From contig OY769902.1 in assembly GCA_963669175.1 (NCBI GenBank), forward strand, positions 3,040,001 to 3,104,000: a DNA stretch of 64,000 bases, in the 5' to 3' direction. The position numbers and the translations under genes were made by a program. Under the pieces are notes generated by a model. That model was not told the origin of the DNA and made no database searches. It saw only the letters and a program-made list of their open reading frames with translations. Position 1 is the first letter of the stretch. The number at the start of each line of letters is the position of its first letter. The DNA comes from a bacterium (GTDB lineage Bacteria > Electryoneota > Electryoneia > Electryoneales > Electryoneaceae). This document shows, piece after piece, positions 1-64,000 of the stretch.

Positions 1-1
1 T

Positions 2-1027
2 TTCTCGCATCAGGGTCATAACGCTGACTTCACCGAAAGGCATGTAACCGAACATGCGGCGTACGGAAATCTGTGGAAATATCTCGGTCATTTCACGGAC
101 GCGACTGCGACGTCCGAGAATGGGATCCACGTTATGTTTGTTTTCCCAGGTATAGTCAAAGGGCAAATCTGCTTCCCATTGCCACATGGGGAAACGCTGG
201 GCGTAATAAACCTTGAAGCCAAAGGTGTTCTGTTCACGGCGCCAGATATCATACGTGAAGTGGTCCGCCTTGTAACTGTGGCCATAGTTCAAAACGCCAC
301 CGGTATAGGTGTATTCTGTCCTGCGTTCAAGACGGAGCGCTACATTTTTCATGTCGCCAAAGCGCTCTTCGGGCCACTCCAGATCGGGGTTGTCAAACTT
401 CTGTTTCCAGGGAGCTTCCATCTCGCCGTCGAGATAGATCATATAGTCGGCGCCAAGAGGATACCTGACTTCCATGGATAAACGATGGGGCAGTTTCTCA
501 TAGGATGCGTCATCGTAGCTCTTGTCGTTGTACAGCCAGTTATACGCGAAATAGTAAAAACGGACAAACTTGAACAATCCCTTGCGGTACCCGAAAGAGA
601 GGCCAAGCGTCATATCCTCTTTACGATGATACACACCGGTAATCAACCCGATGGTCGGGCCGGAATTGAAACGGTATTCCATGTCCGCGAAGGTGTCAAA
701 CAGGTGATTGGTGAAATCATCGTATCGTTTGAAACGGTAGCGCAGTTTTATCTGAGCGGAAGCGTGGGCGACAATGCGGCCTTCTTCATGGATAAGGAAT
801 TCCCGTGAAGAAATCGACCCCACGGTTGCACGCAACGCGGTAATCTCTTCGTTTCGGAGCCAGTCAGCATTATGAGTGGCCCGGAACAGGTAGGACTTGT
901 ACGCTGAACGGGGAGTTGTATCCCAGATGTCACCCTTCTCGTCTGCCCATTCCTGAAGAGGCGTATCGTCTGCTGCTGATACCAATGGAAAAAGCAGGAG
1001 AATGAAAAGTAAGACCCATCTCTGCAT
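2..1027 (-). CDS. Secreted/outer-membrane hypothetical protein (partial, runs off window start)
   Basis: Not in the ORF track. Manual translation from ATG 1027 gives MQRWVLLFILLLFPLVSAADD (signal peptide), then aromatic-rich, beta-strand-like sequence open to the window edge. Confidence 0.7.
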   Translation of the reverse strand, partial: MQRWVLLFILLLFPLVSAADDTPLQEWADEKGDIWDTTPRSAYKSYLFRATHNADWLRNEEITALRATVGSISSREFLIHEEGRIVAHASAQIKLRYRFKRYDDFTNHLFDTFADMEYRFNSGPTIGLITGVYHRKEDMTLGLSFGYRKGLFKFVRFYYFAYNWLYNDKSYDDASYEKLPHRLSMEVRYPLGADYMIYLDGEMEAPWKQKFDNPDLEWPEERFGDMKNVALRLERRTEYTYTGGVLNYGHSYKADHFTYDIWRREQNTFGFKVYYAQRFPMWQWEADLPFDYTWENKHNVDPILGRRSRVREMTEIFPQISVRRMFGYMPFGEVSVMTLMRE

Positions 1028-1197
1028 CTTGCCTATCCCCTTGCCTGCTTGATGATAGGGAACCAAAACCATGTCTCACGAGTATTCTTGTTGACTACAA
1101 ACGTATCTCCTGAATCGCCTGAGAACAAGAGGGGAGAGGAGTTTTTTCCATTTCGAGAACTTTTGCGATCATTGAGTCAGGGAATTTCGAGAAAAGC

Positions 1198-1227
1198 TTG
1201 ACAAGCCCTGAATCGACCAGCTATTTT
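1198..1227 (+). promoter_or_regulatory. Sigma70-like promoter
   Basis: TTGACA (1198-1203), 18-bp spacer, TATTTT (1222-1227). Confidence 0.4.
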
Positions 1228-1233
1228 GATAGT

Positions 1234-1349
1234 AACGGTCATCATTCCACGGGAGTAGCGAACCAGACGTTGTGCGAGGTGAACAGGTTCATCAAGGGTC
1301 AGCCAAAGAGAATACGGCCTTTGAAAGCTCTCGAGTAAGGGTGACCGTT
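1234..1349 (+). ncRNA. Candidate structured RNA (three-way junction), family unknown
   Basis: Nested helices 1234-1243/1340-1349, 1250-1256/1327-1333, 1260-1264/1286-1290, 1292-1300/1316-1324; G-U pairs favour the + strand; begins just after the predicted promoter. Confidence 0.45.
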
Positions 1350-1409
1350 TGCTATGTCCATTAAAGAATGTTCCCAGGACATGACAACGGTGAACAGGAC
1401 GGATCTTCA

Positions 1410-2381
1410 ATGCGATTAAAAACTTTCACGCAGGTATTGGCAGTGGCGCTGACGTTGAGCCTTTCCGGCCTTCCCGCGTTGGCTGAATTTGATTTTGGCG
1501 CAAAATACGCCGGCGATTTCATGAGCGGGCAATCCAATGCACGCCTGCTTGCCATGGGCGGCGTCGGCGCCGCACTCGCTGATGGTCCTTCCGCTGTGCT
1601 GGGCAATCCGGCGCTGTTGTTTACCGAACGACAGCATACGGTATCGCTGATGCATGCTGACCGGTTCCTCTCCGCTGTCAAAGTCGATCATGCCATCTAT
1701 GTACGTCAGGATGGCGCTGACCGGGCGTACGGTTTCGGATTATTGCGACAGGGGGTAGATGATATTCCCGTTACGCAACTGGTTGATCCGACGCAACCTG
1801 TCGGTAGCGACAATCGTGTGCGTGTGCTGGAACAGACCAGCGCTTCGGAATACGCTTTCCAGTTTGCTTATGGAATGAACCGTTCCTTCGGGAAAATCGG
1901 GGCAACGGCAAAACTCCTGTACAAGCGTCTGTATGAGAATGATGCGTTCGGTCTGGGATTTGATATAGGTTATGCGCGCAACTTCGGAGACCTGACAGTC
2001 GGCGCCCAGGTTCGTGATGTAACCACCTCCATCCTTGCCTGGGATACGGGAAGGCAGGAAGCGATTGTACCAACAGCGCGTATCGGATTGGCATATCATC
2101 TCGAAGTTTCACGTCTGAATGCGGACATTACGCCGGTTGTAGAGGTGCGTATGCGGACAGAATCGCTGGGCGATCCGGATTTCGCTACGTTTCATGCCGG
2201 TTTTGAGTACATGGTTCAAAAAGTTGTAGCTGCACGAATTGGTGTTGATGACAGGCATATGACCTACGGCGCGGGCTTGCATTTCGGTCCGGTGCGTGTG
2301 GATTATGCGTTTGTCGGGCATGAGGATCTGGGCGCGACACACCGTGTCAGCCTCGGGTACGCATGGGGTGTGAAGGAGTAA
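1410..2381 (+). CDS. PorV/PorQ (UPF0164)-family outer-membrane beta-barrel protein
   Basis: Signal peptide, ARLLAMGG...GNPALL motif, C-terminal DLGATHRVSLGY. Confidence 0.8.
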   Translation: MRLKTFTQVLAVALTLSLSGLPALAEFDFGAKYAGDFMSGQSNARLLAMGGVGAALADGPSAVLGNPALLFTERQHTVSLMHADRFLSAVKVDHAIYVRQDGADRAYGFGLLRQGVDDIPVTQLVDPTQPVGSDNRVRVLEQTSASEYAFQFAYGMNRSFGKIGATAKLLYKRLYENDAFGLGFDIGYARNFGDLTVGAQVRDVTTSILAWDTGRQEAIVPTARIGLAYHLEVSRLNADITPVVEVRMRTESLGDPDFATFHAGFEYMVQKVVAARIGVDDRHMTYGAGLHFGPVRVDYAFVGHEDLGATHRVSLGYAWGVKE

Positions 2382-2385
2382 CAAG

Positions 2386-3105
2386 ATGAACAAGAACCAG
2401 TCCTTTTTATTCTTCTTCCTGGTTCTATTGCTGGTAACTCTCCTGTTGATGACAGTTACTGGACCGAAGCACTGGGCAGACATGAACGGTAGCCAGGCGA
2501 AAGCCGGTATTGCTCACAAGAGTAATCATCATAACGGCCTCGCTCCGATCATGTTCCCGGAAATCCTGGTAAAACACGCTCACCGTTATCCCGGTATGGA
2601 AGCTTCTGATGTATATAAGCTGATCTACCAGGGAACCATGGGACCGGGGCATTTTAATGCCAGCAGCGACGTCTACCTGTCTTTTCTAAGGAAGGAAGTG
2701 GAGCGTTTGCGCGAGGAACCGGCCTGGGAAGGGGATACAATCCTGGTTGAATCCATCGGAGATCGTTTTGTCAGAATCCATCTACGTCCGTACCTGGAAC
2801 AGGGAGGTACGCTCGAAGCGCTTACGGAAGCCTATGAACGATCATTGCAGGTTCCCGCTGATACCGGGCTGTTTTTCCGCCGAATGAGCCGTCTGACTCA
2901 TACGGAAGGCATTATGGATACAGTCCTGCCTTCGATAGATGACCTGGCCGTTTTCATGGAACAAGTCAGTGACGGATACAACCCGCCGCCAGTACACCAC
3001 AGTGACATATTCAAGGCAAATTACCATCCGCACTACCGTGTTCTTTCTTCTTCCGAAGCTGAACATCTTTTGTCCCTGCTAAAGGATATTAAGGACAAAC
3101 AATAA
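2386..3105 (+). CDS. Conserved hypothetical protein with N-terminal membrane anchor
   Basis: Hydrophobic N-terminus; motifs YPGMEASDVYKLIYQGTMGPGH and HHSDIFKANYHPHYRV; 4 nt after the upstream stop. Confidence 0.7.
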   Translation: MNKNQSFLFFFLVLLLVTLLLMTVTGPKHWADMNGSQAKAGIAHKSNHHNGLAPIMFPEILVKHAHRYPGMEASDVYKLIYQGTMGPGHFNASSDVYLSFLRKEVERLREEPAWEGDTILVESIGDRFVRIHLRPYLEQGGTLEALTEAYERSLQVPADTGLFFRRMSRLTHTEGIMDTVLPSIDDLAVFMEQVSDGYNPPPVHHSDIFKANYHPHYRVLSSSEAEHLLSLLKDIKDKQ

Positions 3106-3259
3106 CCTTCTCTTTCGTTGAACCAACCGGTTGCACCTCATTGCATGTGTTGATCAGGAAACAAATGCCTTTTCGACGCATACAACAGGTAATGCAGTTT
3201 TACAAACTAATCGTTATACAGTAATCCAACGAACGATTTATTGGACATTTGGAAAAAGG

Positions 3260-3350
3260 GATGTGGAAAAAGGGGACTGCCTCCTTTCCCCGGGATAAAG
3301 CTGTCCCACTGTGAGCATGGTCGGGAAAGGTGGCTGTACCCTTTTCCCGG
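3260..3350. repeat. REP-like dispersed repeat (AAAAGGGGACTG...GCTGTACCCTTTT family)
   Basis: Both ends near-identical to 62944-63034. Confidence 0.75.
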
Positions 3351-3493
3351 CAATCTTTTAACCTAATATATTAGAGAACAGCAATAGTGCATACCATGTG
3401 ATATTCTGGCATTCCGGCAGCTTTTCCGTTACTTTACAAGTGGGCGATCCATCTTCATTGCCCCACATGGGCCATACAGAGAGGTGAAAAGGG

Positions 3494-3823
3494 ATGATTG
3501 GGAACATTTTCCTGATTCTCTTCGCCATTTTGCTGATCATGAAAGGCCGCTTGCCATATGGGTGGTGGTCCGATACCCAATGGTTCATCGTTCATCCGGT
3601 GTGGGCCAGGATAGCCGGTGTGCTGTGGATCATCGGTGTCGTGTTTGATATGGTAAACCTTGGTGCAATCATTCATCTTCCCGCTATTATTTTCTGGAGC
3701 GGCGTGATCAGCGTGGCAATTGGAGTTGTCGCCGAGCTGTTCCGTCTTGGGGCAAGATCCAATGATCCGAATGTCGCCCAGCAGATCATCGACGATTATC
3801 GAAAGGAAAAGGATGGGAACTGA
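3494..3823 (+). CDS. Small membrane hypothetical protein
   Basis: 109 aa, about 3 hydrophobic segments, GAGGTG RBS. Confidence 0.65.
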   Translation: MIGNIFLILFAILLIMKGRLPYGWWSDTQWFIVHPVWARIAGVLWIIGVVFDMVNLGAIIHLPAIIFWSGVISVAIGVVAELFRLGARSNDPNVAQQIIDDYRKEKDGN

Positions 3824-4223
3824 TGCGCCTGATTTGAGTAATCTGGGAGCGTTTGCAGGATTCGAAGGCTGGTGGCCGTTCCTGATAGGAGGAGTGGCCG
3901 TTTTCGTCGGGATTGGCATGTTTCTCTCCTATGATATCTGGGTAATCCACCTGATCCGCAAGAATTTCCCCGTTGAAAAGCTGAATTTTCGCTGGATCGG
4001 TCCGGCGTTGGGGGCATTGGTTGCTATATTGGTTCTACGAGGTATCTTCATTGTCCTCGACATTCTCTTGGCTGTTGTTCTCCTGTATACGATATATCGC
4101 CTGATTCCTAACACATTGTGGAAAGGCTTTTTCCGTTCTGACAAGGATGGGGAGGAGCTGCTGGATGACATTCGCAAAAAGGCGCAAAAGAGGCAGGAAA
4201 TGGAAGGCTTGCGCAAGAAATAG
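3813..4223 (+). CDS. Small membrane hypothetical protein
   Basis: ATG 3813 overlaps the previous ORF; 2-3 TM segments and a charged C-terminus. Confidence 0.65.
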   Translation: MGTDAPDLSNLGAFAGFEGWWPFLIGGVAVFVGIGMFLSYDIWVIHLIRKNFPVEKLNFRWIGPALGALVAILVLRGIFIVLDILLAVVLLYTIYRLIPNTLWKGFFRSDKDGEELLDDIRKKAQKRQEMEGLRKK

Positions 4224-4237
4224 GGGAGAAGAAGTAC

Positions 4238-4378
4238 ATGTATTGCCGGAAATGCCACATCAAAATGAAAGAGGAGAAACGGGTATTCCATAAGCGCAGG
4301 AAGTGGATCTGCCCGCTTTGTGGCGCGGTTCGGATGCAGGTTCCTGTGCCGAAGAAGAAGTTTCCCGGAAAAAGCTGA
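4238..4378 (+). CDS. 46-aa basic Zn-ribbon microprotein (CxxC...CxxC)
   Basis: MYCRKCHIKMKEEKRVFHKRRKWICPLCGAVRMQVPVPKKKFPGKS*; GGGGAG RBS; fills the gap between co-oriented genes; below the ORF-track cutoff. Confidence 0.65.
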   Translation: MYCRKCHIKMKEEKRVFHKRRKWICPLCGAVRMQVPVPKKKFPGKS

Positions 4379-4396
4379 AAGCACGGGGGAGAAAAC

Positions 4397-4702
4397 ATGC
4401 ATCCGCTGGTGAACGGTATTCTTCTGATTGCAGTTGGCATTTTTATCATCACCTTTTATGGCCTTCCGGTCGGACGTTACCTCATGTGGACCTTTGTTGA
4501 AGTGCCAGCCATTTTCGCCTATATCGGTGGCGGAATACTGATCGTTGTGGGAATCCTGGGAATAGCCGGGGTTACTTTCAAATCGACGGTTATGGGGCGC
4601 GTCATTGTCATTGGCTGGATTGTTTTCATGGGGATCGGTGTTCTCGTTCAACACCTGATGCCAGCCTTGAAAAGGAAATCCGATTATCGCCAGGAAGATT
4701 GA
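4397..4702 (+). CDS. Small membrane hypothetical protein
   Basis: 101 aa, about 3 TM segments, GGGGGAG RBS. Confidence 0.65.
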   Translation: MHPLVNGILLIAVGIFIITFYGLPVGRYLMWTFVEVPAIFAYIGGGILIVVGILGIAGVTFKSTVMGRVIVIGWIVFMGIGVLVQHLMPALKRKSDYRQED

Positions 4703-4757
4703 CTTTCGAATTAGTAGGAATAGTCAACTCATCTGGCATTTCTATTCATAAGTAAAA

Positions 4758-4791
4758 TCCGGGCAGCAGAATCGAAGTCCACTGCCCGGAT
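4758..4791. terminator. Hairpin between convergent genes
   Basis: ATCCGGGCAG...CTGCCCGGAT stem. Confidence 0.45.
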
Positions 4792-4836
4792 AGCTGGAAT
4801 GTTTTCACGGTTTTATCAAAAATAGTTTTGTTAAGT

Positions 4837-4874
4837 ATCCTGTCTAATCCTTATCATCCTTTGCATCCTGTAAA
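4837..4874 (-). repeat. Solo AGGAT x4 arm
   Basis: Reverse complement TTTACAGGAT GCAAAGGAT GATAAGGAT TAGACAGGAT, 10 nt after the fabL-like stop. Confidence 0.65.
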
Positions 4875-4884
4875 TTCAACCACA

Positions 4885-5637
4885 TCAAGCAACAATCGAG
4901 TACCCGCCATCCACGACGATTGTCTGCCCGACAATCATTTTCGCCTGTTCACTGACCATGAGTTGAACCACATCAGCCACATCATCCGGCGTAACCAGGC
5001 GACCGGCCGGAGTTTTCTCCATGCTGTTCTGCAGGATCGAGTCACGGTTCGGGAAATACTTTAATGCATCGGTATCCACAACACCCGCGGAAATGATGTT
5101 GACATTCACATTTTTGGGCGCAAGTTCAATCGCCAGGTGTCGCACCAGTGATTCAAGGGCTGCTTTCGACGCGCCCACAGCCGCATAATTCGGAATTGCA
5201 CGAACGGAGCCCAATGATGAGATCGCCAGCACATGCCCGCTGTCCTTCATCATGGGGATCGCGTGCTGAACCAGGTGCAGCAGGGTTGCCGCATTGATGT
5301 CCATGGTCCAGTCCCAGTGCTTGCGAGTCAGTTCCAGAGCCGGTTTCAGTACACCAGACGCCGCATTGGAAACGAGAACATCCAGACGTCCGAAATCCTG
5401 CTCGAGCTGTTCGAACATGCCATGCAACTGGGATTCATCGGCTACATTGGCACGGTACATCGTACCCTTCACGCCGTATGCCTCGATCTCTTCCACCGTC
5501 TGGCGGGCTGCTTTACGATTGCGCCAGAAATTGATCCCTACGTTGTAACCCTGGCTTGCCAGACGCAACGCAATGGCTTTTCCGATTCCACGCGATCCAC
5601 CGGTAATCAGGGCTGCTTTTCTTGTATCTGAACTCAT
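4885..5637 (-). CDS. fabL: SDR, enoyl-ACP reductase FabL-like
   Basis: TGGSRGIG, NAASG, YAAVGASK (Yx6K) motifs typical of FabL. Confidence 0.75.
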   Translation of the reverse strand: MSSDTRKAALITGGSRGIGKAIALRLASQGYNVGINFWRNRKAARQTVEEIEAYGVKGTMYRANVADESQLHGMFEQLEQDFGRLDVLVSNAASGVLKPALELTRKHWDWTMDINAATLLHLVQHAIPMMKDSGHVLAISSLGSVRAIPNYAAVGASKAALESLVRHLAIELAPKNVNVNIISAGVVDTDALKYFPNRDSILQNSMEKTPAGRLVTPDDVADVVQLMVSEQAKMIVGQTIVVDGGYSIVA

Positions 5638-5936
5638 CTATCTATCCTCCAAAATCGAAAGTTTACTTGTGTTGTCGCGGGGAAGTTAGAGCATCCTTAC
5701 AGTATGTGCAAGCATGGAAATAAGCTGTCTCCCGACTTCGAGGGGCAGATTTTTCGTAAATCCTGCTAATGGGCTAATAAAACTGGACTTATTGCGATTC
5801 TTGTGAAACTCATAGCATAAAGAATTGTCTCTCCAAAAGTTAGAAAATGAAAATTAGGGCTACCAAACTTGTTTGGAATTCATCTAATTTTATACACGAA
5901 ACACAATCGTTCAACATACAACAAAAGGGGTAACCC

Positions 5937-6380
5937 ATGTTTATACAGGATGTGTTGAAAGCCAAGGGCGGTGAGGTTGTTGAGATCAGCTCCGGCGGGA
6001 ATGTGGTTGACGCTGTACGTTTGATGGTTGCGAAGAAGGTCGGCGCGGTGCTGGTGGTTGACATTGACCGGAACCCGCTCGGGATTTTTACGGAACGTGA
6101 TAACCTGCGCATTACTGCTGCGGAGAATGTTGATCCTGGCGCTGCGGTGGTTGATGATTACATGTCACGTGATCTTGTTGTCGGTCTGCCAGCCGATAAG
6201 GTGGAAGAGGCGATGGCGGTGATGACGGATCAGCGAGTGCGTCACCTTCCGATCCTGGAAGAAGGGAAGCTCATTGGCCTTGTTTCCATCGGGGATCTGG
6301 TGAAGGCTACCTCTGAGAAATACAGGACGGAGGCGCGTTACCTGCATCAGTACATCACGGATACACCGTACGCTCAATAG
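5937..6380 (+). CDS. CBS-pair domain protein
   Basis: GIFTERD and RHLPI...GLVSIGDLVK motifs. Confidence 0.9.
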   Translation: MFIQDVLKAKGGEVVEISSGGNVVDAVRLMVAKKVGAVLVVDIDRNPLGIFTERDNLRITAAENVDPGAAVVDDYMSRDLVVGLPADKVEEAMAVMTDQRVRHLPILEEGKLIGLVSIGDLVKATSEKYRTEARYLHQYITDTPYAQ

Positions 6381-6438
6381 CAAATAGAAAACGCGGGCAG
6401 ATTTCATGTCCGCGTTGTGATTTCCAAGTCAATTGTGA

Positions 6439-6681
6439 TCACAGTTTGTTGTGAGAACCATCGCAGAACGGTTTATTTTTCGTGTGCTTGCACATGCAAA
6501 GCCATACTTCCTTTTCTTCCGTGATTTCGAATTTCTCCGGGGCGAATCCACCCTCAACCTTGTTATGGGTTCCGTCGCAGAAAGGCTGGTTGCTGGAATG
6601 TCCACAGGAACACCAGTAGTAGGTTCCGGGCTTCAGCGTCATGTTTTTCGGTTTGTTTTCGGCAATCTTCGGTTCGGCCAT
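6439..6681 (-). CDS. CDGSH iron-sulfur domain protein (two motifs)
   Basis: WCSCGHSSNQPFCDGTH and LCMCKHTKNKPFCDGSH. Confidence 0.92.
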   Translation of the reverse strand: MAEPKIAENKPKNMTLKPGTYYWCSCGHSSNQPFCDGTHNKVEGGFAPEKFEITEEKEVWLCMCKHTKNKPFCDGSHNKL

Positions 6682-6794
6682 CGCTGGATTCTCCTGTTAT
6701 GATCGAAAGCTTGTTCCATGAAGTATAGTAAATTCACGTGTCGAGCTGGGATAACTGAGTATTAAGAAGTGTTTCGAGGGGAGGCAGGGGCGAG

Positions 6795-7454
6795 CTACTT
6801 TTCCCCGAGCTGCTTCAGTCTGAAGGAAACGCGGTGGATCGCACAGCGTCCGTGTTTCCGAATTGCTTCAACATGCAATCTTGTTCCATACCCCTTGTGC
6901 TGTGCGAATCCGTATTCCGGGTATTTCTTATCCATTTCGACCATGATTCTGTCACGATAAACCTTGGCGAGGATAGAGGCCGCGCCAATGGAGAAACTTC
7001 TGCCGTCACCTTTTATCAGGTTCACCTGATGCCCAACCGCCAGCGGTGGAATACGACCATCAACAAACACGCCTGGGTTATCGACTTTCAGCTTTTCCGC
7101 GACTTCTTTTACCGCTTGGGCCATCGCTTCACGCGTTGCCATCAGGATATTGATTTCATCAATCCGCTTCGGGCTGGATTCAACGATGGACCAGGCAAGC
7201 GCTTTTTCGCAGATAACCGGGAAGAGTTCTTCACGCCTTTTTGCGGTCAGTTGTTTGGAATCGCCGATACCTTCGATGATAACATCAGGGGAAAACGCCG
7301 CTGCCGCCGTCACAACCGGTCCGGCAAGGGGACCGCGTCCGGCTTCATCCACGCCGATAACAGTCCATCCCTCACGTATCCAGCCCACCTCAGGACCGAA
7401 AAGGCCGCCGGGCACCAGAGCAGATTCATCATGTATCTCGAAAAAATCGGGCAT
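6795..7454 (-). CDS. rnhB: Ribonuclease HII
   Basis: GVDEAGRGPLAGPV, DSKQL, KGD, AASILAKV, HKGYGT. Confidence 0.95.
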   Translation of the reverse strand: MPDFFEIHDESALVPGGLFGPEVGWIREGWTVIGVDEAGRGPLAGPVVTAAAAFSPDVIIEGIGDSKQLTAKRREELFPVICEKALAWSIVESSPKRIDEINILMATREAMAQAVKEVAEKLKVDNPGVFVDGRIPPLAVGHQVNLIKGDGRSFSIGAASILAKVYRDRIMVEMDKKYPEYGFAQHKGYGTRLHVEAIRKHGRCAIHRVSFRLKQLGEK

Positions 7455-7668
7455 TCCGCATCTCCGTTGAAGCGAGAAAAGTAAGCGGATAAATCGGTAA
7501 TTTCCACCGTACAGGAGGATACAGCGATAATTCATCATTGCGTTTTATCACTTTCCTTTGTACCTATTAACGCTACTGGTATTACGATTGAGATGGAGAA
7601 CGTCTTGCTGAGAATGAAACTGTTCAGTATTGCGGAAGTGTAACAGTCCGAAAACAGGAGAGAGTGAT

Positions 7669-8514
7669 ATGCGTGATACACGTGATCCGGGAATTCAAAG
7701 CGTTGCACGTTTTGTAGCCGACAAGATTCAGCTTGAGCCTGAAATTGCCCTGGTTCTTGGGAGCGGTTTGGGGTCTTTCGCCGAAGATGTGGAAGACAAG
7801 GTTGTCCTGCCCACAAACGAGATCGAAGGGTATCCGGTCAGCACGGTTGAAGGTCATGCCGGAAAGATTGTTGCGGGAAAGGTGGACGGTATAAAAGTCC
7901 TGGTGTTCCAGGGACGTGTCCACTATTACGAAGGTTACCCGATGGCGCAGGTGGTTTTTCCGGTACGTCTTGCGGCTACTTTGGGTGTGAAAGCCCTGAT
8001 TGTCACCAACGCTTCCGGTGGGCTGGGCGACGATTTTCAGCCTGGCGACCTGATGCTGATTACGGACCATATCAACCTGATGGGCACGAATCCGCTCATC
8101 GGTCAAACCTGGGGCTTCGACCGTTTCCCGGACATGAGCCGGGCTTATCATCCGGAACTGCGTGCTGCCATCGAGCAGGCTGCATTAGCGCAGAAAATTG
8201 TCCTGAAACATGGTATCCTGGGCGGTTGGTCCGGGCCGACCTATGAGACAGTTGCTGAAGTTCGTATGCTGAAGCAGTTGGGTGTTTCAGCAGCATGTAT
8301 GTCAACCATTCCCGAGGTCATTACCGCAGCACGTTTGAAACTGCCGGCTTGTGGCGTGTCCTGCATTACCAACCTCGCATCGGGATTGTCGGATAAGCCG
8401 TTGGCCCATGAAGAAGTAACAGAGGTTGCCGCGCTGGTAGAGGGGAAATTCCACTCGCTGATCCGTGCAGCGGTACCCGAAGTGGCGAATGCAGCAGCGA
8501 AAATTGTGCTATAG
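7669..8514 (+). CDS. punA: Purine-nucleoside phosphorylase (trimeric PunA/XapA type)
   Basis: LGSGLG, QGRVHYYEG, TNASGG, GPTYET, MSTIPE. Confidence 0.9.
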   Translation: MRDTRDPGIQSVARFVADKIQLEPEIALVLGSGLGSFAEDVEDKVVLPTNEIEGYPVSTVEGHAGKIVAGKVDGIKVLVFQGRVHYYEGYPMAQVVFPVRLAATLGVKALIVTNASGGLGDDFQPGDLMLITDHINLMGTNPLIGQTWGFDRFPDMSRAYHPELRAAIEQAALAQKIVLKHGILGGWSGPTYETVAEVRMLKQLGVSAACMSTIPEVITAARLKLPACGVSCITNLASGLSDKPLAHEEVTEVAALVEGKFHSLIRAAVPEVANAAAKIVL

Positions 8515-8540
8515 AGAACGCTGATTTACCTGCACTGAGG

Positions 8541-9428
8541 ATGCAAACGATGAAGCTGAAGTCACGGTTGACCTTCCTGGTGGTGATCATCATGCTGGCT
8601 CTTGCCATGAACGGGTGCAGCATGCAGAAACTGGTCGTCCGTTCTACCGGGGGAATTCTGGACGGCGCTTTTGAGGCGCTGATGATGGAAGGCGATCTGC
8701 CCCTGGCGCAGACAGCGATCGAATCCGACCTGAAACTGCTTGAAGGCTTGCTTCAGGCTGATCCTGAGAACAAAAAACTTCTCCTGTTGGCGGCGCAGGG
8801 ATTCACCAGCTATGCCCTGGGATTTGTAGAGGACCAGGACACTGTGCGGGCGACTGCGCTTTATCTGCGCGCCAGTGATTATGCAAACCGATGGGTGGAA
8901 TTGACAACAGGAATAGATCTGCTGGCGATTCAATCCATGGACGAGTTCGAGGCTACTGCGAAAGACTTGCCTGACAAGGCCGTCCCCGGTGTTTTCTGGC
9001 TGGCGAATTCCTGGGGCTCGGCGATCATGCTCAACATTGACGATGTGAGTCTTGTCGCCGACCTGCCCAATGTTGAGAAGTTGATGGCTTATGTGCTGGA
9101 TCGTGACGAAGCGTTTTATTTCGCCGGAGCACACCTGTTTTATTGCGGTTATTATGGGGCGCTACCCAGGATGTTCGGTGGCGACCTGGGAAAGGCCAAG
9201 GCGCATATTGATCGTCAACGCGAGCTGACCGGTGATGGCTTCCTGCTGGCCGATCTGTTTGAGGTTAAGTTTGTTGCGTTGAAACAGTTTGATGAAGAGC
9301 GTGCCCGTGAATTGCTGACGAGGATTTGTGAGTACGATGTAAATCAACAACCTGCTATCCGTTTGATGAATCGAGTCGCGCAGGAAAAGGCCAGATGGTT
9401 GGAAGAAAATCTGGATTTGTTTCTGTAG
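8541..9428 (+). CDS. TRAP/TPAT TatT-family TPR lipoprotein
   Basis: Lipobox-like MNGC; KLLEGLLQADPEN, GFTSYALGFV, PRMFGGD resemble TatT. Confidence 0.8.
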   Translation: MQTMKLKSRLTFLVVIIMLALAMNGCSMQKLVVRSTGGILDGAFEALMMEGDLPLAQTAIESDLKLLEGLLQADPENKKLLLLAAQGFTSYALGFVEDQDTVRATALYLRASDYANRWVELTTGIDLLAIQSMDEFEATAKDLPDKAVPGVFWLANSWGSAIMLNIDDVSLVADLPNVEKLMAYVLDRDEAFYFAGAHLFYCGYYGALPRMFGGDLGKAKAHIDRQRELTGDGFLLADLFEVKFVALKQFDEERARELLTRICEYDVNQQPAIRLMNRVAQEKARWLEENLDLFL

Positions 9429-9450
9429 GGATTTACAGCAGATGAACAAT

Positions 9451-9482
9451 GGGGACGAGCCGAGATGGTTTGTCCCTTTTTC
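9451..9482 (+). terminator. Intrinsic terminator
   Basis: GGGGACGAGCC/GGTTTGTCCCT stem followed by a T-run. Confidence 0.55.
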
Positions 9483-9490
9483 GGTTCCTC

Positions 9491-9805
9491 ACAAGAATTT
9501 GTGCATCCGGGCAATGTTGTGGCAGGTCTTGACGCGACATTCTGTTTTCGGCTTTCACAATGTTTTCCTGAATGCACGATGATACTGAAACCACCTCTCG
9601 TCCTGTTATTGTCGCGTTGTGACCTGCCACCAGTATCAGCATTCTCGCTGTCGTCAGGTCACAACGTGATGACAGATGACGAAAATCACGCGGAATAGCA
9701 GGTGTGAGTCGGACAAGTGTCTGAAATTGCGGAGAAGAACAAGAAAAAGGCATAACGTCAAGACCTGACGAAACGTGCTCGCCGATAATATGCACAAATA
9801 CTTGT
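9491..9805. repeat. Inverted-repeat-bounded element holding two oppositely oriented GTCAGGTC-type REP units
   Basis: 16-bp IR (9491-9506/9790-9805, 1 mismatch); units at 9519-9630 and 9651-9771. Confidence 0.6.
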
Positions 9806-9821
9806 AAGCAGCCCCTTTTTC

Positions 9822-10292
9822 TTACCCCATTACGCTATTTATAGCATCGAGCAACATGGAAGGAGTAAATGGTTTCTGTAGAAAACCCTCGATATGTTGC
9901 TGGTTGAACATATCAACTATATTGTCTTCGGTATACCCACTGGCAACCAGGAACCTGGAAGCTGGATTAATTTTACGAATTCTGCGAAAGACTTCGTCAC
10001 CTTTCATGCCCGGTAATTGGATGTCTAAAAGAACAAGATCTATTTCATCGCCCATCTCTTTGTAAATGTCTATTCCTTCCAGACCATCGTCCGCTGTGAT
10101 AACATGAAGATTATTTCGATTAAGCGTTAAACTAACGAGCCTGGCAACCTGCATCTCGTCTTCAATGTGAAGAATGATCCCACGGCAGTCGGAAGGCTTT
10201 TCGTAGAATACGATAGGTGAAGTCATGGACTGGTGATGCTGGAACGCAGAATCAGGACGTTTATCAATAGCAGCATGCACTTCGTTCTTCAT
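9822..10292 (-). CDS. Stand-alone response regulator receiver protein
   Basis: IEDE, LLDIQLP, ASG, KPF receiver motifs; start could be 10226. Confidence 0.85.
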   Translation of the reverse strand: MKNEVHAAIDKRPDSAFQHHQSMTSPIVFYEKPSDCRGIILHIEDEMQVARLVSLTLNRNNLHVITADDGLEGIDIYKEMGDEIDLVLLDIQLPGMKGDEVFRRIRKINPASRFLVASGYTEDNIVDMFNQQHIEGFLQKPFTPSMLLDAINSVMG

Positions 10293-10479
10293 GACCGCCC
10301 CAATGAAATGAAACTTCCGTTATCAAGCTCGCAGCAAGCTGTTTTGTTGTTGCTTCAATGTCAATACCTGTCAATGCCTCTGAAGGTCAAAAACTGGAGC
10401 AACAGCTTAATCAAAGTAAATTAAAACAACACCGATGTGTTAAAAATGGCTGATTGCGTTTTATGCTGTCTCAGTGAGC

Positions 10480-13422
10480 TTATTTTATCAGCGTATTCTT
10501 CAGAATGATTGAATGTTCGCCTGATTTCACTCGAACCAGATACAGGCCGGAAGCCAGGTCGGAAGCGTCATAGGTCAACAGGTGACGTCCAGCGGTGAGG
10601 TTCTTTGCGCCAAATGACTTTACCTGTTGTCCCAGTATGTTGAACATGGTTATATCAAGCGGCCCTGTCACAGGAAGATACACTTTAATTGTGAATTGAC
10701 TGTTAAAGGGTACAGGATACACTTCGGCAGCGAAATCTCCGGGAAGCGTAGCAACTTGTTCACCTTCAACAAAGGTGTCACGTCCCAGCAGGTATAGCGC
10801 CGTTCGAAGGATCAATTCATCTCGTGTCATCGTGGCTGGAGTGCTGTTATGCAGCTTGTGCAACGGCATTCCATAGCCCACCACACGTCCTGCGTATTGC
10901 CCGTGCGCCGCAACGGCCGTTCCGGTTGGCGTCAGGAAATGATTCGGGCCACCGCAACAAGCCGAGCAGTCGGAAATGCCGGACATGTTATACCCGACAA
11001 CCAGCCTTCCATCAGCTATTTCATCATTCTCCAGACCTACAAACGCGGTGCCGCTGACCTGTGACAGCCATTCACCGGCAATTCCGCCCAGCCATTCCGG
11101 GGATGCGTCCGCATAGATCAGGTTCACAAATTCACCGGAAATGCAGGTGCTGCCTTCCATGGTTGCCCAGCGACGCAATGCGGTATCAGCGGTGGTGAAG
11201 AGGAATTCGGAATACCGTCCATCCACTTCAATCATCACTGCTTCCGTGAGAAACATATCTGAGGGAAGCTGATCCAGATCCACGTTGGGGGTTCCCCAGA
11301 CAATACCGGCAGGTTCAAGCACCTGGATTAACGTATCAATAGCGCCATCCACACCGTCCTCGATCAGGAGAACTTCCGGACGTCCTGTCGCAATTCTAAA
11401 TGACCAGTTGGAGGTATAATCTTCAGCCGCAATCGCCAGGTTCGCACCTGCATAAGCAGGCTCTTCAGGACCGGAGTTACTTACTTCAATCTCAAGGATA
11501 AGCGTTTCCGGTTGCAGGAAAGACAGGTCATCAACATTGCCGGCCGAAGGCTGGAATGTGATGCTTTCCGGGTTTTGAGCAAGCTGCCATGTGGCATTCG
11601 TAAGCGGGAGCCCCATGTTGGTGGCATACACCTGTAGCGTAGCGGTCTCACCAGCCTGGAGGACATTATCAGGACGGTCGCTTTCATCGGCAAGGCGTAT
11701 CCTGAACTGCAAATCCGGGGCTGTGATATCATCACGGTGTACGCTTCGCACCAGGGCTTCATCACGTGGCATCAGCCTCGGGTTTTCCGGTTCCGTAGGC
11801 GACCAGTCTGCAAGTGTCCAGGCAAACGTAGGCTGGTTATTCGGCCAGTTTACTCTTTGTTGGACATTCTCGTCGCCGTAGAACAAGTCCAGCGAGTAAT
11901 AATACTGTCCATGATCCGGGCTGCTCGCATCATCCAGTATTTGAGCAGTGTACAGTACAGTTCCGTCTTCGTTGGTCGTCCAGTGAATCAGCGGGCATTC
12001 TCCACGCCAGATCCATTCATCGAACCATCTCGGCAATGTTTCATCTTCGGTGATTTCAATCCAGGTTTCACGAAGGTCTTCGGTACTGACATATTCATCT
12101 TCAAATGCCGAAATGTATGCAGCAGTCACTTCCGTAAAGGTTTCCATGTCGTAGCGCATGCGCAGCATATGATGCATGACCGCGCCACGTTCATAGGGGA
12201 GAGGTGAGTTCATGGTTGTATAATAGTCCGAATTGACCAATGCCTGATCGTTCCCGGCATTCAACCAGCTCATGTATTCATTACGGTCAGAATGGATAGC
12301 GCTCAAATAATCACTGAAATCTCCCAGGTGCTCTGCCCACAAAGCTTCCGAATAAACGGCATAGCCCTCATTCAGCCAGAAATGGTCCCAGTCTACCGGG
12401 GTGAGCAGATCGGCAAACCACTGGTGGGAGACCTCATGGACGATGATGCTTTCATAGGCACGATTGCCGGTTATCATGTTGTGTCCCAGGGAAACCATGG
12501 TCTGGTGCTCCTGGCCGCCGTTGCCACCAAAGACGCCACATTCCACGATCTTCAATTCTGAGAAGGGATAATCACGTCCAAATGCCTCTTCGAAAACACC
12601 AACCGCTTCCGGTACACGCGCCAGGTCAAATGCGGCAATGGTGGAGTCTTCCGGATAGACATAATAGCGGATCGGAAAAGGATCGGTCTGGGCTGTGATG
12701 ACAGCATAATCAGCGATGCAGAATCCCATTTCGCTGGTGCAGACCGGATTCTCCTCCACCCACACATAATGCGCCATACCTCCAACCTGGTCTTCGGAAT
12801 ACAGGTAACCATTGGCGACAGCATCCAGATCGGCAGGAACAATCAGTTCCCAGGTAATCGGCGCCTTGCAGGCAGGATCATCAAACACGGGGAAAACTGC
12901 GTGAGCGCCGTCGGGAAAAAAGAAGGTGTAAGCACGGCGTGTGTTTGTGTGCATCCATAATCCCATATCACCAAAAGGCCCATCGACAGTGCCCGCAGTA
13001 CCACTGAACGCTATTCTGATTTCCAGATCGGACCAGATACCGTAAGCGTAAGAGATCACAAGCCGGTCGTTGGCATGGGTAAAGTCCAGCGATTGCCCAT
13101 CGGATGTGCGTGTCACGGATTCAATAGTCAAGGTGTTACTGGCAGCGTCCAGGACAATCGTGTCCAGGTCCGTTCCTGTACAGTTTTGCAAATCAATATA
13201 GACATGTCCCTGGAATGTCGATTCTTCAAAATCAAACGCCAGATCGACAGTATACAGATGCGGAATGACAGCAAGATCAGTACGTACAGTGTCCAGTTCA
13301 TTCAGGACGGGAACAGGGTGATAATGGTCCCGGTCAATCCTGAAAGGCATGGAAAGGGCAGTATGCGCTAGGATAAGGAGAAGTCCTGACATCACTGTGA
13401 GGTTGATGAGTCGCTTCTTCAT
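10480..13422 (-). CDS. M1-family zinc aminopeptidase with C-terminal T9SS type A sorting domain
   Basis: Signal peptide, HEVSH-x18-E (WLNEG), GGQEH; C-terminal YPVPFN...LASGLYLVRV. Confidence 0.9.
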   Translation of the reverse strand: MKKRLINLTVMSGLLLILAHTALSMPFRIDRDHYHPVPVLNELDTVRTDLAVIPHLYTVDLAFDFEESTFQGHVYIDLQNCTGTDLDTIVLDAASNTLTIESVTRTSDGQSLDFTHANDRLVISYAYGIWSDLEIRIAFSGTAGTVDGPFGDMGLWMHTNTRRAYTFFFPDGAHAVFPVFDDPACKAPITWELIVPADLDAVANGYLYSEDQVGGMAHYVWVEENPVCTSEMGFCIADYAVITAQTDPFPIRYYVYPEDSTIAAFDLARVPEAVGVFEEAFGRDYPFSELKIVECGVFGGNGGQEHQTMVSLGHNMITGNRAYESIIVHEVSHQWFADLLTPVDWDHFWLNEGYAVYSEALWAEHLGDFSDYLSAIHSDRNEYMSWLNAGNDQALVNSDYYTTMNSPLPYERGAVMHHMLRMRYDMETFTEVTAAYISAFEDEYVSTEDLRETWIEITEDETLPRWFDEWIWRGECPLIHWTTNEDGTVLYTAQILDDASSPDHGQYYYSLDLFYGDENVQQRVNWPNNQPTFAWTLADWSPTEPENPRLMPRDEALVRSVHRDDITAPDLQFRIRLADESDRPDNVLQAGETATLQVYATNMGLPLTNATWQLAQNPESITFQPSAGNVDDLSFLQPETLILEIEVSNSGPEEPAYAGANLAIAAEDYTSNWSFRIATGRPEVLLIEDGVDGAIDTLIQVLEPAGIVWGTPNVDLDQLPSDMFLTEAVMIEVDGRYSEFLFTTADTALRRWATMEGSTCISGEFVNLIYADASPEWLGGIAGEWLSQVSGTAFVGLENDEIADGRLVVGYNMSGISDCSACCGGPNHFLTPTGTAVAAHGQYAGRVVGYGMPLHKLHNSTPATMTRDELILRTALYLLGRDTFVEGEQVATLPGDFAAEVYPVPFNSQFTIKVYLPVTGPLDITMFNILGQQVKSFGAKNLTAGRHLLTYDASDLASGLYLVRVKSGEHSIILKNTLIK

Positions 13423-13783
13423 GGCGGGTAATCCTCGTATCGTACCGGTTTCAATGGTATATATAAAAGTAATGGCAGAGCGATAGAAAAGAAACACTGT
13501 TTGGTATTTCTAACTCTGTATGGCGCTGGAGTGTCGTATCCTGCTCCCGGTCAAGGGTAGATATTCTTGACACAATCCCCATTCATAAAATAACGCTCAA
13601 CTCCACCCGTGATACAAGAAGGGAAGAGAAAAGGTGAAGTATGCCTGCCGATAAAACCAACGAGATCTCAGGTTGGTAAGCAATTGAAATGATCAGGATT
13701 TACAAGCCTTTGAGTATATGTGTCAACCTTGCTTTGAGTTCAGCCGGAGGTCTATATTACTCATCTCTGAGAAGGAGGGTGTT

Positions 13784-14494
13784 TTGAGCATTGCAGAACG
13801 GTTGCTGCTTGTACGGGAACAGATTGCGAATGCTGCCGTAAAAGCAGGACGAGAGCCGTCAGAGATACAGTTGTTAGCGGTTTCCAAAACGAAACCGGCC
13901 GAGATGGTGGTGGAAGCGGTCCAGGCCGGGCAGACGATGTTCGGCGAGAACAAACTACAGGGCGCGCCTGAGAAAATTGATCGGGTTGCGGAGTTGTTGC
14001 TGCCGGAGAATCCACGCCCGATCTGGCATTTTATCGGGCATTTGCAGTCGAACAAAGTTCGGAAAGTGCTGGAACAGTTTTCATTTGTCCAGAGCCTTGA
14101 TTCAGCAAAACTGGTGGATCGTGTCGAACGCATTGCCGGAGAAATGGGTATCGCGGCGCATGGCCTGTTGCAGGTGAACATTGCAGAGGCGGATTCGCAG
14201 TTTGGTTTTCCGGTTGACGACGTCATGGAAATGGTAGAAGCCTGTGCGGAATATTCTTCGCTTCACATTGACGGTTTGATGGCGATTGGACCCAATACGG
14301 ATGATGAGGTTGAGATCGCATCCGCATTTGCATCGGTGAGAAAACTGGCGGAAAAGATTGAATCACAACACATCGCCAATGTATCCATGAAGACACTTTC
14401 ACTGGGCATGACCGATGACATGGAAATAGCCATTGCCGAGGGCTCCACCATGGTCAGGGTCGGGACAGCGATCTTTGGGCCTCGAAATTACTGA
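13784..14494 (+). CDS. yggS: PLP homeostasis protein YggS
   Basis: AVSKTKP, FGEN, WHFIGHLQSNK, GSTMVRVG; TTG start after GGAGG. Confidence 0.95.
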   Translation: MSIAERLLLVREQIANAAVKAGREPSEIQLLAVSKTKPAEMVVEAVQAGQTMFGENKLQGAPEKIDRVAELLLPENPRPIWHFIGHLQSNKVRKVLEQFSFVQSLDSAKLVDRVERIAGEMGIAAHGLLQVNIAEADSQFGFPVDDVMEMVEACAEYSSLHIDGLMAIGPNTDDEVEIASAFASVRKLAEKIESQHIANVSMKTLSLGMTDDMEIAIAEGSTMVRVGTAIFGPRNY

Positions 14495-14551
14495 TAAACA
14501 ATTAGATAGCAACGACAAGTAAACCTTTTTACGTAGAGCGGAGGGACATAC

Positions 14552-15406
14552 ATGAAGATTTCACCGCTTGATATTCGTAAGCAGGAGTTCAAAAAAGCGG
14601 TACGCGGGTATGATGTGGACGAAGTCCGCAGTTTCCTGACGATGATCGCTGATGAATATGAAGGGCTGCTGAACCGTGCCAAGGAGATGAAGAAGCAGAT
14701 GGATCATCTCAAGAGCAAGGTGGACGAGTATGAGACTTCACAATCTGATTTGAAAGACTCGATGTATGACGTGCATCAGATCCAGCAGCAGAAGGCAGAG
14801 AAGGTGCTGGAGGAGGCGGAATACATCAAGCAGAAGGCCCAGTTTGAGGCGGAACGCATGATCCATGAGGCGAAGAAGCGTCATCATCGCCTGTTGGAAG
14901 AAATACACCGGTTGGATGGTCTTCGCAAGGGCTTTCTGGTGAAGATGCATCACATTCTGGGCAGCCAGCTTGAACTGGTGCAGATCCTTGAAGAAGAAGA
15001 TCCCACGGAGGAGCTTGGGGTCAGTATGAAGAAGTTGGCCCAGGCTGCTGACCGTATCAAGGCGAATAAAAAGGTGAGTCCGGTAAAAACCGTGGGCGCC
15101 CCGGTTGAACAGCAAGTAGAAGCAACTGCTCCAGTCCAACAGGAACAGGCGCCGGTAGCCAAAGCTGAACCGGAAGCGCCGAGACGGCAGGCGGCAAAGG
15201 TTGCGGCACAACGGTTTAGAACGACAGGCAGTGGCGGGGTTCAACCTCAGCAACCTACCCGTCCAGCAACGCAACCGGCTCCGGCAAGACCGGCAGGAAC
15301 ACCCCAAAACGCTGATTCCGGCTGGTTCCAGAAACAGAAACCCGGCGCAACCTCGCATGGGGATAGTGGCGACAAGGATGCACGAAAAACACATTTTGAT
15401 TTGTAA
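14552..15406 (+). CDS. divIVA: DivIVA-domain coiled-coil protein with disordered tail
   Basis: SPLDIRKQEFKKAVRGYDVDEVRSFL; position between yggS and ileS. Confidence 0.85.
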   Translation: MKISPLDIRKQEFKKAVRGYDVDEVRSFLTMIADEYEGLLNRAKEMKKQMDHLKSKVDEYETSQSDLKDSMYDVHQIQQQKAEKVLEEAEYIKQKAQFEAERMIHEAKKRHHRLLEEIHRLDGLRKGFLVKMHHILGSQLELVQILEEEDPTEELGVSMKKLAQAADRIKANKKVSPVKTVGAPVEQQVEATAPVQQEQAPVAKAEPEAPRRQAAKVAAQRFRTTGSGGVQPQQPTRPATQPAPARPAGTPQNADSGWFQKQKPGATSHGDSGDKDARKTHFDL

Positions 15407-15450
15407 CCCATACAGGCAACACAACAAGTAAGTTAGAGCACGACGAAACG

Positions 15451-18400
15451 ATGGCTACGGATAAGAAAACCACATTCGCAACGGTTCAGAATCCCCCGGA
15501 TTTCCCGGCGCTGGATCACCGTATTCTGAAGTTCTGGGATGATAACAACATCTTCCAGCGTTCCATGGACGAGCGCTCAGGATGTGAGGACTTTGTTTTT
15601 TATGATGGCCCTCCAGGGACCAACGCACCGCCTCATGTCGGGCATATGATGCAGTCCGCCCTGAAAGATCTCTGGCCACGCTATAAGACCATGCAGGGCA
15701 TGCGGGTGCTGCGTAAGGCTGGCTGGGATACGCATGGCCTCCCGGTAGAACTGACAACAGACCGCGACCTCAAGCTTGAGAGCAAGCGTGATGTCGAGGC
15801 CTATGGCGTACAGAAATATGTAGACCATTGCCGTGGCGTCGTTTTCCGGTTCAAGGAAACCTGGAACGAAGCGATCAAACGTCTTGGTCGTTTTGTGGAC
15901 CTGGATAATTTTTACGCCACCTACACCACATCCTATATCCAATCTGACTGGTGGGTGTTGAAACAGGCTTGGGATACACAGGTAGCCGAAGAGTTCCGCA
16001 ATTCTGCAAACCTGCTCGGTGGTGATCGTTTCCTGTATAAGGACTACCGTATCAGCGCCTGGTGTCCGAAGCAGGGAACCACTCTGTCCAACTTCGAAGT
16101 TGCGCAGGGGTATAAAGACGTCGTCGAAATCGCCCTGTTCCCGAAATTCCGGGTAAAGGGGGAAGAGAACACTTTCCTCGTCGCCTGGACCACGACTGCC
16201 TGGACGCTGTTGTCCAACATCGCCATTGCTGTTGGCCCATCGATTCCTTATGTGAAAATTCGTATCACCGAAGACGCCAAGGGTGTCAAGGCCGGTGAGC
16301 ATCTGATCGTCGCACGTGCCCGTCTCGAAGCCTTGAAGGATTTCCTCGGAGCATACGAGATCGAAGCGGAGATGAAAGGGACGGACCTCGCGGGCATGGC
16401 CTATGAGCCGCTGTGGGCATTCCAGAATCTCCCGGAAGGCGAGCGTGGGCACACAGTCATCGCCGATGAATATGTGACCACCGAAGATGGTACTGGCATG
16501 GTTCACCTTGCCCCGTACGGCGAGGATGACCACCGGATCATGAAGGCAAACAACATGCCCTCGATCCTGCGTGTCGATGCGCATGGACATGTTGTTGATG
16601 GGGTAGGGGAATGGTCCGGAAAATGGTTCAAGGACGAAGATCTTGAGATCGGTATTCTCCGAGATCTAGCCGGACGTAACCTGCTGCTGGGCAAGGAAAA
16701 ACACGGACACACCTACCCGTTCCATTACAAGACGGGCAGTCCGTTGATGTATTTCCCACGTCCCGGTTGGTTTATCCGTAGCACGGCGATGCGTGAGCAG
16801 ATGCTGGCAGCGAATGAACGTATCAACTGGGTGCCGGGACACATCCGTGACGGGCGTTTCGGCAAGTGGCTGGAAAATGTGATCGACTGGAACATCACCC
16901 GTGAACGCTTCTGGGGAAGCCCGCTGCCGGTGTGGAGCAGTGATGACGACAAAGAAGCGATTGTGGTCGGTTCCATTGCCGAGTTGAACGAACATTTGCT
17001 GCGAAGCGGCCAGAAGCCATTTGAACCGGATGCAGACCTGCACAAGCCGGGTATTGATGAGATCGTCCTGATCAGTGAAAGCGGACGTGAGCTGCGCCGT
17101 GAAGATTTCGTTCTGGATTCCTGGTTCAATGCGGGTATCATGCCCTGGGGGCAGGTTGGCTACCCGGCGCAGGCAGGTTCCGTTGAGCATGTGAACAGCC
17201 AGTATCCGGCAGATTTCATTTGTGAAGGTCTGGATCAGACGCGTGGCTGGTTCTACAGCCTGCTGGCTTGCAGCACAATGCTGGCAATAGCGCGAGGCGA
17301 TGAGGACAGGGACCGCTGGAGCAGTTACAAGACAGTCATCTGTACTGATCTCGTTCTGGATGAGACCGGTGAGAAGATGTCCAAGTCCAAGGGTAACGTC
17401 GTTCCGCCGGTTCCGATGATGGATAAGTACGGGGCGGATGCTGTCCGCTGGTCCATCTTCAGGAACAATCCCTGGCTGCCGGTTCGTTTCGGTGAAGAAC
17501 CGTTGAAGGAATCGTTGCGCCAGATCTTTATCCCGTTGTGGAATGCTTACGGTTTCTTCGTCACCTACGCGAATATCGATGGTTGGAAACCGACTGCTGA
17601 GAACATGGCCGGAACATCGGACAACCTGCTGGATAAGTGGATTCTGACCTGTTTCAACGATATGGTTGCTACAGTTACCGACCGTCTGGAAAACTATGAT
17701 GTCATGCCGGCCGCTGCATCCATTACGGATTTCGCGGACCGTTTGACCAACTGGTACATTCGAAGAAGCCGCCGCCGTTTCTGGAAGAGTGAGCAGGAAT
17801 CGGACAAGGCGAACGCTTACCGTACGTTGTACCAGGTGTTGACCGGGCTTACCAAGGTAATGGCCCCGTTTGCCCCCTTCATGACGGAAGAGATGTACCG
17901 GAACCTGGTACTGGGGCATGTGGACGGCGCGAAAGATTCGGTTCACCTGGAAAATTGGCCGAAGGTCAATCCTTCCTGGCAGAACGATGAATTGAAAACC
18001 AAAATGGATGTGGTTCGCACGCTGGTCTCGCTGGGACATGCGGCGCGTAACGAGGCGAAGATCAAAGTACGCCAGCCATTGCCGGCTTTGATTGTCGCGG
18101 GCGCGTCCGATCAGGATAAGGTTGCAGTGGATGAACTTGGCGACTTGATCATTGACGAACTGAACGTCAAGGCGATCACTTTTGTCGGCGGTCGTGATGA
18201 ACTGGTCGAGTTCAAAGCAAAGGCGAACTTCAGGCTGCTTGGTCCACGTTTCGGCAAAGAGGGCAAGGTCTGGGCGGGGAAGATAGCCGCTGCTGATCAG
18301 GACATGATCGCTATATGGCGCAAGGGTGAAGCTGTGGTTATTGATGGCGAGACCTTTGAGCCGGACATGGCGCTGCTGGATGAGATCGTACCGGATTATT

Positions 18401-18717
18401 TCGTTGCCAAGGAAGAGAGCGGGCAGGCAGTGTTCCTGGATACGCGCACCAATGATGACCTGCTGGATGAGGGGTACGTGCGTGAGCTGGTGAACAAGGT
18501 ACAGAATCGTCGCAAGGAGATGGACCTGGAAGTCACGCAGCGCATCGTTCTGGCCGTTGAAGCGGATGAACGTGTGCGTCGAGCCTTGGAAACTTACGGC
18601 GAAATCCTTGCCAATGAAGTGCTTGCCAACGAGATGGAAGTCGGCGATTTGACACATGAAAACGATCTGGTCAAGATCAATGACCGGAAAGCATGGTTTG
18701 AGGTCAAACCACTTTGA
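15451..18717 (+). CDS. ileS: Isoleucyl-tRNA synthetase, type 2
   Basis: YDGPP, HVGH, GWDTHGLPVE, DQTRGWF, KMSKS, type-2 C-terminus. Confidence 0.97.
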   Translation: MATDKKTTFATVQNPPDFPALDHRILKFWDDNNIFQRSMDERSGCEDFVFYDGPPGTNAPPHVGHMMQSALKDLWPRYKTMQGMRVLRKAGWDTHGLPVELTTDRDLKLESKRDVEAYGVQKYVDHCRGVVFRFKETWNEAIKRLGRFVDLDNFYATYTTSYIQSDWWVLKQAWDTQVAEEFRNSANLLGGDRFLYKDYRISAWCPKQGTTLSNFEVAQGYKDVVEIALFPKFRVKGEENTFLVAWTTTAWTLLSNIAIAVGPSIPYVKIRITEDAKGVKAGEHLIVARARLEALKDFLGAYEIEAEMKGTDLAGMAYEPLWAFQNLPEGERGHTVIADEYVTTEDGTGMVHLAPYGEDDHRIMKANNMPSILRVDAHGHVVDGVGEWSGKWFKDEDLEIGILRDLAGRNLLLGKEKHGHTYPFHYKTGSPLMYFPRPGWFIRSTAMREQMLAANERINWVPGHIRDGRFGKWLENVIDWNITRERFWGSPLPVWSSDDDKEAIVVGSIAELNEHLLRSGQKPFEPDADLHKPGIDEIVLISESGRELRREDFVLDSWFNAGIMPWGQVGYPAQAGSVEHVNSQYPADFICEGLDQTRGWFYSLLACSTMLAIARGDEDRDRWSSYKTVICTDLVLDETGEKMSKSKGNVVPPVPMMDKYGADAVRWSIFRNNPWLPVRFGEEPLKESLRQIFIPLWNAYGFFVTYANIDGWKPTAENMAGTSDNLLDKWILTCFNDMVATVTDRLENYDVMPAAASITDFADRLTNWYIRRSRRRFWKSEQESDKANAYRTLYQVLTGLTKVMAPFAPFMTEEMYRNLVLGHVDGAKDSVHLENWPKVNPSWQNDELKTKMDVVRTLVSLGHAARNEAKIKVRQPLPALIVAGASDQDKVAVDELGDLIIDELNVKAITFVGGRDELVEFKAKANFRLLGPRFGKEGKVWAGKIAAADQDMIAIWRKGEAVVIDGETFEPDMALLDEIVPDYFVAKEESGQAVFLDTRTNDDLLDEGYVRELVNKVQNRRKEMDLEVTQRIVLAVEADERVRRALETYGEILANEVLANEMEVGDLTHENDLVKINDRKAWFEVKPL

Positions 18718-19427
18718 GCGATTTTGAAAAAGCAGATCAGGTGAACGAACCTGAGCAGATAGAAAGCATGGGAACATCACCGGATGAGCACCAGGCTGAT
18801 GCCCATATGCCGGTGATCGAAGCCGAGTCCGCCTATTCGATCGGGCAAGTGCAGTCTCCCTGGAAACTGTACCTGCCCTGGATGCTGGCAGTCTTTGTCC
18901 TGATCCTGGATCAGGGCACCAAGGCGCTGGTGCTGTCGAATATGGACCTGCATGAACGTATCCGGTTTATCGGCGATATCGTGCGCTGGACTTATGTTCA
19001 GAACACGGGCATGGTGTTCGGTATGCCCCCGGTTGGCGGACGTTGGGTGCTGGTAGGATTGAATTTCGCTGCCATGCTGTTATTCGTGTTCATTTTGTGG
19101 AAAATCAAGAATGAGCCGCTTGGCATCCGCCTGATTCTTGGCGGAATTGTCGGGGGGGCGATTGGCAACAATATAGACCGGATCAGGTTCGGGTATGTGG
19201 TCGATTTTATTGATGTTGACCTGCCTGATTTTTTGATGCCGCGTTGGTATGTATTCAATGTCGCGGATTCGTTTATCTCGGTTGGGATTACTATACTGAT
19301 TCTGCTGATGCTGCTGAAGCCAAGTCTGTTGAAACCGAATATGGAAAGCGATTCTGAAGCAGAGCCTGAAGCAGCAGAGGATGAGTTCTCGCAAGAAAGC
19401 GAACCAGTAAAAGGTGAAGAACTTTGA
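18714..19427 (+). CDS. lspA: Lipoprotein signal peptidase II
   Basis: DQGTK, NTGMVFG, GNNIDR, VVDFI, FNVAD; acidic terminal extensions. Confidence 0.93.
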   Translation: MSDFEKADQVNEPEQIESMGTSPDEHQADAHMPVIEAESAYSIGQVQSPWKLYLPWMLAVFVLILDQGTKALVLSNMDLHERIRFIGDIVRWTYVQNTGMVFGMPPVGGRWVLVGLNFAAMLLFVFILWKIKNEPLGIRLILGGIVGGAIGNNIDRIRFGYVVDFIDVDLPDFLMPRWYVFNVADSFISVGITILILLMLLKPSLLKPNMESDSEAEPEAAEDEFSQESEPVKGEEL

Positions 19428-20212
19428 AAAAACCTGACTGCAAGAAAGCGTTGCAACTTGTTGTGTTGGTTTTTATTGCCGGAATGGTATTCATTTCGGG
19501 AAATGTTTTTGCCCGGGAGTATCCGAAACCGGATGGCCTGGTGAATGATTTCTCCGGGATCATGAGCGCACGCGAACAGAGCCGTCTTGAGGCGTTGTGC
19601 CAGGAAGCCAGCCGTAAAGCCAATATCCAGATCGCCATTGTGACCATGGACGAGATACCGGAAGGTCAGGATATTTCAGCCTACGCGGTTGAGTTGGCAC
19701 ATGCGTGGGGAATCGGACGCAAGGGCGAAGATCGTGGCTGCCTGATCCTGTTCAAAACCACACAGCGTAGAAATATCTATCTCGCAACGGGATATGGTCT
19801 TGAGGGGGATATCAACGACGCCAAAGCCGGACGTATCCTGGACCAGGTGACCATTCCCCTTATCAAACAGAACCGGATGTTGGAAGCCTTTGCCGGAACT
19901 GTTTCGACCATTGTCAATATTGTTGAGCCCGATGTTACACTGACTGGTGCGCCAGCGCCTCGTCAGGTACGTGCAGGGGATGATGAGTTGACGCCGAGCA
20001 AGATAATCGGTTTGATCATCATGATCATCATCTTCCTCATCATGTCACGTTCGCCGCTTGGCCGATCCATGTTGTTCGGCATGCTGCTTGGTTCGATGAT
20101 GGGCGGACGTCGCGGTGGCTGGGGCGGCGGTGGCGGAGGTTTTGGCGGTGGATTCGGCGGTTTTGGCGGTGGTGGTTTTGGCGGCGGAGGAGCCGGACGA
20201 GGAGGTTTCTGA
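19424..20212 (+). CDS. TPM (YgcG-like) domain membrane protein
   Basis: VNDFSGI, WGIG, TGYGLEG, TM helix, Gly-rich tail. Confidence 0.9.
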   Translation: MKKPDCKKALQLVVLVFIAGMVFISGNVFAREYPKPDGLVNDFSGIMSAREQSRLEALCQEASRKANIQIAIVTMDEIPEGQDISAYAVELAHAWGIGRKGEDRGCLILFKTTQRRNIYLATGYGLEGDINDAKAGRILDQVTIPLIKQNRMLEAFAGTVSTIVNIVEPDVTLTGAPAPRQVRAGDDELTPSKIIGLIIMIIIFLIMSRSPLGRSMLFGMLLGSMMGGRRGGWGGGGGGFGGGFGGFGGGGFGGGGAGRGGF

Positions 20213-20215
20213 TTC

Positions 20216-20941
20216 ATGGATAGCGCACTGAAAAGCAAAATAGATAATATGGTGCAGGTATGGAAATCGTACTGGGGGGAAAACCTCGAGGCGGTTTACC
20301 TGTATGGTTCGACAGCACGTGATGAACATGCCGGAAAATCCAGCGACATTAACCTGATGTTGCAGGTGAAATCCGGAGAACTTTACGACCGTTGGCCGGA
20401 AGCTTCTACCATTGCAGGGCGCTGGTTTAAAAAAGGCTTCGCTATTCCGCTGGTGATGTCGAAAGGATATATCACAAGTACTGTAGATGTATTCCCGATT
20501 GAATTTCTGGATATGAAGCTTTTCCATGAGACGCTGCATGGTTCCGATCTTCTGTCCGAATTGAACTTTGAGAACGAACACCTGCGAATTCAGGTGGAGC
20601 GTGAAGTAAAAGGCAAATGGGTGCAGCTCAGGCAGGCCGCGCTGGAGCGTGGTGGAAATACGACGGACATGCGGAACCTGCTGGCGATGAGTGTCCCGAC
20701 CTGGGTTGCAGTATCCCAGGCGCTTTTGGTGATAAACGGAAAAGAAGTGCCCCGGGCCAAACGTGAAGTCCTGAAGCAGGGAGCAGGGCTGGCCGGTGTG
20801 AATGCGGATACATTCCTGAAGCTGGAAGAGATGCGACGGGAACGAAAAGCGATGAACCGGAACGCTGCCTGGGAACTGTTGCTTGAAACGCTGAAGCATG
20901 TGGATATGCTTGCGAAGTATGCGGATCAGTTGGGAGGCTGA
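20216..20941 (+). CDS. Pol-beta-type nucleotidyltransferase-domain protein
   Basis: LYGS...SDINL, DVFPIEFLDM, LHGSD; helical C-terminal half. Confidence 0.75.
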   Translation: MDSALKSKIDNMVQVWKSYWGENLEAVYLYGSTARDEHAGKSSDINLMLQVKSGELYDRWPEASTIAGRWFKKGFAIPLVMSKGYITSTVDVFPIEFLDMKLFHETLHGSDLLSELNFENEHLRIQVEREVKGKWVQLRQAALERGGNTTDMRNLLAMSVPTWVAVSQALLVINGKEVPRAKREVLKQGAGLAGVNADTFLKLEEMRRERKAMNRNAAWELLLETLKHVDMLAKYADQLGG

Positions 20942-20980
20942 TCTGCTGTTGCTGAACAGTCGACAAGTGTGGGGTGAACT

Positions 20981-21544
20981 GTGAAGAAAATATGGATTAT
21001 CCTTGGTGTTGTCCTGGTTGTCATTTTTATCATTGGCGGCTGGGTTTTCGGTAACTACAACTCCATTGTTGCATTGGATGAAGAGGTGTCCAATTCCTGG
21101 GCAAATGTGCAGAGCGCCTACCAGCGCCGCATGGATCTGATTCCCAACCTGGTGAACACGGTCAAGGGCTATGCTGAGCATGAAGAAGGCGTATTGACTG
21201 CGGTAACCGAAGCTCGTGCCAAAGCTGGCGGCGCGGGGACGGTCCCGGAACAGATGGCTGCCCAGAACGAACTGAGTTCTGCATTGTCACGGTTGATGGT
21301 CGTGGTCGAAGCGTACCCTGACCTGAAAGCCAACCAGAATTTTACTGCCTTGCAGGATGAGCTTGCCGGAACGGAAAACCGGATCAATGTCGCACGTAAC
21401 CGTTACAATGAAACGGTGAAGGTGTACAACAAGAAGATTCGCCAGTTCCCCGGGGCGTTATTCGCGGGGATGTTCGGTTTTGAGAAGCGCGATTTTTTCG
21501 AAGCGCCGAAGGAAGCGGCGCAGGCTCCAAAGGTGGAATTCTAG
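20981..21544 (+). CDS. lemA: LemA family protein
   Basis: QRRMDLIPNLV, YPDLKANQNF, ENRI. Confidence 0.95.
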   Translation: MKKIWIILGVVLVVIFIIGGWVFGNYNSIVALDEEVSNSWANVQSAYQRRMDLIPNLVNTVKGYAEHEEGVLTAVTEARAKAGGAGTVPEQMAAQNELSSALSRLMVVVEAYPDLKANQNFTALQDELAGTENRINVARNRYNETVKVYNKKIRQFPGALFAGMFGFEKRDFFEAPKEAAQAPKVEF

Positions 21545-21545
21545 C

Positions 21546-22331
21546 ATGACGGCGTGCAAACCAAGCGGCATTGTAACTTTTACAACGGATTTCGGTCTGA
21601 CAGATGATTATGTCGGACTTTTGCATGGCGCTGTTTACATTGTTGATCCAAGTGTTCATATTGTAAACCTGTGCCATAACCTGGTTCCTGGTGAGATTCA
21701 CGCAGCGGCTTTTCTATTGCTGCATGACCATAATCAATTCCCGACCGGAACAGTGCATGTGGCTGTTGTCGATCCGGGAGTAGGCTCACATCGTGAGATC
21801 CTTGCAGCACGAATAGGCGACCATATGTTCCTGGCGCCGAATAATGGTCTGTTGCATCCCTTGCTGGAGCGTGGACCAGTTCATGAAGTGCGCAAGGTGA
21901 CCAATGAAGATCTGTTCCGTAAACCCATATCAAACACATTCCATGGACGTGACATTTTCGCTCCGGTAGCCGCACGCCTGGCGACCGGGATGCCCCTGAG
22001 CGAAGTTGGCCCGGAAATGACTGAATGGCATAAGATTACCCAGGTGCATCCTGAAATGGAAGCCAACGGGTACATCGGACGTGTGATGCTGGTTGACCGT
22101 TTTGGCAACCTGATCACCAATCTGCCGCCTGAAGCACTGGTAGATCATACGATACAGATCGCCGGTACTCGCCCACGCGTGGTCGATACCTTCTCCCAGG
22201 GAAATCCCGGGGAAACGATCTGTCTCGTTGGCAGCAAGCAGACGGTTGAAGTGGTTATTAATGGAGGTGATGCAGCGAAGATTTTGGGATTGGGAGTGGG
22301 TACGGCAATTCGGGCGCTTTCGCATGCGTAA
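21546..22331 (+). CDS. SAM hydrolase / chlorinase-fluorinase (DUF62) family
   Basis: TTDFG, VVDPGVG, TFHGRDIF, DRFGN. Confidence 0.92.
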   Translation: MTACKPSGIVTFTTDFGLTDDYVGLLHGAVYIVDPSVHIVNLCHNLVPGEIHAAAFLLLHDHNQFPTGTVHVAVVDPGVGSHREILAARIGDHMFLAPNNGLLHPLLERGPVHEVRKVTNEDLFRKPISNTFHGRDIFAPVAARLATGMPLSEVGPEMTEWHKITQVHPEMEANGYIGRVMLVDRFGNLITNLPPEALVDHTIQIAGTRPRVVDTFSQGNPGETICLVGSKQTVEVVINGGDAAKILGLGVGTAIRALSHA

Positions 22332-22396
22332 AAGCGCTGGTGGTTCATTTGGGTGAAATGAACCGCTCGTTCGTTCCAGAAAACTGAGGCAGAACT

Positions 22397-23800
22397 ATGG
22401 GTCATCGGTTGCGGTTGGACATAACGCGCATGTTATCCGATGTCGTGGGAATAGAACATGGCATTACCCTGGATGACATTGAGGCGGCCTGGCCCAAAGC
22501 TGAAGCGATATTACAGGGGCTTGAAGCCAGGCATGGAGCTGGCGATATGCCCCTTTTTGATTTGCCGGACAGCACGGACGTGGTGGATAAAATCCTTGAC
22601 TTTGCTGAAAAGGCAAAGGGGAAATTCCGGAATGTCGTCGTGCTTGGCATTGGCGGATCCTCCTCGGCAGGAACCGCGCTTCAATCAGCTCTGAAACCTC
22701 AGCTCTGGAATCAGCTTCCCGATGAGAAGCGCGATGGTTTGCGCTTGTTCGTGCCGGATAATTCTGACCCGGAATTGTTGCATGCCGTGATGGAGGTCTG
22801 TCCTCCTGAGGAAACCCTTTATTGTGTGATCACCAAGTCAGGCCGGACGGCCGAGACAATGGCCTCGTTCTTTGCCGTGTTGACACCGTTGAAAGAAGCG
22901 CTCAAGGATCAGTACACTTCCCATTTGGTGTTCATCACAGATCCATCGAAAGGGAATCTGCGCCAGATCGCACGAAGCGAAGGCATTCGTTCATTCAATA
23001 TCCCGGCCGGTGTCGGGGGACGTTTTTCCGTATTCACACCGGTTGGATTGCTTCCGGCCGCGCTTGTCGGAATCGATATCTCGCAGGTGCTTGAGGGCGC
23101 CTTACTGCAACGCGAGAAATGCTTCAACCGCGATTTGCAGGCCAATCCGGCTGCCGTGTACGCTTTGTTGCAGTACCTGGCGCATACCGAACGTGAAAAA
23201 CATATCCATGTCATGATGCCTTATGCCAACGCGCTGAAGCCGGTCGCAGACTGGTTCAAGCAGCTTTGGGCTGAGTCGCTGGGCAAGAAATTCAACATGA
23301 AGCATGAAGCGGTGTTCTGCGGACCAACCCCGTTGGCGGCGCTCGGAGCTACCGATCAGCACAGCCAGGTACAGCTTTATGTGGAAGGCCCGCATGACAA
23401 GACGTTCACCTTCATCTTCCCGGGCGAATATCGCAAGGAAGTGAAAATCGGACGTCATTATCATGACATTGAGACAACTGAATATTTGGCGGATAAGACG
23501 TTGGGACGGTTGTTGGTGGCGGAAGCGGAGGCTACACAGCATGCTCTAACGGCGGCCCATCGTCCTAATATGGCGATCAAGCTGGATGAGGTATCGCCTT
23601 CGACCATCGGGCAGCTCATGTTTATGCTGGAAGTGTCAGCGTTGGTCGCCGGTGGATTGTATGAAGTGAATCCGCTTGACCAACCCGGCGTTGAAGCGGG
23701 AAAAGTGGCTACCTATGCCTTGATGGGACGTTCAGGATATGAGGATATCCTGGCGGAGATAGAAAAGGAACGTTCACGCAACCCGGTTATCATCGAGTAG
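22397..23800 (+). CDS. pgi: Glucose-6-phosphate isomerase
   Basis: GIGGS, KSG.T.ET, GGRFSV, QLWAESLGK, DQHSQVQ, DQPGVEAGK. Confidence 0.93.
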   Translation: MGHRLRLDITRMLSDVVGIEHGITLDDIEAAWPKAEAILQGLEARHGAGDMPLFDLPDSTDVVDKILDFAEKAKGKFRNVVVLGIGGSSSAGTALQSALKPQLWNQLPDEKRDGLRLFVPDNSDPELLHAVMEVCPPEETLYCVITKSGRTAETMASFFAVLTPLKEALKDQYTSHLVFITDPSKGNLRQIARSEGIRSFNIPAGVGGRFSVFTPVGLLPAALVGIDISQVLEGALLQREKCFNRDLQANPAAVYALLQYLAHTEREKHIHVMMPYANALKPVADWFKQLWAESLGKKFNMKHEAVFCGPTPLAALGATDQHSQVQLYVEGPHDKTFTFIFPGEYRKEVKIGRHYHDIETTEYLADKTLGRLLVAEAEATQHALTAAHRPNMAIKLDEVSPSTIGQLMFMLEVSALVAGGLYEVNPLDQPGVEAGKVATYALMGRSGYEDILAEIEKERSRNPVIIE

Positions 23801-23825
23801 GAGACCTGGCAAACAGGGGGAGACG

Positions 23826-24908
23826 ATGGCAACGACCGAGGTGTTTGCAGCAGGGAGTATGCTTCCGGAGGAGCAGGATGGACATCCGGTCCTTTACCTG
23901 ATCCTGGAAGGTGTGGTGCATCTGAAGCGAAAAAAATCAGATAGCCCGGGGTTCATTACTGTCCTGGTGCCTGGTGAAATCGTATACGCAGAACGAATCA
24001 AGAGTAAAAACAGCCTGGGAATTGATGCCGTTGCGCAGGATGACTGTAAGGTCAGGACCATACGTCTGGATGAACTGGATGTAGCCTTTGAAGAATCTCC
24101 GGACTGGATGCAGGACTGGATACAACGCCGTCTGACTATTGGCGGGCCTTTTTGTGTACGGAGTACGACAGCTCAGAGCAGGTTATACAGCATCAGTTCA
24201 ACCCTGCTGGCGTTGATGACAGCGTATAATACAGCCGGTGAGCAGGAGACGATCCTGAAATGCACCATGCCTGATATTGTAGAAGAGATGGGGAAAATCC
24301 TTGCCCCGATGATGGTAACTGTTCAAACCCTGCTGAAACAGTTTTCTTTCGTTGGATTGATTGATGTTCATGAAGGCGATTTATTGAATCCTACCGTGGT
24401 TATCCGGGACAGCAACCTGTTCAGGGGATACCTGCTGTATTTGCAGGTCTCGGCAGGATTGCCGGCCGGGGTGATGAAATACGAGAACAAGCTTCCCAAT
24501 GTCCAACTGAGCGCAAGCGCGAATACACTTCTGGACGCTATCATGGTTCACCCGGATTATGCCGGGAGATTGTTTGAACCGGATCGGTCCATTGTTCACC
24601 TTTCAGAAGCAAACCTGCAAAAGCTTTTCAAGCAGGCCGGTGGCGAAGAAGAGCTGTCCATGAATCAACTGGCGATCAAGGAACTGCAGCAGTTTGGTGT
24701 GTTACGTGTGTTAAAGGACTCACAGAAGCATACGGTATTTATCAATTTGCGGAATGCGTTACGTCTGAACCTTCAGCGTTCCGTAGACGAGAGCTTTCAT
24801 GATATTACCGAATTCCTTTGTGATCACATTGTTGAGTTGTTAGACCAGCGATCCGCATGTACCGACAGTGGCGCAGACAAGTTCGAGGAGACGAAGTACA
24901 TAGTATGA
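23826..24908 (+). CDS. cNMP-binding (Crp/Fnr-like) domain protein with extended C-terminus
   Basis: LYLILEGVV, PGEI, AVAQDDCKV fit a cNMP beta-barrel; HTH-like middle region. Confidence 0.6.
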   Translation: MATTEVFAAGSMLPEEQDGHPVLYLILEGVVHLKRKKSDSPGFITVLVPGEIVYAERIKSKNSLGIDAVAQDDCKVRTIRLDELDVAFEESPDWMQDWIQRRLTIGGPFCVRSTTAQSRLYSISSTLLALMTAYNTAGEQETILKCTMPDIVEEMGKILAPMMVTVQTLLKQFSFVGLIDVHEGDLLNPTVVIRDSNLFRGYLLYLQVSAGLPAGVMKYENKLPNVQLSASANTLLDAIMVHPDYAGRLFEPDRSIVHLSEANLQKLFKQAGGEEELSMNQLAIKELQQFGVLRVLKDSQKHTVFINLRNALRLNLQRSVDESFHDITEFLCDHIVELLDQRSACTDSGADKFEETKYIV

Positions 24909-26311
24909 GTGCGGAACAGATAAAGGAATTTTGCGGCGTCATGGGAGTCTGGGGTGACGACAACGCCGCTGAGATGGTGTTTCACGGGTTGTATTCACTT
25001 CAACATCGTGGCCAGGAATCGGCCGGGATTGTTGCATCGGATGGAAAGAACTTCCGTCATCGCCTCGGCATGGGAGTGCTTACAACCGTCTTCAATACAC
25101 CTGAGAAGATTCACGAGTTAGAAGGGCGTGCGGCTATCGGTCATACCCGGTATTCAACAACCGGCAGCTCGAGCCCCTTCAACATTCAGCCATTCTCTGT
25201 CATGCTGAGCGATGGACCGGTGGCGCTGGCACACAATGGAAACCTGGTGAACACCGGTCCTATCCATGACCGGCTTCAGGAACACGGCGCGATCTTCCAG
25301 AGCACAACTGACAGTGAAATCGTGATTCACCTGATGGCTCATTCCCATGAAAAGGGATTGACCAACAAGCTGATCGATGCGGTGAAGCAAGTTCAGGGCG
25401 CGTTCTCCATGGTCATGTTGACACGTGATGCCATGTATGCCATACGTGACCCGCATGGTTTCCGTCCCCTGTGCATCGGTGAGAAAAATGGTTCCATCGT
25501 GTTTGTCTCCGAATCCTGCGCGCTGGACTTGCTGGGATACGAATACGTACGGGATGTGGAACCCGGTGAGATTGTTGTTGCGGATAAGGATGGCTGGCGT
25601 GGCATCCGGTATGCTGATGAGATCGAACGCCATCACTGCATTTTCGAACTGATTTATTTCTCGCGCCCGGATAGCCGGATCTTCGGTGAATATGTCGATA
25701 AAAGCCGACGGAAAATGGGCAAGCAGCTTTATCGTGACCATCCGGCCGATGCTGATATTGTTATTTCCGTTCCCGACAGTTCCAATACTGCGGCCCTAGG
25801 CTACAGCCTTGAAAGCGGACTGCGGTTCGAGCTGGGATTGATTCGTAACCACTACGTAGGCCGTACCTTCATTCAGCCAACCCCGGCTATGCGTGAGATG
25901 GGTGTAAAGCTGAAATTCAACGCAGTCGGTGGGGTGTTGAAAGACAAGCGGGTAGTGGTAGTCGAGGACAGTATTGTGCGAGGCACTACCCTGCGCAAGC
26001 TTGCAGATTTGCTTCGCGCGCATGGCGCCAAAGAGGTGCATGTTCGGGTTTCATCGCCTCCGATCCGCTTCCCTTGTTATTATGGGATGGATTTCCCGAC
26101 TCGCGAAGAGCTGATCGCCCATGAACGCACAGTGGAAGACATACGCGAGCTTATCCATGTGGATACACTCGGCTACCTGTCGGTAGATGGTCTTCTGGAG
26201 AGTGTGCGTCGGAGTGAAGGCCAGGGATATTGTACGGCGTGTTTCACCGGAAATTATCCTGTGCCCATTGAAGAAGACCAGATGAACGGCAAAAGCCGTC
26301 ACGAGTGCTGA
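24905..26311 (+). CDS. purF: Amidophosphoribosyltransferase
   Basis: Propeptide plus CG, QHRGQESAG, GHTRYST, DSIVRGTT, Fe-S cysteines. Confidence 0.97.
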   Translation: MSAEQIKEFCGVMGVWGDDNAAEMVFHGLYSLQHRGQESAGIVASDGKNFRHRLGMGVLTTVFNTPEKIHELEGRAAIGHTRYSTTGSSSPFNIQPFSVMLSDGPVALAHNGNLVNTGPIHDRLQEHGAIFQSTTDSEIVIHLMAHSHEKGLTNKLIDAVKQVQGAFSMVMLTRDAMYAIRDPHGFRPLCIGEKNGSIVFVSESCALDLLGYEYVRDVEPGEIVVADKDGWRGIRYADEIERHHCIFELIYFSRPDSRIFGEYVDKSRRKMGKQLYRDHPADADIVISVPDSSNTAALGYSLESGLRFELGLIRNHYVGRTFIQPTPAMREMGVKLKFNAVGGVLKDKRVVVVEDSIVRGTTLRKLADLLRAHGAKEVHVRVSSPPIRFPCYYGMDFPTREELIAHERTVEDIRELIHVDTLGYLSVDGLLESVRRSEGQGYCTACFTGNYPVPIEEDQMNGKSRHEC

Positions 26312-26317
26312 CGGATC

Positions 26318-27259
26318 ATGCAGCCGAGACCACAGCAGTGGAGCGCCTGGACGATTCCCGATGCGTTTTTCGCGCTGAGACCGGTGTTGTGGTTTCCCGT
26401 TTGGACGGTAATCCTTGCAGGCACACGTGGTGAAGGCCTTTTTAAGGAATCCGGCTTGAGCGGTTGGCTGGTCGGTATCAGCCTGTCGCTGTTCATGGGG
26501 GCGGTATACCTCCAGAACCAGGTCAAAGACTTCGATACGGATAGAATAAACCGGAAACTGCCTTATTTGCACCGAGGGGCAGTATCGTTACGATTAGCGA
26601 ACTTTCTTTTTTATGGGCTGCTGCTGGTCAGCAGCCTTTTGCTCTTTGCAGCCGGTTACTGGATCCTGTTACTGATCGCAGCAGGCTTGGTTGTTGTAAC
26701 TGCGTTTCTCTACAACCTTGGAAAAATGGCACAGAAGAATAACGCACTTGGCAGTGTGCTGGTAACCGTAATTGCCGGTGCCGGACTATGGATACTGGGG
26801 CATTACCTGTCCGGAACGGAGCAGTTTCACTGGAGCAGCCCGACGGTTTACGGACTGGCGTTTGGTGCCGTGGGAATTCTGACCGGTATCCCGGATGAAG
26901 CGGGGGATAGGCGGACAGGCAAGCAGACGCTGGCGGTTGTGCTTGGGGCAAGGCGGGCCGCATGGATTGCAAGTTTTATATTGCTGAATGCCCTGGCGCT
27001 GGCTGTGCTTTTCAGTGACCTTGTCATGGCCATCTGCGCCGGAATTTCGTTGCCTTTATTCATATGGGCTGCGTTGTCCGGAAATCGGACTGCGGTTTTT
27101 GCTGCGATCAAGGGATCGGTCTTTCTACTGTCCATTTTGATTGCGATATTCTGGTATCCTGTTTATCTGATCTGGATTTTTGGGATCTTTGCGATAGCAA
27201 GGTTGTATCACAAGTACCGATTTAACCTTGCGTATCCTTCTTTTTCCTTGATGGATTGA
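26318..27259 (+). CDS. UbiA-family prenyltransferase
   Basis: NQVKDFDTDRINR and IPDEAGDRRTGKQTL Asp-rich motifs; multi-TM. Confidence 0.88.
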   Translation: MQPRPQQWSAWTIPDAFFALRPVLWFPVWTVILAGTRGEGLFKESGLSGWLVGISLSLFMGAVYLQNQVKDFDTDRINRKLPYLHRGAVSLRLANFLFYGLLLVSSLLLFAAGYWILLLIAAGLVVVTAFLYNLGKMAQKNNALGSVLVTVIAGAGLWILGHYLSGTEQFHWSSPTVYGLAFGAVGILTGIPDEAGDRRTGKQTLAVVLGARRAAWIASFILLNALALAVLFSDLVMAICAGISLPLFIWAALSGNRTAVFAAIKGSVFLLSILIAIFWYPVYLIWIFGIFAIARLYHKYRFNLAYPSFSLMD

Positions 27260-27266
27260 CAAGCTA

Positions 27267-27941
27267 ATGGGGAACAGGTTACCAAAAGAAGAACGCCGCC
27301 GTATTTCGCAGGCGGAGCGTCGCGCACGGTCTCACTTCAAGGGAGTCCGGCTCCGGGATATCTTTTTGCTTCCCAATTTGATCAGTGTGTCACGTTTCCT
27401 GTTTGCGTTACCGGCAATCTACCTGATCCTGTTTCACAGTTCGCCACGCAATGACCTGATCGCGGCAGCTCTGGTCGGGGCATCCCTGCTGACTGATGTG
27501 CTGGATGGTTTTGTTGCTCGCACCTTCAACATGATCAGCGACCTGGGCAAGATGCTGGACCCGGTAACTGACAAGGTGATTGTATTCCTGATAGCGGTAG
27601 CGCTGGCATTTGGTGATCGTGCGCCTTTATTGCCGGTCTGGTTGCTGGGCTTGATCATCATCAGGGATCTGGTCATCCTGATGCTGGCGGTTCGAGTGTT
27701 GCAGGAAGATAAGCACCTGTTCACCAGCAGTTGGTCAGGCAAAACGGTTACTTTTTTCCTCGGTGTAACCTTGCTGTTATACCTGCTGGCCTATTGGATG
27801 CCGGATTGGGTGACCGGGTACATTCAGTGGGCTCCCCGCATCGCTGCCGGATTGATCCTGCTTAATGCGGTAGATTACTTTGAGAAGTACTGGAGTGTTC
27901 GACATAAGCGGTACCTTGGAACAAACGAAAGATCTGAGTAA
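27267..27941 (+). CDS. CDP-alcohol phosphatidyltransferase (PgsA-like)
   Basis: PNLISVSR, TDVLDGFVAR...GKMLDPVTDK. Confidence 0.9.
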   Translation: MGNRLPKEERRRISQAERRARSHFKGVRLRDIFLLPNLISVSRFLFALPAIYLILFHSSPRNDLIAAALVGASLLTDVLDGFVARTFNMISDLGKMLDPVTDKVIVFLIAVALAFGDRAPLLPVWLLGLIIIRDLVILMLAVRVLQEDKHLFTSSWSGKTVTFFLGVTLLLYLLAYWMPDWVTGYIQWAPRIAAGLILLNAVDYFEKYWSVRHKRYLGTNERSE

Positions 27942-27945
27942 AACC

Positions 27946-29367
27946 ATGAGTTTACAGTTTTTCGATACACGCAAACGACAGAAACTTCCTTTTGAACCTA
28001 TCAATCCCGGTGAAGTTCGGATGTACAATTGCGGCCCGACAGTACATGATTTTGCCCATGTCGGGAATTTTCGCGCCTATGTGTTTGCGGATATGTTGCG
28101 CAGATGGCTTGAAGTGAGCGGTTTTACAGTCACACAAATTATGAATATCACCGACGTGGACGACAAGACCATCCGCAAATCGCAGGAACAGAAACGCTCT
28201 CTTAACGACTATACTGAAGCCTATACAACTGCGTTCTTTGATGACCTGGAGAAGCTGAACATCCAGCGGGCAGCGCTGTATCCGCGCGCTACCGAGCATG
28301 TCGCCGAGATGGTCGAGCTGATCAAGCAATTGATGGATCGTGGACACGCCTATCGCGCTGATGATGGCTCCATTTACTTCAGGGTTGAGTCGTACCCGGA
28401 ATATGGCCTGCTTTCCGGGAAACGATTGGATGATCTGCGTATCGGCGAACGTGTATCCAACGACGAATATGAGTCCAAGGATGACGTTCGTGACTTCGCC
28501 TTGTGGAAAGCATGGGATGAAGCGGATGGCGACGTCTACTGGGATACCGACCTGGGGAAGGGACGTCCGGGCTGGCATATCGAATGCTCCGCCATGTCCA
28601 GCAAATACCTTGGGCCGGAGTTCGATATTCATACCGGCGGTGTGGACAACATCTTCCCGCATCATGAGAATGAAATCGCGCAAAGCCGTTGCGGTACCGG
28701 CGCTGAATTTGCCCATCGCTGGATGCACTGCGAATACCTGCTGGTCGAAAATAAAAAGATGAGCAAGTCACTGGGGAATTTCTTCACCCTTCGTGATTTG
28801 TTGGAGCAGGGATATAAAGCGCGTGAAATCCGGTATATGCTGGCTTCGACACATTACCGCAGCAAATTGAATTTTACCATGGAAGGCTTGAAGGGTGCTA
28901 GGAAATCGCTGCAACGTCTGGATGAGTTTAAAGCGAGCTGGGAGAACTTCCCGGCCGGTGAACCGTCGTTCGAGATTGGTGAGGCTATTGACCGCGCCGA
29001 GGCTACCTTTGACTCGGCGATGAATGATGATCTGAATGTGAGCCAGGCGCTGGCGGCTGTGTATTCGCTGGTCAGGGTTATCAATTCACTTGCTGCCGAG
29101 AATCTTGCGACCAGCAGTGATCGCGCCAAACTGGAAGGCTTGTGGGATAAATGGGATCATGCACTTGGCTTCATGATGCCGCTGGCGGATGAGATGGAAG
29201 AATCAGAGGTTGATGAGGACTTTATTCAAGCGCAGATCGAGGCTCGTTTACAGGCACGCAAGGAAAAGAACTGGGCGGAAGCTGACAGAATCCGGGATGA
29301 GCTGGCCGAGAAGGGCATCCAGTTGAAGGACGGGCCGGGTGGCACTACATGGGAAATCATACGATGA
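27946..29367 (+). CDS. cysS: Cysteinyl-tRNA synthetase
   Basis: CGPTV, HVGN, GRPGWHIECS, FPHHENE, KMSKS. Confidence 0.97.
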   Translation: MSLQFFDTRKRQKLPFEPINPGEVRMYNCGPTVHDFAHVGNFRAYVFADMLRRWLEVSGFTVTQIMNITDVDDKTIRKSQEQKRSLNDYTEAYTTAFFDDLEKLNIQRAALYPRATEHVAEMVELIKQLMDRGHAYRADDGSIYFRVESYPEYGLLSGKRLDDLRIGERVSNDEYESKDDVRDFALWKAWDEADGDVYWDTDLGKGRPGWHIECSAMSSKYLGPEFDIHTGGVDNIFPHHENEIAQSRCGTGAEFAHRWMHCEYLLVENKKMSKSLGNFFTLRDLLEQGYKAREIRYMLASTHYRSKLNFTMEGLKGARKSLQRLDEFKASWENFPAGEPSFEIGEAIDRAEATFDSAMNDDLNVSQALAAVYSLVRVINSLAAENLATSSDRAKLEGLWDKWDHALGFMMPLADEMEESEVDEDFIQAQIEARLQARKEKNWAEADRIRDELAEKGIQLKDGPGGTTWEIIR

Positions 29368-30359
29368 AGTTTGCTGGACGAAATTTCGGCTGGGTGAAAA
29401 TTGTATTGACTGCAACGCTGATGCTCGCCATATCCGGAGCAATCATCAATTTCCAGGCGCTGGCCCAGGGGTTGGAAGACCTGTTCAACGAGGACACCTT
29501 GAGTCTCGGCTTTCGTTCATCCGATCAACCTGAAACCAGCAAACTACGCGATTGGGGAATCAACTACTTTGCCCTGCCGGTGGACAGTATCCCGGAAGGC
29601 GCTGCCTATTCTCCCGCCCCGGAAAGACTGCCGTTCGGGGTGGGGGAGCGTTTACGTTATCACATGGATTTTTCCTTTGTCCGTGCCGGGTACAGCGAGA
29701 TGTCCATCATTGATGTTGATTCCACTACCAATGTACCGTCCTATCGTTTTCGCAGTCGTGTGAGAAGCACGTCCACAATCGACTGGGTGTACAAGGTTCG
29801 TGATGTGGTTGAGGCGTGGTTTGCGCTTGACGGCCTGTATTCCACGCGCTATGAACGCCGAGTTCATGAAGGCAGCTACAACAGCATCAAGTTCTGCGAT
29901 TACAATTCCAACACCGGGTGGGTGTCCCTGTCGAATGAATTCGGCCCCAAGGGTATGTCCACATTCGACCCGTTCAGTCACAATATCATTTCCGGGTTAT
30001 ACTGGATTCGTTGCCAACCTTTCATCGAGGGCGTGGATATTCGCATTCCGGTGCATGATATCGACAAGCAGTATCCCCTGAGAGTTGTGGTGTATGGGAA
30101 AGAAAAGGTGGAGGTTCCGGCCGGAACATTCACTTGCTGGAAGGTTGAACCCATTGTCGAGTCTGAAGGCCTGTTTAATAAGGAAGGCCGCTTGTGGATC
30201 TGGTTCACCGATGACGAGAACCGTATCCCGGTGAAAATGAGCAGCGAGATACCTGTGGGCACTGTCGATGGCAACCTCGCATCGTATCGCCTTGGGCAAC
30301 CCTGGCAACCCGGTCTGGTAGTGCCGCGTGATGACTCCGATTCCAAGTGGGATTGGTAG
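29364..30359 (+). CDS. DUF3108-domain exported protein
   Basis: GERLRY, VEVPAGTF, IWFTDDENRIPVK. Confidence 0.8.
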   Translation: MKFAGRNFGWVKIVLTATLMLAISGAIINFQALAQGLEDLFNEDTLSLGFRSSDQPETSKLRDWGINYFALPVDSIPEGAAYSPAPERLPFGVGERLRYHMDFSFVRAGYSEMSIIDVDSTTNVPSYRFRSRVRSTSTIDWVYKVRDVVEAWFALDGLYSTRYERRVHEGSYNSIKFCDYNSNTGWVSLSNEFGPKGMSTFDPFSHNIISGLYWIRCQPFIEGVDIRIPVHDIDKQYPLRVVVYGKEKVEVPAGTFTCWKVEPIVESEGLFNKEGRLWIWFTDDENRIPVKMSSEIPVGTVDGNLASYRLGQPWQPGLVVPRDDSDSKWDW

Positions 30360-30474
30360 AATCAACACTGCCAGATACCTCTCCTCAGAGAAACATTGTA
30401 ACCCAACCGCTAGCCATTCCGTCTCTTGAAAAACAAGACAGGGTAAGAGTATACCTTTGCAAGGAGAATGGACG

Positions 30475-31335
30475 ATGCTTCGATCCCGATTTTTCACCTT
30501 TTCCGGCGCGCTGTTGATCGTGGTCGGATTATCCTTATACGCTGTTGCCGACGACAATATTACCAAAACTTTCAGCGAACCACTTGGTGATGTGAAAGCT
30601 GCCGAAGTGCAGATCGAGCTTGGCTTGGCAGAGATTGACGTCGCACCCGGCCCTAAAGATGAACTGGCTTCTATCTCTGCGCAGTTTAATCCCGAATACA
30701 CTGAGCCTGTATTGGATGTGGAGAGGGATGGCGATAACGCCTATATCATGATCGAAGCCAAAGAGATCAAAAAACGTCGTGGTCTTGCCAGCAAAGACGT
30801 CGATGATGAGTACTCCATCACGTTAAATCCTGATATTCCAATTCAGTTGAGAGCTGAATTTGGGGTGTGTGAAACGGACGTTGATCTTTCGGGTATGACT
30901 ATTGAGAGGCTGGTTCTTGAATCCGGAGTGTCCGAAACGGATGTTGTCCTGAGCGCTCCGAACCAGACTCGCGCACGCCTTGTCAGGATCGAGACGGGAG
31001 TTTCCGAATTTAATTCCGAAGGATTTGGCTACCTGCATTTTGATCGGCTTGAATTTGATGGCGGTGTCGGCGCCAGTGTGCTGGATTTTCAGGGCTACCA
31101 GGGCGATGGAATTGTTGAAATTTCTGTCGGGCTTGGCGACTTGAATATTATAATTCCTGACAATGTTGGAGTTCGTCTCTATTATGAGAAAAGTTTCCTT
31201 GCAAGCGTGGACCTGAAGCGCTTTGACAGGGTTGGCAATGACAGCTATGAATCCGAAGATTATGACAAGAAGGAACACCACCTGGAGATCGATCTGGAAG
31301 TCGGTCTGGGCGCCGTTGATTTCAAATGGAAGTAA
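30475..31335 (+). CDS. Exported beta-repeat protein (LiaF/DUF2154/toast-rack-like)
   Basis: Signal peptide; repeated GVSE/GVG/GLG beta-strand units. Confidence 0.65.
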   Translation: MLRSRFFTFSGALLIVVGLSLYAVADDNITKTFSEPLGDVKAAEVQIELGLAEIDVAPGPKDELASISAQFNPEYTEPVLDVERDGDNAYIMIEAKEIKKRRGLASKDVDDEYSITLNPDIPIQLRAEFGVCETDVDLSGMTIERLVLESGVSETDVVLSAPNQTRARLVRIETGVSEFNSEGFGYLHFDRLEFDGGVGASVLDFQGYQGDGIVEISVGLGDLNIIIPDNVGVRLYYEKSFLASVDLKRFDRVGNDSYESEDYDKKEHHLEIDLEVGLGAVDFKWK

Positions 31336-31358
31336 GGGGCAGTACTTGCGGTTGCAAA

Positions 31359-31403
31359 CCGTCAGGTCACACGCATGAAAAGCGTATGCGCAAGACCTGA
31401 CGG
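31359..31403. repeat. GTCAGGTC-type REP hairpin
   Basis: CCGTCAGGTCACAC...CAAGACCTGACGG; same family as 51021-51061. Confidence 0.65.
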
Positions 31404-31462
31404 AACCCTGTCTGAAGTGGAAGTAAGGGGGCAACTGTAATTATTGATTCGGTGCAAAGACG

Positions 31463-31960
31463 AGCAGACCGGCTAACCCGAATATTTCACCAATGCAATT
31501 TCAAATTTGGTATTTGATGGAATGGCCAGTACAAGAACCACGGCAGTGGTTCTCTGTATTAGCCCACCGTCCAGCGCCGTCTGTTTGGCGCTCACGGTGG
31601 GAATAGGATGTACGCTACTTGCCAACCCCGGCAGCGGGTTGCCTGAATATTTCCACTGTATACTTTTGATAATTATCAGGTTACTCCTTCCGGAGTAAAT
31701 ATATGGTGCGCATTATCTCCCCGGGTAGCCGCCAAACTGACGGCGGCTGCCCGGGGCTAATACAGGTTGCCCCTGCCGGGGCGGTTGCCGATTCTCAGCC
31801 TATTTTGCCAGCGAAACAGGGAATAGACACGCAAAGGGATACCGGAGCAAACTGTCCCCTGAAAAATGCTGTATGAATCAGTTGTATTGTGTTGATATGA
31901 ACTGTGTTAAGATGAATATCCATGTTCCGTTCATGAAATATTCCGGCTAACCGGTCTGCT
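31463..31960. mobile_element. Non-coding element bounded by 27-bp inverted repeats (MITE-like)
   Basis: 31463-31489 vs 31934-31960 match 24/27; no target duplication seen. Confidence 0.5.
31511..31786. repeat. REPIN-like palindromic element (uninterrupted copy)
   Basis: Hairpins with GCCGTCTGTTTGGC-type loops; reverse complement of 60560-61240 without the insert. Confidence 0.8.
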
Positions 31961-32184
31961 TTTGTCTCGGGAGTTGGTTTGGGTGTCCTAACTCGTGTTG
32001 ATAAACTTCAAATCAGCGTATAGCTTTATTTCAGCCATCAGACAGGCGCTATCCTGGCATTCGGCCCCCCACGATGAAGGGAAAAGCGTAACTGGTGGCA
32101 TTTTCTCTCTGCCTACTTTCTTGCGGATTCCCTTTTAATTTTCTTCGTAAAGCGTTATCCTTCCAGTAACAATCGGGAGCTGGT

Positions 32185-33171
32185 ATGGTTGAAGTGCCTT
32201 ACTATCATCGGAAGGGCGACAGGATCGTTTGCGACATCTGCCCGGTACATTGCAAACTGCATGAAGGGCAGGTAGGGGTATGCGGAGGCCGTGAAGTAAA
32301 CGATAACGTACTCGTGGCGTCCAACTATGGCCGTGTAGTCGCCATGCACATGGATCCCATTGAAAAAAAACCACTTTATCATGTGGCGCCCGGGAAAACA
32401 ATCCTGTCTGTCGGTCCCAACGGATGCAACATGAACTGCCGCTGGTGCCAGAACTGTGATATCTCGCAGGGGCGTGTACGGACAGAATATGTCACACCCG
32501 AGGCGATGGCGGGAATGGCGTGCAACCGTGGATCAGTCGGAATTGCTTATACGTACACCGAGCCTTTAATCTGGTTTGAGTATCTGCGGGACACCATGCC
32601 GCTTGTCAGGAAAGCGGGCGGAATCAATGTGCTGGTAACCAACGGGTACATTGAGAAGGAACCGCTGGAAGAGTTATTGCCCTGGATTGATGCTGCGAAT
32701 ATTGATTTGAAATTTTCCGAGGCGGGATTGTATAAGAAGTACTCTGGTGCGCACATGGAGGCTGTCCTGCATACAATTACACGGATGCATGAGGCGGGAG
32801 TGCATGTTGAACTGACGCACCTCGTTGTGACAGGGCTCGTGGATAATGAGGATCATTTCTCACGGCTCGTAAACTGGGTTGCTGAGTTGGATTCGTCAAT
32901 TCCGCTGCATATCAGCAGGTATGGTCCACGGTATCAGTGGGAAAAGCCGCCAACGAGCGAGGCTTTCCTCCAATTTGCCTATTCGCATGCGAAAAAGAAA
33001 CTGGATTATGTTTACGTTGGCAATATCTACCTGGCGGGAACATCGGATACATTTTGTCCGAACTGCGGAGCCACTTTTATCGAGCGCAGTGGGTACCAGG
33101 TCAGGATAGACGAACTGGATGGAAACTGTTGTAAGCGTTGTGGAAATGAGATACCTGTAATGATTCTGTAG
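32185..33171 (+). CDS. amrS: AmmeMemoRadiSam system radical SAM enzyme
   Basis: CDICPVHC, DPIEKKPLYH, CNMNCRWC, YTYTEP, C-terminal CPNC/CKRC. Confidence 0.92.
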   Translation: MVEVPYYHRKGDRIVCDICPVHCKLHEGQVGVCGGREVNDNVLVASNYGRVVAMHMDPIEKKPLYHVAPGKTILSVGPNGCNMNCRWCQNCDISQGRVRTEYVTPEAMAGMACNRGSVGIAYTYTEPLIWFEYLRDTMPLVRKAGGINVLVTNGYIEKEPLEELLPWIDAANIDLKFSEAGLYKKYSGAHMEAVLHTITRMHEAGVHVELTHLVVTGLVDNEDHFSRLVNWVAELDSSIPLHISRYGPRYQWEKPPTSEAFLQFAYSHAKKKLDYVYVGNIYLAGTSDTFCPNCGATFIERSGYQVRIDELDGNCCKRCGNEIPVMIL

Positions 33172-33246
33172 AATCGGCCTGTGCAAAGCTCTCCCGGAAT
33201 GAAACGAAACAGTTGTAAATGCGTAAGAGGAGTGCTACTTATCGCC

Positions 33247-33275
33247 TTGACTCATATAAGGGTGAGGCATAAATT
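33247..33275 (+). promoter_or_regulatory. Sigma70-like promoter
   Basis: TTGACT, 17-bp spacer, TAAATT. Confidence 0.4.
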
Positions 33276-33353
33276 CGGTTTCCGCTTCGAATTGGGGGCA
33301 ACTTGGATCATAGTAAGAGATCCGTTAAGAACGTGAACCATTCACGACTACAC

Positions 33354-34652
33354 ATGCGGTCTGCTTTGGAAAACAAACTGACTCGATGGCGTTATCTGCT
33401 AAGTTTGATGCTGATTACGCTTGGTGTGACTCTCATCCTGACAGGATGCGGTGAATACTCCGATACAACTGGATCGGGCATCGTAGACAACGAGTTACAG
33501 GGGATCACGCGAGAAGCCTGGTTCCCCATGGATTCGGCTTCGGTGATGCAAATCGGTGATGCTTCCAAATCATCTCCGACAAACCTGTATATTGGTAAGC
33601 AGGCAGGCATCACCTCGGATATCGTAATCCAGTTTACCAGTTTTACAGCCCTGTACGATTCTGTAGCATCCATCGACTCGACAGTCCTGGTGATGTATGG
33701 CATGGGAGTCGTGGATACGAGCAGCATCCAGGATACCAGCGCCTGGTCGGCAGATGTGTACCGCATCGATTCCGACTGGGAGTACACGGATATGCTGTAT
33801 GATTTCAGCATGGACACAACACTGATTGCCCATATCGACAGCTTTGGCCGATACCAGGTTCTTTATGTTGATGATGATGATACCACAGCCAACATTGACT
33901 CGGTGATTGTCCCTATCGACAACGAAACCATGTATAGCTGGGTTTATGATACCCTGGCCTATGGGCTTCGGATCAGGCCTTCTGAAGATGCCGGTTTTAT
34001 AAAGAAATTCCAGTCACGCTACAATGCGACTGACGCAAGTTATCTGCCAGTGCTTCAGGTGACAGGAACCTTTATCGAATTTGAAATTGATGGCGATGAC
34101 ACCACATTCACGCCTTATGATACTACGCTGTATGTCTACTCGACGATCACAACGTACATGACGGACGATTCTTACGAAGTTCCGGATAACCGCATTGTAC
34201 TGGAGGAGGGATTCGGTAGAAACATCCTTCTCTGGACCAACCTGGAACAGTATTTCTACGATGAACTGGGACTGGTAAGTGAGCAGCTAAGTATTAACAA
34301 GGCTGTTCTGTACATGAACCAGGCTCCCGATTCATCTGATATCGTACTTTCAGGGATGGTGCTTCGAGTATACGATATCGAAGAGTCCTGGTTTGAAGAT
34401 CCTGATTCGACCACGCTCGGGTCGGTATCCTCATCCAGTTACGCCTTGCCTGATGATACCTCACTGGTTCGCATTGACATTACCACACTGGCCAGAAAAT
34501 GGGAGACCTATCCGGACCAGAACTTCGGGGTAGCCATTCGTCCCTATAACCAGACTTCACGGTTGGGGCGAGGGATATTTTATTCTACAGATGCCGATAG
34601 TGCGCAACGTCCATGGTTGCGACTCATTTTTACGGAGTACGACCTGCCATGA
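33354..34652 (+). CDS. Acidic lipoprotein (DUF4270/DNRLRE-like)
   Basis: Lipobox LILTGC; C-terminal IDITTLARKW...NFGVAI...FYS..RP.L; start uncertain. Confidence 0.65.
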   Translation: MRSALENKLTRWRYLLSLMLITLGVTLILTGCGEYSDTTGSGIVDNELQGITREAWFPMDSASVMQIGDASKSSPTNLYIGKQAGITSDIVIQFTSFTALYDSVASIDSTVLVMYGMGVVDTSSIQDTSAWSADVYRIDSDWEYTDMLYDFSMDTTLIAHIDSFGRYQVLYVDDDDTTANIDSVIVPIDNETMYSWVYDTLAYGLRIRPSEDAGFIKKFQSRYNATDASYLPVLQVTGTFIEFEIDGDDTTFTPYDTTLYVYSTITTYMTDDSYEVPDNRIVLEEGFGRNILLWTNLEQYFYDELGLVSEQLSINKAVLYMNQAPDSSDIVLSGMVLRVYDIEESWFEDPDSTTLGSVSSSSYALPDDTSLVRIDITTLARKWETYPDQNFGVAIRPYNQTSRLGRGIFYSTDADSAQRPWLRLIFTEYDLP

Positions 34653-35869
34653 AACGTGTAATCCTTTTCCTCACTATCGGGGTGATGTTTCTTATCGGAA
34701 CCGCTGATGCCGCCAGTATCTTCGGGAGTGGCGGGTTGGGTATTCCGCGTACGTATTCCGGTACACGCTATGCTGCTCTTGCTGAAGCGGGACTGGCCCT
34801 TAGCGACAGCATTTACATCAATCTTGACAACCCGGCCTCGTTTGCCAGTGTCGGGTTGACCAGGTTTACCATGAGTGCTTTCATCTCGAAAACGACTGCT
34901 GATGATCCGAACACCTCGGACAAGCAGGATGATTTGGGCTTTGAAGGCGCGGCGTTTGCCCTTCCGATATACAAGCAATATGGCCTGGGATTCCAGTATC
35001 AGCCGATGACAGACCACAACTTCCTGTTTAACAGCAGGGGCTGGTACGAAACGGATGAACCGATCCAGGATCAAACGGCTTTTCTCTATACTGACCGTTT
35101 CCAGGGCGAAGGCGGTATTTCCCGGATCAGCCTGACTGGCGCTGCAACCTATGGTCCTGTCAGCATCGGTATCAGTGGACAGTATATTTTCGGTATGACC
35201 GAGTTGTTGTCCAAGCGATCTTTTGAAAGTGATGCATTACTTGCTTCCGGTCAGTACAGGAGTAATGAGCTGTCCGGGTATAGCGCTAAGATTGGTGTCA
35301 CGGCATCAGCGCGACGTAACCTTCAGTTCGCGGCCGTCGCGCAACTACCCGCCAAAATATCAAACACGACAGTGACAGAGTTTGAGGGTGGCGATTCGAG
35401 CCAGGTCGAAGGTAAAGATGTTGAGCTTCCCATGGGGATTCAGATCGGCGCTGCCTGGCGGGTTGGTAAGAGCACATTTGCAGCGGATGCCGGGATGGAA
35501 TTCTGGGAGGATACCAACACGGACTGGCAACCCTCCATGAAACCGAATAATGTGGTATCCGCGCAATTGGGTTACGAATTCCGTCCGACTCACCTGATTC
35601 TTGTAGATTGGTATAAAAAACTAACGTATCGCGCTGGAATTTCGTATAATGAGAACTATTATCTCGTGCAGGATGAAGTAGTCAATTCCATTCGCGCGTC
35701 CGTAGGTTTCGGCATTCCGGTACGGATGGCTCGTGGGATGCTGGATTTCGCAGTATATACGGATATGCGTGGATACAATACTTCATTTAACACGCGAGAA
35801 ACTGTCTGGGGCTTGCAGATGGGGTGGAGCGCCACTGAAGCCTGGTTCCAGAAACGGAAACGGCGGTAA
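34649..35869 (+). CDS. Outer-membrane beta-barrel (FadL/PorV-like superfamily)
   Basis: Signal peptide, NLDNPAS, amphipathic strands, C-terminal EAWFQKRK. Confidence 0.7.
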   Translation: MKRVILFLTIGVMFLIGTADAASIFGSGGLGIPRTYSGTRYAALAEAGLALSDSIYINLDNPASFASVGLTRFTMSAFISKTTADDPNTSDKQDDLGFEGAAFALPIYKQYGLGFQYQPMTDHNFLFNSRGWYETDEPIQDQTAFLYTDRFQGEGGISRISLTGAATYGPVSIGISGQYIFGMTELLSKRSFESDALLASGQYRSNELSGYSAKIGVTASARRNLQFAAVAQLPAKISNTTVTEFEGGDSSQVEGKDVELPMGIQIGAAWRVGKSTFAADAGMEFWEDTNTDWQPSMKPNNVVSAQLGYEFRPTHLILVDWYKKLTYRAGISYNENYYLVQDEVVNSIRASVGFGIPVRMARGMLDFAVYTDMRGYNTSFNTRETVWGLQMGWSATEAWFQKRKRR

Positions 35870-35971
35870 CCGGAAGCTGGTTGTTGTGCCGTACCTTTTG
35901 TTTAAAGTCGTAAGTAAAAGATTGGAAACGATACAATAGCGTTGTATTGTCGGGTGTAAAGGAGAGGGAAG

Positions 35972-37273
35972 ATGAAGCGAGCATCTTGGATCGCGCCGGT
36001 GCTGGGATTGTTGTTGGTGACATGGTTCTTTGGTTGTATGCAGCCACCTGAAACCACAACTGAACTGACTCCGGAACAAATTCAGGCTCAGAAGGATTCC
36101 ATCGCCAAGGCGAATGAGAAAGAACTGAAAAAATGGCGCATGTTCGCGTTTGACAAGGTCAAGGAACAGAACTGGCTGAAAGCGCGCGAATATTTCTGGA
36201 AGGTTGTTGACCTGGATGTGAACCACCAGTACAACGACTGGGCCTTTATCTACCGTACCTATACCGAGACGAGCGATATGGACAGCGCCCAGGTCGTGCT
36301 CGGCATGGGGCTCGAGTATCATCCGAATGATGCCTTCCTGAATTCCACGCTTGGTTTCTTCAAGATGAAGCAGGGTGACAATGAAGAAGCCTACCAGCTC
36401 TATTGCAAGGCGGTTGAAGTAGAGCCGGAAAATGTGGAATACCTGGAAAAGAAGGCGGAGCTGGAAGAAGCGCTGGATATGCCGGACGAAGCCATTGCAT
36501 CCTGGGAGCAGGTTGTGGCTATGGCGCCGGACAACCAGAGCGCTAAAGACCGTCTGACTTCACTGGTAAAACGGCATCGTGATCCTGAAGAATACATCGC
36601 CGCCCTGGAAGCGGACCTTGTTGCCAACCCGGAAGACATGTTCAAACATCGTGAACTGTTGCTGGCGTTGAATGACCAGGGACTCAACGAGCGCGTTGTT
36701 GAACAGGCAGACAAGATGTTGGCGATTGATGCCACCTATGTGGATGCCTATCGCTACAAGGCAGCCTCACTGGAAAACCTGAACAAGCTCGGCGATGCGA
36801 TCACGACCTACGAAAAGCTGCTGGAAGTTCAGCCCGATGCCGGTTGGGCCATGCTGCGTATCGCAGACAACAAGCGTCTGCTGAACCAGTTCTCCAGCGC
36901 CCGTAGCTGGGTTCTGAAGGCACGTGAAGCCAATGTGAATCCGCAGGAAGCAAACTTCACCCTGGGGATGATTTTCGAGAGCGCTGGCGACAAGTGCAGC
37001 CCCGGTGGTGTGCCGGATTATAATGATAAGCTGACTTATGTGATCGCATACGGCCTGTATCGTCAGGCTGTTGATGGAAACGACTACGGTATCAAGGATA
37101 AGGCTGATCGCCGTATCGAATTCCTCAAGCAGTTTATCCCGTCCTATTCCGACTGGTTCATGAACCAGACGAAGAAGCGCCCGGCGAAGAGCTGCTACGA
37201 CTGGATCAATGACAACTGGTCCGAAGTGCGTTACATTGACACCTACCTCGGACAGGTTGAGAAGAGCAAGTAA
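35972..37273 (+). CDS. TPR-repeat lipoprotein
   Basis: Lipobox-like FFGC; several TPR-like helical repeats. Confidence 0.8.
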   Translation: MKRASWIAPVLGLLLVTWFFGCMQPPETTTELTPEQIQAQKDSIAKANEKELKKWRMFAFDKVKEQNWLKAREYFWKVVDLDVNHQYNDWAFIYRTYTETSDMDSAQVVLGMGLEYHPNDAFLNSTLGFFKMKQGDNEEAYQLYCKAVEVEPENVEYLEKKAELEEALDMPDEAIASWEQVVAMAPDNQSAKDRLTSLVKRHRDPEEYIAALEADLVANPEDMFKHRELLLALNDQGLNERVVEQADKMLAIDATYVDAYRYKAASLENLNKLGDAITTYEKLLEVQPDAGWAMLRIADNKRLLNQFSSARSWVLKAREANVNPQEANFTLGMIFESAGDKCSPGGVPDYNDKLTYVIAYGLYRQAVDGNDYGIKDKADRRIEFLKQFIPSYSDWFMNQTKKRPAKSCYDWINDNWSEVRYIDTYLGQVEKSK

Positions 37274-37296
37274 GATTGTTCGTCCATGACGATTCC

Positions 37297-37332
37297 ACAG
37301 CCCGGGTTGCTCGCAATTCGGGCTGTTTTTTT
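37297..37332 (+). terminator. Intrinsic terminator-like hairpin
   Basis: ACAGCCCGGGTTGC/GCAATTCGGGCTGT followed by a T-run. Confidence 0.6.
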
Positions 37333-37344
37333 CCGGAGGATAAC

Positions 37345-37782
37345 ATGAAACTGGTGATAGGATCGGACCACGGTGGCGTGGAGATGAAAGACTTCCTGCG
37401 TGAAAAGCTCAAAGAAGCCGGGCATGAGGTGATCGATGTCGGTACGCAGGGAAGCACAAGTGTCGATTACCCGGACATCGCCTTTGCTGCGGCAGATAAG
37501 GTTGTGAGCGGGGAAGTGGAGCGTGGCATTCTTGTCTGCGGGACCGGAATCGGGATGTCCATTGCAGCCAACAAGGTGAAAGGCATCTTCTGCGCCAAGG
37601 TGAACAGTGAGAGTGAAGGCGGGTTGGCTTCAGAGCACAACCTGACTAATATGATTGCGCTGGGAGGACGTACCACAGAGAAAGCTGTGGCGTGGAAGAT
37701 TGTGCAGGCATGGCTGACAACGCCACGTGGCGGAGAACGTCACCAGCGACGGGTGCAAAAAATCGCTGACCGGGATTGCTGA
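37345..37782 (+). CDS. rpiB: Ribose-5-phosphate isomerase B
   Basis: GSDHGG, DYPD, CGTGIG, ANKVKG, RHQRRV. Confidence 0.95.
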   Translation: MKLVIGSDHGGVEMKDFLREKLKEAGHEVIDVGTQGSTSVDYPDIAFAAADKVVSGEVERGILVCGTGIGMSIAANKVKGIFCAKVNSESEGGLASEHNLTNMIALGGRTTEKAVAWKIVQAWLTTPRGGERHQRRVQKIADRDC

Positions 37783-37818
37783 GCACTCTCCAGATTCATC
37801 AAGGACTCGTACGAGTAT

Positions 37819-37854
37819 TCACAGGATGAACAGGATAAGAAGGATTGGCAGGAT
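37819..37854 (+). repeat. Solo AGGAT x4 arm (9-bp period)
   Basis: TCACAGGAT GAACAGGAT AAGAAGGAT TGGCAGGAT, after the rpiB stop. Confidence 0.7.
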
Positions 37855-37939
37855 GTCTTTCATTCAGATATATCTGTGCAGTACGAATTGTTATTCAATT
37901 TATGCCCTTGTTTGCGCTCTTTCGATAAAATATATATTT

Positions 37940-38125
37940 GCTGGCGTCAGCAGGCTTTAGCCGGGGGAACAAGGAAAACAACCGTTCGAGCGCCCTTCAG
38001 GGTGCTTTCCTGATACGTAATGATTCGATGACGTTCAAGCACGCTAAAGCGCGCTCATAGCTTTTGTTATATCCATCCACCCGGCTAAAGCCGGGTGCTA
38101 AGGGGAGCCTGCTGAAGCAGGCTAA
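37940..38125. repeat. REPIN-like palindrome cluster
   Basis: GGCTTTAGCCGGG / CACCCGGCTAAAGCCGGGTG, paired inner hairpins, AGCCTGCTGAAGCAGGCT. Confidence 0.6.
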
Positions 38126-38445
38126 ATACTTTCGAATCAGCAAAAACTTTCGGGAACCCCTATAATCAACTCCAGCAAATTCAAACGACTGAACCTGTGA
38201 AATCTTTCGCAAGATGCTTATTGAGAAGAACAAGCCAAAAGAAATCCCACATAACCTGTGTAAATATTTCAACAGCTTAGCCCAACCCGTTTTGACTTCA
38301 TGCTCTTAGGGCTCGAAAGAGCCGGAATCCTTTTGTATATTCCCCCTTCATAAACGGCTTCAACCTCAAGAAACTGAAATACTTATTAAGGCGGCCTAAC
38401 AATGAGGCGTTTTAGTTTGTACCACGTTTCACATAGGAGATTCCC

Positions 38446-39753
38446 ATGAGCAGTGATGACCTAAAGCAGTTTGACCCGGAAATTGCTCAAGTAGTGGATA
38501 ACGAGTATGACCGTCAGACCCTGAAACTGGAAATGATCGCTTCGGAAAACATTGTCAGCCCACGGGTTCAGGAAGTGGCTGGCTCGGTGTTGACCAACAA
38601 GTACGCCGAAGGGTATCCGAAGAAACGGTACTATGGCGGTTGCAAGTTTGTGGATGAAGCGGAGCAGCTCGCGATTGATCGTGCCTGCGAACTATTCAAG
38701 TGCAAGTGGGCCAATGTGCAGCCACATTCCGGCAGCCAGGCCAACCAGGGCATGTACATGGCGCTGCTGGATCCATTTGCCAATGGTGACGGCACCAAGG
38801 TCAAGATCATGGGGCTTCACCTGAATCACGGTGGTCACCTGACTCATGGCAGCCCGGTGAATATTTCGGGACGTTTGTTCGACGTGCATCCATACACGTT
38901 GAACGAAGAGACCGGCCGGATCGACATGGATGAAGTGGCGAAGCTGGCGCGTGAAGTCAAGCCGAAGCTGATCGTGACCGGCGCTTCAGCGTATCCCCGT
39001 TTCTGGGATTTTGAACGGTTCCGTGAGATCGCGGATGAAGTCGGCGCTTATCTCGTCGCAGATATCGCTCACTTTGCCGGCGCGGTCGCAACCGGACTGC
39101 ATCCCGATCCGTTGCCCTATTGCCATTTGGTCACTACGACTACCCACAAGACCCTGCGCGGCCCACGTGGCGGCATGATTATGTCCAGCTTCGAGGGCGG
39201 CGAGATTTTGCTGTCCGGTATGCCGAAGCCGAAGACCATCACCGAAGCGGTTGACAGCGTGGTTTTCCCGGGTATCCAGGGCGGCCCTTTGATGCACATC
39301 ATCGCGGCCAAGGCAGTAGCCTTCAACGAAGCGCTCCAGCCGAAGTTCAAGGAATACATGCAGAAGGTTTTGGACAACGCGCAAGTGTTGGCGGAAGAAC
39401 TGAAGAAGCGTGATTTCAACCTGGTTTCCGACGGCACCGACAACCACCTGATGCTGGTTGACCTGTCCAACAAGGACGTTTCCGGCAAGGACGCTGAGAA
39501 GGCGCTGGAATGGAGCGGCATCACGGCGAACAAGAACATGGTTCCCGGCGACAAGAAAAGCCCGTTCATCACCAGCGGTATTCGTCTCGGTACCCCGGCC
39601 CTGACCACTCGCGGCATGGGCACAGATGAGATGAAGAAGATCGCTGAATGGATTGACCGAGTGATCCAGAATTGGGATGACAAGGAAAATCGTCGCGCTA
39701 TCCGTGCCGAAGTGGAAGAGATGGCGAGCCAGTTCCCGCATTTTGCTTGGTGA
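38446..39753 (+). CDS. glyA: Serine hydroxymethyltransferase
   Basis: [26 protein letters not shown]. Confidence 0.97.
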
Positions 39754-39758
39754 AGCGA

Positions 39759-39880
39759 AGTGAAAAAAGTGAAAAAAGTAGGCAGTGAAAAAAAAGCAGC
39801 TGCGTTTTGAGTTTGTAGGTATGCAAGTTTGAAGGTTACAAAGTAGGAAGGTTATTAAGCTGTAAAGTTATAAAGTTATT
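39759..39880 (+). repeat. Degenerate 9-mer (AGTGAAAAA) and 8-mer (R-G-T-T-N-N-A-A-like) arrays
   Basis: Visible periodicity immediately after the glyA stop. Confidence 0.6.
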
Positions 39881-39882
39881 GG

Positions 39883-39923
39883 TTTTATCCTTGATATCCT
39901 TTTATCCTATTATCCTGTGAGTC
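39883..39923 (-). repeat. Solo AGGAT x4 arm
   Basis: Reverse complement matches the left arm of the GxxExxY element (53164-53198) at 34/35. Confidence 0.85.
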
Positions 39924-40003
39924 GATGATTCTGTTAAGCGGTGACGTAAAGCGCAAGAAGTTACATTCATAGAGAAGCTCCAGCATCCCGGAGGCTGAGC
40001 ACG

Positions 40004-41347
40004 ATGAGTAAAACCTTTCGTGGCGGGACACACCCACCGGAGTTCAAGCTGACCGCTGACAAGCCGGGGGAGAAGTTGCCGTTGCCGGATGTGGTCTATG
40101 TACCCATCCTGCAGCATATCGGCGCCCCGAGCAAGCCCTTGGTCAAGAAAAAGGACGAAGTGAAAACCGGACAACCGATCACCGAAGCCGGTGGTTTTGT
40201 CTCGGTTCCTTCACATTCACCGATCACTGGCGTTGTCAAGGATGTCGGCAATTACGTGCATCCGTTCGGAAAGAACGTTCAAACGATTACCATCGAACGT
40301 ACCGGCGATGACGACTGGTGGGAAGGAATCCAGGAAGACACCCAATGGCAGAATGCGGATCCCGATACGATCCGTGAACGGGTGAAAAACGCGGGCATGG
40401 CCGGTATGGGCGGTGCGGCCTTCCCGACGCACGTAAAGCTTTCTCCACCGAAAGACAAGCCGATTGACACGGTGATTATCAATGGCGCCGAGTGCGAACC
40501 GTACTTGACCAGCGATCACCGTCTGATGCTGGAATTCCCCTATGATATCCTCGCCGGGGCATGGCTTGTCGCTAAAACCGTTGGCGCGAAAAACATCTAC
40601 GTGGGCATTGAGAGCAACAAGCCGGACGCTGTGCAGGCGTTGAAGGAAGTTGCTGCCAAGGAATTCCCCGAGATCCAGGTCGAAATGCTTCCTGTGAAGT
40701 ATCCGCAGGGCGCTGAAAAGCAGTTGATCAAGGCCCTGACTGGACGTGAAACCCCGCCGCCACCAGCGCTGCCGATGGATATCGGGTGTGTGGTGCAGAA
40801 CGTGGGTTCGTGCAAGGCGATCTATGAAGCGGTGCGTTTCAACAAACCGCTGATCGAACGCTATGTCACCGTGACCGGCAAGGGCGTCAACAATCCGAAG
40901 AACGTGGTTGCCCGTATCGGCACCCCGTTCGCTGAGTTGATTGAGGCGGCTGGCGGCTACGCTGACGGCGCGAAGAAGTTGCTGAACGGCGGCCCGATGA
41001 TGGGGGCGGCGCAATGGACCGACCTGGTTCCGGTGATCAAGGGAACCAGCGGTATCCTGGTGCTGACCGATCCTGACGCGTCCATTGCCGAAGAACAGCC
41101 CTGCCTGGTGTGCGGACGTTGTGTGTCGGTCTGCCCGATGTTCCTGCAACCGACCCATATCGCACGGCTCAGCGAGTTCGAACGATTCGAGGACGCGGAA
41201 GCGGAAGGTGCGCTGGAGTGCATTGAATGCGGCTCCTGCGCGTTTGTCTGTCCTTCCAAGCGCAACCTCGTACAACATATCCGTTTTGGAAAGACCAGCA
41301 TTATGGCAGCCAAGCGGAAAGCAGCTCAACAAAAGAAGGGGGCGTAA
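40004..41347 (+). CDS. rnfC: Rnf complex subunit C
   Basis: QHIGAP, GMGGAAFPT, NGAECEPY, YPQGAEKQL, two 4Fe-4S motifs. Confidence 0.96.
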   Translation: MSKTFRGGTHPPEFKLTADKPGEKLPLPDVVYVPILQHIGAPSKPLVKKKDEVKTGQPITEAGGFVSVPSHSPITGVVKDVGNYVHPFGKNVQTITIERTGDDDWWEGIQEDTQWQNADPDTIRERVKNAGMAGMGGAAFPTHVKLSPPKDKPIDTVIINGAECEPYLTSDHRLMLEFPYDILAGAWLVAKTVGAKNIYVGIESNKPDAVQALKEVAAKEFPEIQVEMLPVKYPQGAEKQLIKALTGRETPPPPALPMDIGCVVQNVGSCKAIYEAVRFNKPLIERYVTVTGKGVNNPKNVVARIGTPFAELIEAAGGYADGAKKLLNGGPMMGAAQWTDLVPVIKGTSGILVLTDPDASIAEEQPCLVCGRCVSVCPMFLQPTHIARLSEFERFEDAEAEGALECIECGSCAFVCPSKRNLVQHIRFGKTSIMAAKRKAAQQKKGA

Positions 41348-42646
41348 ATGGCCGACGAGCAGAAAAACAGCGCCCCTGTTCCCGAAGGGGGGGGACAGCA
41401 ACCGGAAAAGAAGCCGGAAGCTGTCAAGGAGGCTGCAAAACCGGCAGACAAGCCGGTAGAGAAACCAAAACCACCGGCAGCGCCGGCAAAGCCGAAAAAG
41501 GAAGCGCCGCCGAAGCGCACCTTTACACTGTCTTCATCGCCGCATATTCGTGACAACGAATCCGTTTCCAAGGTGATGAACACGGTTACGCTGACACTGG
41601 TTCCGGTGTTAATCGCTTCTACCTATTTCTTCGGATTCCGTTCGCTGGTCATCTGCCTGCTGGGCATGGCTTCAGCGATGCTTACCGAAGGTTTGTTACA
41701 GAAGGTATTCAAAGCGAAAATCACGGTTGGTGATGGCAGCGCAATGCTGGCCGGGTTGCTGGTCAGCTTTAATATTCCCGCCGGTGTACCGTGGTGGATT
41801 CCGGTACTGGGCAGCGCGTTTGCTATCGCTATCGCCAAACTGCCGTTTGGCGGCTTGGGCTGGAATCCGCTGAACCCGGCGCTGGTCGGACGTGCTTTCC
41901 TGCTGGCGAGCTGGCCGGTACACATGACCAAAGACTGGCTGCCTGCGGGGTGGTGGAAATTGTCCGGGTACAATTTCTTCTCCTGGAACGTGAACGCGGC
42001 TGATTTCGGTATTGATCTTTCCCAGTCTTCCAGCGCAGCATCGCAATTGGTCAGCGGACTGTCGAAGGGAAATGTGCCCGATGCGATCAGCTACGCGACA
42101 CCACTGGAAATGAGCAAGATGTCGCTGGCGACCATTTCCAATACAGTGTCTTCACCGGAAACGAGCAGTATTATTTTTGCCGCGGAAGCAAAGTTAAAGT
42201 ATCTGCAGACTTTGCTGGGTGACGCCTTCTTCGGCAACATTGGCGGCTGTATCGGTGAGACTTCAGCATTGCTGCTGATATTGGGCGGCATTGTCCTGAT
42301 TTACAAAAACTACATCGACTGGCGTGTTCCGGTCGGTTTTATCGGTGTTGTTGGCCTTGGTGGCTGGATGCTGGGGATTGACCCGTTGTTCTACATCATG
42401 AGCGGCGGCCTGATCCTGGGCGCGTTCTACATGGCAACAGATATGGTCACAACGCCGATTACGAAAAGTGGACGATTATGGTTCGGAATCGGGTGCGGTT
42501 TGCTGACCCTGATGATTCGGCAAATCGGTGGCTACCCGGAAGGTGTTTGCTACTCGATTCTGTTGATGAACCTGGTGTCGCCGTTGATTGACAAGTGGAC
42601 GACACCGAAGAAGCGTTTCGGTCACGCAACTGCCAAGGGGGCATAA
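41348..42646 (+). CDS. rnfD: Rnf complex subunit D
   Basis: SSPH, FGGLG.NPLNPA, ATPL (FMN Thr), IGETS, MATD. Confidence 0.94.
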   Translation: MADEQKNSAPVPEGGGQQPEKKPEAVKEAAKPADKPVEKPKPPAAPAKPKKEAPPKRTFTLSSSPHIRDNESVSKVMNTVTLTLVPVLIASTYFFGFRSLVICLLGMASAMLTEGLLQKVFKAKITVGDGSAMLAGLLVSFNIPAGVPWWIPVLGSAFAIAIAKLPFGGLGWNPLNPALVGRAFLLASWPVHMTKDWLPAGWWKLSGYNFFSWNVNAADFGIDLSQSSSAASQLVSGLSKGNVPDAISYATPLEMSKMSLATISNTVSSPETSSIIFAAEAKLKYLQTLLGDAFFGNIGGCIGETSALLLILGGIVLIYKNYIDWRVPVGFIGVVGLGGWMLGIDPLFYIMSGGLILGAFYMATDMVTTPITKSGRLWFGIGCGLLTLMIRQIGGYPEGVCYSILLMNLVSPLIDKWTTPKKRFGHATAKGA

Positions 42647-42648
42647 AG

Positions 42649-43284
42649 ATGCTAGTGGTAAGACTAGGGGCAATCCTGATGTTTATCACCGCACTCGCTG
42701 CTTCAGCCCTGGCGTTGATAAACAAATCGACTGCACCCATCATCGCGGAGAACAAGGCCAAGGAAGCGCAGTTGGCCCGCATGGAAGTGACTGCGTCGCT
42801 GGGTGATGTAACTTTTGACGAAGTAACTACCGAAGATGGCATGACCTATTACGTGGTCAAGGACCAGCAGGGCAGTGTGGTCGGTTATGTTGGCACTGCT
42901 TACGGTAAAGGTTATTCCAGCACGGTTGAAACCGTGACCGGCATGGACAGCGAGTTTCACATCGTTGGTATGAAGGTTCTGTTCCAGCAGGAAACACCAG
43001 GCCTGGGCACCAAGTCGCAGGATGCCTCTTTCCTTGATCAGTTCAGCGGCAAGCTTGCGCAGGATGTCAAGGTGAGGAAGGATGGTGGTACTATCGATTC
43101 CATCACTGGCGCCACCATCACCAGCCGTGCGGTAAGTAATTCGGTACAGGTTCTGGCGCGCGAGATTGAAGCAAGTGTTGCTGCAAACAAGTCTACCGTT
43201 CCAGAGGGATTGAACCTCGGGACACTTGGCGCAGAGAATCAGGATGAGGTTGAGCCGCAGGACGGCCAGGGAGGTGAAGAATGA
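42649..43284 (+). CDS. rnfG: Rnf complex subunit G
   Basis: ETPGLG, ITGATITS FMN motif. Confidence 0.94.
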   Translation: MLVVRLGAILMFITALAASALALINKSTAPIIAENKAKEAQLARMEVTASLGDVTFDEVTTEDGMTYYVVKDQQGSVVGYVGTAYGKGYSSTVETVTGMDSEFHIVGMKVLFQQETPGLGTKSQDASFLDQFSGKLAQDVKVRKDGGTIDSITGATITSRAVSNSVQVLAREIEASVAANKSTVPEGLNLGTLGAENQDEVEPQDGQGGEE

Positions 43285-43955
43285 ACCTGGGTGAAGTCTT
43301 CACACGCGGGATCATTAAGGAAAACCCGGTTCTGCGTCTTGCATTGGGCCTATGTCCATCATTGGCTGTTTCCTCATCGGTATTCAATGCCATTGGTATG
43401 GGTGTTTCCGTACTTTTCGTGTTGATCATGAGTAACCTTCTGATCAGCCTGGTACGGAAAGGCGTTCCCGCTAAGATTCGTATTCCGATCTTTATCGTGA
43501 TTATCGCCACCTTCGTAACCATTGTCGAGATGGTGATGGCGGCATACGCACCGGGGCTGTTCAAGGCGCTGGGCATTTTTGTTCCGCTGATCGTGGTGAA
43601 CTGCATTATTCTTGGCCGCGCCGAAGCGTTCGCCAGCAAGAACGGTCCGGTTGCTTCCATCGTGGACGCAGTCGGCATGTCAGCGGGCTTCACGCTGGCC
43701 CTGGTACTGATCGCCATCGTTCGCGAAGTTCTGGGCAATGGCACCATCAGCCTCCCGGATCCGTCCAACCCGGTCGTCGCCATGGCGATACAGGTCGTTC
43801 CGGGCAGTTTCGAACCTATCCTGTTGTTCATGTTAGCGCCTGGCGCTTTCATCACAATGGGCCTGTGGCTCGCTTTGTTCAACCTGCTTGACGCACGTAA
43901 GGCGGAGAAGAAGAAGCAGGAGACAATCCAGGCATCGTTCCAGAGGAGCAAGTAA
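43281..43955 (+). CDS. rnfE: Rnf complex subunit E
   Basis: LGLCPSLAV, PLIVVNCIILGRAE. Confidence 0.95.
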   Translation: MNLGEVFTRGIIKENPVLRLALGLCPSLAVSSSVFNAIGMGVSVLFVLIMSNLLISLVRKGVPAKIRIPIFIVIIATFVTIVEMVMAAYAPGLFKALGIFVPLIVVNCIILGRAEAFASKNGPVASIVDAVGMSAGFTLALVLIAIVREVLGNGTISLPDPSNPVVAMAIQVVPGSFEPILLFMLAPGAFITMGLWLALFNLLDARKAEKKKQETIQASFQRSK

Positions 43956-43956
43956 G

Positions 43957-44577
43957 ATGGATTTCATGAATCTATTCGTCATTGCGGTCGGATCGATCCT
44001 GATAAACAACTTCGTGCTGGCGCGCTTCCTGGGTATCTGCCCCTATATCGGGGTTTCCAAGAAACTCGATAGCGCGATCGGCATGGGATTCGCCGTAATC
44101 TTCGTCATGGCGCTCGCGTCGTTGGCGTCATGGTTGATCTACGTGTACCTGTTGGACCCGGCTACAAATGTCTGGAGCACACCGGATCATCCGGTTGATC
44201 TGACATTCTTGCGTACTATCACATTCATTCTTGTGATTGCATCGCTGGTACAGCTTGTGGAAATGATGCTGCAGAAGCAGATGCCCGCATTGTACAGCGC
44301 GCTGGGTATCTATTTGCCGCTGATTACCACCAACTGCGCTGTGCTCGGTGTGGCGGTGTTAAATATCGATGAAGGCTACAACCTGGTCGAGTCACTGGTC
44401 AATGGTATCGCCGCAGGTATAGGTTTTACACTTGCCCTGATCCTGATGGCCGGCATTCGTGAGCGCCTGGAACTGGCCGATGTACCCAAGCCACTGCAGG
44501 GAATCCCGATTGCGTTCATCATGGCCGGATTGATGGCGATCGCCTTCCTGGGCTTCAGTGGACTTAGTGTCGGGTAA
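43957..44577 (+). CDS. rnfA: Rnf complex subunit A
   Basis: FLGICP, LPLITTNCAVLG. Confidence 0.95.
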   Translation: MDFMNLFVIAVGSILINNFVLARFLGICPYIGVSKKLDSAIGMGFAVIFVMALASLASWLIYVYLLDPATNVWSTPDHPVDLTFLRTITFILVIASLVQLVEMMLQKQMPALYSALGIYLPLITTNCAVLGVAVLNIDEGYNLVESLVNGIAAGIGFTLALILMAGIRERLELADVPKPLQGIPIAFIMAGLMAIAFLGFSGLSVG

Positions 44578-44787
44578 TTCGGTAGCCCGGATATGCTTGT
44601 CCGGGGTGCTGTGTGGTGAAATACACACTTGGAAATGGGATCGTAGTTCCGAACTGTAAATGGCAAGGTTTTCGAGAGACGTTTTTAGTAAATGCTAAAA
44701 TTATGATTTATAAGTGATTGGCTCTATATTGTCAGCATGGTAAACGAATGCGGTGAATGTTGCCGCATCAACCATAGGAGTAGAAAC

Positions 44788-45747
44788 GTGGACATCGGTA
44801 TTCTTGGCGCAGTGATTTCTGTAGGCGCGCTAGGGCTTCTCTTCGGAGCAGGGCTGGCTGTCGCCTCAAAGGTGTTCTACGTATACGTCGACCCACGTGT
44901 GGAACAGGTTGACGAAGCTCTTCCCGGCGCCAATTGCGGCGCTTGCGGTCAGGCTGGTTGTCGCCAGATGGCGCTCAAGATTGTCGAAGGCGAATTACAG
45001 GCCAGCGACTGTCCGGTTGCCAGCGGTGATGCACGAAGCCAGATCGCTTCCATCATGGGTAGTGAAGTCGGCGAGGTGGAGGAGAAGGTTGCCGTCGTTC
45101 GTTGCCAGGGCAATCCCGACAACTGCGAAACCCGTTTTGACTACCAGGGCATCGAGAGTTGTGCCGCCGCCGCCATGGTTGGCGGTGGCTTTAAGGCCTG
45201 CAACTATGGTTGCCTTGGGAATGGTGACTGTGTGGAAGCTTGCCCGTTTGACGCGATGTACATGGGCGATGACAAGCTGCCGAAGGTGCTGGATGATGTC
45301 TGCACCGGCTGCGGGAATTGTGTTGAAGCCTGTCCGCGCAACATCATGGCATTGATTCCACGTAGCGCCAATGTCTATATCGCATGCGTCAACAACGACA
45401 AGCTGAAAGAAGTTAAAGATATCTGCAAAGTCGGTTGCACCGCATGCGGCATGTGCGCCAAGGACAAGGTCACGCCATCCGGCATGATTCAGATGGATGC
45501 CCGGACCAATCTTCCGGTTTTCAATTACGCCATTGAAGATGATCCGTTCCCGGCAGCACATCGTTGCCCGACAGATGCTATTGTGGACAAGCTGAACCGT
45601 CCGAAACCGGAAAAGCCGGAAAAACCGGCAGCCAAGCCAGTGGCAAAACCGGCAGCGCCGAAGGAAGACAAGCCTGTTGCGGAGAAGAAGCCGGAAGCAA
45701 AGCCGGAAGCGGAAAAACCGGCAGCAGAAGAGAAGCAGGATAAGTAA
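44788..45747 (+). CDS. rnfB: Rnf complex subunit B
   Basis: LPGANCGACG, multiple ferredoxin motifs; GTG start after AGGAG. Confidence 0.94.
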   Translation: MDIGILGAVISVGALGLLFGAGLAVASKVFYVYVDPRVEQVDEALPGANCGACGQAGCRQMALKIVEGELQASDCPVASGDARSQIASIMGSEVGEVEEKVAVVRCQGNPDNCETRFDYQGIESCAAAAMVGGGFKACNYGCLGNGDCVEACPFDAMYMGDDKLPKVLDDVCTGCGNCVEACPRNIMALIPRSANVYIACVNNDKLKEVKDICKVGCTACGMCAKDKVTPSGMIQMDARTNLPVFNYAIEDDPFPAAHRCPTDAIVDKLNRPKPEKPEKPAAKPVAKPAAPKEDKPVAEKKPEAKPEAEKPAAEEKQDK

Positions 45748-46202
45748 TATCTTGACAATACAGGTCTTGTTTGCGGGAGAGTGCTGAATTCGTGGTTTGA
45801 TTATTTGAATGTGACTCTCCTAACAACTTTTATAAAACGCGAGATGTCTCTATACTTCAGGCTGAGAAAGCAATGAGAAGTACACAATTTGCTCTGAACA
45901 TTGTGTTTAGAAGAAGTGGCACCTATATTACTTGTCGTTCGATTTTCAGGGCGTTTGGGGGGTAAGCAGTTGTTCTTGCGGCAATTCCCTTGTGACAAGT
46001 AGTGCAATGTTATTCACAGGTCGTTAAGAACTGAGATCCAGGGAGGCAGGTTCTCATTGATTCGGCGAGCCAAACATACACACGGACGCCCCCTCCTGTT
46101 CCCACGTTTTACGCCCGGTTTCTCCTTTGTGAAAGAAGGAACATCCTTCAGGGATGTTTGTTTGTTGCATCAAATCGCGGTTCACGCAAGGAGTGATGCG
46201 TC

Positions 46203-46562
46203 ATGATGCCGTTGGATTTTGTCCCGGTACTGATCACCTTTCTTTTTGTTGGCGGTTTTGCCTGGGTGACCTTGTGGGCTACCCATATCCTTGGGCCAAA
46301 CCGTTACACACCGGTCAAGCAGGATATTTATGAGTGCGGTCTCGATTATCGTGGCACCGCACGCCAGCGTTTCTCGATCAAGTATTACCTGGTCGGTGTA
46401 CTCTTCCTGTTGTTCGACCTGGAAATTGTGTTCATGTACCCTTGGGCAGTGAACTTCCGTCATCTTGGCCTTTACGGTCTGGTGACGATGGGCATATTCC
46501 TGGTCATACTCACGGTGGGCTTGTTGTACGAGTGGAAGAAAGGAGCGTTGGAATGGGAGTAA
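46203..46562 (+). CDS. nuoA: NADH-quinone oxidoreductase subunit A
   Basis: [18 protein letters not shown]. Confidence 0.95.
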
Positions 46563-47032
46563 CGCAGTGGCCCGGAGGGGCGGCGATAACGACAACGCTT
46601 AGCGGAATGGTCGGATGGGCGCGCAAATACAGTGGCTGGCCCATGCCATTCGCCACCGCATGCTGCGGCATCGAGTACATGTCCACCATGTCTTCTGGAT
46701 ACGACCAGGGACGGTTCGGCTGGGAACGGCCTTCCTTCAGTCCCCGCCAGGCGGATGTTATGATCGTCATCGGCACTATCAGCCTGAAAATGGGCCCGGT
46801 GCTGAAACGTATCTATGACCAGATGGCTGAGCCCAAGTACGTGATCAGCATGGGCGCTTGCGCTTGCTGCGGTGGCATGTTTGATGCCTACAGCGTGATC
46901 CAGGGGGTGGATACCCTGTTCCCGGTAGATGTCTACGTGCCCGGTTGCCCGCCACGGCCTGAAACGCTGATTCTCGGCTACATGGAACTGCAGAAGAAGA
47001 TGCAGGCGCAACAACTGGAGGCACGAGGATGA
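46553..47032 (+). CDS. nuoB: NADH-quinone oxidoreductase subunit B
   Basis: [20 protein letters not shown]. Confidence 0.95.
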
Positions 47033-47745
47033 CAAAGCTCGAACTCCAGGAAAAGCTCATCAACGATATCAAAGCGCAGTTCAAGGATCATGTAAAGCAT
47101 GCTGAGGTTGATCACTATGGCATGCCGGTTGTGGAAATCGATCCCGAGATTCATGTTGAACTGCCAGCCTGGTTGAAAAACAGCGAAGAATGGCAATTCA
47201 ACCATTTCACCGATATCACTTCTGTGGACTACCTGAACCGGCGGGAAATTCGGTTCGAAGTAGTAGTTCACCTGCGTTCCCACAAGAACAATATCCGAAT
47301 TCGGATAAAAACTCCGGTAGGCGGGGAAAACCCAAAATTACCAACCCTGTCCCATACCTTCATTGGTTCGCACTGGACTGAGCGCGAAGTGTATGACTTA
47401 ATGGGAATCGAATTTACCGGTCACCCACGGATGACCCGGTTACTTAATCCGGACGATTTTGACGGACATCCGTTACGGAAAGATTTTCCCATAAAAGGCA
47501 AATTCAGGGGGAGTTTCCCAAAAGGCACGGTTATCTCGAATAAACGTAGAGAGCCGAATGTTGCCGCGCCAACCCATCCGAAGCCGCTAGACCAGCTCAT
47601 GCCGCGCACGGTTCAGGAACAGAAGCGTGAAGTAATGAAGCTCGAATACGAGCGTAAGCTGGGACTGGTCAAGGACGAGCCGGAACAGACCGAGGCGCCC
47701 GAAGAGACCGCCGATGCGAAGGAGGAGGGCGGCGATGCTAAGTAA
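47029..47745 (+). CDS. nuoC: NADH-quinone oxidoreductase subunit C
   Basis: [23 protein letters not shown]. Confidence 0.94.
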
Positions 47746-48946
47746 AGTAGTCAGCGATGCCGTGTACGACGTTACCCAGGGTGACGAGCTTTATGACATC
47801 AACCTTGGTCCGTCCCATCCCGCGATGCACGGTATTTTCGATAACCGTGTCAAGCTGGACGGTGAACGCATTGCCGAAATTGAAGCGCATATCGGGTACT
47901 GTCACAGAAGCTTTGAGAAATTGGCCGAACGCTACACCTACAATCAGGTGATCACCATTACCGACCGTATGAACTACGTGTCGTCGATGGCGAACAATAT
48001 CGGTTGGGTGATGGCGGCAGAGAAGCTTTGCGGTATAGAAGTTCCGAAATTGGTCCAATACGTGCGTGTGATCATTTTCGAAATGAACCGCATTATTGAC
48101 CACCTGGTTTGCGACGGTATCCTTGGTGTGGACGCTGGCGCCTACACCGGATTCCTCTATTTTTATGAACACCGTGAATTTGCGTACAAGATCATCGAAC
48201 GCATGACCGGTGGCCGTCTGACGACCAACTTCGGTCGTGTTGGCGGGTTGGAACGTCCCCTGTACCCGGAATTCAAGAAGGACATTCTTGAGTGGATCAA
48301 GCCGATCCCGAAGGTGCTGCAGGAGTTCCATACGCTGATGTCGCGTAACCGGATCTTCATCGAGCGTTGCCGTGACGTTGCCGGTATCAGCGGCGACAGG
48401 GCGCTTGAGTATGGCTTCAGCGGTCCGAACCTTCGTGCTGCGGGGGTGAGCTACGACTTGCGTAAGGCGGAGCCGTATTGCAGCTATGAGGACTTCGATT
48501 TCGAAGTGCCGCTCGGGTCCAATGGCGATACGTATGACCGTTACATGGTCCGGATGCTGGAGATGGAGCAGAGCCTGAAGATTATTGAGCAGGCCGTGAA
48601 CAATCTCCCCGAGGGAGCGTGGCATGCGGATGTACCGGAAGTCTTCCTGCCGGATAAGAAGGATGTCTACTCCAACATGGAAGCGATGATCTATCACTTC
48701 AAGATCCTGATGCACGGTATCAATCCGCCGGAAGGAGAGGTCTACCAGGCGATAGAAGCGCCGAACGGTGAGCTGGGCTTCTTCTGTGTGAGCGACAAAA
48801 CAGCGACACCGTACCGGTTGCACTTCCGGTCACCCTGTCTTTACTACTACCAGTCGATCGAAGAACTGCTGCGCGGTCACATGATCGCGGATGCGGTGTT
48901 AACCATATCCAGCATGAACATGATCGCCGGCGAGTTGGAACGGTGA
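47735..48946 (+). CDS. nuoD: NADH-quinone oxidoreductase subunit D
   Basis: GPSHPAMHG, HRSFEK, DRMNY, GELER. Confidence 0.95.
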   Translation: MLSKVVSDAVYDVTQGDELYDINLGPSHPAMHGIFDNRVKLDGERIAEIEAHIGYCHRSFEKLAERYTYNQVITITDRMNYVSSMANNIGWVMAAEKLCGIEVPKLVQYVRVIIFEMNRIIDHLVCDGILGVDAGAYTGFLYFYEHREFAYKIIERMTGGRLTTNFGRVGGLERPLYPEFKKDILEWIKPIPKVLQEFHTLMSRNRIFIERCRDVAGISGDRALEYGFSGPNLRAAGVSYDLRKAEPYCSYEDFDFEVPLGSNGDTYDRYMVRMLEMEQSLKIIEQAVNNLPEGAWHADVPEVFLPDKKDVYSNMEAMIYHFKILMHGINPPEGEVYQAIEAPNGELGFFCVSDKTATPYRLHFRSPCLYYYQSIEELLRGHMIADAVLTISSMNMIAGELER

Positions 48947-48960
48947 GGAGCTAGTCGGTT

Positions 48961-49458
48961 ATGGCTTACGAGCTACCGAAGGAAAAACAGGAGCTGGTCA
49001 AGGAAATCGCGCAGCGATATCCCGAGCCTCGCTCCGGCATTTTGCCCGCCATGCACATCATCATGGCGGAACGCGGCTGGGTGGGAACAGACGGCGCGGA
49101 TCACGTGGCCGATCTGCTGGGAGTGCCCAGGATCTGGTGCTATGAAGATCTGACCTTCTACACCTATTTCCCAAAAGAACCGGTCGGGAAATACCACCTC
49201 CAGATTTGCCACAACATCGCGTGCAACCTGCGTGGTTCTGAGGAGATCATCCAGCACCTTGAAGAGAAGCATGGCATCAAGGAAGGCGTGATCACCGAGG
49301 ACGGGCTGTTCTGCCTGCACCGGGTTGAATGTCTTGGCGCATGTGGAGGAGCGCCGGTGATACAGGTGAACGATGATTATTATGAACACCTGACCCCGGA
49401 TAGCGTTGATGAGTTGATCGAACGGTTAAGAAAAGAGGCCGGCAACGGCAAGAAATAA
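48961..49458 (+). CDS. nuoE: NADH-quinone oxidoreductase subunit E
   Basis: CHNIAC...CLGAC 2Fe-2S motif. Confidence 0.94.
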   Translation: MAYELPKEKQELVKEIAQRYPEPRSGILPAMHIIMAERGWVGTDGADHVADLLGVPRIWCYEDLTFYTYFPKEPVGKYHLQICHNIACNLRGSEEIIQHLEEKHGIKEGVITEDGLFCLHRVECLGACGGAPVIQVNDDYYEHLTPDSVDELIERLRKEAGNGKK

Positions 49459-49486
49459 CTGAAGTCGTTGCAACGGAGGGCCTGTC

Positions 49487-50899
49487 ATGGCGTTGGAAAA
49501 GCACGTTTTCAAGGGATTGGACATACCGGGTAACACCGACCTCAAGGTGTACGAGGCCAACGGTGGTTACGAGGTCTGGAAACGAATCCTGAAAGATAAG
49601 ATCACACCGGAAGAAGTTATCCAGATCGTAAAGGATAGCGGGCTGCGCGGCCGTGGCGGCGCGGGCTTTCCGACTGGTTTGAAATGGAGTTTCGTGCCCA
49701 AGGATTCACCCAAGCCGAAATACCTGCTGTGCAACTGCGACGAATCTGAACCGGGAACCTTCAAAGACCGTGAGATCATTGAGAAGTCGCCGCACCAGTT
49801 GATCGAAGGTATGCTGATCGCGTCCTATGCATTCGGCTCACAGAACTCCTGGGTGTATTTCCGTGGTGAGTTTGTAAAGGGATACCGTACTGTCGAGGCA
49901 GCGCTTGCGCAGGCACGTGAAGCCGGCTATATCGGCGAGAATATCCTTGGCAGCGGTTGGAATCACCAGATGTATACGCATCGCGGAGCTGGCGCGTACA
50001 TCTGCGGTGAAGAAACAGCGTTGATCGATTCGATGGAAGGCAAGCGTGGCGAGCCTCGTCTGAAACCACCGTTCCCGGCGGTTGAGGGATTCTATCGCAG
50101 CCCGACCATTGTTAATAACGTAGAAACACTGACAGCCGTACCGAAGATCATGGAAAACGGCGCAGAATGGTACCGTCAGTGGGGTACTGAGCGCAGCCCG
50201 GGCACCAAGCTTTGGAGCTGCTGCGGTCATATCACCAATCCGGGTGTGTATGAAGTCCCGCTCGGCTACCCGATGAAGAAGTTCTTTGAAGAAGAGCTTG
50301 GCGGCTGTTGGAAGGGCCACCAGTTGAAGTGCGTTATCCCGGGCGGCAGCTCGGTTCCGGCCATGTTACCCGATGAATTCTTCGCTTGTAACATGGACTA
50401 TGAAAGCATCGCGCAGCATGGATCGATGCTCGGTTCCGGCGGCATGATCGTAATGGATGAGAAGACCTGCCTGGTGGAAGTGGCTGAAGTACTGGCGCAG
50501 TTCTATCATCATGAAAGTTGCGGACAGTGTACTCCATGCCGTGAAGGCACCGGCTGGGTTCACCGGATTATCCGTGACATCGAACGCGGAACACCGCAGC
50601 ATAACGTAAAAGAAACCCTGCTGCTGGTCTTCGACGAGATCTTCGGCAACACGATCTGCCCGTTGGGCGACTCGATTGTTATGCCGATCAAGAGCCTCAT
50701 GGAGAAATTCCCGGAAGAATTCGATTATTACATCCGTGAAGGCAAATCGATGATCACCGGCAAGGCCAAGCGCGCCCATGAAGTTAAAGAGCCGCGTCCG
50801 CATAACTGGCGCCGTGGGAAGCCGTTCAACTATCCCACAGCGGAAGACTATGTGACCGACTTCAAGGGACAGGTTGTTCACGACACCAATCCTAAGTAA
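49487..50899 (+). CDS. nuoF: NADH-quinone oxidoreductase subunit F
   Basis: GRGGAGF, DESEPGT, YICGEET, ESCGQCTPCREG. Confidence 0.96.
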   Translation: MALEKHVFKGLDIPGNTDLKVYEANGGYEVWKRILKDKITPEEVIQIVKDSGLRGRGGAGFPTGLKWSFVPKDSPKPKYLLCNCDESEPGTFKDREIIEKSPHQLIEGMLIASYAFGSQNSWVYFRGEFVKGYRTVEAALAQAREAGYIGENILGSGWNHQMYTHRGAGAYICGEETALIDSMEGKRGEPRLKPPFPAVEGFYRSPTIVNNVETLTAVPKIMENGAEWYRQWGTERSPGTKLWSCCGHITNPGVYEVPLGYPMKKFFEEELGGCWKGHQLKCVIPGGSSVPAMLPDEFFACNMDYESIAQHGSMLGSGGMIVMDEKTCLVEVAEVLAQFYHHESCGQCTPCREGTGWVHRIIRDIERGTPQHNVKETLLLVFDEIFGNTICPLGDSIVMPIKSLMEKFPEEFDYYIREGKSMITGKAKRAHEVKEPRPHNWRRGKPFNYPTAEDYVTDFKGQVVHDTNPK

Positions 50900-50998
50900 T
50901 TAGGAATTAGGAATTGATGGTGAATTAAGAATTGAAAATTAAGAATTAAGAATTAAGAATTAAGAATTAAGAATTAAGAATTAAGAATTAAGAATTAG
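50897..50998 (+). repeat. Heptamer tandem array (GAATTAA), about 14 units
   Basis: 7 perfect units at 50943-50991 plus degenerate units starting at the nuoF stop. Confidence 0.95.
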
Positions 50999-51020
50999 CA
51001 ATCGACACTGAGTTTCAGTT

Positions 51021-51061
51021 GTGTCAGGTCTTGGCGTGCGAAGCGCGGTGTGACCTGACAC
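51021..51061. repeat. GTCAGGTC-type REP hairpin
   Basis: GTGTCAGGTCTTG...GTGTGACCTGACAC. Confidence 0.7.
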
Positions 51062-51144
51062 GTGAGGCAGCGCGACAAGAACAGTAATCCGGGGTAATCC
51101 CGGGGACAGATAGCAACACATCGGTAGGCAAACGGAGTGTTCCG

Positions 51145-52098
51145 ATGCCAGAAGTAACGATAGACGGCAAGAAGGTAGAGGTTCCGAACGGGACGACGAT
51201 CCTGTGGGCGGCGCGTAAGGCCGGAGTAGAGATTCCGACTTACTGTTACTACCCCTGGTTCCCACCGTCGGGCAACTGCCGCATTTGCCTTGTTGAATGC
51301 TGGGGCCCGCGTGGTGGCGAATTGGTGCCTTTCCCCAAGCTTCAGATTGCTTGCCAGACGCCCGTATCGGACGGCATGGTGGTTGAAACGAACAACGAGC
51401 GTGTGTTCAAAGCACGGCGCGGAGTCATGGAATTCCTGCTGCTGCATCACCCGCTGGATTGTCCGATTTGTGACCAGGCCGGAGAGTGCGACCTGCAGGA
51501 CTATGGCTACAAATATGGCCATCCGGTTGGGCATAACCGGCATGAACGGCGCACTTTCAAGAAATCCGACTATGGTGACAAGGTTTCCCGGGAAATGAAT
51601 CGTTGTATTCATTGCCGCCGGTGCATTCGGCTGAGTGAGGGGTACCTGGGGGTGAGCCATATTGGTGCACTCCATCGTGGAGATCACTGCGAGATCGGTT
51701 CCTGGGTGGAAGGTCCGCTGGAGAGCGAATGGGCTGGTAACATCATCGATGTCTGCCCGGTAGGCTGCCTGACCGACAAGAAAATGCGCTTCAGTGTGCG
51801 TGCCTGGGATCTGGAACATGTCCCGGCGCATCGTAAAGACTGCAAGCATGGTTGCAAGGCGCTGTTGGGACTGTATCGTGGTAAGATTTACCGTGTCACG
51901 GCCCGCTTCGACGATCATCATGTCATGAAAAGCCTGATCTGCGACGAATGCCGTTTCGAGCATTACAATCTCGACGATTGGGTGATTGACGAAGATGATA
52001 TCCATACGCCACTTCCGGCCGATCAGAAGATCATGAAGGTCGAAATGGCGGAAAAGAAGCTCCAACAGGAGGCCGAAAAGGAGAACAAGGATGATTGA
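51145..52098 (+). CDS. nuoG: NADH-quinone oxidoreductase subunit G (short form)
   Basis: GNCRICLVE, HPLDCPICDQAGEC, RCIHCRRC; 317 aa. Confidence 0.9.
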   Translation: MPEVTIDGKKVEVPNGTTILWAARKAGVEIPTYCYYPWFPPSGNCRICLVECWGPRGGELVPFPKLQIACQTPVSDGMVVETNNERVFKARRGVMEFLLLHHPLDCPICDQAGECDLQDYGYKYGHPVGHNRHERRTFKKSDYGDKVSREMNRCIHCRRCIRLSEGYLGVSHIGALHRGDHCEIGSWVEGPLESEWAGNIIDVCPVGCLTDKKMRFSVRAWDLEHVPAHRKDCKHGCKALLGLYRGKIYRVTARFDDHHVMKSLICDECRFEHYNLDDWVIDEDDIHTPLPADQKIMKVEMAEKKLQQEAEKENKDD

Positions 52099-53161
52099 GT
52101 TCAATACTGAGCTGCTCCTGTTCGTGCTGGAAAAATGCATCGTCGCCGGGTTCATCTTCGTGGTTGTGCTTGGTGTGGTGGCGTATGCAACCCTCGGTGA
52201 ACGCAAGATCGCGGGCTGGTTCCAGGATCGTCATGGACCGAACCGTGCGGGGCCCTGGGGACTGTTGCAGCCGATTGCTGACGGTATCAAGTTCTTCATG
52301 AAAGAAGACTTTATTCCGGATCATGCACATAAAACATTGTTCATCATAGCGCCGACTTTCACCTTTATGGGCGCCGGTTTCCTGATGGCAGTCATCCCGT
52401 TCGGCGACCGGATGATGATCTTCGGACGCGATGTGATGCTGCAGATCGCTGACATCCATATCGGTATCCTGTACATTCTCGCTATCAGTGGCATGAGCGT
52501 GTACGGTCTTACCATCGGTGGCTGGGCGTCGAACAACAAATATTCTCTTATGGGTGGCGTTCGTGCCATCAGCCAGGTGATTTCCTATGAAATCCCGGTT
52601 GGTCTGGCATTGATCGCGCTTCTGATGGACCAGGGAACAACGTCCCTGCGTGAGATGGTGTTGAACCAGGGCGGTGGCATCTGGCACTGGAATGTGTTCA
52701 GTCAACCGTTGGGCTTCATCATTTTCTACGTGGCGTCGTTTGCTGAAGCGGGACGTATTCCGTTCGACCTGCCGGAAGCTGAAAACGAGCTGGTTGGCGG
52801 GTATCACACAGAATACTCGTCCATGAAATTCGGTCTTTTCCAGTTCGGTGAATATACCCATATGACCTTGGCCAGCGGCATTATCGCCACCCTGTATTTC
52901 GGCGGCTGGCAGATCCCGTTTGTCACGCCTCCGGCGGACCCGGGCATCATCTGGGGCCTCCTGACCTTTGCCGTATTCTGGATTAAAGCCTGTTTCTTCA
53001 TCTTTGTTTTCATGTGGGTACGCTGGACTATCCCGCGCTTCCGATATGATCAACTGATGCGGGTAGGGTGGAAGTCCTTGATTCCTTTTGGTATCCTGAA
53101 CATCGTCCTTACAGCTGTCCTGTTGCTCGTCGCGCAGCACCTCGGCTGGGCTGGGCAGTAA
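52091..53161 (+). CDS. nuoH: NADH-quinone oxidoreductase subunit H
   Basis: ERK..Q.R.GPN, QPIADGIK, PFDLPEAE.ELV.G, PRFRYDQLM. Confidence 0.96.
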   Translation: MIEFNTELLLFVLEKCIVAGFIFVVVLGVVAYATLGERKIAGWFQDRHGPNRAGPWGLLQPIADGIKFFMKEDFIPDHAHKTLFIIAPTFTFMGAGFLMAVIPFGDRMMIFGRDVMLQIADIHIGILYILAISGMSVYGLTIGGWASNNKYSLMGGVRAISQVISYEIPVGLALIALLMDQGTTSLREMVLNQGGGIWHWNVFSQPLGFIIFYVASFAEAGRIPFDLPEAENELVGGYHTEYSSMKFGLFQFGEYTHMTLASGIIATLYFGGWQIPFVTPPADPGIIWGLLTFAVFWIKACFFIFVFMWVRWTIPRFRYDQLMRVGWKSLIPFGILNIVLTAVLLLVAQHLGWAGQ

Positions 53162-53163
53162 GT

Positions 53164-53644
53164 CTCACAGGATATTAGGATAAAAGGATATCAAGGATGA
53201 AAAACTAATGGAAAAGAAAAGCTTTGTTAATGAAGAACTGACAAAGAAAATTATTGGTATATGTTATAAAGTACAAAATGAGCTTGGTGCAGGATTTTTG
53301 GAAAGTGTGTACCATAATGCTCTTCTAATAGCTTTGCGAGATGAAGGTTTTTCAGTTGAAAGTGAAAAACGATTAAAAGTGCATTTTCATGGTAAAGAAG
53401 TAGGAACGTTTTTCGCTGATATTGTTGTTGAAGGGAAAGTTTTAATTGAGTTGAAAGCAGTTGAAGAATTGAAAAGTGATCATAAAGCCCAAGTAGTTAA
53501 CTATCTGAAAGCGTCATCAATAGAAACAGGTTTACTTGTTAATTTTGGAAAGCAGAGAGTTCAGATTAGCAGGTTGTATAAACCAGAAAAGCAAAGTAGT
53601 TAAGTTTTTATCCTTAACATCTTTGTATCCTAATATCCTGTGAG
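53164..53644 (+). mobile_element. Putative GxxExxY nuclease element with inverted AGGAT-repeat arms
   Basis: Arms 53164-53206 and 53603-53644 (outer 19 bp perfectly inverted) enclose one AT-rich ORF between nuoH and nuoI. Confidence 0.65.
53208..53603 (+). CDS. GxxExxY protein (PD-(D/E)XK nuclease superfamily)
   Basis: GFLESVY, ADIVVEGKVLIELK, QVVNYLK, GLLVNFG. Confidence 0.93.
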   Translation: MEKKSFVNEELTKKIIGICYKVQNELGAGFLESVYHNALLIALRDEGFSVESEKRLKVHFHGKEVGTFFADIVVEGKVLIELKAVEELKSDHKAQVVNYLKASSIETGLLVNFGKQRVQISRLYKPEKQSS

Positions 53645-53696
53645 TCCCGTTGCATCCTGTTGATAGATGAGGATGTGGTTAGAGGAGGAAAGAGTA

Positions 53697-54224
53697 GTGC
53701 AGGACAACACACAAGATCGTTACCGCAAATACGACTTGACGCTGATGGAGAAGCTGTACATCCCGGCGATCATGAAGGGTATGGGTGTCACACTTTCCCA
53801 CTTCTTCAAGTGCGGATTCGGATTCGGTCCGGGCACAGTCACCGTACAGTACCCGGAACAGAAGCTTCCAATCAGCCATCGTTGGCGTGGACGTCATACC
53901 CTGAAGCGTGACGAGTTCGGCCGTGAACGCTGCGTTGGCTGCCAGATGTGTGAGCTGGCCTGCCCTGCGGACGCCATTACGATCCAGGCGGGCGAGGTTC
54001 CCCCGGAACGGCGGCATCTGCACCCGACGGAACGTTATGCGATTACCTACGAGATCGACATGCTGCGCTGCATTTACTGCGGCGACTGTGAAGAAGCCTG
54101 CCCGGAAGCGGCCATCTTCATGACTCCGTTCTACGAATTTGTAGCGGACAGCAGGGATAAACTGATCTATACCAAGGAAATGCTGACCGAGAAAGAAGGC
54201 GGTCCGATTTTCTACAAAGACTGA
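53697..54224 (+). CDS. nuoI: NADH-quinone oxidoreductase subunit I
   Basis: QYPE, CVGCQMCELACP, CIYCGDCEEACP; GTG start after GAGGAGG. Confidence 0.95.
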   Translation: MQDNTQDRYRKYDLTLMEKLYIPAIMKGMGVTLSHFFKCGFGFGPGTVTVQYPEQKLPISHRWRGRHTLKRDEFGRERCVGCQMCELACPADAITIQAGEVPPERRHLHPTERYAITYEIDMLRCIYCGDCEEACPEAAIFMTPFYEFVADSRDKLIYTKEMLTEKEGGPIFYKD

Positions 54225-54233
54225 TTGATTGCT

Positions 54234-54361
54234 TAACAGGATGCAAGGATAAAAGGATATAAAAGATAAGAATAATTCGTTGCTATTATAAAAGTTAGCA
54301 TGTTTTTACGGAAAAGAAAGAGGTTTTATCCTTATCATCCTATCATCCTAATATCCTGTTA
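54234..54361. mobile_element. Gene-less AGGAT inverted-arm element
   Basis: Arms 54234-54270 and 54324-54361 with the same 8/8/9 spacing as the GxxExxY arms; short AT-rich core. Confidence 0.65.
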
Positions 54362-54406
54362 GAAAACTTGTTGTTGAAACGAAAAACCACATACGTGGGA
54401 TCTGCG

Positions 54407-54916
54407 ATGCAAGGTTTGATGTTCATGGGTACAGCCGGGATTGCGGTGTTCAGTGCGATCATGATGATCACACGGAAGAACCCGATCGCGAGCATCATGT
54501 ACCTCTTGCTGACCTTTTTCTGTTTCGCGTCGATTTATGTGATTCTCGGCGCCCAGTTCCTTGCTGCGGTCCAGCTAATCGTTTACGGCGGAGCGATTTT
54601 GATTCTGTTCCTGTTCGTAGTGATGTTGCTGAACCTTCGCGAAGGGGAAATGGAAGAAAAGCCAGCCCCGGTATGGAAGACGCTCGGTTTTGTATTGGGT
54701 GTCGGCATGATGCTGGTCGCGTTGTCTTACATCGTACGCACACCCGAAACCGTGGCGCATGTGGAAGCCTCACGTGAGCTGTTCGCGATGGGACGGGTAG
54801 ACTTCATCGGCAAGGCGCTGTTTACCGAGTTCGTGTTCCCGTTTGAAGTCGCGGGCGTATTGTTGCTGGCAGCGGTGGTTGGTGCGGTTGCACTGGCGAA
54901 AAAGAACAGGGCATGA
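54407..54916 (+). CDS. nuoJ: NADH-quinone oxidoreductase subunit J
   Basis: [24 protein letters not shown]. Confidence 0.94.
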
Positions 54917-55224
54917 TCATGGAAATCACGTTGAACCATTACCTGTTGCTGGCTGGTGTCATCTTTTTCATCGGTGTGATGGGAGTGCTGACCCGCCGCA
55001 ACGTGCTGATCATCCTGATGTCAACGGAGCTGATGCTGAATTCGGCCAACATCGCCCTGGTGGCGTTCAGTCATTACCTGCATCACATACAGGGAATGAT
55101 GTTCGTGCTGTTCACCATGACGGTTGCTGCGGCTGAAGTCGGTGTTGGACTGGCGATTGTCATCACACTGTTCCGGAACAAGCGGACAGTGGATGTCAGC
55201 AATTTCAACATTTTGAAGTGGTAA
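54913..55224 (+). CDS. nuoK: NADH-quinone oxidoreductase subunit K
   Basis: [16 protein letters not shown]. Confidence 0.95.
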
Positions 55225-55335
55225 ATACCGGTACGAAGTCAGTACCGATGTAGGGATAAAGCAGTATTGCCCGTAAAGCAGTGTCGCGGGCGCCCTGATT
55301 AGGAACATTCAACCTGGTTGTCAGGGAGGAGCACC

Positions 55336-57357
55336 GTGGAGCACACGGTATCGATGTCTTACGCAGTATGGATCGTCCTGTTTCCCCTGATCGGAGTCCT
55401 GTTGTGGGGGCTGGTCCTTCGGAAGATGCCTGAGAAGGTCGTCGGATTCGGCGCGAGCCTGATGATTCTTCTGTCTTTCGGAGTCGCTGTTGCCCTCACC
55501 ATGAAGCTGGCAAGCCTTGATCCGCACCATCGTGTGGTGGAAGTGGAAATCTTCCGTTGGATCACGGCAGGCGGCCTCAATCTCGACTTCGCATTTTTAA
55601 TCGATCCGCTGAGTTGTGTGATGATGTTAGTCGTCACCGGGATCAGTTTCCTGATCCACGTCTACTCGATCGGTTATATGCATGGGGACAGCCGATTCTC
55701 TCTGTTCTTCACCTACCTGAACCTGTTCGTCTTTTTCATGCTGATCCTGGTTCTGGGGAACAACATGCCGATCCTGTTCATTGGATGGGAGGGTGTGGGG
55801 CTCTGCAGCTATCTGTTGATCGGTTTCTGGTGGGAAGACCAGAATAAGGCGGAAGCAGGGATGAAGGCGTTCGTGGTGAACCGTATTGGCGACTTCGGCA
55901 TGTTGATCGCCATGTTCATGCTGTTCCATTATCTTGGAACGCTTCAGTTCACCGAAATGCATCCGGCGGCGGCGAAGCTGTGGGGACACAATATTGGCGC
56001 GTTGTCCATCACGGTTATCACGTTGTCCCTGTTGCTCGGCGCCACAGGTAAGTCAGCACAGATTCCACTGTTCGTCTGGTTGCCGGACGCCATGGCAGGC
56101 CCGACCCCGGTCAGCGCCCTGATCCATGCCGCGACCATGGTGACGGCGGGTGTTTACATGATTGCCCGCAACGCCACCCTGTTCGCCTTGTCGCCTGTCG
56201 GCATGAGCGCAGTTGCCCTGATTGGTGCAACGACCGCCATCTTCGCGGCGACGATCGGCCTGAAGCAGATGGATATCAAGAAAGTGCTGGCATATTCGAC
56301 GGTCAGTCAGCTTGGGTACATGGTGATGGCGTGTGGTGTCGGCGCGTTTACCGCCGGCGTCTTCCATCTGATGACTCACGCGTTCTTCAAGGCGCTGTTA
56401 TTCCTTGCTTCGGGCGCAGTGATTCACACCATGCACGGTGCATTGCATCATGTCCATGACCACCACACGGACCCGCAGGACATGCGGAACATGGGGGGGC
56501 TGGGCAAGCATATCAAGCTGACTTATGCCGTGTTCCTGGTGGCGACGCTGGCAATTGCCGGTATCCCGGGCCTGTCCGGTTTCTTCTCCAAGGATGAGAT
56601 CCTGGCTCATGCTTACCTGTCTGCCGTCCATGAGCACAACCCGGTTGGCCTGATCGCCTGGGCGCTTGGCCTGATGGCGGCGGGTATTACGGCTTTCTAC
56701 ATGTTCCGTCTTGTATTCCTGACATTCCATGGCCGTTACAAAGGCCCGGAAGGTTCGGAGAAGGCGCTTCATGAGAGCCCGGCCGTAATGATGATCCCGC
56801 TGGTCGTGCTGGCGTTCCTGTCGCTCGTTGGTGGTTATGTCGGCGTTCCGCATCTGCCGCCGTTACCGCATATCCCGCATTACCTGGGTGACTGGCTTGC
56901 CCCGGTATTCCACCATGCGCATGAAATCCTCAATGAGGTTCATGGGCTGCATCATACTCCTCACTTGAGTACGGTTGAGGAATGGGTGCTGGTGTGCGCG
57001 AGCGTAGTGGTGGCGTTGCTGGGTATCTTCGGCGCGTATGTGGTCTACATGGTCATGCGTGCGGAAGCGAAGCCGAACGAGTCGCAGGAAGGTTTCGGCA
57101 AGACCCTGTTCAACAAGTACTACGTTGACGAAATATACCATGCGGTCGTTATTCGTCCGTTGATTGGCTTATGCCGGCTGGCGTGGAAATACTTCGACGC
57201 CGGATTCATTGACGGCGGCCTGGTCCTGGGAACTGCAAAAACGGTACGGTGGTTCGGCGCTCCGTTGCGTCGTCTGCAAACCGGCATCGTGGCCAATTAT
57301 GCCTTCTGGCTGGCCGCCGGTGTTTTCGCCGTACTGATTGTGTTCCTGATCCATTAA
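55336..57357 (+). CDS. nuoL: NADH-quinone oxidoreductase subunit L
   Basis: WEGVG, GKSAQ, WLPDAMAGPTPVSALIHAATMV, THAFFKA. Confidence 0.96.
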   Translation: MEHTVSMSYAVWIVLFPLIGVLLWGLVLRKMPEKVVGFGASLMILLSFGVAVALTMKLASLDPHHRVVEVEIFRWITAGGLNLDFAFLIDPLSCVMMLVVTGISFLIHVYSIGYMHGDSRFSLFFTYLNLFVFFMLILVLGNNMPILFIGWEGVGLCSYLLIGFWWEDQNKAEAGMKAFVVNRIGDFGMLIAMFMLFHYLGTLQFTEMHPAAAKLWGHNIGALSITVITLSLLLGATGKSAQIPLFVWLPDAMAGPTPVSALIHAATMVTAGVYMIARNATLFALSPVGMSAVALIGATTAIFAATIGLKQMDIKKVLAYSTVSQLGYMVMACGVGAFTAGVFHLMTHAFFKALLFLASGAVIHTMHGALHHVHDHHTDPQDMRNMGGLGKHIKLTYAVFLVATLAIAGIPGLSGFFSKDEILAHAYLSAVHEHNPVGLIAWALGLMAAGITAFYMFRLVFLTFHGRYKGPEGSEKALHESPAVMMIPLVVLAFLSLVGGYVGVPHLPPLPHIPHYLGDWLAPVFHHAHEILNEVHGLHHTPHLSTVEEWVLVCASVVVALLGIFGAYVVYMVMRAEAKPNESQEGFGKTLFNKYYVDEIYHAVVIRPLIGLCRLAWKYFDAGFIDGGLVLGTAKTVRWFGAPLRRLQTGIVANYAFWLAAGVFAVLIVFLIH

Positions 57358-57384
57358 TCGCTAAGAAGGGGTAGGGAGAACGCA

Positions 57385-58860
57385 ATGTCTCTCTGGTTGA
57401 CCGCCATAGTTTTTATACCCACACTGGGTGCGTTGCTGCTGCTGGTTTTCCCGGAAACGCAGGGCAAGCTGATCCGTACAGTCACGTTCATCGTGATGGC
57501 GCTGGATTTTGCGATCAGTCTGCCGCTGTTTTTCCTGTTTGACGCTTCCAGTCCCAACTTCCAGTTCATGGAAGTCTACGAGTGGGTACCTTCGCTGGGG
57601 ATCAAGTACATCCTTGGTGTGGATGGAATCAGCCTGTTGCTGGTTTTGCTGACGACTTTCCTTGGGCCGATTGTGGTCCTGGGCAGCACCAGCATCAAGA
57701 AGTCGCTGAGGGGGTACTTCGGCGCCATGCTGATTCTGCAAACGGGCATGTTGGGAACGTTCCTTTCACTGGACCTGTTCCTGTTCTACATCTTCTGGGA
57801 AGTCATGTTGATTCCGATGTATTTCCTCATCGGTGTATGGGGTGGTGTGGAACGTATCTATGCCGCGGTGAAGTTTTTCATTTATACCATGGTCGGCAGT
57901 CTGTTGATGCTGGTCGGTATTATCTGGATTTACTTCAACATCACCATTCCGGATGTAGGCCATACATTTGATTACCTGGCCCTGATGGAGCATACCAGGA
58001 ACATGCCGTTACCGGTAACGGCGCAGCTTTGGCTGTTTGCCGCGTTTGCGCTGGCATTCGCCATCAAAGTGCCGATGTTCCCGTTCCATACATGGTTGCC
58101 TGACGCACACGTACAGGCGCCAACCGCAGGTTCTGTCATCCTGGCCGGTGTGTTGCTGAAGATGGGAACCTACGGCTACGTCCGCTTTGCCATGCCGATG
58201 TTCCCGGAAGGTGTTGACTACTTCCGTCCGCTGATGCTGACCCTGGCTGTCATCGGCATCATCTACGGCGCGATGGTCAGCATTGTCCAGGTGGACATGA
58301 AGAAGCTGGTCGCGTACAGTTCCGTGAGTCACCTTGGTTTCGTGATGCTGGGCCTGTTCGCGCTGACCCCGGAAGGGGTGACCGGCGCGATGATCCAGAT
58401 GATCAACCACGGTCTTTCCACTGGCGCGTTGTTCCTCCTGGTAGGCGTGGTGTACGACCGCAGGCATACACGTATGATCGCCGAGTACGGCGGTATTGCG
58501 AAGATCATGCCCTGGTATGCGGCTGTGTTCATGCTGGTGATGTTGTCTTCGGTTGGTGTGCCGGGATTGAATGGGTTCGTGGGCGAATTCATGATCCTGA
58601 TCGGCACCTACGAGACAGCGCCATTGGCCGCGGTTTTGGGCGCATCCGGTGTCATCCTTGCGGCGGTTTACCTGCTGTGGATGTACCGTCGGGTCTTCTT
58701 TGGTGAAATCACCAATCCGGCGAATAAGTCCATGCCGGATCTGAAAATTGCGGAGTGGGCCAGCCTGCTGCCGCTGATCGTGTTCATCATCTGGATCGGC
58801 GTATATCCGAATACGTTCCTGTCCAAGATGACTGTGGCGATTGAACATTTCCTGAAATAG
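57385..58860 (+). CDS. nuoM: NADH-quinone oxidoreductase subunit M
   Basis: FWE, HTWLPDAH, LLKMG, YSSVSH. Confidence 0.96.
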   Translation: MSLWLTAIVFIPTLGALLLLVFPETQGKLIRTVTFIVMALDFAISLPLFFLFDASSPNFQFMEVYEWVPSLGIKYILGVDGISLLLVLLTTFLGPIVVLGSTSIKKSLRGYFGAMLILQTGMLGTFLSLDLFLFYIFWEVMLIPMYFLIGVWGGVERIYAAVKFFIYTMVGSLLMLVGIIWIYFNITIPDVGHTFDYLALMEHTRNMPLPVTAQLWLFAAFALAFAIKVPMFPFHTWLPDAHVQAPTAGSVILAGVLLKMGTYGYVRFAMPMFPEGVDYFRPLMLTLAVIGIIYGAMVSIVQVDMKKLVAYSSVSHLGFVMLGLFALTPEGVTGAMIQMINHGLSTGALFLLVGVVYDRRHTRMIAEYGGIAKIMPWYAAVFMLVMLSSVGVPGLNGFVGEFMILIGTYETAPLAAVLGASGVILAAVYLLWMYRRVFFGEITNPANKSMPDLKIAEWASLLPLIVFIIWIGVYPNTFLSKMTVAIEHFLK

Positions 58861-58884
58861 CCCTCGAGGCGGGGGAGAAGGTTC

Positions 58885-60405
58885 ATGAACGAGACATTGA
58901 CCGCAGGCATGCATGTCGGTCGGATACTACCGGAAATCCTGGTTGTAGTCGTGGCGATGGTTGCGATCCTGGTGGATGTGATTCTGCCACGCGGCCGTTC
59001 GACCGGTGCAGTGCGGTTCGTCAGCCTGTTGGGCCTGATTGTCGTGCTGGGCGCAAGTTTCATGCAGCGTGACAACCTGGGACCGGCCTTCGGCGGGATG
59101 GTGCTGGTGGATAATTTCACCCTGTTTTTCCGGGTGATCCTCACCTTCGTCACCTTCATGGTCATTTTTGTCAGCGAACGCTATATCGAACTGCTGAAGA
59201 TGCGCATCGCCGAGTATTACCTGATGCTGCTCTTCGCCCTGTTCGGCATGATGCTGATGGTCATGGGGCAAGACCTGCTGATTATTTTCCTGGGTATTGA
59301 GACCATGTCGGTCTGCCTGTATACCCTGGTTGGCCTGAGTCGCCACAAGATGACCTCCAACGAAGGCGCGTTGAAGTATCTCCTGTTGGGTGCATTTACC
59401 ACAGGTTTCTTCATCTTCGGTATCGCCATGCTGTATGGTTCCATCGGCTTGACTGAGATTCCGGGAACGTCACAGCATTATGCGCCCACGACCCGTATCG
59501 ACAGCATCATGGTCTTCTTCATGACCGTGAATCATGTGCCGATGTTGACCTGGATCGGTGTGGCGTTTATCATGATTGCCTTCCTGTTCAAGGCAGCCAT
59601 TGTACCGTTCCACTGGTGGTCACCGGATGCATATGAAGGCGCTCCGACCACGATCACCGCTTTCATGTCAACCGCTCCGAAAGCAGCAGCCTTTGCCGCG
59701 TTCCTGCGTGTTTTCTACACCGGGTTCGGCACCATTGCGGTTGAGTGGACACAGATCCTCTGGTGGCTGGCCGTGATTACGATGACAGTCGGTAACCTGA
59801 TGGCGTTGCGTCAGGACAGCGTTAAGCGTATGCTGGCTTTCTCGAGTATCACCCATGCCGGTTACCTGTTGATGGCGTTCCTGTCTTTCCGTCCCGGTTC
59901 CTCCGATATGAACGGTGCGGCGGCGATCCTGTTCTACCTGGCGGTGTACGCCATTATGAACATCGGCGCTTTCGTGCTGGCGATTGGTGTGAACAAGGAT
60001 GAAGAAAAGGAAATCGGCTACAGCTTCGATGATTTCAAGGGACTTGCCAGCCGGAAACCATTACCGGCGTTCCTGATGCTGATTTTCATGCTGGCGCTTG
60101 CAGGTATTCCGCCGACAGCAGGATTCTTCGGGAAGTACTACCTGTTCCGTTCTGCAGTGGAAGCCGGGTATGTCGGTCTTGCTGTCATCGGTGTGCTGAA
60201 CAGTGCGGCGAGTGTGTATTACTACTTGCGTGTAGTAGTGAATATGTACATGCGCAAAGAAGATGATGAACGTCCTGCATCGCTTGGCTTCAATGGCGAT
60301 CTCATTCCGGTGGCAATCCTTTGTGCGTTGCTGATCCTGGCGCTGGGTATCCGTCCGGGAATGCTGCTGACAGCGGCACAAGTCAGCGTGTTGTCACTGA
60401 TGTAG
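58885..60405 (+). CDS. nuoN: NADH-quinone oxidoreductase subunit N
   Basis: EGALKY, FK..VPFH.W.PDAYEGAPT, GIPPTAGF. Confidence 0.96.
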   Translation: MNETLTAGMHVGRILPEILVVVVAMVAILVDVILPRGRSTGAVRFVSLLGLIVVLGASFMQRDNLGPAFGGMVLVDNFTLFFRVILTFVTFMVIFVSERYIELLKMRIAEYYLMLLFALFGMMLMVMGQDLLIIFLGIETMSVCLYTLVGLSRHKMTSNEGALKYLLLGAFTTGFFIFGIAMLYGSIGLTEIPGTSQHYAPTTRIDSIMVFFMTVNHVPMLTWIGVAFIMIAFLFKAAIVPFHWWSPDAYEGAPTTITAFMSTAPKAAAFAAFLRVFYTGFGTIAVEWTQILWWLAVITMTVGNLMALRQDSVKRMLAFSSITHAGYLLMAFLSFRPGSSDMNGAAAILFYLAVYAIMNIGAFVLAIGVNKDEEKEIGYSFDDFKGLASRKPLPAFLMLIFMLALAGIPPTAGFFGKYYLFRSAVEAGYVGLAVIGVLNSAASVYYYLRVVVNMYMRKEDDERPASLGFNGDLIPVAILCALLILALGIRPGMLLTAAQVSVLSLM

Positions 60406-60429
60406 TTCTGCTGAGCAACAAGATTATTC

Positions 60430-60461
60430 AACGCGCTTCACATTGTGGGGCGTGTTTTTTT
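60430..60461 (+). terminator. Intrinsic terminator of the nuo operon
   Basis: ACGCGCTTCACA/TGTGGGGCGTGT stem followed by a T-run. Confidence 0.65.
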
Positions 60462-60559
60462 AATGCCAGTCTCTGCTTGCCGTAGATTCTCTGTTTGTTC
60501 CGGTATCGCCATGTGTGTTATTTCTCTGTTTTGCTGACAAGCAGAGGCGGTATTCCTGA

Positions 60560-61240
60560 AACCGCCCCGGCAGGGGCACCCTGTATTAGCCCTGTCTCTT
60601 GCTCACATCTTCGTGTTTCTGCCACCCCAGAGGGGGTGGTATATTTTAGCGTAGGGTTGACGCTGTCTGTTTAGCGTCTACCCTACGAAAAAGATCAAAC
60701 CTTATCTCAACCCTGGAAGGGTTGCATAACGTATAATTTACACCCAATTGGTTTGTATAGAATATAAAATGCGTTATTTCCTGTATTTATTGAACGTACT
60801 AATATGAATCGCGTATTATGCAACCCTTCCAGGGTTGATTATTCGTTAGAATACCTGACATAGTGTACAGGCCAAACAGACGGCCTGTACACTATGCTAA
60901 AATAGGGAATCCCGCCGGGATTCTAAAAATGCTATGTCCACAACTCTTTTACTGATACAGCTTTCAGAAGATGTGGGTAAGAGACAGTGTATTAGCCCCG
61001 GGCAGTCGCCGTCTGTTTGGCGACTACCCGGGGAGATGATTCCCACCATATATTTACTCCGGTAGGAGTAACCTAAGTATTATTAAGGGACTACATCGCG
61101 AATGTTTAGGCAACCCGCTGCCGGGGTTGGCAAGGAGAGCGCATCTTCTCCCACCGTGAGCGCCAAACAGACGGCGCTGGACGGTGGGCTAATTCAGGGA
61201 ACCATTGCCGTGGTTCTTGTGCTGGCCATTGCATCAAGTA
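60560..61240. repeat. REPIN-like element (inverted copy of 31511-31786) split by a MITE
   Basis: 60560-60591 plus 60988-61240 reconstitute the reverse complement of 31511-31786. Confidence 0.8.
60592..60987. mobile_element. 396-bp MITE with IS50/Tn5-like terminal inverted repeats
   Basis: TIRs CTGTCTCTTGCTCACATCTTC / CTGTCTCTTACCCACATCTTC (19/21); 10-bp direct repeat TGTATTAGCC at 60582-60591 and 60988-60997. Confidence 0.85.
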
Positions 61241-61521
61241 TCACTTGAGTGAGGGAGCTTGGCCCGACTGCGTGCAGTCGGGTTCCTGAACGGCCAGTAT
61301 ATCCAGTATCCCGACAGCAAGCAGTCGGGCCAAACGATCTCTTCGTGAAATTTGATCCTGTACACCAAAAATAGTCCGAAAATAATGTTGTTCGGCTTTC
61401 GGATTTTGTCTCACATCAGTATCCTTCCATTTGAATCCTCGCTGACATTGTAGTAACATGTATGCTCCTGTATCTACAGGTGATGATTGTGCAATCCGCA
61501 AAACAAACAGCATTTTATGGC

Positions 61522-62856
61522 ATGAACACAGTAGACGACAGACAACTTTCAACCAGGTGGCGGATGTTCGCGCTTATCTGGAGCAGTGCGTTCGCTTTCA
61601 GCCTGCATACGGGAATATTCCTGCCTCAGCTATTTGCTGCGATTGGCTTCGGGACAGTCCTCGTTGGCCTGATCGCGAAAAAACTCAGTATGCCGGCACG
61701 TCACCCAGTCTGGCTGGTGCTTGCCGGGGCGGTTTTGATCCAGGTTCTGTCTGCATTATTCAGCGGAGATGCCGGGCATTCATTATCTACAGTCGGCAGA
61801 TATTATGCGTTGCCAATAATCGGCGCTTTCAACCTGCTTGTATTATTACGGGACCAGAAATCCATCAATGTTACCGCGACAGCTTTTCTGATCGGGGCTG
61901 CGTTTGGTGGCGCTGTCGGGTTGTTCCAGATATTCGCCGGATTCGATCCGATCTATGGTCAGCATATCACCGGGCCGGACCCAGCGGTTACCTGGATTGA
62001 CATGTACGTCCCACGTGGTCTGCTGAACATGCCGCTGACCTATGCCGGGGTGCAGATGATGGCGGTTGTGTTCTGTCTTCCCTGGTTGATCAAGTATCGT
62101 GGCAAACGGAAAGCCTGGCTGTGGGCGCTGTATGTGGTTGTTGTGTTGTCGCTGCTGTTGGCCGGAAAACGCAGTCCCTGGCTGGGTGGAATGGCCGGTG
62201 TGGGCATGTACTTCCTGACACGCGGTCGCAAGGTTGCTATTATCATGATCCTTGCAGCAATCCTTGGTGGTTCCGGATTGTATGTGATTTCTTCCGGTTT
62301 TCGTGCGCGAGTGCTCAATACGGTACAGCTTCGCACGAACAGCGAGAGCGACCGTATTTATCTCTGGCAGTCGGCGCTGAAAATGATGGGCGATCATCCT
62401 GTGCTGGGTGTGGGGCCGGGGATGTGGCCACGCTATATCGACCAATACCTTCCGGAGAAAGATTATTCGAAATGGATTGTGCGCGTCAATCATGAGACCG
62501 GTGAAATTGAATGCAAAGCCTGGTACAGTAAAGCTCATGCGCACAGTGATCCCATCATGTTGCTCGCCACTACGGGTATCCTTGGACTGTTATCCATCGC
62601 TTCCATTGTATTCCTGTTGTTGGAGGTTGGCGTGCTGGAATTGAGACTAGTGATGTTGACCGACATGAAACGGATATACATGGGAAGTCTGCTGGTCCTG
62701 GTTTCCTTCATGGCAGCATCTTCAATACAGTGTTATCTGTCTGATGGGGAAGACGCGCTGACCCTGTTATTTCTGCTGGGGCTGGGGCTATCGGGACGGC
62801 AGCTTATGATTATTGAGAAAGTAAAGGATACCGCTCTGGATACCAAAGAGGTTTGA
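61522..62856 (+). CDS. O-antigen ligase (Wzy_C) family membrane protein
   Basis: Multi-TM; KRSPW, RIYLW...HPVLGVGPG, HAHSD; start uncertain. Confidence 0.85.
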   Translation: MNTVDDRQLSTRWRMFALIWSSAFAFSLHTGIFLPQLFAAIGFGTVLVGLIAKKLSMPARHPVWLVLAGAVLIQVLSALFSGDAGHSLSTVGRYYALPIIGAFNLLVLLRDQKSINVTATAFLIGAAFGGAVGLFQIFAGFDPIYGQHITGPDPAVTWIDMYVPRGLLNMPLTYAGVQMMAVVFCLPWLIKYRGKRKAWLWALYVVVVLSLLLAGKRSPWLGGMAGVGMYFLTRGRKVAIIMILAAILGGSGLYVISSGFRARVLNTVQLRTNSESDRIYLWQSALKMMGDHPVLGVGPGMWPRYIDQYLPEKDYSKWIVRVNHETGEIECKAWYSKAHAHSDPIMLLATTGILGLLSIASIVFLLLEVGVLELRLVMLTDMKRIYMGSLLVLVSFMAASSIQCYLSDGEDALTLLFLLGLGLSGRQLMIIEKVKDTALDTKEV

Positions 62857-62943
62857 TCCTTTGAACGTATAAATGTGGCTATTCATATAATAAACCGTTA
62901 TTCTATAAGGCAATGAAAGATTCACAGTGTGGTCGGAAGAAGA

Positions 62944-63141
62944 GATGTGGAAAAAGGGGACTGCCTCCTTTCCCTGAAATGAAGCTTTCCCGTTGTGAGA
63001 TAGATTGGGAAAGGTGGCTGTACCCTTTTTCAGGCGAGTGGGCAGGAATTAGAAGGAAAAGGGTACAGCTTCCTTTTCCACAAGTTCTGTGAGAATGTTC
63101 CGTGTTAGCGCGAGGAAAAGGATTCCGTCCCCTTTTCCCGG
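62944..63141. repeat. Inverted doublet of the AAAAGGGGAC...GCTGTACCCTTTT repeat
   Basis: 62944-63034 matches 3260-3350; 63055-63141 is a diverged inverted unit. Confidence 0.75.
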
Positions 63142-63264
63142 TAATCTCATTATAGCGAAAGAGAATCGAGAACAGTTATACCAGTTGTTTCGCCTCCGGT
63201 ATTGTTGATTTCCCTTCCTGATTGCGTACATTGCCACATCTCGGCAAGAACTCAGGGGATTTAC

Positions 63265-64000
63265 GTGTCGCATACGGTTATTATTCATGAACGAAAAGGC
63301 GGGTACTCAGATCGCTGGATCGAGTATTGCCGTGAGAATGAAATCGCTTACAAGGCAATAAATGCGCTGAAGCCGGGCATCATGCGAGAGCTGCAAGACG
63401 GAACTCATTTTTTGTGGCATTTGAATCACCGCGAAACCCGTGAGCTGCTGGTTGGGCCTTCCATTCTTTCCGCAGCGGAAAGAATGGGGATCAGGACGTT
63501 TCCAGATCCCAATACGCGCCTGCCGTTCGAAGACAAAGTCGCCCAGAAGTACCTGTTCGAAGCGCTGGATCTTCCCCTGGTTCCTACGGAAGTGTTTTTA
63601 AGAAAAGACGATGCGTTGCTCTGGGCGGAACGAGTCTCCTGGCCAAAGGTTTTCAAACTCAGGCGTGGTGCTGGATCTCACAATGTGAAAATGATCCATG
63701 ACCGAACAGAAGCGATCAAACTGATAGAACAGGCGTTCAGTACCGGATTCAATCCGGTTGAGAAACCGCTTGGAGATGCACGGGTTAAAGCGAACAAGTT
63801 CAAAAAGAATCCGGTTGAGTTTGTCAAGAAGGTGCCGGGCGGGTTGAGGAAGATCTACAAGCAACGTCAGCTTGGTGTGGTTGAACGTGGCTACTTCTAC
63901 ATCCAGGAATTCATGCCGGACAATGATCATGATACCCGTGTGACCGTGATCGGGAACAGGGTATTTGCATTTCGCAGGCATGTGCGACCGGGTGATTGGC
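63265..64000 (+). CDS. RimK-like ATP-grasp protein (partial, runs off window end)
   Basis: Not in the ORF track. GTG start, MSHTVIIHERKGGYSDRWIEYC..., EDKVAQKYL, WPKVFKLRRGAGSHNV, YIQEFMP.NDHDTRVTVIG. Confidence 0.85.
   Translation, partial: MSHTVIIHERKGGYSDRWIEYCRENEIAYKAINALKPGIMRELQDGTHFLWHLNHRETRELLVGPSILSAAERMGIRTFPDPNTRLPFEDKVAQKYLFEALDLPLVPTEVFLRKDDALLWAERVSWPKVFKLRRGAGSHNVKMIHDRTEAIKLIEQAFSTGFNPVEKPLGDARVKANKFKKNPVEFVKKVPGGLRKIYKQRQLGVVERGYFYIQEFMPDNDHDTRVTVIGNRVFAFRRHVRPGDW

Follow-up and report, generated by a model that had tools for sequence, protein, structure and literature searches.

The closest described counterpart of the element analysed here is the intervening sequence (IVS) in 23S rRNA that carries an S23p/four-helix-bundle ORF, as in Coxiella and Leptospira. 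According to PMC4990558, the Coxiella IVS has terminal inverted repeats that form a 28-bp stem, carries an S23p-type ORF, and has three tandem GACAGAT heptamers before the ORF, the copy number of which varies among strains. The same account reports experimental evidence that RNase III cuts the IVS in the stem, and calls the origin of the IVS and its means of spread unclear. A second relevant system is the RAYT gene with its REP repeats; in two accounts (10.1101/2022.05.22.493013, 10.1101/119735), RAYTs are described as single-copy and vertically inherited.

The present element lies between nuoH and nuoI in a stretch of 64,000 nt (the window), which belongs to a genome of 5.45 Mb in one contig (G000). 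The features are listed in Table 1. A sequence-only reading had proposed that a 131-aa GxxExxY ORF is enclosed by inverted AGGAT arms, each with four AGGAT-like cores spaced 8/8/9, and had seen no clear target duplication. The enclosure is confirmed by profile matches and by a repeat search of the window, in which the arms at 53164–53208 and 53600–53644 are 45 nt long, 84% complementary and separated by 391 nt; as read from the sequence, their outer 19 nt form a perfect inverted match. The four cores per arm and their spacing stand as well, with one right-arm core being AAGAT, and no target duplication is visible at the cassette ends in the flanking sequence (AGT/CTCAC...GTGAG/TCC). The inner end of the left arm is 1 nt away from the ATG at 53208, and the TAA at 53601–53603 overlaps with the right arm; the last left-arm core, 9–10 nt 5′ of the ATG, could be the ribosome-binding site. 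The GC content is 0.31–0.35 within the cassette versus 0.50–0.62 in the flanks. The upstream neighbor is NADH dehydrogenase subunit H (PF00146, E 6e-118), and the downstream neighbor is a 2x[4Fe-4S] protein that aligns to the nuoI of relatives, with its likely GTG start preceded by GGAGGA.

Table 1. Features of the nuoH-nuoI locus and other AGGAT-family arms in the window.
Feature	Position	Strand	Remarks
nuoH	52091..53161	+	upstream host gene; stop codon 2 nt 5′ of left arm
left arm	53164..53206 (to 53208 in repeat search)	+	CTCAC outer end, four AGGAT cores, spacing 8/8/9 nt
GxxExxY gene, 131 aa	53208..53603	+	predicted minimal RecB/Cas4-like PD-(D/E)XK nuclease, by profile and predicted fold
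right arm	53600..53644	-	inverted copy of left arm; inner cores partly decayed (one AAGAT)
nuoI	53667..54224	+	downstream host gene; ORF opens at 53667, probable start GTG at 53697
gene-less inverted pair, AGGAT arm family	54233..54362	.	B...B ends; fills nuoI-nuoJ spacer
solo arm, AGGAT family	39883..39921	-	adjoins GTGAAAAAA and AAGTT arrays

The cassette resembles the IVS of PMC4990558 in having a small ORF (about 120–130 aa in IVS) within stem-forming terminal inverted repeats, in being inserted in an essential, highly conserved transcription unit, and in the short tandem repeats directly upstream of the ORF. Stem closure by the terminal inverted repeats is reproduced when the cassette is folded as RNA: the arms make up the closing stem in both the MFE and the centroid fold (z −5.0), and are thus predicted to close a stable stem in the folded transcript. 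The cassette differs from an IVS in its cargo, a PD-(D/E)XK nuclease instead of S23p, and in its position, which is the mRNA spacer between two protein-coding genes and not helix 25 or 45 of 23S rRNA. It also differs in that its arm family has about 100 gene-less copies. Four arm-bearing loci (L044, L045, L013, L017) gave no Rfam match at E <=0.01. Since the same packaging is found in the Coxiella IVS, the nuoH-nuoI element has the architecture of an IVS with another cargo and another host site.

The cargo protein matches TIGR04256 (GxxExxY; E 7.6e-42, 142.4 bits against a cut-off of 35, profile positions 1–115 of 116) and PF13366 (PDDEXK_3; E 1.1e-40, 139.1 bits against a cut-off of 22). In 50 aligned sequences, G29, E32 and Y35 of the G-x-x-E-x-x-Y motif are invariant, as are D71, E81, K83 and Q95, and Y99 is at least 90% conserved. 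The D ... E-x-K followed by Q-x-x-x-Y is the motif set of the RecB family, here on a bare 131-aa core. When an AlphaFold model of the protein (mean pLDDT 92.4) was compared with the PDB by Foldseek, the best match was Cas4 SSO0001 (4ic1, E 1e-5, TM 0.55–0.60), followed by MGME1 and lambda exonuclease; RecE and the AddAB nuclease domains were also among the best matches. Motifs and model together identify the protein as a predicted minimal RecB/Cas4-like nuclease with its catalytic residues intact. It has the restriction-endonuclease-like fold and the motif set E, D, ExK, QxxxY in common with Cas4, RecB and lambda exonuclease, but comprises only 131 aa and is without an adjoining cas, helicase or recombinase partner. 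Cas4 proper has a four-cysteine Fe-S cluster and a cas gene neighborhood. The GxxExxY protein lacks the Cas4-type cluster because it contains a single cysteine in 131 aa, and its gene neighbors are nuoH and nuoI. No sequence relative was found in the PDB at E <=1; PADLOC gave no more than a partial match of 12 bits to a type IIG enzyme, and PHROGs returned no match. PF13366 is listed as of unknown function (PMC3424549), and no role for GxxExxY or PDDEXK_3 was found in the literature searched, subscription journals lying outside its scope.

The arms are not confined to this locus. The outer 19-mer has 87 matches in the genome at up to 3 mismatches versus 1 for the reversed control, and the cassette arms are therefore copies of a dispersed repeat, a fact overlooked in the sequence-only reading. 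A three-core motif gives 101 matches at up to 1 mismatch versus 0 in the control, and the collapsed matches amount to 105 AGGAT arms. Each arm forms a discrete module about 42 nt long; conservation ends just inside the fourth core and, on the outer side, directly beyond (t)GACTCAC in 59 arms (A-type) or GC/TTAAC in 32 (B-type). Twenty adjacent inverted pairs of 123–234 nt have AT-rich interiors without mutual similarity; the larger pairs measure 475 nt (the nuoH-nuoI cassette), 496 nt and 623 nt, with a few longer. A profile search found one GxxExxY gene in the genome. The arm family has 58 copies in the sole other species of the genus (G001) and is absent from a further 29 relatives searched, of which 14 belong to the same family and 15 to the same phylum. 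It is thus a genus-restricted family of about 100 copies, most of which carry no gene.

The AGGAT family, with about 55 arrays, is one of several in G000: AAAGTT has 51 arrays, CGCAAAG 36, AATTAGGAA 35 and TTAAGAA 10, besides others. These families are often nested, with CGCAAAG arms outside B-type AGGAT ends. When the stretches enclosed by AGGAT, AAAGTT or CGCAAAG arrays of G000 were searched for other small cargo, they gave only ordinary large genes situated between two pairs, besides one 90-aa ORF at G000:2714683–2715114, and no cognate small gene was found in that genome for the AAAGTT and CGCAAAG families. Among AGGAT arm pairs up to 2.5 kb apart, the sole transposase is an IS110-like ORF in a 1.9-kb pair, which is taken for an insertion.

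The population of arms invites comparison with REPINs and RAYTs. Both consist of a single-copy gene between inverted copies of a repeat with about 100 occurrences, most of them intergenic inverted doublets; the repeat family is lineage-specific, and the position of the gene is stable over long times. The enzyme, however, is a RecB/Cas4-like nuclease (PF13366) rather than an HUH Y1 transposase (PF01797), the repeat is an array of 3–4 iterons rather than one imperfect palindrome, the spacers within the AGGAT pairs are long and hypervariable, and the GxxExxY family has been transferred across phyla. G000 also has 10 PF01797 (Y1_Tnp, RAYT-like) genes, each flanked by its own GC-rich palindromes, and no iterated array lies within 300 nt of any of them. 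RAYTs therefore do not account for the AGGAT arms, and this genome already has an example of genes that lie between copies of their own repeat family. The RAYT/REP analogy for the GxxExxY cassette is put forward as a hypothesis.

As in MITEs and IS elements, the terminal inverted repeats are about 40 nt long with subterminal iterated motifs, and many short gene-less copies accompany one gene-bearing copy. Unlike them, the AGGAT cassette lacks a target-site duplication, the short copies have interiors related neither to one another nor to the gene, and no DDE, HUH or recombinase gene with AGGAT ends was found among arm pairs up to 2.5 kb, the IS110-like insertion apart. Free-standing homing endonuclease genes are comparable in that a small AT-rich nuclease gene sits between conserved operon genes, is patchy among relatives and has divergent alleles at one site, yet such genes are not wrapped in repeated inverted arms and seed no gene-less repeats. 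Integron cassettes have attC on one side and form a tandem array beside an intI integrase, whereas the AGGAT arms stand on both sides of the gene and are dispersed. By these analogies, the element is best seen as an IVS in kind, with a population structure like that of REPINs.

Iterated arrays also accompany GxxExxY genes elsewhere. Beyond the nuoH site, 12 GxxExxY genes in relatives and 41 from public genomes were examined, the latter from Chloroflexota, Thermodesulfobacteriota, Spirochaetota, Bacteroidota, Planctomycetota, Verrucomicrobiota, Kiritimatiellota, Lentisphaerota, Acidobacteriota, Cyanobacteriota, Hydrogenedentota, Deferribacterota and one Thermoplasmata archaeon. An array was defined as at least three exact 5-mers spaced 6–11 nt and lying no more than 150 nt from the gene end. 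Flanks were long enough to score in 55 of 58 rows, and 87 ORFs of the same loci served as controls. Arrays adjoin 43 of the 55 GxxExxY genes, which come from more than 10 phyla, versus 6 of the 87 control ORFs (Fisher 6e-19, the loci being non-independent). They are found at both gene ends in 18/55 versus 1/87, with the same 5-mer inverted at both ends in 12/55 versus 0/87. The remaining 12 genes have no array by the exact 5-mer criterion, which misses decayed arms such as the right arm of the nuoH-nuoI cassette. Examples of the iterons are ACAGGAT, ACAGAAT, GGGAT, CGCGGAT, CACAGAG and CACGGAA. The architecture varies: some genes are enclosed by a pair, and others adjoin complete pairs or are situated between them (L039, L035, L037, L098). 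The near-identical L098 and L099 were considered as a case of intragenomic transposition, but they represent one locus, present on two contigs of a single MAG. The literature searched, with subscription journals outside it, contained no earlier description of the link between GxxExxY genes and arrays or of gene-less array families tied to a cassette.

The iterons vary with the protein. Among 48 loci with an iteron set, pairs from different host groups (MAG host labels being approximate) have a common iterated 5-mer in 2/42 cases at protein identities up to 35%, 42/518 at 35–45%, 68/331 at 45–55%, 42/118 at 55–70% and 7/9 above 70%, a rise from 5% to 78% of pairs. Within the same host group, proteins no more than 45% identical share such a 5-mer in 1 of 52 pairs. 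Genomes with two GxxExxY genes have two iteron types, namely AGGAT and CACAGAT in G003, and AAGAT and CACAGAG in G006. The iteron type thus follows the protein clade and not the host. Such tracking of protein identity shows that arms and gene are inherited and transferred together; recognition of the one by the other is not implied by that alone. The sequence-only reading had proposed to test the flanks of other GxxExxY genes for iterated arms and for co-variation of arm and protein, and the array counts and the rise in shared 5-mers support its unit of arm, gene and arm.

The same packaging surrounds genes of another family. Three four-helix-bundle genes of G000 (PF05635, S23p/Avd-like) are each bracketed by iterated arrays, of the GTAAAGAAG, TTTTTCAC and TTAAGAAT types, and the GTAAAG/GTGAAA and TTAAGAAT kinds found beside such genes also occur as gene-less arrays in the census of that genome. 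In relatives, 30 four-helix-bundle loci were returned and 26 scored. The four omitted were the window genome's own locus, two at or near contig boundaries (one start, one end) and one with an internal stop. An inverted-iteron score of at least 3 was reached in 22 of the 26 loci and of at least 2 in 24, with a flank window slightly wider than that of the looser score for GxxExxY. Some of the iterons resemble those of GxxExxY genes, for instance GACAGAT in Coxiella and GGATGAA in G020 and G030. We know of no nuclease activity of four-helix-bundle genes, and the same packaging around them means that a nuclease is not needed for the architecture. Arms of this kind are therefore not specific to the nuclease, for they also bracket four-helix-bundle genes, including that of the classical rRNA IVS.

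At the genome level, arrays were counted in 400-kb samples of seven genomes, for which shuffled controls gave 0–4. The two genomes with neither small gene have 1 (G016) and 0 (G008) arrays per 400 kb. One four-helix-bundle gene and no GxxExxY gene go with 4 arrays in G021, and one GxxExxY gene and no four-helix-bundle gene with 0 in G025. Both families are present in G013 (1 GxxExxY, 6 four-helix-bundle; 27 arrays), G019 (2 and 6; 10 arrays) and G000 (1 and 3; 16 and 6 arrays in two samples). With as few as seven genomes, the co-occurrence of arrays with the two kinds of small genes is no more than suggestive.

The history of the nuoH-nuoI site was followed in 16 genomes of the taxonomic family, the window's genome included. 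A GxxExxY gene lies between nuoH and nuoI in six (G000, G001, G002, G003, G006 and G012), with an internal stop in G003, and a gene fragment is found in G007. Gene-less iterated inverted pairs occupy the site in G005, G013, G014 and G015, another repetitive spacer in G011, and plain short spacers in G004, G008, G009 and G010. Every gene-bearing site is bracketed by inverted iterated arms, whose iteron is AGGAT in G000, G001 and G003, AAGAT/ATCTT in G006 and ACAGGAT/ATCYTGT in G002 and G012, so that the left and right arms change together between lineages. In a GxxExxY tree of 58 rows, eight of which have stops read as X, the nuoH-site genes of G000, G003, G006, G002 and G012, from four genera, form one clade (support 96/90). 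This points to a cassette that has been resident between nuoH and nuoI since before the split of the four genera. The copy of G001 falls outside the clade on a long branch. It is 42% identical to the window's protein, against 48–57% for the other nuoH-site copies, while NuoH and NuoI of G001 are 88% and 92% identical to those of the window, and its arms are spaced 9/9/9 versus the genus-wide 8/8/9. The content of the cassette was thus, as these comparisons indicate, swapped at least once, in the sister species G001.

A very close relative shows replacement as well. A 4.5-kb contig of run X4 (a metagenome from another study), with nuoH and nuoI 96–97% identical, has 53160–53682 replaced by 497 other letters and 54223–54380 by 531 other letters. 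The former segment extends from the stop of nuoH to the start of nuoI, which indicates that the nuoH-nuoI spacer has been replaced there too. In the window, arms occupy the same three spacers in G000 and G001, a sign of low recent mobility, with completely different interiors; in G001 one of these consists of 8 or more arm units in tandem. In a tree of NuoH and NuoI, gene-bearing, pair-only and plain sites are intermingled and the deep nodes are weakly supported, so that the tree fits either one old gain followed by losses or repeated gains. The empty alleles that the sequence-only reading had proposed to look for are thus present among the 16 genomes. Its mobile unit stands in so far as arms and gene behave as one unit and empty sites exist, but not as a recent insertion, since the five-gene clade speaks for old residence. 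Taken together, the sequence comparisons identify the element as an iteron-armed cassette of the IVS type, the arms and gene of which form one heritable and transferable unit.

How such a unit is copied or exchanged admits several answers. We tentatively prefer the one in which the GxxExxY nuclease may plausibly act on its own iterons and thereby drive copying or exchange, in a RAYT-like or homing-like manner. The nuclease would recognize the iterons of its own arm family, as each RAYT does its own REPs. Cutting at or near the iterons would promote recombinational copying or replacement of the cassette, and would also seed the gene-less arm pairs. Once transcribed with the nuo genes, the paired arms would be a substrate of RNase III, as in the rRNA IVS, and the operon would be left undisturbed. 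In favour of the reading as a whole are the arrays around GxxExxY genes across phyla, the iteron type that goes with the protein, the co-occurrence at the genome level, the invariant catalytic residues, and iterons that are conserved where the spacers between them are not. Several results count against this mechanism. Four-helix-bundle genes travel in the same packaging, the AAAGTT and CGCAAAG families came without a cognate gene, and the 400 kb sampled from G025 contain no arrays despite its GxxExxY gene. Arm positions are conserved between G000 and G001, and the cassette ends show no target duplication. No GxxExxY remnants were detectable inside the gene-less pairs with hmmsearch --max. G000 and G001 both have AGGAT cores despite a protein identity of only 42%, and of the GxxExxY genes 12/55 have no array and some lie beside rather than inside a pair. 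No excision, inversion or new-insertion joint specific to the locus was seen in four contig-level runs, which cannot show rare forms.

The main rival to the nuclease-driven mechanism acts on RNA only, and we consider it possible, if on the unlikely side. The cassette would then be a harmless insertion, the arms of which form an RNase III stem that cuts it out of transcripts; the role of the nuclease would be unrelated or lost, and spread would occur by homologous recombination after DNA uptake, through the flanking genes or the arms. This is in keeping with the non-nuclease cargo of the four-helix-bundle cassettes, and with the cutting of the iteron-bearing stem of the Coxiella IVS by RNase III (PMC4990558). 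The closing stem predicted in the MFE and centroid folds recurs in the gene-less pair between nuoI and nuoJ (z −4.0). According to a codon-model gene caller, the genes on either side are co-directional for 19 of 23 short pairs, mostly at distances of 10–60 nt, so that these pairs are probably co-transcribed with their neighbors. The X4 replacement, from stop to start, fits recombination in the flanking genes. Nevertheless, a stem alone needs no iteration, and it is the iterons that are conserved and not the spacers between them. The arm pairs have about 9 mismatches per 43 positions on average, mostly between the cores, and on the transcribed strand the G.U-compatible mismatches (51) do not significantly exceed A.C (42, p 0.41), which gives no significant wobble bias. 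Conserved iterons without a G.U bias point to recognition of the motif and not of the stem alone. The evidence favours the iterated motif on both arms as the conserved feature, with sequence-specific recognition by some factor, although the stem may still form. An RNA-only insertion also fails to explain the association of iteron type with protein clade across host groups and the invariance of the catalytic residues.

Alternatively, the arms could be host repeats with a host function, such as REP-like stabilizers of mRNA, terminators or binding arrays, with the GxxExxY gene as a tolerated passenger, which we judge improbable. The distribution of the arms would suit such repeats. About 100 copies are almost only intergenic, 88 of the 105 arms lying outside ORF calls that cover 88% of the genome, and for 53 of the 105 a long reading frame ends no more than 60 nt upstream. 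Their fit between neighboring genes is tight, and where G000 and G001 have orthologous spacers, the arms are retained and the interiors differ. A related idea, that the TGA of the arm end TGACTCAC serves as the stop codon of the upstream gene, holds in only 2 of the 105 arms. Against a host function, arrays are missing (1 and 0 per 400 kb) in the two sampled relatives without both small-gene families, several unrelated iteron families coexist in one genome, and iterons go with the cassette protein rather than with the host group. In addition, the sole GxxExxY gene and all three four-helix-bundle genes of G000 are flanked by arrays.

Least probable by our estimate, the arms would be sites of a separate site-specific recombinase, acting in an integron-like exchange or an invertible switch: the different cargo between similar arms at one site in G000 and G001, the hypervariable interiors at orthologous spacers, the size of the 123–234 nt gene-less pairs, which resembles that of known invertible promoter segments, and what we take to be a loose fit of the B-type ends (GC/TTAAC...GTTAA/GC) to the attC core consensus would agree with it, but all six nuoH-site genes are oriented as nuoH, the contigs of X1–X3 (the organism's own study) contain no locus-specific opposite-strand joint, the strand-changing joints seen link arm copies elsewhere, the arms are dispersed and not one array behind an integrase, and the arm spacing peculiar to the G001 cassette looks as though arms and gene had arrived together.

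Beyond this locus, a wider proposal can be made, which is speculative and perhaps doubtful. GxxExxY and S23p/Avd-like proteins would be the master genes of widespread, undescribed iteron-armed elements, in which each protein clade would recognize its own iteron and the inverted pairs would spread through intergenic DNA as non-autonomous copies. Such elements would be a counterpart of REPIN-RAYT with other proteins at its core, extending over more than 10 phyla of bacteria and into at least one archaeon, and the 23S IVS would be a special case. To our knowledge, the GxxExxY and S23p/four-helix-bundle families have had no assigned role for decades. The locus suggests that they share one packaging, inverted iteron arrays that follow the protein clade, and that such arrays can multiply into large intergenic repeat families. 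The shared packaging makes these families of unknown function accessible to tests of iteron-specific binding and cutting, of RNase III processing and of cassette exchange. It is also feasible for annotators to recognize many intergenic repeats by their iteron-array packaging. If the nuclease drives its arms, it would be a second, independently evolved case of a single-copy gene that maintains a population of repeats.

Where this genome carries an inverted pair of the AGGAT arm family lacking a gene between nuoI and nuoJ, the sister species of the same genus (G001) holds at least eight tandem 50-nt arm units, and the X4 relative, a metagenome contig of another study, has 531 other letters in place of the pair segment. 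The repeat units between nuoF and nuoG are followed by a GC-rich palindrome of the same kind as that flanking the Y1_Tnp gene at G000:5087486, and the G001 spacer contains a different, longer repeat block. In G015, a relative of the same taxonomic family, an inverted pair of about 200 nt that lacks a gene and has CACGAAT/ATTCGTG as iterons is repeated three times in tandem and fills the nuoH-nuoI spacer. A GxxExxY gene was not found in the G015 genome (86% complete), which carries five four-helix-bundle genes.

Repeat arrays and associated genes in the window and in contig C1 of its genome (G000)
Feature	Position	Context
Gene-less inverted pair, AGGAT arm family	window 54233-54362	fills the nuoI-nuoJ spacer
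About a dozen AATTAGGAATT/AATTAAGAATT units	window 50897-51080	nuoF-nuoG spacer
Three array families stacked together: GTGAAAAAA, AAGTT, solo AGGAT arm	window 39760-39925	one spacer
IS110-like transposase ORF, 353 aa	C1:1686729-1688585	between two AGGAT arms
Conserved ~250-nt module	C1:1279306-1279801, 1134805-1135658, 556032-556428	
About five tandem copies of a ~130-nt unit	C1:2208249-2209255	between two AGGAT arms
90-aa ORF	C1:2714683-2715114	between CAGGAT-type arrays
Three four-helix-bundle (S23p/Avd-like) genes	C1:896757-897071, 899100-899414, 5095697-5096011	
Y1_Tnp (PF01797) genes, examples	C1:2672127, 5013848, 5361261, 5087486	

Other contents also lie between or beside AGGAT arms in G000. 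REP-like hairpins are targets of IS110-family elements, and the IS110-like ORF is probably an insertion into an arm pair. The conserved module, which is not AT-rich, occurs beside or between arms in at least three places; two loci containing it gave no match in Rfam. The 90-aa ORF may be a further small cargo gene. At the G001 spacer orthologous to that with the stacked arrays, the outer arrays are kept and the interior is about 400 nt of different sequence.

Each four-helix-bundle gene of G000 is bracketed by iterated arrays of its own iteron, and the first (896757-897071) has an in-frame TGA. All ten Y1_Tnp (RAYT-like) genes in C1 have their own GC-rich palindromic repeats in the flanks; in addition to its iterated arrays, the genome therefore has numerous REPIN-RAYT-like systems of the classical type.
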